Assembly: GCA_029856125.1 (NCBI GenBank) | Contig: JAHQWJ010000083.1 | Span: 1-30,965, forward strand | DNA from: Promethearchaeia archaeon | GTDB lineage: Archaea > Asgardarchaeota > Lokiarchaeia > Sigyniarchaeales > SOKP01 | Length of the DNA stretch: 30,965 nt | Direction: 5' to 3' | In this document: piece after piece, positions 1 to 30,965 of the stretch | Position numbering within the stretch: position 1 is the stretch's first letter | How the letters are laid out: each line of letters begins with the position of its first letter | Notes under the pieces: model-generated | What the model was told of the DNA's origin: nothing | Seen by the model: only the letters and a program-made list of their open reading frames with translations | Databases searched by the model: none | Position numbers and translations under genes: made by a program

Positions 1-157
1 CAAGAAGTGTGGCTACGAATTTTAAACTTTTTTATTATCCTTTTATTTTTCTTAACTAATTTTTTATGAAATTAAATATTGTGGTAACAATTCAAATCTC
101 AATTATCTAAAATTAGAATCTACATAAAAAAAGAAAAAAAATTAAATTCTATAATGG

Positions 158-1555
158 TTATATTCTTGCCTTCTTTTGTTCGTGAAGTTCTTTGAGTTGT
201 TCTTGCATATTACTAAGTCTTTCTCCGTGTAGAGGGTATTTGACGAGTGCTAATATACCAATTGCTAAAGCTATTGCTGGAAAAATAAATATTAACGCTC
301 TTAATCCGAAAGCAACTTGTGATGGATCAACTGTCGGATCAAAAGTTGCCCAACCAACGGTACTAAATATGGTACCTATTGCCAGTATTACAAGGACATT
401 AGAAAATCTGAGGACTAAAGCATTTACTCCATAATATCCTGCTTCTCTACGCATTCCAGTAGCGAGTTCATCTTCATCTACGATATCAGCAACTACCAGA
501 TCGATAATATATAACGAACCTGCTAAGCCAATACCCATAAAGAAGAACACAATCATACCTATTGTAAAATCCACTATAAACATTAATGGCAATAGTGCTA
601 ATATCCAGATTGCCATGGAGATCATCCAAGCTTTTCTATTACCTATTCTACGGACAATTGGTCTCCATAAGACTGTAACAAAAATTGTAGCAGATAAAAA
701 AGCCACACCTAAAAGGAGAGACGCCATAAATGCATCAGCTTGATTTAAAACGAATTTTGCATACAGTGGAATAATTGTAGGTAGCATCCCAAAAACAAAC
801 CAATTACAGAGCTCACAAATTATATAAAACCTGAATGATTTACTTTTAAAGCAAAATTTTATGGTTTTGAACAAACCAAATGCATTCTTATAATCCTCAC
901 TAAATTCTGGTCTTTCTCTTGGACCAAATAATAAAAAGATTACAATTCCAACGACGACAATTATACCCGCTATAATTCCAAACATTTGATATTCTGGTAA
1001 GGATGTTGGTGCCGGAGCTGAGTAATCTGATATTATAAATCCAGGTAATATAAAAGCGAAAAGTAGGCTAATAATAGTAAAGATTTGACGAACATTGTTT
1101 CCCTTGGTTCTTTCTTTCTTAGACAAGAAGATTTCAGGAAAAAGTGATGTGTAGTTTAAGCTGAACGCAGTGTAGAATAATTCAAAGACGATAATAATTA
1201 TCAAGAAATAAAAGAAATTACCTACTTGATTTGCAGGACCGATTGGCAAAGGAGGTGTGAATAAGAAATACATAGTTAAAGCTAAAGGTATGAAAAAAAT
1301 AATAATATATGGTAAACGTCGGCCCCATTTAGTATGGGTTCTGTCGGATAGATAACCTATAAGAGGATCGTTGAACATATTCCAAACCGACCATATTGTA
1401 TACCCTAAAGTGATCAACCAAATATCTATCTGAACAACCGCAAAATAGAACGTAAATACTAAGAGTATAAATGATTGATATGCAGTTTGATCGCTTATTT
1501 GTCCAAAACTATAAAAAAACGCTTTTTTAAGAGTTCCATTCTCTTTTTCACTCAT
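158..1555 (-). CDS. MFS transporter, glycoside-pentoside-hexuronide (MelB/GPH-like) family
   Basis: 465 aa with about 12 hydrophobic segments; GPH-type motifs WNMFNDPLIGYLSDRTHTKWGRRLPY and ADIVDEDELATGMRREAGYYG. Confidence 0.85.
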   Translation of the reverse strand: MSEKENGTLKKAFFYSFGQISDQTAYQSFILLVFTFYFAVVQIDIWLITLGYTIWSVWNMFNDPLIGYLSDRTHTKWGRRLPYIIIFFIPLALTMYFLFTPPLPIGPANQVGNFFYFLIIIIVFELFYTAFSLNYTSLFPEIFLSKKERTKGNNVRQIFTIISLLFAFILPGFIISDYSAPAPTSLPEYQMFGIIAGIIVVVGIVIFLLFGPRERPEFSEDYKNAFGLFKTIKFCFKSKSFRFYIICELCNWFVFGMLPTIIPLYAKFVLNQADAFMASLLLGVAFLSATIFVTVLWRPIVRRIGNRKAWMISMAIWILALLPLMFIVDFTIGMIVFFFMGIGLAGSLYIIDLVVADIVDEDELATGMRREAGYYGVNALVLRFSNVLVILAIGTIFSTVGWATFDPTVDPSQVAFGLRALIFIFPAIALAIGILALVKYPLHGERLSNMQEQLKELHEQKKARI

Positions 1556-1721
1556 ATTAAATCAGTATATAATAAATTTTAATAAATTATAATTAATCTT
1601 AATCAATTTTTTTTCTTATAAATATTTGGTGTACTTTATCTATACAATAATGTCCAACTTATTTCTTAAAATTTATTTCAGAAAATAAATGGATCAAAAT
1701 TATTAGGTAATAAAAAAAAAG

Positions 1722-3122
1722 TTAAATTTTTGATTTTTTTTCTTGATGAATTTTGTTGCGTTGTTCTTTGATTTCTTTTAAATATTTGCCATCTAAAGGG
1801 TAAAAATATATTGCAATAATTGCAATTACCAGAGCTATGACGGGAAATATGACCATTAAACTCCTTAATTCGAAATCTGGGATGTTAATTGGATCGAATT
1901 CACCCCAATCAGCAATAAGAAAGACAGGTCCTATAATTAGAAACACAAATACCGTCGCAAATCGCTGAAAGAAGATGTTGATCCCGTAATAACCCCCCTC
2001 ACGGCGTATTCCTGTTTTCACTTCGTCTTCATCTACAATATCTGCAATGATTATATCGATTATGTATAAAGAGCCCGCTAAACCTATTCCAATTAAGAAG
2101 AATACGATAAAAGCTACTACTTCCATACCAGGTCCTAGAAAAAACAATGGGATTAGCGTAATAATCCATACTGTCATTGAAATTAACCACGATTTTCTCG
2201 GACCTAACTTTTGAACCAACGGTTTCCAAAGTACTGTCATAAATAGTCCGGCAGATAAGAAACTGACACCTAACAAAAGAGATATCATGAAAGGGTCTTC
2301 AAAACCTAAAATAAACTCACCATAAAGGGGAACTATTACAGGAATCATGCCATAAACAAACCAATTAGCAATTTCTGCGGGAATGTAACGCATGAAGCTC
2401 TTATTTTTAAAACTATATTTTAACGTGTTAAAAAAATTAGGAGCCTCTTTATAATCCTCGCGAAATTCTGTTCTTCCTTTTGGTGAAAATTTTAGGAAAA
2501 GCAAACCAGCAATAATGACAATTATGGCAACTACTATTCCAAAAGTAGGATATTCTCCCGGTAATGGGCTTGTATAGCTAGAAATAAAAATACCCGGCAA
2601 AAGGAAGGCTGCAAGCAATCCAAATATAGCAAAAATTTGTCTTACATTATTACCTTTGGCCCGTTCTTCCTCAGTTATAAAAATTTCTGGGTACAAAGAA
2701 GTATAATTTATATCATACATTGTAAAGAATAATTCAAATACAATGATTATTGCCATAAAATATATGAAGTTTATCGTAGGATCGGTGATACCTATTGAAG
2801 TTAGTGGTGTAAACAATAAAATCATAATCACTGCTATTGGAATTAAAGAAACCATGATCCAAGGGAATCTGCGCCCCCACTTCGTATGAGTTTTATCTGA
2901 TAAATATCCGATAAATGTGTCGTTGAAACTATTCCATATCGACCATATGATAAAAGCAAGAGAAATTAGAGTTATATCGATTCCTACTACAGCAAAGTAA
3001 AATGTAAAAGTTAAAAAAGTGAATGCTTGGTAGGATGCGATATCGGCAATTTGACCGATACTGTAGGAGACTGCGCGTTTATACGAAAATTTTCTTGTTT
3101 GGTTTTCACTCATGATCATCAA
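1722..3122 (-). CDS. MFS transporter, GPH family; tandem paralog of 158..1555
   Basis: Same motifs (NDTFIGYLSDKTHTKWGRRFP, ADIVDEDEVKTGIRREGGYYG). The true start may be the ATG at 3113 (MSENQ), matching the paralog's MSEKE. Confidence 0.85.
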   Translation of the reverse strand: MMIMSENQTRKFSYKRAVSYSIGQIADIASYQAFTFLTFTFYFAVVGIDITLISLAFIIWSIWNSFNDTFIGYLSDKTHTKWGRRFPWIMVSLIPIAVIMILLFTPLTSIGITDPTINFIYFMAIIIVFELFFTMYDINYTSLYPEIFITEEERAKGNNVRQIFAIFGLLAAFLLPGIFISSYTSPLPGEYPTFGIVVAIIVIIAGLLFLKFSPKGRTEFREDYKEAPNFFNTLKYSFKNKSFMRYIPAEIANWFVYGMIPVIVPLYGEFILGFEDPFMISLLLGVSFLSAGLFMTVLWKPLVQKLGPRKSWLISMTVWIITLIPLFFLGPGMEVVAFIVFFLIGIGLAGSLYIIDIIIADIVDEDEVKTGIRREGGYYGINIFFQRFATVFVFLIIGPVFLIADWGEFDPINIPDFELRSLMVIFPVIALVIAIIAIYFYPLDGKYLKEIKEQRNKIHQEKKSKI

Positions 3123-3309
3123 TTTTAAATAAATTTTAACGATTATATTTATTTTCTGTCTATATAAATATATAGATGAGAAATATTCTTATTTCTCCAT
3201 TTTCTGCCCAATAATTTTATTATGATAAAAACCCATTAAAAGAATAGTATTGTTTTTTTAAAATTCGAGATTCTATTATTTCTATTAAAAATTATTAAAT
3301 ATCTCCTAA

Positions 3310-4758
3310 ATGATAAAAATGGACTTAGAGAAGCTTTTCAAACCAAAATCTATGGCAGTAGTTGGGATTTCAAAAAAAAATCCTCTCAGCCCAGGAAGAA
3401 TAGTTCTGTTAAAAAACGAGTTTGAAATGAACGTAAAGGTATATGGTATATATCCAACGGGCGGAGATCTTGAAGGAATTCAATTATACGAAAAATTAGA
3501 TAAATTACCAGAAATCCCTGACTTATTAGTTATTGCAGTCGGACCAGACGATACTTTAGGATATGTTCAAGATTGTGTTGATTTAAATATCCCTTCCTGC
3601 GTCATAGTAGGTGGTGGTTTTGCTGAAATCGGTGGAAAGGGGAAGAAAAGGCAACAACAACTCGAGAAAATAGCTTTTGATAACGACATCGCTGTGCTTG
3701 GTCCAAACTGCTTGGGTGTCTACGCACCTCCTTTGGTTGATACTATTTTTCTCCCTACAGAAAGAATAACTAGACCTCCGAAAGGATCTGTGGCACTAAT
3801 AAGTCAGAGCGGTGGTGTACTCGTTGATCAATTTTTCAATAAATTTTTTGAGAGGCATATCGGTGTTTCCACAGCGGTTTCCATTGGTAATCGAGCGGTC
3901 GTTGATGAGGTAATGCTCTTAGAATATTTCAGTAAAGTAGATACTGAGACATCGAATATTGCATTCTATTTAGAAGGATTTAAGGAAGGTCAAGCAAGAA
4001 ATTTCCTGAAACTTGCTAAAGAGTCTGATGATACCGTTATCGTATTTATGGGGGGAAAAACTCGGGAAGGAAAAGTTGCGACTCAGTCACACACAGCCAG
4101 TTTAGCCGGAAATTACAAAATCCTTAGTGCTGCATTACGTCAGTATCAAATAATACTCCCTAACTCGGAGAGAGAGCTATTAACGAGCCTAAAAGTTTAC
4201 GATGTTTTGTCTCATCGAAAAAATCCTTTTGGGGAAAATGTGATTACATATGGAAATGTCGTAATTATGTCAGTTTCAGGAGGGCACGGCGTAATTGCCT
4301 CTGATATGTTGAAAAAGTATGGTTTGAATGCAGTGAAACTTGAAAGACAAGAGAAAAAAGATTTAGAAGAGTTAATGAATCCATCAGCGAGGGAAATCGC
4401 TTCATTTAATAATCCAATAGATTTGACGGGCTCTGTAGTTGATACTGATATTGTAGATGTATTAAGGTATTTATCAGATATTGAGCGGATTGAATGTGTA
4501 ATACTGTTGTTACTTCCATACCCTCCCAATATCTCTTTTCAAATAGGGAGACGGATAGCAAACATAGTTTCTACGAAAAATAAGCCTGTAGTGTGTTTTG
4601 TTCCATATGTTGCAAAATATGCTCTAATAATCGAATCCCTTGAACTCGCTCACATCCCCGTTTTCCATTCCATTAAGGAAGCAGTTCAAGCGGTTTCTGC
4701 GCTTAAACATAGAACCAGAAATGAAAATGTAAAAAAAGGGAATCTATTTTGGTTGTAA
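3310..4758 (+). CDS. Acyl/acetate-CoA ligase (ADP-forming), alpha-subunit-like
   Basis: CoA-binding N-terminus LFKPKSMAVVG, GGGFAE, LGPNCLG, ISQSGG, phospho-His motif SHTASLAG, NPIDLTG. Confidence 0.85.
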   Translation: MIKMDLEKLFKPKSMAVVGISKKNPLSPGRIVLLKNEFEMNVKVYGIYPTGGDLEGIQLYEKLDKLPEIPDLLVIAVGPDDTLGYVQDCVDLNIPSCVIVGGGFAEIGGKGKKRQQQLEKIAFDNDIAVLGPNCLGVYAPPLVDTIFLPTERITRPPKGSVALISQSGGVLVDQFFNKFFERHIGVSTAVSIGNRAVVDEVMLLEYFSKVDTETSNIAFYLEGFKEGQARNFLKLAKESDDTVIVFMGGKTREGKVATQSHTASLAGNYKILSAALRQYQIILPNSERELLTSLKVYDVLSHRKNPFGENVITYGNVVIMSVSGGHGVIASDMLKKYGLNAVKLERQEKKDLEELMNPSAREIASFNNPIDLTGSVVDTDIVDVLRYLSDIERIECVILLLLPYPPNISFQIGRRIANIVSTKNKPVVCFVPYVAKYALIIESLELAHIPVFHSIKEAVQAVSALKHRTRNENVKKGNLFWL

Positions 4759-4875
4759 ATTCAACAAATAACTCTTACTATCTCATTTACATTTTTATGA
4801 AAAAAGTTTACTAATTTATTTAAATTAATCTTTTCTATAATTCTTAAAGTAGTTCGATAAAAAGGATGATTATAT

Positions 4876-5754
4876 ATGGATAAACACATTGGCTGGATAG
4901 GAACAGGCGTAATGGGAAAATCGATGTGCGCTCACATATTGAAAGCAGGATACCCTGTTTCAGTATATAATAGGACAGAAGAAAAAGCTAAAGATTTAAT
5001 CCAAATGGGTGCTATCTGGTGCTTAAGTCCTAAAGAAGTTGCTGAAAAATGTGATATACTATTTACGATTGTAGGATTTCCTCACGATGTCGAGGATGTC
5101 TATTTAGGAGAAAACGGAATTTTAAAATCAATAAAAAATGGCTCGATTGTGGTAGATATGACAACTTCTGAGCCTTCCCTTGCCCAGAAAATTTATAACG
5201 AAGCGCGGGAAATAGGCGTATCTTCCTTAGATGCCCCCGTATCTGGAGGAGATGTAGGAGCCAAAAAAGCTACGCTTGCTATAATGATTGGTGGCGATAA
5301 GGAAGCATATGAAACAATATTACCCTTCTTCAATTTGATGGGACAAAATATATCTTATATGGGCAAAGAAGGAGCAGGACAACACACTAAAATGAGCAAT
5401 CAAATTCTTATTGCTTCTACAATGATTGGAACTATCGAATCCCTATTATATGCCTATAAAGCAGGAAATGACTTGGATGCTGTAATAAATGTTATTGGAA
5501 AAGGAGCTGCGGGTTGTTGGTCTATTAACAATTTAGGCCCCCGTGTTGCAAAGGGTAATTTTGAACCTGGATTTTTCATTAAACATTTCGTAAAGGATAT
5601 GGGTATCGCACTAAAAGAAGCGAAGCTTATGAATTTGGCCTTACCAGGACTTGCTCTCGCATATCAATTTTATATGTACGCTATGGCATTAGGCTTAGAA
5701 AACCTAGGAAGTCAAGGATTGTACAAAGTTCTGGCTAAAATGAATGGAATTTAG
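4876..5754 (+). CDS. NAD(P)-dependent beta-hydroxyacid dehydrogenase (3-hydroxyisobutyrate dehydrogenase / tartronate semialdehyde reductase family)
   Basis: IGWIGTGVMG Rossmann motif, LDAPVSGGDVGA, GAGQHTKMSNQ with the catalytic Lys, FFIKHFVKDMGIA. Confidence 0.9.
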   Translation: MDKHIGWIGTGVMGKSMCAHILKAGYPVSVYNRTEEKAKDLIQMGAIWCLSPKEVAEKCDILFTIVGFPHDVEDVYLGENGILKSIKNGSIVVDMTTSEPSLAQKIYNEAREIGVSSLDAPVSGGDVGAKKATLAIMIGGDKEAYETILPFFNLMGQNISYMGKEGAGQHTKMSNQILIASTMIGTIESLLYAYKAGNDLDAVINVIGKGAAGCWSINNLGPRVAKGNFEPGFFIKHFVKDMGIALKEAKLMNLALPGLALAYQFYMYAMALGLENLGSQGLYKVLAKMNGI

Positions 5755-5801
5755 ATTAATAATAAATCTTTCTTTAATTAAAATATCGTAAATTTAACGA
5801 T

Positions 5802-7223
5802 TTAGATGTGATTTTTTACTATATTTAAACGCATTCGAATTAACTTCTCGATTTTTTTTAACTTGGGCAGTTCAGTCTCCTCGCAGAAAGCGTAGGCTGT
5901 CCCTCCAGCACCTGCTCTTGCCGTCCTCCCAATGCGATGTAAAAAAGTTTCCGGTTCATTTGGTAAATCAAATTGTATGACGTGTGAGATTTCATCAACA
6001 TCAATTCCGCGAGAAGCGACATCTGTAGCTACTAGAACACGTATTGCTCCAGTACGAAAGCTTTGAAGCGCATTTTGACGTGCAGTTTGTGATTTATTCC
6101 CGTGTATAGCATCAGTGCGTATTCCCTTCTTTTTTAAATTCTTAACAACTCGATTGGCGCCGTGTTTTGTGCGCATAAAAACTAATGCTCGTTTAATCGA
6201 TTTATCGAAGAGTAACTTTTGCAATAATGCTTGCTTTTTATTTTTGGATATTAAAAATACAGATTGTTTAAGACTTTCCAAGGTTGGTTGTTCTGGTGAT
6301 ATATCTATTCTTATGGGTGCATTTAGAATACTATTGGCCAGTTTATTAACTTCAGGTGGTATCGTAGCAGAAAAAAGTAGGGTCTGTCGGTTCTTAGGTA
6401 TATAGTTAATGATGGTACGTATATCTTTGATGAAACCCATGTCTAACATTCGATCTCCTTCGTCTAGGACGACGAAATTAACGTAACCGAGGTTTATATG
6501 ACCTTGCCTGATCAAATCAAGTAATCTACCAGGAGTTGCAATCAAAATGTCTACTCCTTGTTGTAATTTTTTCACTTGTGGGTTTTGTCCAACCCCTCCA
6601 TAAACAACAGTATTTCTAAGTCCAGTATATTTTCCATAAATATTAAAACTGTCTTTAATTTGGATTGCAAGCTCTCTTGTAGGAGCAACTACTAAAACAC
6701 TGATTTTACGCTTGGTTTTCATGTTATTATTGTTCTTTGTACTAACTAATCGTTGCAAGATAGGAAGAGCGAAAGCAGCAGTTTTTCCAGTCCCTGTCTG
6801 GGCACAACCTAGTATATCTTTTCCATTCAATATAATCGGGATTGCTTGAGCTTGAATTGGTGTCGGAGCCTCATATCCCGAATCTCTTACTGCCTGTAAA
6901 ATCTTAGAGTCTAAATCAAGATCAGCAAAATTTAAACCACTATCAATTTGGTTGTCTTGTAATGGTTTATTTTTTTTTGATATCCTAGATTGCACAACTT
7001 CTTCTAACCGTGTTACTTCAATAGCAGCAAGACCTTTTTTTTGTGGTTGAATTGTGAAAGTAAGGTAATCACCACTGGTGATATTATTATCTTCGTTTGG
7101 TTGCAGTGCAGTATGGTGTAAAAAAATATCCTTACCATCACTATCAAGGGTTATAAATCCAAACCCTTTCTTCTCATTATACCATTTGACCGTTCCGGTC
7201 ATTCTTTGTGTTTCTTTTAACAT
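5802..7223 (-). CDS. Cold-shock domain fused to an RhlE-like DEAD-box RNA helicase
   Basis: N-terminal GTVKWYNEKKGFGFI...DIFLHHTAL (CspA RNP1/RNP2). Helicase motifs follow: Q motif PTPIQAQAIP, AQTGTGKT, PTRELA, TPGRL, DEGD, SAT, ASRGID, HRIGRTAR. Confidence 0.9.
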   Translation of the reverse strand: MLKETQRMTGTVKWYNEKKGFGFITLDSDGKDIFLHHTALQPNEDNNITSGDYLTFTIQPQKKGLAAIEVTRLEEVVQSRISKKNKPLQDNQIDSGLNFADLDLDSKILQAVRDSGYEAPTPIQAQAIPIILNGKDILGCAQTGTGKTAAFALPILQRLVSTKNNNNMKTKRKISVLVVAPTRELAIQIKDSFNIYGKYTGLRNTVVYGGVGQNPQVKKLQQGVDILIATPGRLLDLIRQGHINLGYVNFVVLDEGDRMLDMGFIKDIRTIINYIPKNRQTLLFSATIPPEVNKLANSILNAPIRIDISPEQPTLESLKQSVFLISKNKKQALLQKLLFDKSIKRALVFMRTKHGANRVVKNLKKKGIRTDAIHGNKSQTARQNALQSFRTGAIRVLVATDVASRGIDVDEISHVIQFDLPNEPETFLHRIGRTARAGAGGTAYAFCEETELPKLKKIEKLIRMRLNIVKNHI

Positions 7224-7552
7224 TTTTATTCATATTATTCTTTCTTTTATGGGTATAACCTACTCATATATCATTGTTTTATTATGGATAAATCTATGAG
7301 CGGGAATATTCACTAAAATAATTAAATACCCCATCTCAAAGGAAGAAATTAGAATTGATGCATTTATCAAAAAAGCATCATTTTAATCGATGAATAAATC
7401 TTCAATATTAAGAAGTAATAATTACTAAAAAATAACCCAATATTTAGTAAAAAAGAGTTACATCGCCTTTATAGTTTAAGTATTCAAAAATTTAATAGTA
7501 AATATTTCAGAATTTCTCCCAGATAACCATTGAAAATGTTCTACAATTATTA

Positions 7553-8671
7553 TTAACCATAATTTTCAGTCATATAGTTATCAAAATGTTGTAAGGCATC
7601 AGGTAAGTTCTTCCGACCAAATCCAATTCTAAAATGAGACGTTCCATAATCAAATTTAGTGCTTGGCATCAATAACACTCCCTTTTTTTCTAATAAATCA
7701 AGACAAAATTCTTCTACATCCTGTTCAATTAACAACCTTGGAAATGCAATCGAACCTGCTTTAGGTCTCACCCAAGCTACATATTTACTATATTTTTCGA
7801 AAAATTTATCCAGTAGGTTCAAATTTTTATTAATAATGTCCAAATTTCTGTTGATAATTTTGTCTCTTTTACGCAAAGCCAATATTGAAAAAAACTCGCT
7901 TAAGGCACTATTGCAAATAGTAGTATAATTCTTGAAAGAAGCGATCTTTTTGAATAGTGCTTTATTTTTTGTTGCAATCCATCCAATTCTTAACCCAGCA
8001 AGGCCAAATGCTTTTGACATTACATTTATTGATATTCCTTTTTCGTAAAGATCGCAAGCAGATGGTAAACTGTCAACTTTGCTATACTCCAAATATTTAT
8101 AAACCTCGTCAGAAAGAACATAAATATCGTTTTCTTTAGCTATCTTAATGATTTTTTCGTAATTTTCTTTTGAGATGAGGTAACCTGTTGGATTATTTGG
8201 AAAATTTACAACAATACATTTAGTAGATTTAGTGATGTTAGATTCCAAAAATTTCATATCAAGTTCCCAATTGTTTTCATCACTCATTATCCACTTAGTT
8301 ACTTTACATCCAATGGTATTAGCGATTTCGTATAGAGATTGATAAGCAGGATATTGGACAATCACATGATCTCCTTTCTTTAATAAAACATTCATAAAAA
8401 CAAAAATTCCTTCTTGAGCTCCAGAAAAAACAATGATCTCTTCTGGGTCAATATCATGATACAATTTAGCGATTTCTACTCTTAACAAAGGATTACCGAT
8501 TGATTCTGTGTATCCTAGCCAAACATCTTTAAGATCTTTTAAGGAATCATTTTCTAAAGCTAATAATTCATCTACGCTAAATGATTCGCAATCTGAAGAA
8601 CATAGCGTATATTTAACATTAAACTCATACTTTGCGAAATATTCTTCTAATTTGAAGTCCTTAATCCTCAT
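7553..8671 (-). CDS. PLP-dependent aminotransferase class I/II
   Basis: NFPNNPTG, SDEVY and SKAFGLAGLRIGW (PLP-binding Lys) motifs. Confidence 0.9.
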   Translation of the reverse strand: MRIKDFKLEEYFAKYEFNVKYTLCSSDCESFSVDELLALENDSLKDLKDVWLGYTESIGNPLLRVEIAKLYHDIDPEEIIVFSGAQEGIFVFMNVLLKKGDHVIVQYPAYQSLYEIANTIGCKVTKWIMSDENNWELDMKFLESNITKSTKCIVVNFPNNPTGYLISKENYEKIIKIAKENDIYVLSDEVYKYLEYSKVDSLPSACDLYEKGISINVMSKAFGLAGLRIGWIATKNKALFKKIASFKNYTTICNSALSEFFSILALRKRDKIINRNLDIINKNLNLLDKFFEKYSKYVAWVRPKAGSIAFPRLLIEQDVEEFCLDLLEKKGVLLMPSTKFDYGTSHFRIGFGRKNLPDALQHFDNYMTENYG

Positions 8672-8705
8672 TTCATTAAAGAATTAAGATTGGTAAGATA
8701 TAAAA

Positions 8706-9521
8706 CTAGGTAACATCAATAATTTTTTCAATTTGTTTAATTGACTTCTCAACAAATTCCTTATCATTTATCGTTAACTCAATTGCGTTTTGAGGGCATA
8801 TCTCAACACACCGACCACAACCTCTACATTCTTCACTTATCCAGGCACGGTTGTCAACCATGTGAATCGCATCGACAAAACAAATTCCTTGCATGCACGT
8901 TCCACACCCAATACATTTTTCTGTAACTTCTAAGCTTACTCCCGTCATTTTCTGTATTTTGGACCCTATTTTAGTAGCCAAAACGGGAGAAATTCGCCAG
9001 AGACAGCAACAATTACAACAATTGCAAACGCTTAAGAGCTTATATCCCGGATTTACTCCAAGCCATTGCTTATCTAACCGATTTCTACCAATCATATGAA
9101 CTAATCCAGCTTCCTTACATTTTCTTAGGTGATCAAGGGCTTCTTCCTTTGTTACAAGGCGTCCTAATTGAGGGTTAATTCCTAAAACAGCTTCTCCCAG
9201 AAATAAACATCCTAAATCAATCGGGTAGTCGCTACACTGCATTGAATCTCTACATATACAGAAATTCATTACCCAATGGTAGTTAGCTTTTTCTATAAAA
9301 TGTTCCAAAACTTTTGAGGGCAACACCATTTCCGCTTGTTTCTCAACTTCTTTATTAATAGCTATTACCCTATCTTTCGTTAAGTAAATAATATCGTCTC
9401 CTTCAAAAAGTAATAAATCGAAAACTTTTCCAATTATAGGAATCCTCGTTAATTTTGCTATTAATTTAATATTTGGAAAAGTTTTTTCCAGCAAATTTAC
9501 GAACCACAGAGGTCTTGCCAT
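8706..9521 (-). CDS. 4Fe-4S dicluster domain protein
   Basis: CICR and CNCCNCCC, plus C-terminal CIGCGTC...C and CRGCGRCVEICP ferredoxin motifs. Confidence 0.8.
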   Translation of the reverse strand: MARPLWFVNLLEKTFPNIKLIAKLTRIPIIGKVFDLLLFEGDDIIYLTKDRVIAINKEVEKQAEMVLPSKVLEHFIEKANYHWVMNFCICRDSMQCSDYPIDLGCLFLGEAVLGINPQLGRLVTKEEALDHLRKCKEAGLVHMIGRNRLDKQWLGVNPGYKLLSVCNCCNCCCLWRISPVLATKIGSKIQKMTGVSLEVTEKCIGCGTCMQGICFVDAIHMVDNRAWISEECRGCGRCVEICPQNAIELTINDKEFVEKSIKQIEKIIDVT

Positions 9522-9596
9522 ACTAATTTCAATCCTACTAATTCTGAACTATTATAACTTTAATATCTATTATTCTGTAAGAAATATAAAACTAGT

Positions 9597-11480
9597 TTAA
9601 AAAAACATGGTATCAAGTCTTTCTTTTAATTTATGGGGCGGAAATTTTGGTTCTCGATCAAAAGTCAGTAAACCATTAATTTCTTGGAACTGATCGTAAA
9701 GTTCAGTGTAACAAAAGCCTTGAATCCATTCTTTTCTTGCGTCGAATTCCTTAAGTAAGTCTAACACTTTTCTAAAGAAACTTTCAGAATCTTCTATTAA
9801 TCCTCCGTAACCCCATTTATTTTTAATTTTTTCTTTGAAATCATATCCAAATCCTCCAATTTCACTGTAAATAACGGGTTCGCCTTTATATTCGTATGGT
9901 TTTAAATAGATTTTTTCCATTGACCTTTTATGACTCTTAATTTCATCGTCTAAAGTTGCTGGTAATGAATCGTTAGGTGGATACGAGTGTCGTGAACATA
10001 CATCATTATTTTCTGTATGCCACCATCCATCGTCATCTATAATTAATCGAGTAGAATCAATTGATTTTATTAAAAAATACAATGCAGATGTGTAATATCC
10101 CCTTTTTGGGTCTTTTTCTGCTCCAGAAACCCCCCATCCTTCGTTTAATGGTACCCAAACAATAATCGAAGGATGGTTATAATCTCTCTCAACTTCAGCT
10201 ACAAATTCGTTAATTAGTCTAAGTTGTGATTTAACAGAGAAGCGGTAAGCGTTACCGATTTCTCCCCAAACTAAAACACCCATTTTATCACACCAATATA
10301 AAAATCGGGGGTCAAAGACTTTTTGATGCGTTCTTAGGCCATTAAATCCAAAATCGATAACATATTGAATATCCTTTTTGATACATTCATCAGAGGGGGG
10401 AGTATATAAGCTATCAGGCCAATAACCTTGCACTAAAAATAGTTTTTGATATAAAGGTTTACCATTTAGCAAAATTCGCTCCAAATTATTTCCAAAATCT
10501 GATATTGAAATTTTTCTCATACCGAAATAGCTTGATATCTCATCATAAATCTCACCCGTTTCTTCATTTTGAACTTTTAGTGATATATCGTATAAATTCG
10601 GACTATAGATATCCCAAAGAAACAACTTATCGTCAGGAACTTTAACCTTGAATTTGAAGCGATTTGGATTCTCAAAAAACATATCCTTATGGAATAATTC
10701 AATCCTTTCTTTCAATACATTCCTATCTTTTCGCTGCTCGATTTTTCCGATGAAATCCAAATTTATGTTCTTCTGAGCAATAGTCTGATTCTTAAAAGAA
10801 ATATCGATGAATAGATATAACTTTGAATAGCCAATCCCATTAATAATGATTTCAAATATAACTTCAGATTTATCGATATTTGGAGTAATTTTTAAATTCT
10901 CAATATATAACTCTGGAGATACAAATTCCAACCAAACCGTTTGCCAAATACCAGATACTCTCGGATAAAAGATCAATTCAAGATCGCTTTTCCAGAACTG
11001 TTTACCTCTAGGGATCTCAAGATCATGGCTTGGATCTTCTACTCTAACAACTAAAATGTTATTTTCTTCGAGAAAATTTGTAATATCGAAAGAAAATCCA
11101 ATATAACCTCCCTCATGAGAGCCTACATAAGCATCATTTAAGTAAATTACACAACTATAATCAACAGCCCCAAAATGAAGCAAAACTTTCTTTTTTTCGA
11201 ATTGTTTCTGAATTTTGAATTCTTTTCGATACCAAAAGACTTCGTGAAATGATGTATCCTCAATCCCACTCATTTTGCTTTGAAAGCAAAAAGGAACTAT
11301 AATTTTTCTATCAAAATTCTTTGAGTTTTCTTTTTTATGCCAGCGTTCTTTTAATCCAATATTTGCATCATCAAAAGCAAAGTCCCATTCCCCGTTAAGA
11401 TTAATCCAATTATCCTTCCGAACTAATTGTGGTCTAGGATATTCTGGTCTTGGTATGATTTTTTCCCCTATATTTTTCAT
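9597..11480 (-). CDS. Glycoside hydrolase family 2 (beta-galactosidase/beta-glucuronidase-like)
   Basis: PRPEYPRPQLVR, NLNGEWDF, LHFGAVDY, GFNGLRTHQK, acid/base motif NHPSIIVWVPLNEGWG, nucleophile motif YSEIGG. Confidence 0.9.
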   Translation of the reverse strand: MKNIGEKIIPRPEYPRPQLVRKDNWINLNGEWDFAFDDANIGLKERWHKKENSKNFDRKIIVPFCFQSKMSGIEDTSFHEVFWYRKEFKIQKQFEKKKVLLHFGAVDYSCVIYLNDAYVGSHEGGYIGFSFDITNFLEENNILVVRVEDPSHDLEIPRGKQFWKSDLELIFYPRVSGIWQTVWLEFVSPELYIENLKITPNIDKSEVIFEIIINGIGYSKLYLFIDISFKNQTIAQKNINLDFIGKIEQRKDRNVLKERIELFHKDMFFENPNRFKFKVKVPDDKLFLWDIYSPNLYDISLKVQNEETGEIYDEISSYFGMRKISISDFGNNLERILLNGKPLYQKLFLVQGYWPDSLYTPPSDECIKKDIQYVIDFGFNGLRTHQKVFDPRFLYWCDKMGVLVWGEIGNAYRFSVKSQLRLINEFVAEVERDYNHPSIIVWVPLNEGWGVSGAEKDPKRGYYTSALYFLIKSIDSTRLIIDDDGWWHTENNDVCSRHSYPPNDSLPATLDDEIKSHKRSMEKIYLKPYEYKGEPVIYSEIGGFGYDFKEKIKNKWGYGGLIEDSESFFRKVLDLLKEFDARKEWIQGFCYTELYDQFQEINGLLTFDREPKFPPHKLKERLDTMFF

Positions 11481-11572
11481 GAGAAAAAAAAAATTATTAT
11501 AAATAAAAAGTTATCCAAATTTAATATAATAGAAATTTTTGGAAGAAATTTAGATATAGGTTATAGAGTGAT

Positions 11573-12616
11573 ATGAATTCGTTAGATTTAACCCTTTCAG
11601 CGATAAAAGGCATTCCGGAAAAAATTCCATTCAATCCCTTCATAATGCATTTAGCAGCGTCTTTAGTAGGAGTTGATTATAACCGTGAATATTGTCAAAA
11701 CCCAGAAATTTTAGCAAATGCTCAGGTAAATTGTGCTAATTTTTTTGGAATAGATCATGTTAACGTCTCAACAGATGCATATCGCGAAGCTAACGCCTGG
11801 GGCGTAAAGATAGATTGGTCTAGTCATACTCCAATTGCTAAAACATATCTAAAGATTTCTGAATTTGAGTCTCTTGAAGTTCCTGACTTACTTTCTAACC
11901 AGAGAATAGTTAATAGAGTGAATGCTGTAAAAGCACTCTCTGAGCAAGTAGGTGGAGAACAATGCGTTGTAGGTTGGATTGAAGCGCCTTTTGCTGAAAT
12001 TTGTTGTTTATTTGATCTAGTCAATGTATTAATGCTGTGCCGTAATGATGATTGGGATAAAAAAATTGTATCACTTATTGAAAGAATCTTACCAATCCAG
12101 AAAGAATTTGCTAAATTACAAATTGAAGCGGGGGCTCACATTATTGGGGCTGGAGATTCAGCTATTTCACAAATTGGGCCATATAGATACGAAAAATGTT
12201 GCTTGAAAGCGACAAAGGACCTTTTTGACTCGATTCAAAATGACGTTCCGGTCCTGTATCACATTTGTGGCGATAATGGTGTAATTGACAAGGAAGGTAG
12301 AGACATGCTAAAATTAGTATCGAGCACGAATGCTGCGATCATAGATCTAGATTATCAAGTAGATCTTAAAGTAGCGAAAGAAAAAATAGGTAAAAGGAAT
12401 TGTATTAGAGGAAACACAAATACTCAAGTTTTGGGAAGCACCACATATTCAATTAGCGAAGTAAGCAGTGAAATAGAAAAAACAATTGAACAAGGAAAAC
12501 CAGGTGGGATGTTTCAATATGCAGCAGGATGCGAATGGCCCTGGGAACCGTTGTCAATGGCAAGCAGAAATTTAGGGATTGCTAGAACTTTAGTCGAGAA
12601 CCTAGGAAAGTATTAG
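11573..12616 (+). CDS. Uroporphyrinogen decarboxylase / MtaA-CmuA methylcobamide methyltransferase family protein
   Basis: GWIEAPFAE, QIEAGAHII, Zn-type HICG and C-terminal AAGCE motifs; length fits a TIM barrel. Confidence 0.75.
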   Translation: MNSLDLTLSAIKGIPEKIPFNPFIMHLAASLVGVDYNREYCQNPEILANAQVNCANFFGIDHVNVSTDAYREANAWGVKIDWSSHTPIAKTYLKISEFESLEVPDLLSNQRIVNRVNAVKALSEQVGGEQCVVGWIEAPFAEICCLFDLVNVLMLCRNDDWDKKIVSLIERILPIQKEFAKLQIEAGAHIIGAGDSAISQIGPYRYEKCCLKATKDLFDSIQNDVPVLYHICGDNGVIDKEGRDMLKLVSSTNAAIIDLDYQVDLKVAKEKIGKRNCIRGNTNTQVLGSTTYSISEVSSEIEKTIEQGKPGGMFQYAAGCEWPWEPLSMASRNLGIARTLVENLGKY

Positions 12617-12681
12617 AATTGAAAATTAGAGTTAATTTTATATAGATTTAAGTTAATTTCTTTAAATATTAAAGAAGAGAA

Positions 12682-13653
12682 TTGATTAGATTGAAAATCG
12701 ATATTGAAGTTTTAAAAAAACTAGAACGATCAATAGATATTTATAATCCCGAAAAAGGAGAAGTGCCTATAAAAGTACTTGGGTTTGGTGAAATAAGTCT
12801 AGTATTTGAGCTACTAAGCGATGTAGAACCTATAGCTTATAAGAGAATTCCTATTTTTGATAATGAAAAACAAGTTAATCGCCATATCTGGGCATATAAC
12901 GAGTATAATCGAATTTTAGATCAAGATGTCGGATTAAATCTTCCTAAATATGATGTAGCATGGTTTAAAGACGATGAAGATAAGATTCAGTTTTATTGTG
13001 TGCAAGAAAAAATCTCCCCCGAATCAGTAGGGAACCGCGTAATACATCAAATAAATGACAATGATATCAATACTTTGATTCTACTAGTAATGAGAGAAAT
13101 GAAAAAAGTATGGGAATATAGCAAGAACCATGAAACAATTGATTTAGGATTAGATGGGCAAATCTCTAATTTTATGCTAATTGGATACGATCCAGACAAT
13201 CCTAATATCGATATGAATACAAAATTAACTTATATTGACACTTCAACTCCAATGTTTAGAAAAAACGGGGTAGAGGCAATGGATGGTGAGTTATTCTTAA
13301 AAAGTACTCCGTCTTTTTTGAGATTTCTCGTAAAAGCAGCGTTTCTGGACGAAGTCGTAGATCGTTATTACGATTGGCGTTTAGTAACTATCGATTTAAT
13401 CGCAAACTTCTTTAAGGAACAGAGACCAGAGCTTATTCCCGGAATTATTCGTAATGTAAACAAATTCTTCAAAGAAGAAGCGAGTGAGTTCAATATTGAA
13501 CCGATTACATTTGAAGAAGTCCAAAAATATTACAAAAACGATAAGATGATTTGGGTAATTTTTCAAAATGCAAGAAAGATCGATCGCTTTCTAAAAACTA
13601 GACTCTTTAAGAAAAAATACGATTTTTACTTACCAGATAAAATAAAAAGGTAA
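12682..13653 (+). CDS. Conserved hypothetical protein, DUF6206-like (possibly kinase-like fold)
   Basis: 323-aa ORF with TTG start; VLGFGEIS, AYKR, DGQISNF and YIDTSTP motifs. Family recalled from memory, not searched. Confidence 0.55.
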   Translation: MIRLKIDIEVLKKLERSIDIYNPEKGEVPIKVLGFGEISLVFELLSDVEPIAYKRIPIFDNEKQVNRHIWAYNEYNRILDQDVGLNLPKYDVAWFKDDEDKIQFYCVQEKISPESVGNRVIHQINDNDINTLILLVMREMKKVWEYSKNHETIDLGLDGQISNFMLIGYDPDNPNIDMNTKLTYIDTSTPMFRKNGVEAMDGELFLKSTPSFLRFLVKAAFLDEVVDRYYDWRLVTIDLIANFFKEQRPELIPGIIRNVNKFFKEEASEFNIEPITFEEVQKYYKNDKMIWVIFQNARKIDRFLKTRLFKKKYDFYLPDKIKR

Positions 13654-13682
13654 AAAGAACAATCGAGATTAAGGATACTACC

Positions 13683-14255
13683 ATGATAAGGGCATTCATT
13701 GCCATCGAATTAAAAAATAAAATTACGATTGAAAACATTAACTCGTTTTCATCTCGGATGAAACTAAATCAGCCTAACATAAAACTGGTTAAACCAGAAA
13801 ACCTTCACATGACTGTGAAATTTTTAGGAAACATTTCTGAATCTTTAGCATCGCAGATATATAACAGCTTAAAGCAAGAAATAAACGAAGATATGTTTAA
13901 AGGAAAAACTTTTAATTACAATTTAAAAGGCGTTGGTCAGTTTAGAAAATTCTCTGTAATTTGGGTAAAGTTGATAGGAGATATCCAGTTTTTACAACAA
14001 GTAAAGGTTTCTATTGAAAATATCCTATTTGAAAGAATGAGTATTCCAAGAGATAAACGACCACGATTTGTACCGCATTTGACAATTGGAAGGCTAAAAG
14101 AAGGCAAAATAAATTATCAAACTTTTAGTGCTTTAAAAAACTTAGTCAATGAGAATAAAAATTTAGAACTGGGGCCTTTTACTATCAATCAAGTAAAATT
14201 AAAAAAATCTGATCTAACCCCTAAAGGTCCAATTTACTCCGATTTGGTATACTAA
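13683..14255 (+). CDS. thpR: RNA 2',3'-cyclic phosphodiesterase / 2'-5' RNA ligase (2H phosphoesterase)
   Basis: MIRAFIAIEL, two HxT motifs (NLHMTVKFLG, PHLTIGR), C-terminal KSDLTPKGPIY. Confidence 0.9.
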   Translation: MIRAFIAIELKNKITIENINSFSSRMKLNQPNIKLVKPENLHMTVKFLGNISESLASQIYNSLKQEINEDMFKGKTFNYNLKGVGQFRKFSVIWVKLIGDIQFLQQVKVSIENILFERMSIPRDKRPRFVPHLTIGRLKEGKINYQTFSALKNLVNENKNLELGPFTINQVKLKKSDLTPKGPIYSDLVY

Positions 14256-14951
14256 ATGAATAAAAAACCGATTAAGGCAATAGTTTGGGATCTCGATGGC
14301 ACTTTAATTCATTTTAAAATCAACTCTATTAAAGCTCGAAGGAAAGCGATAAAAATCTTGAGGGTTCATGGAGTTTCTAAGAAAGTATTATCAATTGATA
14401 TGCCTATTCTAGAAGCAATTAAAATATCTAAGCAATTTTTTATCGAATTTGGATATTCCCCTGAAAAAATTAAAAAAATCAGTGAGGAAGTCAACAAAGC
14501 GATAATTGAAGTTGAACATGAAGCTGCGATTAAAGCCACATTAATTGAGGGAATAGCTGAAGTATTAGAATTTGCTCATAAAAAAAACCTTAAACAAGCG
14601 ATCTTTACATACAATACTCATATTAATGCGAGAACTTCTTTAGAGACAGCAGGAATTACACGCTACTTCGATGTTATTGCTGGTCGCGACGACATTAAAA
14701 ACCTTAAACCACACCCAGATCACCTAAGATATGTGTGCGGAAAAATAAACGTACAATTAGATGAAATAGTTATTATTGGTGATACCGGAAGGGATATCGA
14801 AGCCGCCGTATTGACTAATTCTAAATCTATCGCTTTAAATACTAAAATCCCTAGCTTTATTAAGAGAGAAGCGTTTGAAAAAGCAGATAAAATAATACAA
14901 CCAGATGAGTTACCGTATGAATTAATAGAAACTCTTGAAGATTTTTTGTAA
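14256..14951 (+). CDS. HAD-family hydrolase (phosphoglycolate phosphatase-like)
   Basis: WDLDGTL, KPHPD and IGDTGRD motifs; starts immediately after the thpR stop. Confidence 0.85.
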   Translation: MNKKPIKAIVWDLDGTLIHFKINSIKARRKAIKILRVHGVSKKVLSIDMPILEAIKISKQFFIEFGYSPEKIKKISEEVNKAIIEVEHEAAIKATLIEGIAEVLEFAHKKNLKQAIFTYNTHINARTSLETAGITRYFDVIAGRDDIKNLKPHPDHLRYVCGKINVQLDEIVIIGDTGRDIEAAVLTNSKSIALNTKIPSFIKREAFEKADKIIQPDELPYELIETLEDFL

Positions 14952-15048
14952 TATAATAAAAACAAATTATAAATACCATTTAATCTATTATTGAAATAAT
15001 TTTCTTAAATAATCAAAATTTAATTTAAAAAAGGTTTAAATGTAAATA

Positions 15049-15309
15049 ATGGGTCGAATAGAATTTGACTTAGACGTCTTAAAACCACATATTCCATCGA
15101 ATTACGGCGTTGCGCAAGCATTAGAGGAGATTCCTGGCGTTTTGTTTGTTCAGATTAAAACAGACGAGATTGATCAAAAAACAACATCGGTATTTATAAC
15201 ACTTAAAGGAACTGAAGAACTTTCACTTGAAGCTATTAAAGAGAAATTAGAAAGCATGAATTGTGCTTTGCATAGCGTCGATCGAGTGCAGATTGATAAA
15301 CTTACTTAA
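15049..15309 (+). CDS. DUF211-family small archaeal protein
   Basis: LDVLKPH and EID, and a C-terminal ALHSVDRV pattern typical of DUF211. Confidence 0.75.
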   Translation: MGRIEFDLDVLKPHIPSNYGVAQALEEIPGVLFVQIKTDEIDQKTTSVFITLKGTEELSLEAIKEKLESMNCALHSVDRVQIDKLT

Positions 15310-15360
15310 TTCTTTATTTCAATTTTTTTTATCTTATTTAGTTAACACCAATTAGATATA

Positions 15361-15723
15361 ATGTCGTTGCCAAGTACTCCAAATGTGTTAAAAATCCTCC
15401 AAGAACATGGAGAGATAAACGATGAATTAGACTTTGCTTTAATGAATTATTTGATCACAAATAGAGGACCCGGATATACCGCTTGTCAGCCCCAACTTGT
15501 CGAACTCGAGAACAGTAAACGAGCAATTAAGATGAATATTGATAACACTTTTATAGATAAGGATAATAAACTAATGGGAATGGGGATTGTGGGAACACTT
15601 TTTATAGATGTTGATTCTCTGCAAGTAATGTATTGTTCCTCATCAGAAGAACTCGTTAAAAATATAGAAAAACTAAAGAACTCTGGAATCCAGCCCCAAG
15701 CTAGACCGAAAGGTAAATATTAA
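15361..15723 (+). CDS. Hypothetical protein
   Basis: 120-aa ORF, co-oriented with its neighbours, ordinary globular composition. Confidence 0.7.
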   Translation: MSLPSTPNVLKILQEHGEINDELDFALMNYLITNRGPGYTACQPQLVELENSKRAIKMNIDNTFIDKDNKLMGMGIVGTLFIDVDSLQVMYCSSSEELVKNIEKLKNSGIQPQARPKGKY

Positions 15724-15845
15724 GATTTATCGCAATTGTCATTCTTCTTTGCATGCTAAAACTTCATGAATTTATGTTTATCAATAAAGCAATCATATCC
15801 ATAAAAAATATATGGTTTGGATATAAATATTGAATAAGAATCATA

Positions 15846-16376
15846 ATGACAGATACCGCTAATAATATAAAAAATCTAATTCAAGATTATTTACTTGACG
15901 AAGGGCTTCTAAGAAACAAAATTTCGATCGATGAAAAAAAACTTGAGTTTGGTTTTCAATTTGTATTCCCACCAGGGCCTATAGCGCAAAAAATGGTAGT
16001 AATAAAACCGAAAAATAAGGATTTAATTATTATTTCTAATCCAATTCAAATTTCTCCCCAGCAAGTTGAAGTTTTAAACTCATTAGACGACAATAGAAAA
16101 ATTTTCTTTTTTATGGATATCAGAAAGTTTTTCCTCGTAAAAGATGTTTTTTTTAGAATAGATACTCAAAAATTCAGATATGAAATAAGCGATCAGATGT
16201 TTCTCAAAAAAGACGGGACTATCTCGAAAAATTCCTTTTTTAAGAGCATTAGAAAGGTTTTTACGTGTTCTGCCTATTCTAATATGCTCCTTAACGAATA
16301 TTGCTCAGGAAAGATAAAATCAGGGGATACGGCTAAATCTAAAGATTTTACTTCAGACTTCTCATTATATTCATAA
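15846..16376 (+). CDS. DUF2299-like archaeal protein
   Basis: IQDYLLDEG N-terminus and FQFVFPPG. Family recalled from memory. Confidence 0.6.
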   Translation: MTDTANNIKNLIQDYLLDEGLLRNKISIDEKKLEFGFQFVFPPGPIAQKMVVIKPKNKDLIIISNPIQISPQQVEVLNSLDDNRKIFFFMDIRKFFLVKDVFFRIDTQKFRYEISDQMFLKKDGTISKNSFFKSIRKVFTCSAYSNMLLNEYCSGKIKSGDTAKSKDFTSDFSLYS

Positions 16377-16389
16377 TTAAATACCAAAA

Positions 16390-16923
16390 GTGAGTAGAAT
16401 AATTTTTGACAAATGGCTACAAGCCTTAGGAAAACTAGATTATGTTCAAGGTAAAACAAGACCAGATGTTGATTGCATTTTATGCGCAATTAAAGAAAAC
16501 GACGAGAAAGTAGTCATCTTAAAAATTTATGAGGATAACATTTGTTTCGTGGTGTTAAATATTTATCCTTTCAACCCTGGACACCTCATGTGCGTTCCAA
16601 ATAGACATATTACAAAATATACCGAACTAACGAAAAAGGAGCTTTTACATCTGAATAGAGCAATCCAGGGTTTGCAACTATTACTCGATGATTTATATAA
16701 CCCAAAAGGTTACAACATGGGAATAAATCAAGGAAATTATGCTGGGGCAAGTATAGACCATCTACATTTCCATGTTGTTCCAAGATATGGCACAGAATTA
16801 GGATTTATTGATATAGTCGGAAACACTCGAGTTCTTCCTGAAGGATTGGATTCCGTGAAGAAAAAGCTAACTCAAAATGTTAATAAATTTTTAAACAAAG
16901 AATTTTTTGAAAACTTCAAGTAA
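16390..16923 (+). CDS. HIT-family nucleotide hydrolase (FHIT/Ap4A phosphorylase-like)
   Basis: CILC, LNIYPFNPGHL and histidine triad AGASIDHLHFHVVPR; GTG start. Confidence 0.9.
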   Translation: MSRIIFDKWLQALGKLDYVQGKTRPDVDCILCAIKENDEKVVILKIYEDNICFVVLNIYPFNPGHLMCVPNRHITKYTELTKKELLHLNRAIQGLQLLLDDLYNPKGYNMGINQGNYAGASIDHLHFHVVPRYGTELGFIDIVGNTRVLPEGLDSVKKKLTQNVNKFLNKEFFENFK

Positions 16924-17225
16924 AGGGCGCTCTTTAATACAAATTACAGGCTTATAACCAAAATAAGAAAAAAAATTTCTCCAATAATGTTTATTTTAGG
17001 GTAGTAACAAGTATTGAGTATTTAAAGGAAAAATTTTTTAACCACACGAAATCGCAAAATCTTACTATTAAAACGAGATTTTAATGCATCTAAACAAACC
17101 TTTTAATTAACTTACAACTTTTTATGTCAACTCTAAAAGGATTCTTAATATATTTAAATCATACTACATAGGGATAACCTATCACCATAGAGAATAGAAA
17201 AAATAAATTTCACAGAGAATAAAAA

Positions 17226-17531
17226 ATGACAGAAAAAGAAAAAGGAAAAAGAGAGCCAGGTCAAGAGAACGCGGTTTTTGTTGGTCGTCGTCCTACGATG
17301 AATTATGTAATGGCTGTAATGATGGTCCTGAATAAAGGAGTAGAATGCACTGTAAAGGCTCGTGGTAGAGCGATTTCTCACGCCGTCGATATTTGCGAGA
17401 TCTTAAAAAACCGCTTTTTGAAAGGAGTTGAATATAAAGAGATTCGCATTTCTACGGAGCAACTTAAAGGCGAGGATGGTCGTGAAAACAATGTAAGCTC
17501 AATAGAGATCGTTCTTTCGCCTCCGAAGTAA
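17226..17531 (+). CDS. albA: DNA/RNA-binding protein Alba
   Basis: VFVGRRPTMNYVMAV, VKARGRAISHAVD and NVSSIEIVL motifs. Confidence 0.95.
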   Translation: MTEKEKGKREPGQENAVFVGRRPTMNYVMAVMMVLNKGVECTVKARGRAISHAVDICEILKNRFLKGVEYKEIRISTEQLKGEDGRENNVSSIEIVLSPPK

Positions 17532-17889
17532 ATAGAACTCGCGTTTTTGATGGGTTTATCAATTTAATTATGTAAGATTGCATAGGTTTCAAGATTCTAA
17601 TATATTTTATCAAGCGTGTAAATTGATTCAATTCATCAACGACTATTGCTTTAACAAATAGAAATTCTTTTTTAATTCTATTTTCAATTATTTTTTTTTA
17701 TCATTGAAAAATTATTAATTTGTTTGTTCAGCACATTTTAAAAGATTAAATTGACTTTTATTAACTTAACATTTGAATAGTTAAAAAAATTTATCTTTTC
17801 AGACATCACAAAGTCTCCTCTTGCTTCCTTGAGTTTTGTAATTTTCTAAAGAGTTTTAAGAGAAAAATAATCGTTGACAAAATATATAG

Positions 17890-17898
17890 AAAAAAAAA
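17890..17898 (-). terminator. Oligo-U terminator candidate for the histone gene
   Basis: A9 run on the + strand (U9 in the transcript) about 30 nt downstream of the exon-2 stop codon. Confidence 0.45.
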
Positions 17899-17925
17899 GA
17901 ATAAAGATTTTAAGAATTCGGTTCT

Positions 17926-18186
17926 CTATCTTGTTGCCTTTCGTATGTCGGCGGCTGTAATTCTTTTAAGACCCTAAACGGAAGCCGTTAAGGGATTTCT
18001 CTTGTCCGCCTTGGTTATTTTTATTGCTTCTTTAGTTGCATCAGCCGCCATTTTCTCAAGATATCCAATTAATTTATCTAGAGCGTCAGCCGCTACTAAA
18101 TCAGCACCTTCTTTTTTCATTAATCTTCGAATTGGTGCTTTAGCAATATAACCATCAGATTTTTTTGCTGGAGCTTTTTTAGCCAT
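17926..18186 (-). CDS. Archaeal histone, two exons: complement(join(17926..17965,17996..18186)), 76 aa after splicing
   Basis: Exon 1 encodes MAKKAPAKKSDGYIAKAPIRRLMKKEGADLVAADALDKL...KADKR. In the same frame, 30 nt later, comes KRITAADIRKATR*, which supplies the L2 loop and alpha-3 (compare HMf-type RKTIKAEDI). SD GGAGG at 18195-18199. Confidence 0.9.
17966..17995 (-). other. Candidate 30-nt bulge-helix-bulge/loop (tRNA-type) intron in the histone mRNA
   Basis: mRNA reads GAGA-AA^U-CCCUUAACGG-CUU-CCGUUUAGGG-UCUU-AA^A. The 4-bp central helix is GAGA/UCUU and there is an in-frame UAG at 17974-17976. Excision yields AGA AAA AGA AUU. Confidence 0.8.
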
Positions 18187-18213
18187 TTTTTATTCCTCCA
18201 CTATTTTTTTTTG

Positions 18214-18231
18214 TATTAAAACGTTTTAATA
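18214..18231. repeat. Perfect 18-bp palindrome TATTAAAACGTTTTAATA in the histone leader
   Basis: Read directly; lies between the TATA candidate and the SD. Confidence 0.7.
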
Positions 18232-18266
18232 TAGATTATTAATTAATAATAACTACGAATTTCTAT

Positions 18267-18274
18267 TATATAAA
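18267..18274 (-). promoter_or_regulatory. TATA box candidate for the histone gene
   Basis: TTTATATA on the minus strand about 80 nt upstream of the ATG. The AT-rich background limits certainty. Confidence 0.45.
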
Positions 18275-18736
18275 TATTATGGTTCGGAACAATAGTTTAT
18301 GGAAATGAAATTAACTATTTTATCTTGGATCTGAAATTTACTAAAAATTATCTGTGCGACAAAATACCCCTTTTGAATAAAATTTTTATTTTTTATTAAA
18401 TAGGAAATAAAAAATCTTTGATTATTGAAATTCACTGGAAAGCGATTTTCAAAAGATTTCTCCTATTTTTTACTTAAAGAATAAAACCATTATTAAAGTT
18501 TTAATATATTGAAAAAATTGAAAATCGTCTTTTATTATTATATTAGCACTTGAATTTTACACAAGCGTTTCTTAAACTTTATGAGCTACACTATTAAAGA
18601 GTTTGGTCACTTCGCCTTTATTGGAGTTTTAATAAGTTATCTTTAATTTTTTTTTTTTTAAACAAATGTATAAATTAAAATAAAAGTTTTAAAATTAGTT
18701 ATTTAATACGTATTAAAAAGGATCAAGATTCAGCTC

Positions 18737-19591
18737 TTGTCAATTAATCGCGATACCATAAAACTTGAAGAATCTGACATTGAATATGCCTTACAGTCAT
18801 TAGGATTTACGAAAAATGATTCGAAAGTTTTGTTAGCTCTTGCAAAATATAAAATATTGAGTCCCGCAGATATAGCAAAATTTTCTGATGTTGACCGCGC
18901 TAGGGTATATGATAGTCTTAATCGTTTAATTGAAAAAGGATTTATCCAAAAAGAACCAGTAAAAAGGGGCGCAAATTATCAAGTGATCCCCATTACTAGG
19001 GTTTTTAAAATGCTTAGAGACAATTATAAAAAAAAAATTGACGATACCATAACTATTGAAAAAGCGATTACTGAATTGGAAATTGATAAAGAAGAAGTCG
19101 AGCCAAGGGTATGGGCGATTAATTCAAGGGATAAAATTAGAAAAAAAATAAAAGATTTAATTAGTACTTCTCAAAACCGAATATATTTTATAATTACACC
19201 TGATTTGTTGATTAAGGAATTAGGAGGTCACGAGTGGATATTAAAAGAAATCTGGAGTAAAAAATTCTCATCAGATATGGAAATCGTAATTGCCTTTAAA
19301 TATTTCGAAGAACTTAAGGAAGAAATCAAAAAATTATTAAAAATTTCTGTAAAAATCCATTCGATTGAGGGTGATAATGTCATTCCGTTCGGGTTGCTAA
19401 TCGCAGATTATGGATTTTTGTTAACTACTTTAGATCAAGTAAAAGAAGCTCCGGAATACACCTCTGGTTTATGGTTGGAAAACGGAAAGCAGAGTCAAAT
19501 AATGGGCTACGAGCATTTATTTAGGCATTTTATTAGCTCAGAGACGAAAGAAATAAAGTTAACTCCTGTAAAAATACCATATCAAGTTTAA
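18737..19591 (+). CDS. TrmB-family transcriptional regulator / chromatin protein
   Basis: wHTH LQSLGFTKNDSKVLLAL...DIAKFSDVDRARVYDSLNRLIEKGFI, coiled-coil linker, VWAINSRDKI and a C-terminal effector/PLD-like domain; TTG start. Confidence 0.85.
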   Translation: MSINRDTIKLEESDIEYALQSLGFTKNDSKVLLALAKYKILSPADIAKFSDVDRARVYDSLNRLIEKGFIQKEPVKRGANYQVIPITRVFKMLRDNYKKKIDDTITIEKAITELEIDKEEVEPRVWAINSRDKIRKKIKDLISTSQNRIYFIITPDLLIKELGGHEWILKEIWSKKFSSDMEIVIAFKYFEELKEEIKKLLKISVKIHSIEGDNVIPFGLLIADYGFLLTTLDQVKEAPEYTSGLWLENGKQSQIMGYEHLFRHFISSETKEIKLTPVKIPYQV

Positions 19592-19781
19592 TCTATTTTA
19601 ATTAAATCGTATACTCAAACAAAAATTACGGTAGGTTAATAGAATTAAAACGGAAAAACAAAAATAAAATTAAGTTTAAATTAAAGTGTTTAATGATAAA
19701 CATATCGATAAAAGATCATAGGGGATAAAAACTGTGTGGTATTATAATTTTTTAGTGAAAGTAAGAAGAGGTTGATAAGAT

Positions 19782-20339
19782 ATTTCATACCGTGGTAAAG
19801 TTATACTCTGTGGTAATTCGTCAGTCGGAAAAACGAGCCTGTTAGCTCGATACGTAGATGGTAAATTTCAAGAGGATTTTGCGCAAACGATAGGTGCTAA
19901 TTTCCTGATAAAAGAAATTGATTTAAGTAAGATTGTTGATAAAATAGACCTAGAAAACCCTGAACTAAGGCAAGATATTAACGAAAAGGGATTTAAGTTA
20001 TACTTTTGGGATCTTGGAGGACAACACGATAAATTATACAGTACGGAATACTATTTCGTTCAAGCTGTTGGAGCTATGATTGTTTTTAGCTTAAACGATT
20101 TATCAACATTCAATGACATAAATTTTTGGTTAACTAAATTAAAAGATTTAAGTGGGGAAGTGCCTTACATTCTAGTTGGAAACAAAACAGACTTAGATAG
20201 AAATGTAGACAAATTGCTAGTTGAAACAGAAGTAAAGAAACTAGGTATCCAATATTTTGAAACTTCTGCGAAGCTTAATGAAAATGTTGATCTAGCTTTT
20301 GAAAGTTTATCTATTCAAATTTTAAATAATTTAAAATAA
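19782..20339 (+). CDS. Ras-superfamily small GTPase (Rab-like), 185 aa, apparent ATT start
   Basis: The frame is open upstream of ORF 20076 and contains G1 KVILCGNSSVGKTS, G2 TIG, G3 WDLGGQ, G4 NKTD and G5 ETSAK. There is an in-frame TAA at 19776-19778 and no ATG/GTG/TTG before G1. Confidence 0.88.
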   Translation: MSYRGKVILCGNSSVGKTSLLARYVDGKFQEDFAQTIGANFLIKEIDLSKIVDKIDLENPELRQDINEKGFKLYFWDLGGQHDKLYSTEYYFVQAVGAMIVFSLNDLSTFNDINFWLTKLKDLSGEVPYILVGNKTDLDRNVDKLLVETEVKKLGIQYFETSAKLNENVDLAFESLSIQILNNLK

Positions 20340-20406
20340 TTTAAAATAATTTTTTAATATACGAATTTTGGTATATTTTATATTATAACTTTGCCTAAAT
20401 TTCATA

Positions 20407-21135
20407 ATGAGTATTCTTTTAATTCCTATTGCTCCTTTATCAAGGACAAAGTCTCGTCTTAGGGATTGTTTTCCAAAAGGTTTACTTAAGGACTTAACTA
20501 TAGCGATGTTTAAAGACTTGGCCAAAAAAGTCCAAAATGTTAATTCCTTCGACTATAAGATAGTTTATTGCCATGACGAAGAGGTTTTAGAACTAGCAGA
20601 AGAGTTCGGATTAATAGGAATTAAAGAAAAACTTACCCATCCACGTAAATCGTTTGATTTAGTAATTAATGACTTGAACAATATTGCAATTAACGAGTAT
20701 GATGCCGTTAGTACAATTTTTACTTTTTTAGATGTAATATTGCTTTCCGAAAATAATTTGATGGAAATCAGTAATTTAATGAAAAATAACCAGCTTGTTG
20801 TTTGCCCTGCAATTCACTCCGCTGGAATTTCTATATTTGGAAGAAACCCTCCAGACATTGTGCCTACCCATTTTTCAAACCCAAACATTCCTTCGTTTGT
20901 TGCCTTATTAAAAGATGCTAAAAGTCGGAACTTAAAGATATCTGTATATGATTCTTTACGGGCAGGATTCGATATTGATATTAAACAAGATTTATTGTTA
21001 GGATTCGAGTATCTTAAAATTTTCGATTTAACGAGCTCCGAAACGTTTAAATTCCTAAAAGATAATTTGAAATTAGTATTACAGAAAAAAAGTTTAAAGA
21101 ATAACAGAGAATTTAAGATTAGCAAAGCAAAGTGA
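20407..21135 (+). CDS. cofC: 2-phospho-L-lactate / phosphoenolpyruvate guanylyltransferase (F420 biosynthesis), divergent
   Basis: N-terminal LIPIAPLSRTKSRL, AMFKDL and C-terminal FDIDIKQDL resemble the CofC motifs. Confidence 0.7.
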   Translation: MSILLIPIAPLSRTKSRLRDCFPKGLLKDLTIAMFKDLAKKVQNVNSFDYKIVYCHDEEVLELAEEFGLIGIKEKLTHPRKSFDLVINDLNNIAINEYDAVSTIFTFLDVILLSENNLMEISNLMKNNQLVVCPAIHSAGISIFGRNPPDIVPTHFSNPNIPSFVALLKDAKSRNLKISVYDSLRAGFDIDIKQDLLLGFEYLKIFDLTSSETFKFLKDNLKLVLQKKSLKNNREFKISKAK

Positions 21136-21142
21136 AGTATTA

Positions 21143-22375
21143 TTAGAAGTTAAATGTAATATTCAATTTAACTTCCTCATTTATGTGATCTTTTATTGAC
21201 TTTTGAATCCCTTCTCGTTCATTTTTAAGTGAAGATAAATATCTTAGGTAATCCTTGTTTTTTCTATCAAGAACGTTTTCTAAATGTTCTAATTTTACTG
21301 TATTCAACGAAATCTTATTTTTAATTTCATCTCTCTTAACTGCTAATCCTTCCTGTTCTATCTTTTTCTTAATATCGTCAATTTCAGAGCGGATTATTTT
21401 GATATTGTCTATTTCATTTTGAATGGTCTTCTCGTCGAAAATAGTGTTAATTTGTTGAATAGTTTTATCCTTTACTTCAGATTTAAGGTTAAGTTTATTT
21501 TCTTCTAATATATGCCGTAATTGGATGAGTAAGGCTGAAAATTTAGGTAAATCTCTACTTTCATTAACTAGCGTATTAATAGGGTTCTTTAAAAAATCTT
21601 TTAAGAAATAAATATTAATGTTTGGATTCCTAAGTGTATCCTTTTCTAGTTCAAATTTCAACTTTTTAAGAGCTTTTTTAAATCCAAACTGATTGTTAAC
21701 ATCCATTCTTAAACGAGCTAACTTGGCTTCTAGCTGATCTAGTTCATTAAAAAGCTCATTTTTTTCGATTTTTTTGAGAGCTTCTGTTAAATTTTCTTGC
21801 TCCGAGTGTCGCTCTTTTAACTCTTTTTCGAACCCATCTAAGTCAGATTTAGCGTTTTCAATATTTTCTTTCAAAGTAAACAATTTCGGTAATTTTTTCA
21901 ATAGATATTCTGCATCTTTTAGATCCTTATATTTTTTCCTTAAAAATTCGTCTAAAACCTTTTGCTTGTTACCTAATTTGCGCGTGATATAACTTAGTTC
22001 CTTAATTTCTCCCTGTAACTCTTTTTGAAATTTAGGGATCGATTTTTTTGCTATGTCGTTGATGTTAGTAAATAATTTTTTAATCGAGTTTAAGAGATTA
22101 TACATGGCATCATATGTGATATCTTCATCAGGTACTCCAACTTCATCGATTTCCTTTCTTATTTTATCAGAAAAGAAGTGTAAAGATTTAAGAGCTTTCT
22201 CATCTATTTTTCCTTCTCCAGCTTCTATGAAATGATCCGTACAAACCTTAATTTCAAGTAAGCTCTCGTTGATATCAGATAACTGCTTTTTAACAGCTTT
22301 TTTTACCTTAAAAAATTGTGATTCGAGCTGTTCTTTGTAATAATCTTCAAATTCTTCTAATAGAATTTCAATCAT
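21143..22375 (-). CDS. Hypothetical long coiled-coil protein
   Basis: 410 aa, K/E/L-rich with heptad character, no catalytic motif seen; 21 nt downstream of serS. Confidence 0.75.
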   Translation of the reverse strand: MIEILLEEFEDYYKEQLESQFFKVKKAVKKQLSDINESLLEIKVCTDHFIEAGEGKIDEKALKSLHFFSDKIRKEIDEVGVPDEDITYDAMYNLLNSIKKLFTNINDIAKKSIPKFQKELQGEIKELSYITRKLGNKQKVLDEFLRKKYKDLKDAEYLLKKLPKLFTLKENIENAKSDLDGFEKELKERHSEQENLTEALKKIEKNELFNELDQLEAKLARLRMDVNNQFGFKKALKKLKFELEKDTLRNPNINIYFLKDFLKNPINTLVNESRDLPKFSALLIQLRHILEENKLNLKSEVKDKTIQQINTIFDEKTIQNEIDNIKIIRSEIDDIKKKIEQEGLAVKRDEIKNKISLNTVKLEHLENVLDRKNKDYLRYLSSLKNEREGIQKSIKDHINEEVKLNITFNF

Positions 22376-22396
22376 GTCTGATCATTTTTGATTTAT

Positions 22397-23680
22397 TTAT
22401 GAGTTGAATATTTTTTTCCCATTCATATATTTTTGAAGAACTTTAGGTATAGAAACTGTCCCATCTTTATTTTGGTAATTTTCTAAAATGCAACAAATTG
22501 TACGCTCTGTAGCAATCGCGGTGCAATTAAGAGTATGTGCTATTTCTTTCTTTTGAGAAGCACCTACTTTACCTACGCGTACTTTTAACTTCCTTGCTTG
22601 ATAATCTAAGCAATTGCTACAAGAAACTAATTCTCGAAATTTACCAGATGATGGGAACCACGCTTCTAGATCGTATTTTTTGGCAGCATTGTCGTTCAAT
22701 TCACCAGACGCTATGTTTACAATCCGATATGGAATTTCTAATTCTCTATAAATTTCTTCTGCATTCGATATTAATTCATCAAACAAGTCCCAAGAGTTTT
22801 CAGGTTTACAAAAAATGTATTGTTCAACCTTCTCAAACTGATGCACTCGAAATATACCAAGTGTATCTTTACCATGTGAACCTGCTTCCCGTCGAAAACA
22901 CGAGGAAATCCCAGCATATTTAAGAGGTAATCTTTCACGATCAATAATTTCATCGTAATGATATGCTGCTAGAGTTTGCTCTGAAGTTGCAATCAGATAA
23001 AGATCCTCATCATGGATTTTATATAATTGATTCTCAAAATCTGCTAATTCTGCTGCAGCTTTCATTATTTCATGTTTTATAAAAAAAGGAGTCCATAAGG
23101 GTTCATACCCTTTACTTATTAATTTATCTAAAGCAAATCTAAGGAGAGCCAAATTTAGTAAAACAAGGTCACCTTTCAAGTAATAAAATCGAGATCCTAC
23201 TACCTCAGAAGCTTTCTTTATGTCAGCTCCATTAATATCATGAATCAAGTTAACATGCGAGGATGGTTCAAAGTCAAAAATGGGTTTCTCACCATATTCC
23301 CTGACGATAGTGTTACTTTCCTCTGTTTCTCCAATTGGAACGGATTTATGCAAGTCGTTTCCGATTATATATCTAAATTTTTCTCGTTCCTCAAGGTACT
23401 CAATCTTTTTCTTTTCAAGTGCATCAATTGTTTCTTTAATTTGTTTTGATTTTTCGATAGTACTATTGGCTTTCTCCTGTTCACCCGATTTTTTGAACTG
23501 ACTTATTTCGTTAGAGAGGTCATTTCTCTGCCTTCTTAAATCTTGAATTTCTTGGAGTACATTTCTCCACAATAAATCGAATTCTAGAACTTTCTTGGCA
23601 TTTTCTGGATTTTTGAATCTTTTTTTTTCAGTTTCGATGACAGCATCTATATCATTTCGAAAATCTTCTATGTCTCTCAA
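22397..23680 (-). CDS. serS: Seryl-tRNA synthetase (class II, bacterial/eukaryote-type)
   Basis: N-terminal coiled arm, LIATSEQ, motif 2 CFRREAGSHGKDTLGIFRVHQFEKVEQ, ELVSCSNCLDYQAR, HTLNCTAIATER; TTG start. Confidence 0.95.
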   Translation of the reverse strand: MRDIEDFRNDIDAVIETEKKRFKNPENAKKVLEFDLLWRNVLQEIQDLRRQRNDLSNEISQFKKSGEQEKANSTIEKSKQIKETIDALEKKKIEYLEEREKFRYIIGNDLHKSVPIGETEESNTIVREYGEKPIFDFEPSSHVNLIHDINGADIKKASEVVGSRFYYLKGDLVLLNLALLRFALDKLISKGYEPLWTPFFIKHEIMKAAAELADFENQLYKIHDEDLYLIATSEQTLAAYHYDEIIDRERLPLKYAGISSCFRREAGSHGKDTLGIFRVHQFEKVEQYIFCKPENSWDLFDELISNAEEIYRELEIPYRIVNIASGELNDNAAKKYDLEAWFPSSGKFRELVSCSNCLDYQARKLKVRVGKVGASQKKEIAHTLNCTAIATERTICCILENYQNKDGTVSIPKVLQKYMNGKKIFNS

Positions 23681-23780
23681 AAGTCAAATCTCATTATAAT
23701 ATAAAATTTCTAAGTTCTATTATAAACAATCATTAAATTAATTTATGCAAATAATTATTGCGTGTAAAAAGATAAAAGAA

Positions 23781-23966
23781 TTATTCATGGTGAATTCTTT
23801 CGGTTATTGTTGACCGGAGATAGGCAACTTTTATTTTTGCTTTATCGTATCCTACTTTATCGATAATGCTCATGATTTTTATTCTCCTTGCTTTACCTTT
23901 CAGACCTTCCTCGGTCATAAATTCTCGAGCGAATTCTTCTTTTTTGTTTTCTTCTTGCTCCACCAT
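23781..23966 (-). CDS. Small hypothetical protein (61 aa, MVEQEENKKEEF...RIHHE)
   Basis: The protein-like portion of ORF 23781..24095 begins at ATG 23966. The upstream part looks like AT-rich intergenic read-through. Confidence 0.6.
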   Translation of the reverse strand: MVEQEENKKEEFAREFMTEEGLKGKARRIKIMSIIDKVGYDKAKIKVAYLRSTITERIHHE

Positions 23967-24207
23967 AATTAGACCCAATGAAAAATCCATAAAAAACTTA
24001 ATGTGAATGGAATTTTGAATAAAATTTGTAAATTTATAACTAAACAATTGTTTAAGTAAATGACAAATTTGATGAGAATTTATCGACTTAACCAATAAAA
24101 ATAAATTAATTCAATAATTTCCAAACAAAAAAAGATTTTAAAAAAATTAAAACTAGAACTAAAAGCAAATTATTATTTAGGTGATGTTTTAACTTAAGGT
24201 GAACTAA

Positions 24208-26208
24208 ATGTCTGAAAAACAGACCACTGACAAGATAAGAATAGGAGTTTATGTGTGTAGATGAGGTGTAAATATTGGAGCTCACCTTGATTGTGACGCA
24301 GTTAAAGATTTTGTTGAACCGTTACCTAATGTTGTTATCGCTAGGACGAACAATTTCACTTGTAGCGATCCTGGACAACAAATAATCAAAAATGACATTC
24401 TAGAACTTGATTTGAACCGAATTGTCGTAGCAGCTTGCACTCCTAAGATTCATGAGCCTACTTACCGTGCGGTTTTACGGGAAGCAGGTTTAAGCCCTTA
24501 CTTCTTCGAAATGGTAAACATTAGAGAGCAATGCTCGTTTGTTCATCAAGGTGATAATGAACACGCAACCGAAAAAGCAAAGCGATTAGTTCATGCTGGT
24601 ATAAATCGAGCTCGGGAATTAGAAAACGTCCCTTACAGGGAGATATCCGTAGAAAGAGCCGCATTAGTAATAGGGGCGGGAATTGCCGGAATGAACGCAG
24701 CTTTAGATTTAGCAGAACATGGGATACAAGTCTATTTAGTTGAGAAACAAGCGACCGTTGGAGGCAAAATGGCGCAATTAGATAGAATTTACCCTACAGA
24801 TGATTGTGGCATATGAGTTCTTGCCCCCATTATGGTTAACGCTTCAAAACATCCTAATATCGAACTTTTCACCTATAGCGATATTATCAAGTTTAGCGGT
24901 ATCACGGGAGATTACAATGTTAAGATACGCAAAAATCCAAGGTATGTGAACGAAAGCAAGTGTACTGGATGCGGCTTGTGCACTACCAAATGTCCTATAA
25001 ATGTCCCTAATGAATTTTATAGTGGGATTGGTGAAAGAGGAGCAATTTTTATCCCATTTCCTCAGGCAGTCCCAAAATATGCTGTTATGGATAAAAGTGT
25101 GTGCATCGATTGTAAAAATTGAGAACGAATTTGCCCTGCAGAAGCAATAGAATTTGAACAAGAGCCCGAAATTGTTGAGGTTAAGGTAGGGGCTGTTATC
25201 GTTGCTACAGGATACGATGAATATCCAATTATAGAGACAAATGAATACAACTATGGCATTTATCCAAATGTAATCACCCAGATCGAATTAGAGAGTCTGC
25301 TTAGCCCAATTGGTCCAACAGGGGGACATATTTATAGAATGTCTGACGGAAAAACACCTAAAACTGTGGTGATGATACAATGTGTTGGTTCAAGATCGCT
25401 AAAAGCGAATCCTTATTGTTCATTTGTGTGCTGCAGTGTTGCTCTTAAAAATGCCCAATTGTTAAAACAAGAGTATCCCGAAATGGATGTTATTATATAC
25501 TATATTGACATTAGGACTACTGATAAGGGCAACGAGGAATATTATAGAACAATTAGAGAAGCTGATGTTAGAATGATACGAGGAAAAGTAGGTGAGTTAA
25601 CCGAGGACGATGATCATAATTTAATGGTACGCGCTTATTCCTCTTTAACGGGGGAACTTACTAAGATTAAAGCTGATATGGTAGTATTATCAACTGGAAT
25701 GAACCCTTCAAAGGGAACTATGGAAGCTATTGAAGTATTAGGATTAGCAAAGGGTCCAAACGGATTTTTAACTGAAATTCATGGTTGTTTGAAGCCGCAA
25801 GAAACAAAAAACATTGGGATTTATATTTGTGGATGCGCAGCAGGACCCAAAAACATTCCGTATTCCGTTTCTACGGCTCTAGCTGCTGCTAGCAAAGCTG
25901 CTGCTTTACTTTCTCATAAAACTATTATCCAAGAATTAATCATAGCTGAAGTAGATGAGACTTTATGTTCAGGATGTCATAGATGTGAAAAAGTATGTGA
26001 ATATAAGGCAATCAGCATAAGTGACGATGGAATTGCTCAAGTTGATGATTTGAAATGTAAGGGATGCGGAGTATGCATATCATCTTGCCCAGCAAGAGCT
26101 ATTGATCTTAAATATTATCGAGATCGTCAATTTGAAGCTGAACTTAAAGGAATCGGGCAGAGTGAAATAGATAGTAGTCAAAAAGAATCAACAAAAATTG
26201 AAAACTAA
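24208..26208 (+). CDS. hdrA: Heterodisulfide reductase subunit A, selenoprotein with 3 in-frame UGA (666 aa)
   Basis: Single frame from ATG 24208 (SD AGGTGA at 24197-24202) to TAA 26208. TGA occurs at 24262 (RIGVYVCRUG), 24814 (DDCGIUVLAP) and 25120 (CIDCKNUERICP), all at conserved Cys positions. Also FAD motif IGAGIAG, QCVGSR and CSFVCC. Confidence 0.93.
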
Positions 26209-26229
26209 AAAATAAGGGAGCAATAATTA

Positions 26230-26640
26230 ATGACAGAAGTTACAAATGAAAGAAAAATAATAGGTTTTGGGTGCGAAAAATGAGGTTATTCAGCAGCAGA
26301 TCTGACGGGTACTACGAGAAAATCATATTCCACTAATTTTCATCTAATACGAGTAAGGTGTACGGGAAGAATAGGAATTCATCTAATTATGGAGTGTTTC
26401 TTAAATGGAGCTGATGGAGTCGCTATCATTTCTTGAAAAGAAGGCGAATGCGAATTTGGAAATGGAAACATGAATACTTACGACCATGTTAAATTTTTAA
26501 AAAGATTATTCAACCATCTAGGTCTAGCTGAAGAAAGGATTCAACAATATTTTTGCTCGGCAGCGGAAGTTGATAAATTCATTAAATCTGTGGAAGACAT
26601 CACGAGTAAAGTTGAAAAACTTCCTCCTCTACCAAAATAA
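26230..26640 (+). CDS. mvhD: MvhD/VhuD hydrogenase iron-sulfur (delta) subunit, selenoprotein with 2 in-frame UGA (136 aa)
   Basis: MTEVTNERKIIGFGCEKUGYSAADLTG...IRVRCTGRI...GADGVAIISUKEGECEFGNGN...CSAAE. TGA at 26281 and 26434. Absent from the ORF track. Confidence 0.92.
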
Positions 26641-26647
26641 AAATTAA

Positions 26648-26717
26648 TCCGAATGAGAATGATCCTTCTAAAAAAAATTAGTTAGGAGGTAACTGACTCC
26701 CAGCGAGAGTATTCGGA
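26648..26717 (+). promoter_or_regulatory. Structured 3'-UTR element, candidate SECIS
   Basis: Outer stem UCCGAAU/AUUCGGA; inner AUGA-U-CCUUCUAA, A-rich loop, UUAGGAGG. Lies directly after the last UGA-containing gene. The 3' side of the core reads UAAC rather than canonical NGAN. Confidence 0.55.
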
Positions 26718-26755
26718 AATTAAGTATTAATTAAAACAACTAAAGTATAACTAAA

Positions 26756-28249
26756 ATGAGTTCTAAGCTTAAAATTACAAAGGAAGGCTTAAAAGATATA
26801 GCCGTGACAGTAGATTCGTATAGAATCCGCGTGTTAATTGACGCTAAACAAGAAATACTGAATTCTGGCGTCTACGACGAAGAACAATACCATGAAATTT
26901 TATTTAAAATGTTTGATGAGGAGCTTATTAAATTTAAGCTCTACAATTTTCTAACTCGTAAAAAATCTAACGATTTTAAGGCATTAACAAAATTTTCGAA
27001 CGAAAATTCTATAGAAATAACTAAAACATTGAGTCTGTTGGAGTTATTGAAAAATGAAAATCTGATTGCGGTGAACGAAATCTATGACGAAGTTGAAGGA
27101 GATGAAAACACTCCTGCTTTGACTACTTTTAAGGACTTTGACATTAAAAGCTTCGATGTTAATCCTTCAAAAGTAAAATCAATTTATGAACCCGTTGAAA
27201 TTATTTTTGAAACTCATAACTGTTCTGGATGTGGTTTATGCGTTGGTATTTGCCCTGTAAATTGTTTAGAGGTTTACAATGGTTTTGGAAAAATAGATGA
27301 AGAAAAATGCATAAGATGTGGCCTCTGTTATTATGTTTGTCCACGCAGTTATTTGCCTGTAAGTGTTTTAAACATGGTTCAAGAAGGAACCTCGGAGATT
27401 AAAACTTATTCCAAAGTAGGACAATATTTAGAAGCGTACTCAGCAAGGACCAAAATTGATGAAATTGCCAAATCCTGCCAAGATGGAGGAATAACAAGCA
27501 CTTGTTTGCATTACTTATTTGACGCTAAAATTATTGATATAGCATTAGGCGCTAAAATGAGTAAAACTCCGTGGAGACCTGAACCAATAATCCTAGAGAA
27601 TAAAGATGACATTCTTCTATCCACCGGAACTAAATATGTAAACAACCCCAATTTAAAAAGTTTAAGTGAATTTAATAAGAGAAAAGCTAATATTGCGGTG
27701 GTTGGAGTTCCTTGCATGATGCAAGCTTTACTCAAAGCAGATATCTACAACATTAACATTCCCGCATTAAATCAAATAAAATATCGCATCGGTATTTTTT
27801 GTATGGAATCATTCTCTTACGAATCTCTGCTTAAGATTTGCGAACTTCTAAATGTTGACGTCAGTAATGTAAAGAAAACAGATATAAATAAAGGGAAGTT
27901 CTTTGTGTATACTAAGTCGAATGACGAATTAACCATACCGATTAAAGAGATTGGACATCTAGCCCGAGAAGATTGCGAAGTATGCTTTGACCTAACTTCT
28001 GAATCCGCTGACATTTCAATTGGTTCTATAGGGTCACCTTCGGGATGGAATACCGTTCTTATCAGAACTGAAGTTGGAAAGGATCTCTATCACAAACTAA
28101 TCGAAAACGATTTAATTGAATCAAAAGAACTTTCTGAAGTTAAACCAGGATTACCACTCCTTGAAAAAATCGCTAAAATAAAAAAAAATAAATGTAAGAA
28201 GCATATCGATAAAAAAAAAGAAGAAAATCTAAGATTCCCTCGATATTAA
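26756..28249 (+). CDS. Coenzyme F420 hydrogenase/dehydrogenase beta subunit (FrhB/FdhB family) with 2x[4Fe-4S] and an N-terminal extension
   Basis: CSGCGLCVGICP, CIRCGLCYYVCPR, QDGGITST, GTKY, VVGVPC, IGIFCMESF, CEVCFDLTSESADISIGSIGSPSGW. Confidence 0.88.
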   Translation: MSSKLKITKEGLKDIAVTVDSYRIRVLIDAKQEILNSGVYDEEQYHEILFKMFDEELIKFKLYNFLTRKKSNDFKALTKFSNENSIEITKTLSLLELLKNENLIAVNEIYDEVEGDENTPALTTFKDFDIKSFDVNPSKVKSIYEPVEIIFETHNCSGCGLCVGICPVNCLEVYNGFGKIDEEKCIRCGLCYYVCPRSYLPVSVLNMVQEGTSEIKTYSKVGQYLEAYSARTKIDEIAKSCQDGGITSTCLHYLFDAKIIDIALGAKMSKTPWRPEPIILENKDDILLSTGTKYVNNPNLKSLSEFNKRKANIAVVGVPCMMQALLKADIYNINIPALNQIKYRIGIFCMESFSYESLLKICELLNVDVSNVKKTDINKGKFFVYTKSNDELTIPIKEIGHLAREDCEVCFDLTSESADISIGSIGSPSGWNTVLIRTEVGKDLYHKLIENDLIESKELSEVKPGLPLLEKIAKIKKNKCKKHIDKKKEENLRFPRY

Positions 28250-28364
28250 ATAATAAAATTCCTCTCTCTTTTTCTCAATTAAACCTTCTTTCGTTCTAAA
28301 CCAAAAAATTAATATTAAATTTCATATTAAGAATTATAAGAATAAGAAACATAATATCGTTAAA

Positions 28365-28844
28365 ATGAGCTTAACTACTAGACCAAGCAACTTTCGGGAA
28401 AAAGTATTTTTTCGAAAACTCCGATCCCAAGTTGATGGAAACGCAAAAATCGAATACGGATTAACTCAAATAAGAGGAGTCGGAAGGAGATTCGCTCAAG
28501 CAATCGTAAGGGTAGCAAAAATCGACCATAATTTAAGGATTGGTGCCATTCCCGAAAAGGATCTAAATAGAATTGAAGAAATTATAATAGCTCCTATTAC
28601 GAACGGCATCCCAGCTTGGATGGTAAATCGTAAAAAAGACTTAGTTACCGGGGAGGACTTACACATAATCGGAAATCGACTCGAATTATCAGTAAGACGA
28701 GATATCGATAGAATGAAACGCATTAGAAGCTATAAAGGCGTTAGACACAACCGAGGTCTAAAAGTTCGAGGCCAAAGAACCAAAAGCACTGGACGACACG
28801 GATTAGTCGTTGGTGTTATAAGAAAGAAGAAAGGACAGCCATAA
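28365..28844 (+). CDS. rps13: 30S ribosomal protein uS13
   Basis: GLTQIRGVGRRFA, WMVNRKKDLVTGEDLH, SYKGVRHNRGLKVRGQRTKSTGR. Confidence 0.97.
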   Translation: MSLTTRPSNFREKVFFRKLRSQVDGNAKIEYGLTQIRGVGRRFAQAIVRVAKIDHNLRIGAIPEKDLNRIEEIIIAPITNGIPAWMVNRKKDLVTGEDLHIIGNRLELSVRRDIDRMKRIRSYKGVRHNRGLKVRGQRTKSTGRHGLVVGVIRKKKGQP

Positions 28845-28860
28845 GATAAGGTGATTTGAA

Positions 28861-29364
28861 ATCGGAGATCCAAGAAGGTTAAAGAAAAAATTTAAAAAAC
28901 CGAAACGCCCCTTTGAAAAAGAAAGACAAGCCGAAGAACTCGAGTTTCTAGGAAAATTCGGCCTTAGAAACAAACGTGAATTCTGGAAAATGCGTACCAC
29001 GCTCGGTAATTGGAGGAGTCTGGCTAGACAGTCCAGAACAATGCCTCAAGAAAGAGCTGCTGAAGTTCAGCAAACTTTAATCAATAAATTAGTTAAACTC
29101 GGAGTTTTAGGTCCTGACGCTCAATTCGAAGATGTATTACTACTCACCGTTGAAGACATACTAAGAAGAAGACTACAAACGCTTGTTTTTGAGAAAGGTT
29201 ACGCTAAAACTATCTATGAAGCACGACAATTCGTTGTTCACGGCCACATTCAAGTAGCTGGCAAAAAAATTAACGCTCCTTCTTATATTGTTAAAAAAGC
29301 GGAAGAAGATATGATAGGATACGCTCCTAGCAGTCCACTCTCCGCAATTAAGGAATCCACTTAA
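28861..29364 (+). CDS. rps4: 30S ribosomal protein uS4, apparent ATC start (167 aa)
   Basis: ATC GGA GAT CCA gives (M)GDPRRLKKKFKKPKRPF...FGLRNKREFW, matching the archaeal uS4 N-terminus MGDP. Also RRLQT and ARQFVVHGHI. SD AGGTGAT at 28849-28855. Confidence 0.95.
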   Translation: MGDPRRLKKKFKKPKRPFEKERQAEELEFLGKFGLRNKREFWKMRTTLGNWRSLARQSRTMPQERAAEVQQTLINKLVKLGVLGPDAQFEDVLLLTVEDILRRRLQTLVFEKGYAKTIYEARQFVVHGHIQVAGKKINAPSYIVKKAEEDMIGYAPSSPLSAIKEST

Positions 29365-29376
29365 TAGGTATTTATT

Positions 29377-29772
29377 ATGAGTAAAGTAGAAGATAAATGG
29401 GCAATCGTTCACATCTTTAGCAGTTACAACAATACAATTGTCACCGCTACAGATTTAAGCGGTGCCGAAACGTTCGCTAAATGCACGGGCGGTATGGTCG
29501 TAAAAGCTGACCGAGACGAATCTAACCCTTATGCTGCAATGCAATGTGGTTTTCGCGTGGCGAACGGATTAAAAGATAAAGGCGTAAGAGGCATTCACAT
29601 CAAGGTTCGAGCACCTGGTGGGAACAAAAGCCAAACTCCCGGTCCAGGGGCTCAAGCATGCATCAGAGCACTTGCTCGATCGGGACTCCGAGTGGGCCGA
29701 ATCGAAGAAGTAACCCCAAAATCGCACGACCATTGTAGAAGGAAGGGGGGCCACAGAGGCCGCAGAGTTTAA
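29377..29772 (+). CDS. rps11: 30S ribosomal protein uS11
   Basis: [42 protein letters not shown]. Confidence 0.97.
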
Positions 29773-30068
29773 TTTCCTCTTCTAATTCGCCAAACTGGCA
29801 GAGTTATTTCTTAGAAATCTTTTTTCCTTTATTGAAATACTTCTTTTCAAATTTTTCTTTTTGTTCATAGTACATATTGATGTAATCGTGTTGCCATCTA
29901 TTTTCTGAGCTTCCATGTGCTCATTTCAGATAATATTAAGAAAAAAAAAGGATAGAAAGGAGGATTATTGGTTTAGTAGAACCTTCATCTGGAAGTAATC
30001 TATCTAACCCAACTCCTCCATATTCTATATGCTGATTTAAAATTAAAACAATCTCTCCTTAAAGCCCT

Positions 30069-30755
30069 CTACTCAATGATTACACTTTCAACAGGCCACA
30101 CAAAATCTCCAATATCTGGGTCAAAAATTCCAATTTGATTTACTTTAACTGTCCCTTCTCCGCCTTCAGTTATATAACCCTGCCCTACAAAATGCATATA
30201 AGTTATTTCAGGTAATGGTTCTTCTGGATAAGGCCAAAAACCGATGGCCGCACCAAATATCATAAAGAGTGATGGTATCTTTCCTGAAGTTTCTAATATA
30301 TTATATAAAGATTCTGTATTGAAAAGCATTCTACATTGGAATCTGTATTTCATCATACCATAATAAATTGGAGGATCATATATATAACCTTCTGCAAAGC
30401 TGAAAATCATAAAGGGAACTTCTCTTACATTTATATGTATTGTGATTAATGTATGTTCCTCATCTATAACTCGTTCCTGAATAAAACCTTTATATTCGCA
30501 CTCCCACACGGTTTTATTTTCCCAATATGCAAAATTAAATGGCAAATTCTCCATATCCCATTCAACGGCATGAGGGTGGATAACTAACCCAGAAACGGGA
30601 TCAGCCCACCCTATAGTTCCTTCTCCCGCCCAATCCTCTATTGGCCTTTTTGTTGATTTAGCTTGAACTGAAGTGGAAAATACAAGAAGTAAAATTCCGA
30701 TAGTTCCGACAGTCATCAAGTTTTTTACTAATTTTGTTCTGTTAATTTTTATCAA
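30069..30755 (-). CDS. Hypothetical secreted / membrane-anchored protein
   Basis: Basic N-terminus, then hydrophobic VGTIGILLLVFSTSVQA with a signal-peptidase-like end; start uncertain (TTG at 30755 or an internal ATG). Confidence 0.65.
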   Translation of the reverse strand: MIKINRTKLVKNLMTVGTIGILLLVFSTSVQAKSTKRPIEDWAGEGTIGWADPVSGLVIHPHAVEWDMENLPFNFAYWENKTVWECEYKGFIQERVIDEEHTLITIHINVREVPFMIFSFAEGYIYDPPIYYGMMKYRFQCRMLFNTESLYNILETSGKIPSLFMIFGAAIGFWPYPEEPLPEITYMHFVGQGYITEGGEGTVKVNQIGIFDPDIGDFVWPVESVIIE

Positions 30756-30965
30756 CTCTGTTTTTTTATTTTAAATTTATCATCTATACGATGATCAATT
30801 GAATATGGAGATAAAATTTCATTTATAGTTGAGCTTCTGATAGTTTCACGATAGTTTCAATTATTTATGTAAGTTTTATGAAATAGATATATCCAATTTA
30901 AATTTTTCAAAACAAAATAGAGAGAATCTTTTTTTACTGATACCTGCAACGCATTTTCCTAATTT

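What the first reader, a model, noticed from the sequence alone, without database searches (positions are those of the whole stretch)
17926..18010. Candidate tRNA-type (bulge-helix-bulge/loop) intron inside an Asgard-like histone mRNA
SEEN: the histone ORF stops early (...KADKR-NPLTASV*), but the missing C-terminus KRITAADIRKATR* follows in the same frame after exactly 30 extra nt. The pre-mRNA reads GGCGG-ACAA-[GAGA]-AA^U-CCCU-U-AACGG-CUU-CCGUU-U-AGGG-[UCUU]-AA^A-AGAAUUACAG-CCGCC. This gives a 4-bp central helix GAGA/UCUU (18001-17998 with 17971-17968), a 3-nt bulge AAU closed by a 9-bp intron stem, and an exon-exon helix GGCGG/CCGCC (18010-18006 with 17954-17950). The 3' site sits in a larger loop, so the form is a relaxed bulge-helix-loop. 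ESTABLISHED: archaeal splicing endonuclease EndA cuts after the second nt of each bulge and RtcB ligates; the well-known mRNA example is crenarchaeal cbf5. Cutting at those positions removes 17966-17995 and gives AAG AGA AAA AGA AUU ACA GCC GCC GAC AUA, i.e. KRKRITAADI, which aligns without gaps to the histone-fold RKTIKAEDI motif and restores the R...D salt bridge. INFERENCE: this is a spliced histone gene in the archaeal lineage closest to eukaryotes. I do not know of it being described, but could not search. Standard gene callers would annotate it as a truncated histone.
Basis: partly seen in the sequence, partly recalled or inferred. Interest (0 to 1): 0.96.

Follow-up and report, generated by a model that had tools for sequence, protein, structure and literature searches.

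The report
tRNA-type mini-intron splits Asgard histone
A 30-base hairpin insert with a stop codon breaks the only copy of one histone gene in a marine-sediment Asgard (Loki-type) archaeon; comparison with relatives indicates that the tRNA-splicing enzymes cut it out of the messenger RNA, which the papers I could search confirm inside a coding sequence only for the cbf5 gene, but no spliced transcript was seen here.

Summary
Observation confirmed. The histone gene 18186-17926 (-) carries a 30-nt insert (17995-17966) with an in-frame TAG. Removing it gives the 76-aa protein of intron-less orthologues. The insert is on 22 separately assembled contigs. It folds as a relaxed bulge-helix-bulge (HBh'/BHL). 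Thirteen orthologous loci carry 29- or 30-nt inserts at the same codon, with compensatory pairing and a conserved exon 2; the 29-nt versions rule out read-through. Of 16 histone inserts placed by protein homology alone, 14 have the 4-bp helix exactly 2 nt before both cuts, against 0.9 expected. The genome encodes a two-subunit EndA with the broad-specificity loop and RtcB. It has similar introns in two more histone genes, in its single aIF2-gamma gene and in tRNA-Glu. Best reading: an EndA/RtcB-spliced mRNA intron (0.88), one of a patchy 29-31-nt class in Lokiarchaeia. The papers searched confirm only cbf5. This scan already reported the same class on other DNA, histones included. New variant of a known kind.

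The parts
17996..18186 (-). Histone exon 1 (codons 1-63 plus the first two bases of Lys64); Lys-rich N-tail, alpha1, alpha2, and the Arg of the R..D pair
   Evidence: PF00808 match 17995-18141; up to 97% identity to orthologues
17966..17995 (-). 30-nt intron with an in-frame TAG (17976-17974); hairpin of a 4-bp stem, a U.U mismatch, a 5-bp stem and a 3-nt loop, then the 3' strand of the central helix
17926..17965 (-). Histone exon 2 (last base of Lys64, then RITAADIRKATR and stop): loop L2 and alpha3 with the conserved Asp
   Evidence: matches the C-terminus of intron-less orthologues; 6 synonymous to 1 non-synonymous codon difference against 29-nt-intron relatives
17998..18001 (-). Exon strand of the 4-bp central helix (GAGA)
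17968..17971 (-). Intron strand of the central helix (UCUU)
   Evidence: reads UCUC, GUGC, GUGU or GCGU in relatives, matching their exon strand
17995..17997 (-). 5' 3-nt bulge AA^U; predicted cut between 17996 and 17995
   Evidence: geometry; the cut is inferred from the EndA rule
17965..17967 (-). 3' splice site AA^A in an open loop (relaxed form); predicted cut between 17966 and 17965
   Evidence: no exon-exon pair next to it (h=0); the cut is inferred
18006..18010 (-). 5' arm of the outer exon-exon helix (GGCGG)
   Evidence: third-position G in 13 of 14 intron-bearing and 12 of 58 intron-less copies (kin not independent); weak in the whole-message fold
17950..17954 (-). 3' arm of the outer exon-exon helix (CCGCC)

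Best explanation
The insert is an endonuclease-type (tRNA-type) intron in a histone mRNA. Shown: the insert, its fold, its removal restoring the orthologous protein, conservation of helix geometry across diverged same-site inserts, and the presence of the enzyme genes. Inferred: the pre-mRNA folds into a helix-bulge-helix (HBh'/BHL) motif. [quoted passage not shown] RtcB joins the exons, giving a 76-aa tailed histone; unspliced message would give a 70-aa product without alpha3 and without the conserved Asp. The intron is one of a patchy class of 29-31-nt hairpin introns in this Lokiarchaeia family. They are most likely near-neutral passengers that persist wherever the flanking codons let the splice motif form. 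They are gained, lost and swapped between close relatives, probably by short-patch recombination. That last step is weaker (about 0.4), and how new introns first arise is not shown.
For: (a) Intron-less orthologues equal the spliced product. (b) 14 loci with same-site inserts (13 distinct rows): 92% of cells paired against 70% in shuffles and 37-47% in slid controls; 11 of 16 pairs show double-sided changes; the central helix is 96% paired. (c) The same intron family occurs as 30 nt (in frame) and 29 nt (frameshift) while exon 2 keeps its spliced frame, with 5-7 synonymous to 1 non-synonymous differences in 13 codons. (d) 14 of 16 histone inserts placed by homology alone have a perfect 4-bp helix at EndA spacing, against 0.89 expected from shuffled inserts. 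The offset matrix peaks at (2,2) with 14, next best 7. Many helices are non-palindromic, so target-site duplication does not explain them. (e) This is the only copy of this histone type in a 99%-complete genome. (f) The same genome has canonical BHB inserts in two more histone genes and in the P-loop of its single aIF2-gamma gene, and 25-nt HBh'-type D-loop introns read by eye in two tRNA-Glu genes. (g) Two EndA paralogues and RtcB are present; the alpha subunit's best solved matches are A. pernix EndA chains, with K44/R46 of the CSL loop aligned, and that loop confers BHL cleavage (PMC3241643).
Against: The 3' site is not a strict 3-nt bulge, and the outer helix is weak in the whole-message fold. 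The P value (5e-18) treats inserts as independent, although five share this site and two other pairs share sites, so it overstates. One same-family insert sits in a copy with a damaged start next to an intact copy (L062), so some carriers may be decaying. Some rpS11 inserts have bulges other than 3 nt.
Confidence: 0.88

Rival explanations
1. Pseudogene or truncated histone: the insert inactivated the gene, or the 70-aa product works on its own, and exon 2 is a relic.
For: The genome has five other histone genes, three of them intact. One relative carries the insert in a degenerate duplicate (L062). Histones with a short alpha3 exist (own knowledge).
Against: Exon 2 differs mainly at synonymous sites between carriers; the splice geometry is kept by compensatory change; the same kind of insert breaks the single aIF2-gamma gene in its P-loop.
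Confidence: 0.04
2. Translational recoding: the ribosome reads through the TAG (for example as pyrrolysine) or hops over the hairpin, as in T4 gene 60.
For: The insert is in frame and holds one TAG inside a hairpin; in L062 the stop is lost. AGA codons flank the region.
Against: No PylS above cut-off. Read-through would put 10 residues into the conserved L2 motif. Relatives with 29-nt versions at the same site would be frameshifted. An AGA-to-AGA hop skips 36 nt and loses KR, unlike the orthologues.
Confidence: 0.03
3. The insert is removed at the DNA level (a small excising element or phase variation), or the population mixes insert-bearing and insert-free alleles.
For: Alleles are exchanged among close relatives: L131, 93% identical to the window, has a different intron inside a patch of about 70 nt. 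Intron-less sisters are interleaved in the tree.
Against: No direct repeats bound this insert; pairing is reverse-complementary at EndA spacing. All ten contigs fetched encode the truncated product.
Confidence: 0.03
4. Assembly or sequencing artefact.
For: The genome is a metagenome bin with 6% contamination.
Against: The same truncated product is on 22 contigs from three sources, and diverged versions sit at the same site in other species.
Confidence: 0.005

Closest known systems
cbf5 pre-mRNA intron of Crenarchaeota (Desulfurococcales, Sulfolobales; PMC2738675)
   Same: Short intron (16-44 nt there) inside a coding sequence; often an unconventional BHB; cut by a hetero-oligomeric (alpha-beta)2 EndA; interrupts a conserved functional motif; missed by gene callers; lost in some lineages.
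   Different: cbf5 is one gene, one site, one inferred ancestral gain, with cDNA support. Here the host is an Asgard histone, inserts occur at more than ten sites in five histone paralogue groups and in other genes, all are 29-31 nt, the distribution is patchy, and splicing is not yet observed.
Non-canonical tRNA introns of Asgard archaea (PMC11291895; bioRxiv 10.64898/2026.10.13.758758) and Thermoproteales
   Same: Same motif and enzyme; repeated gains at positions where the motif can form; relaxed forms are common; this genome's own tRNA-Glu genes carry HBh'-type introns.
   Different: Those are in tRNA genes. The 2026 preprint contains no mention of mRNA, cbf5 or histone.
HVO_1309 5'-UTR BHB intron of Haloferax volcanii (PMC7714728)
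   Same: An mRNA substrate of the archaeal splicing endonuclease.
   Different: It lies in the untranslated leader, so it does not interrupt a reading frame, and it is a single case.

Membership tests
Archaeal EndA-spliced (BHB-type) intron | 4-bp central helix of exon and intron strands, ending 2 nt before each cut | tested here: met
Archaeal EndA-spliced (BHB-type) intron | Strict hBHBh': both 3-nt bulges closed by adjacent helices | tested here: not met
   5' bulge closed by a 4-bp intron stem; the 3' site has no adjacent exon-exon pair (h=0). It is the relaxed HBh'/BHL form, so not a canonical BHB
Archaeal EndA-spliced (BHB-type) intron | Relaxed HBh'/BHL form with a host enzyme of the broad-specificity type | tested here: met
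   two EndA paralogues; alpha keeps Y, H, K and the CSL K44/R46 (PMC3241643); same form in own tRNA-Glu. Sequence level only
Archaeal EndA-spliced (BHB-type) intron | Removal at the predicted cuts restores the functional product | tested here: met
   the 76-aa product differs by 2-3 residues from intron-less homologues
Archaeal EndA-spliced (BHB-type) intron | RNA ligase RtcB encoded | tested here: met
   E 2.6e-170, open frame
Archaeal EndA-spliced (BHB-type) intron | Spliced RNA (or circular intron) observed in vivo | not tested
Archaeal EndA-spliced (BHB-type) intron | Cleavage by the host EndA in vitro | not testable with these tools
   bench experiment
Group I / group II self-splicing intron | Catalytic RNA core of hundreds of nt matching Rfam models | tested here: not met
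   30 nt; no Rfam match at E<=1
Spliceosomal intron | GU...AG ends | tested here: not met
   the ends are UC...AA; the two other equivalent registers do not give GU-AG either
Pyrrolysine / amber read-through gene | PylS in the genome | tested here: not met
   TIGR02367 best 31 bits against a cut-off of 178
Archaeal HMf-type histone (PF00808) | Histone fold with the RKT(I/V)xxxD motif and alpha3 | tested here: met
   exon 1 over cut-off; the intron-less orthologue matches archaeal histone A, HPhA, HMfA/B over residues 12-76; met only after splicing

The most novel reading that the evidence does not exclude
In this Lokiarchaeia family, endonuclease splicing of mRNA is a routine step of gene expression, not a one-gene exception. 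A class of uniform 29-31-nt hairpin introns is still being gained, lost and exchanged, and sits in histones (one gene with two introns, L183), Alba, rpS11 and aIF2-gamma. Making chromatin and translation proteins would then depend on EndA/RtcB in an Asgard lineage, an intron invasion of protein genes independent of the spliceosome.
Probability: 0.7. Interest if true: 0.85.

Novelty: new variant of a known kind. Interest (0 to 1): 0.72.

Why it matters
As of the 2009 and 2020 papers, splicing inside an archaeal coding sequence was confirmed for cbf5 only, with others merely predicted (PMC2738675, PMC7714728), and my searches found no later report for Asgard mRNAs. A recurring class of tiny tRNA-type introns in histone and other core genes of Asgard archaea would show that protein genes there can be invaded by introns and repaired by tRNA machinery. 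That gives a natural system for studying intron gain, loss and tolerance outside eukaryotes. It also has a practical cost: gene callers truncate or frameshift these genes (the database holds the 70-aa product and several odd-tailed 'histones'), which can create false histone variants and false gene absences in Asgard comparative work. The prediction is directly testable with metatranscriptomes or recombinant enzyme.

Tried and rejected
The RNA runs held only small shares of the stretch (0.06-0.20) and are not used as evidence.
3) A reference-free genome scan (HBh' motif plus coding score) showed no excess over shifted decoys (165 against 163-191) and missed the three known histone introns, so it is too blunt.
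4) Comparing G000 with 400 kb of relative G007 (about 420-430 ORFs with orthologues, shadow ORFs included) found this histone as the only ORF-breaking BHB insert. The short-exon rescue missed a known case, so the density is low but not well measured.
5) 'Histone-specific' was rejected after inserts turned up in Alba, rpS11 and aIF2-gamma. rpS13 showed no clear case in 118 genomes; one split hit (G095) was not examined.
6) No donor copy of this intron in its own genome at up to 8 mismatches, apart from one chance-level hit.
7) Target-site duplication was rejected because many central helices are not direct repeats.
8) A simple LAGLIDADG regex found nothing in G000; this is a weak test.
9) The class-wide histone search listed only the best 150 matches, so presence outside the family is undetermined; the eight orthologues from other families were intact.
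10) Two scripts failed on a regex slip, and one findings look-up failed on word count.
11) My second notebook entry says '21 of 23' orthologues; the correct count is 20 of 21 same-genus loci.

Full report
Observation. The minus-strand histone gene starts at 18186, between alba and a divergent trmB-like gene. It reads ...KADKR, then ten insert-derived codons including a TAG at 17976-17974, then KRITAADIRKATR and stop. In a fold of the whole message the central helix (about 0.7) and the intron stem (above 0.9) persist, but the outer exon-exon helix does not. The motif is therefore the relaxed HBh'/BHL form, not a strict BHB. The truncated 70-aa product is on 22 contigs from NCBI, JGI and ENA, and three loci checked are 99.9-100% identical to the window, so the insert is real DNA. 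The closest named homologues are Promethearchaeota / Lokiarchaeota.

Orthologues define the insert. Twenty of 21 same-genus orthologues, and eight from other families, have no insert; the same-genus ones end like the spliced product. The spliced 76-aa protein differs from the nearest database proteins by 2-3 residues. In the family-wide search (135 genomes, about 110 orthologue hits) five copies proved interrupted: G000, G020, G064, G110 and G124. The intron-less orthologue aligns with solved archaeal histones over residues 12-76. Exon 2 therefore supplies loop L2, alpha3 and the conserved Asp.

Same site, different sequences. Thirteen other loci carry an insert in the same Lys codon. On their alignment with this one, the named structure is 92% paired, against 70% in shuffles and 37-47% when partners are slid. 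Eleven of 16 pairs show changes on both sides, and the central helix (GAGA/UCUU here, GCGC/GUGC and GCGU/GCGU elsewhere) is 96% paired. These controls do not fully remove relatedness. This intron's own family occurs as 30 nt and as 29 nt. Between the two length classes exon 2 shows 5-7 synonymous to 1 non-synonymous codon differences in 13 codons. A pseudogene would not keep exon 2 in this way, and read-through cannot explain a 29-nt version. There is also no PylS.

A class, not a single case. The genome has six histone genes, and three are interrupted. The other two (C8, 30 nt; C138, 29 nt) have canonical BHB motifs. I ran a spliced alignment by protein homology alone over 170 histone loci. 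Every interrupted copy it rescued had one insert of 29-31 nt, in five paralogue groups; two more sites, and a gene with two introns, were found by hand. Of 16 representative inserts, 14 have a perfect 4-bp helix ending 2 nt before both cuts, against 0.89 expected from shuffled inserts. The offset matrix peaks sharply at that geometry (14, next best 7). The nominal P of 5e-18 overstates, because several inserts share sites. Control genes showed that the class is not limited to histones. Alba has 30-nt inserts with 4-bp helices in two genomes. rpS11 has 29-31-nt inserts at three sites in seven genomes, some with odd bulges. That gene is essential by established knowledge, so this cell very probably splices at least some mRNA. 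Density is low: in about 420 orthologue comparisons with 400 kb of a relative, this histone was the only case found, although that screen misses short end exons.

Machinery. The genome encodes two EndA paralogues and RtcB. One paralogue has the catalytic Tyr, His and Lys; the other lacks the His, as expected of an (alpha-beta)2 enzyme (my reading of the motifs). The catalytic subunit's best solved matches are A. pernix EndA chains (E 2e-33), and it aligns K44 and R46 of the crenarchaeal specificity loop. That loop is what lets such enzymes cut BHL and non-canonical introns (PMC3241643). Two tRNA-Glu genes in this genome carry 25-nt D-loop introns of the same relaxed form, read by eye. That suggests the relaxed 3' site is no obstacle here.

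Mechanism. Shown: insert, fold, restored protein, covariation, enzyme genes. Inferred: EndA cuts at 17996/17995 and 17966/17965 and RtcB ligates, giving the 76-aa histone (0.88). On a 177-column tree, intron-bearing and intron-less copies interleave; the label needs 7 changes, and at least 2 are forced by well-supported branches. L131 is 93% identical to the window region and nearly identical in most of exon 1 and the 3' flank. It carries a different intron inside a patch of about 70 nt. L221 shows a similar patch within exon 1 that does not involve the intron, so short-patch exchange is a general feature of this gene, not proof of homing. I read the introns as near-neutral passengers that are gained, lost and swapped where the flanking codons allow the motif. 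No donor was found in the genome, and the origin is open. A regulatory role for the unspliced 70-aa form is not excluded but has no support here.

What is missing. No transcript evidence. The junction search was uninformative.

Comparison with what is known. It works like the crenarchaeal cbf5 intron and meets the relaxed-form criteria of EndA introns at sequence level. It is not a group I, group II or spliceosomal intron. The 2009 and 2020 papers name cbf5 as the only confirmed coding-sequence case, note that others were predicted, and add one Haloferax 5'-UTR intron (PMC2738675, PMC7714728). The 2026 Asgard intron preprint covers tRNA only. Seven searches found no report of such introns in Asgard mRNAs or histones, but the library lacks most subscription papers. 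This scan has already noted the class on other DNA: 71 notes in at least 38 genomes, and 24 matching histone-intron words in at least 7. Those notes are unchecked AI output and are not counted as support.

Verdict. Observation confirmed, interpretation supported, new variant of a known kind, interest 0.72.

Noticed in passing
G000 C8:64405 region (L002) and C138:48971 region (L006): Two more histone paralogues in this genome carry canonical BHB inserts (30 and 29 nt); the C138 copy sits 1 kb from an intact twin. The C8 intron is shared with G014 and G128, the C138 intron with G003.
   Followed up: yes
G000 C136:18979 region: The single aIF2-gamma gene is split in its GHVDHGKTT P-loop by a canonical 29-nt BHB insert.
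   Followed up: yes
L207, L208 (Alba); L197-L201, L204, L205 (rpS11): 29-31-nt inserts in Alba and rpS11 of relatives. The rpS11 codon-54 inserts have an enlarged 5' loop and the codon-122 inserts appear to have a 4-nt 3' bulge, so the enzyme may accept wider geometry.
   Followed up: partly
L183:395-520; L179: An orthologous histone gene with two 30-nt inserts in its first 20 codons; L179 shares the second site.
   Followed up: partly
L131:560-650; L221: Near-identical relatives differ by short recombination-like patches of 50-70 nt in this histone gene, one of which swaps the intron for a different one.
   Followed up: partly
L062:1099-1746: Tandem histone copies: one intact, and one with a damaged start and an intron that has lost its stop codon; possibly decaying or read through.
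   Followed up: no
G000 C84 (about +116400 and minus-strand offset 57960): Two tRNA-Glu genes with 25-nt D-loop introns of HBh' form. ARAGORN finds only 17 tRNAs in this 99%-complete genome, which suggests many hidden tRNA introns.
   Followed up: partly
window 24208-26208 and 26230-26640 (+): HdrA-like and MvhD-like genes with several in-frame TGA codons at Cys positions, probably selenocysteine; they look like fragments to ORF callers.
   Followed up: no
window about 28860-29364 (+) and about 19780-20339 (+): rpS4 and a small GTPase extend well upstream of their first ATG, with no ATG/GTG/TTG in frame, which suggests ATC/ATT-type starts.
   Followed up: no
protein database, P0010, P0017, P0060, P0073, P0080, P0100, P0139-P0150: Many odd-tailed or truncated histone entries; the ones traced to DNA are unspliced intron-bearing genes, so they are mis-annotations.
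   Followed up: partly
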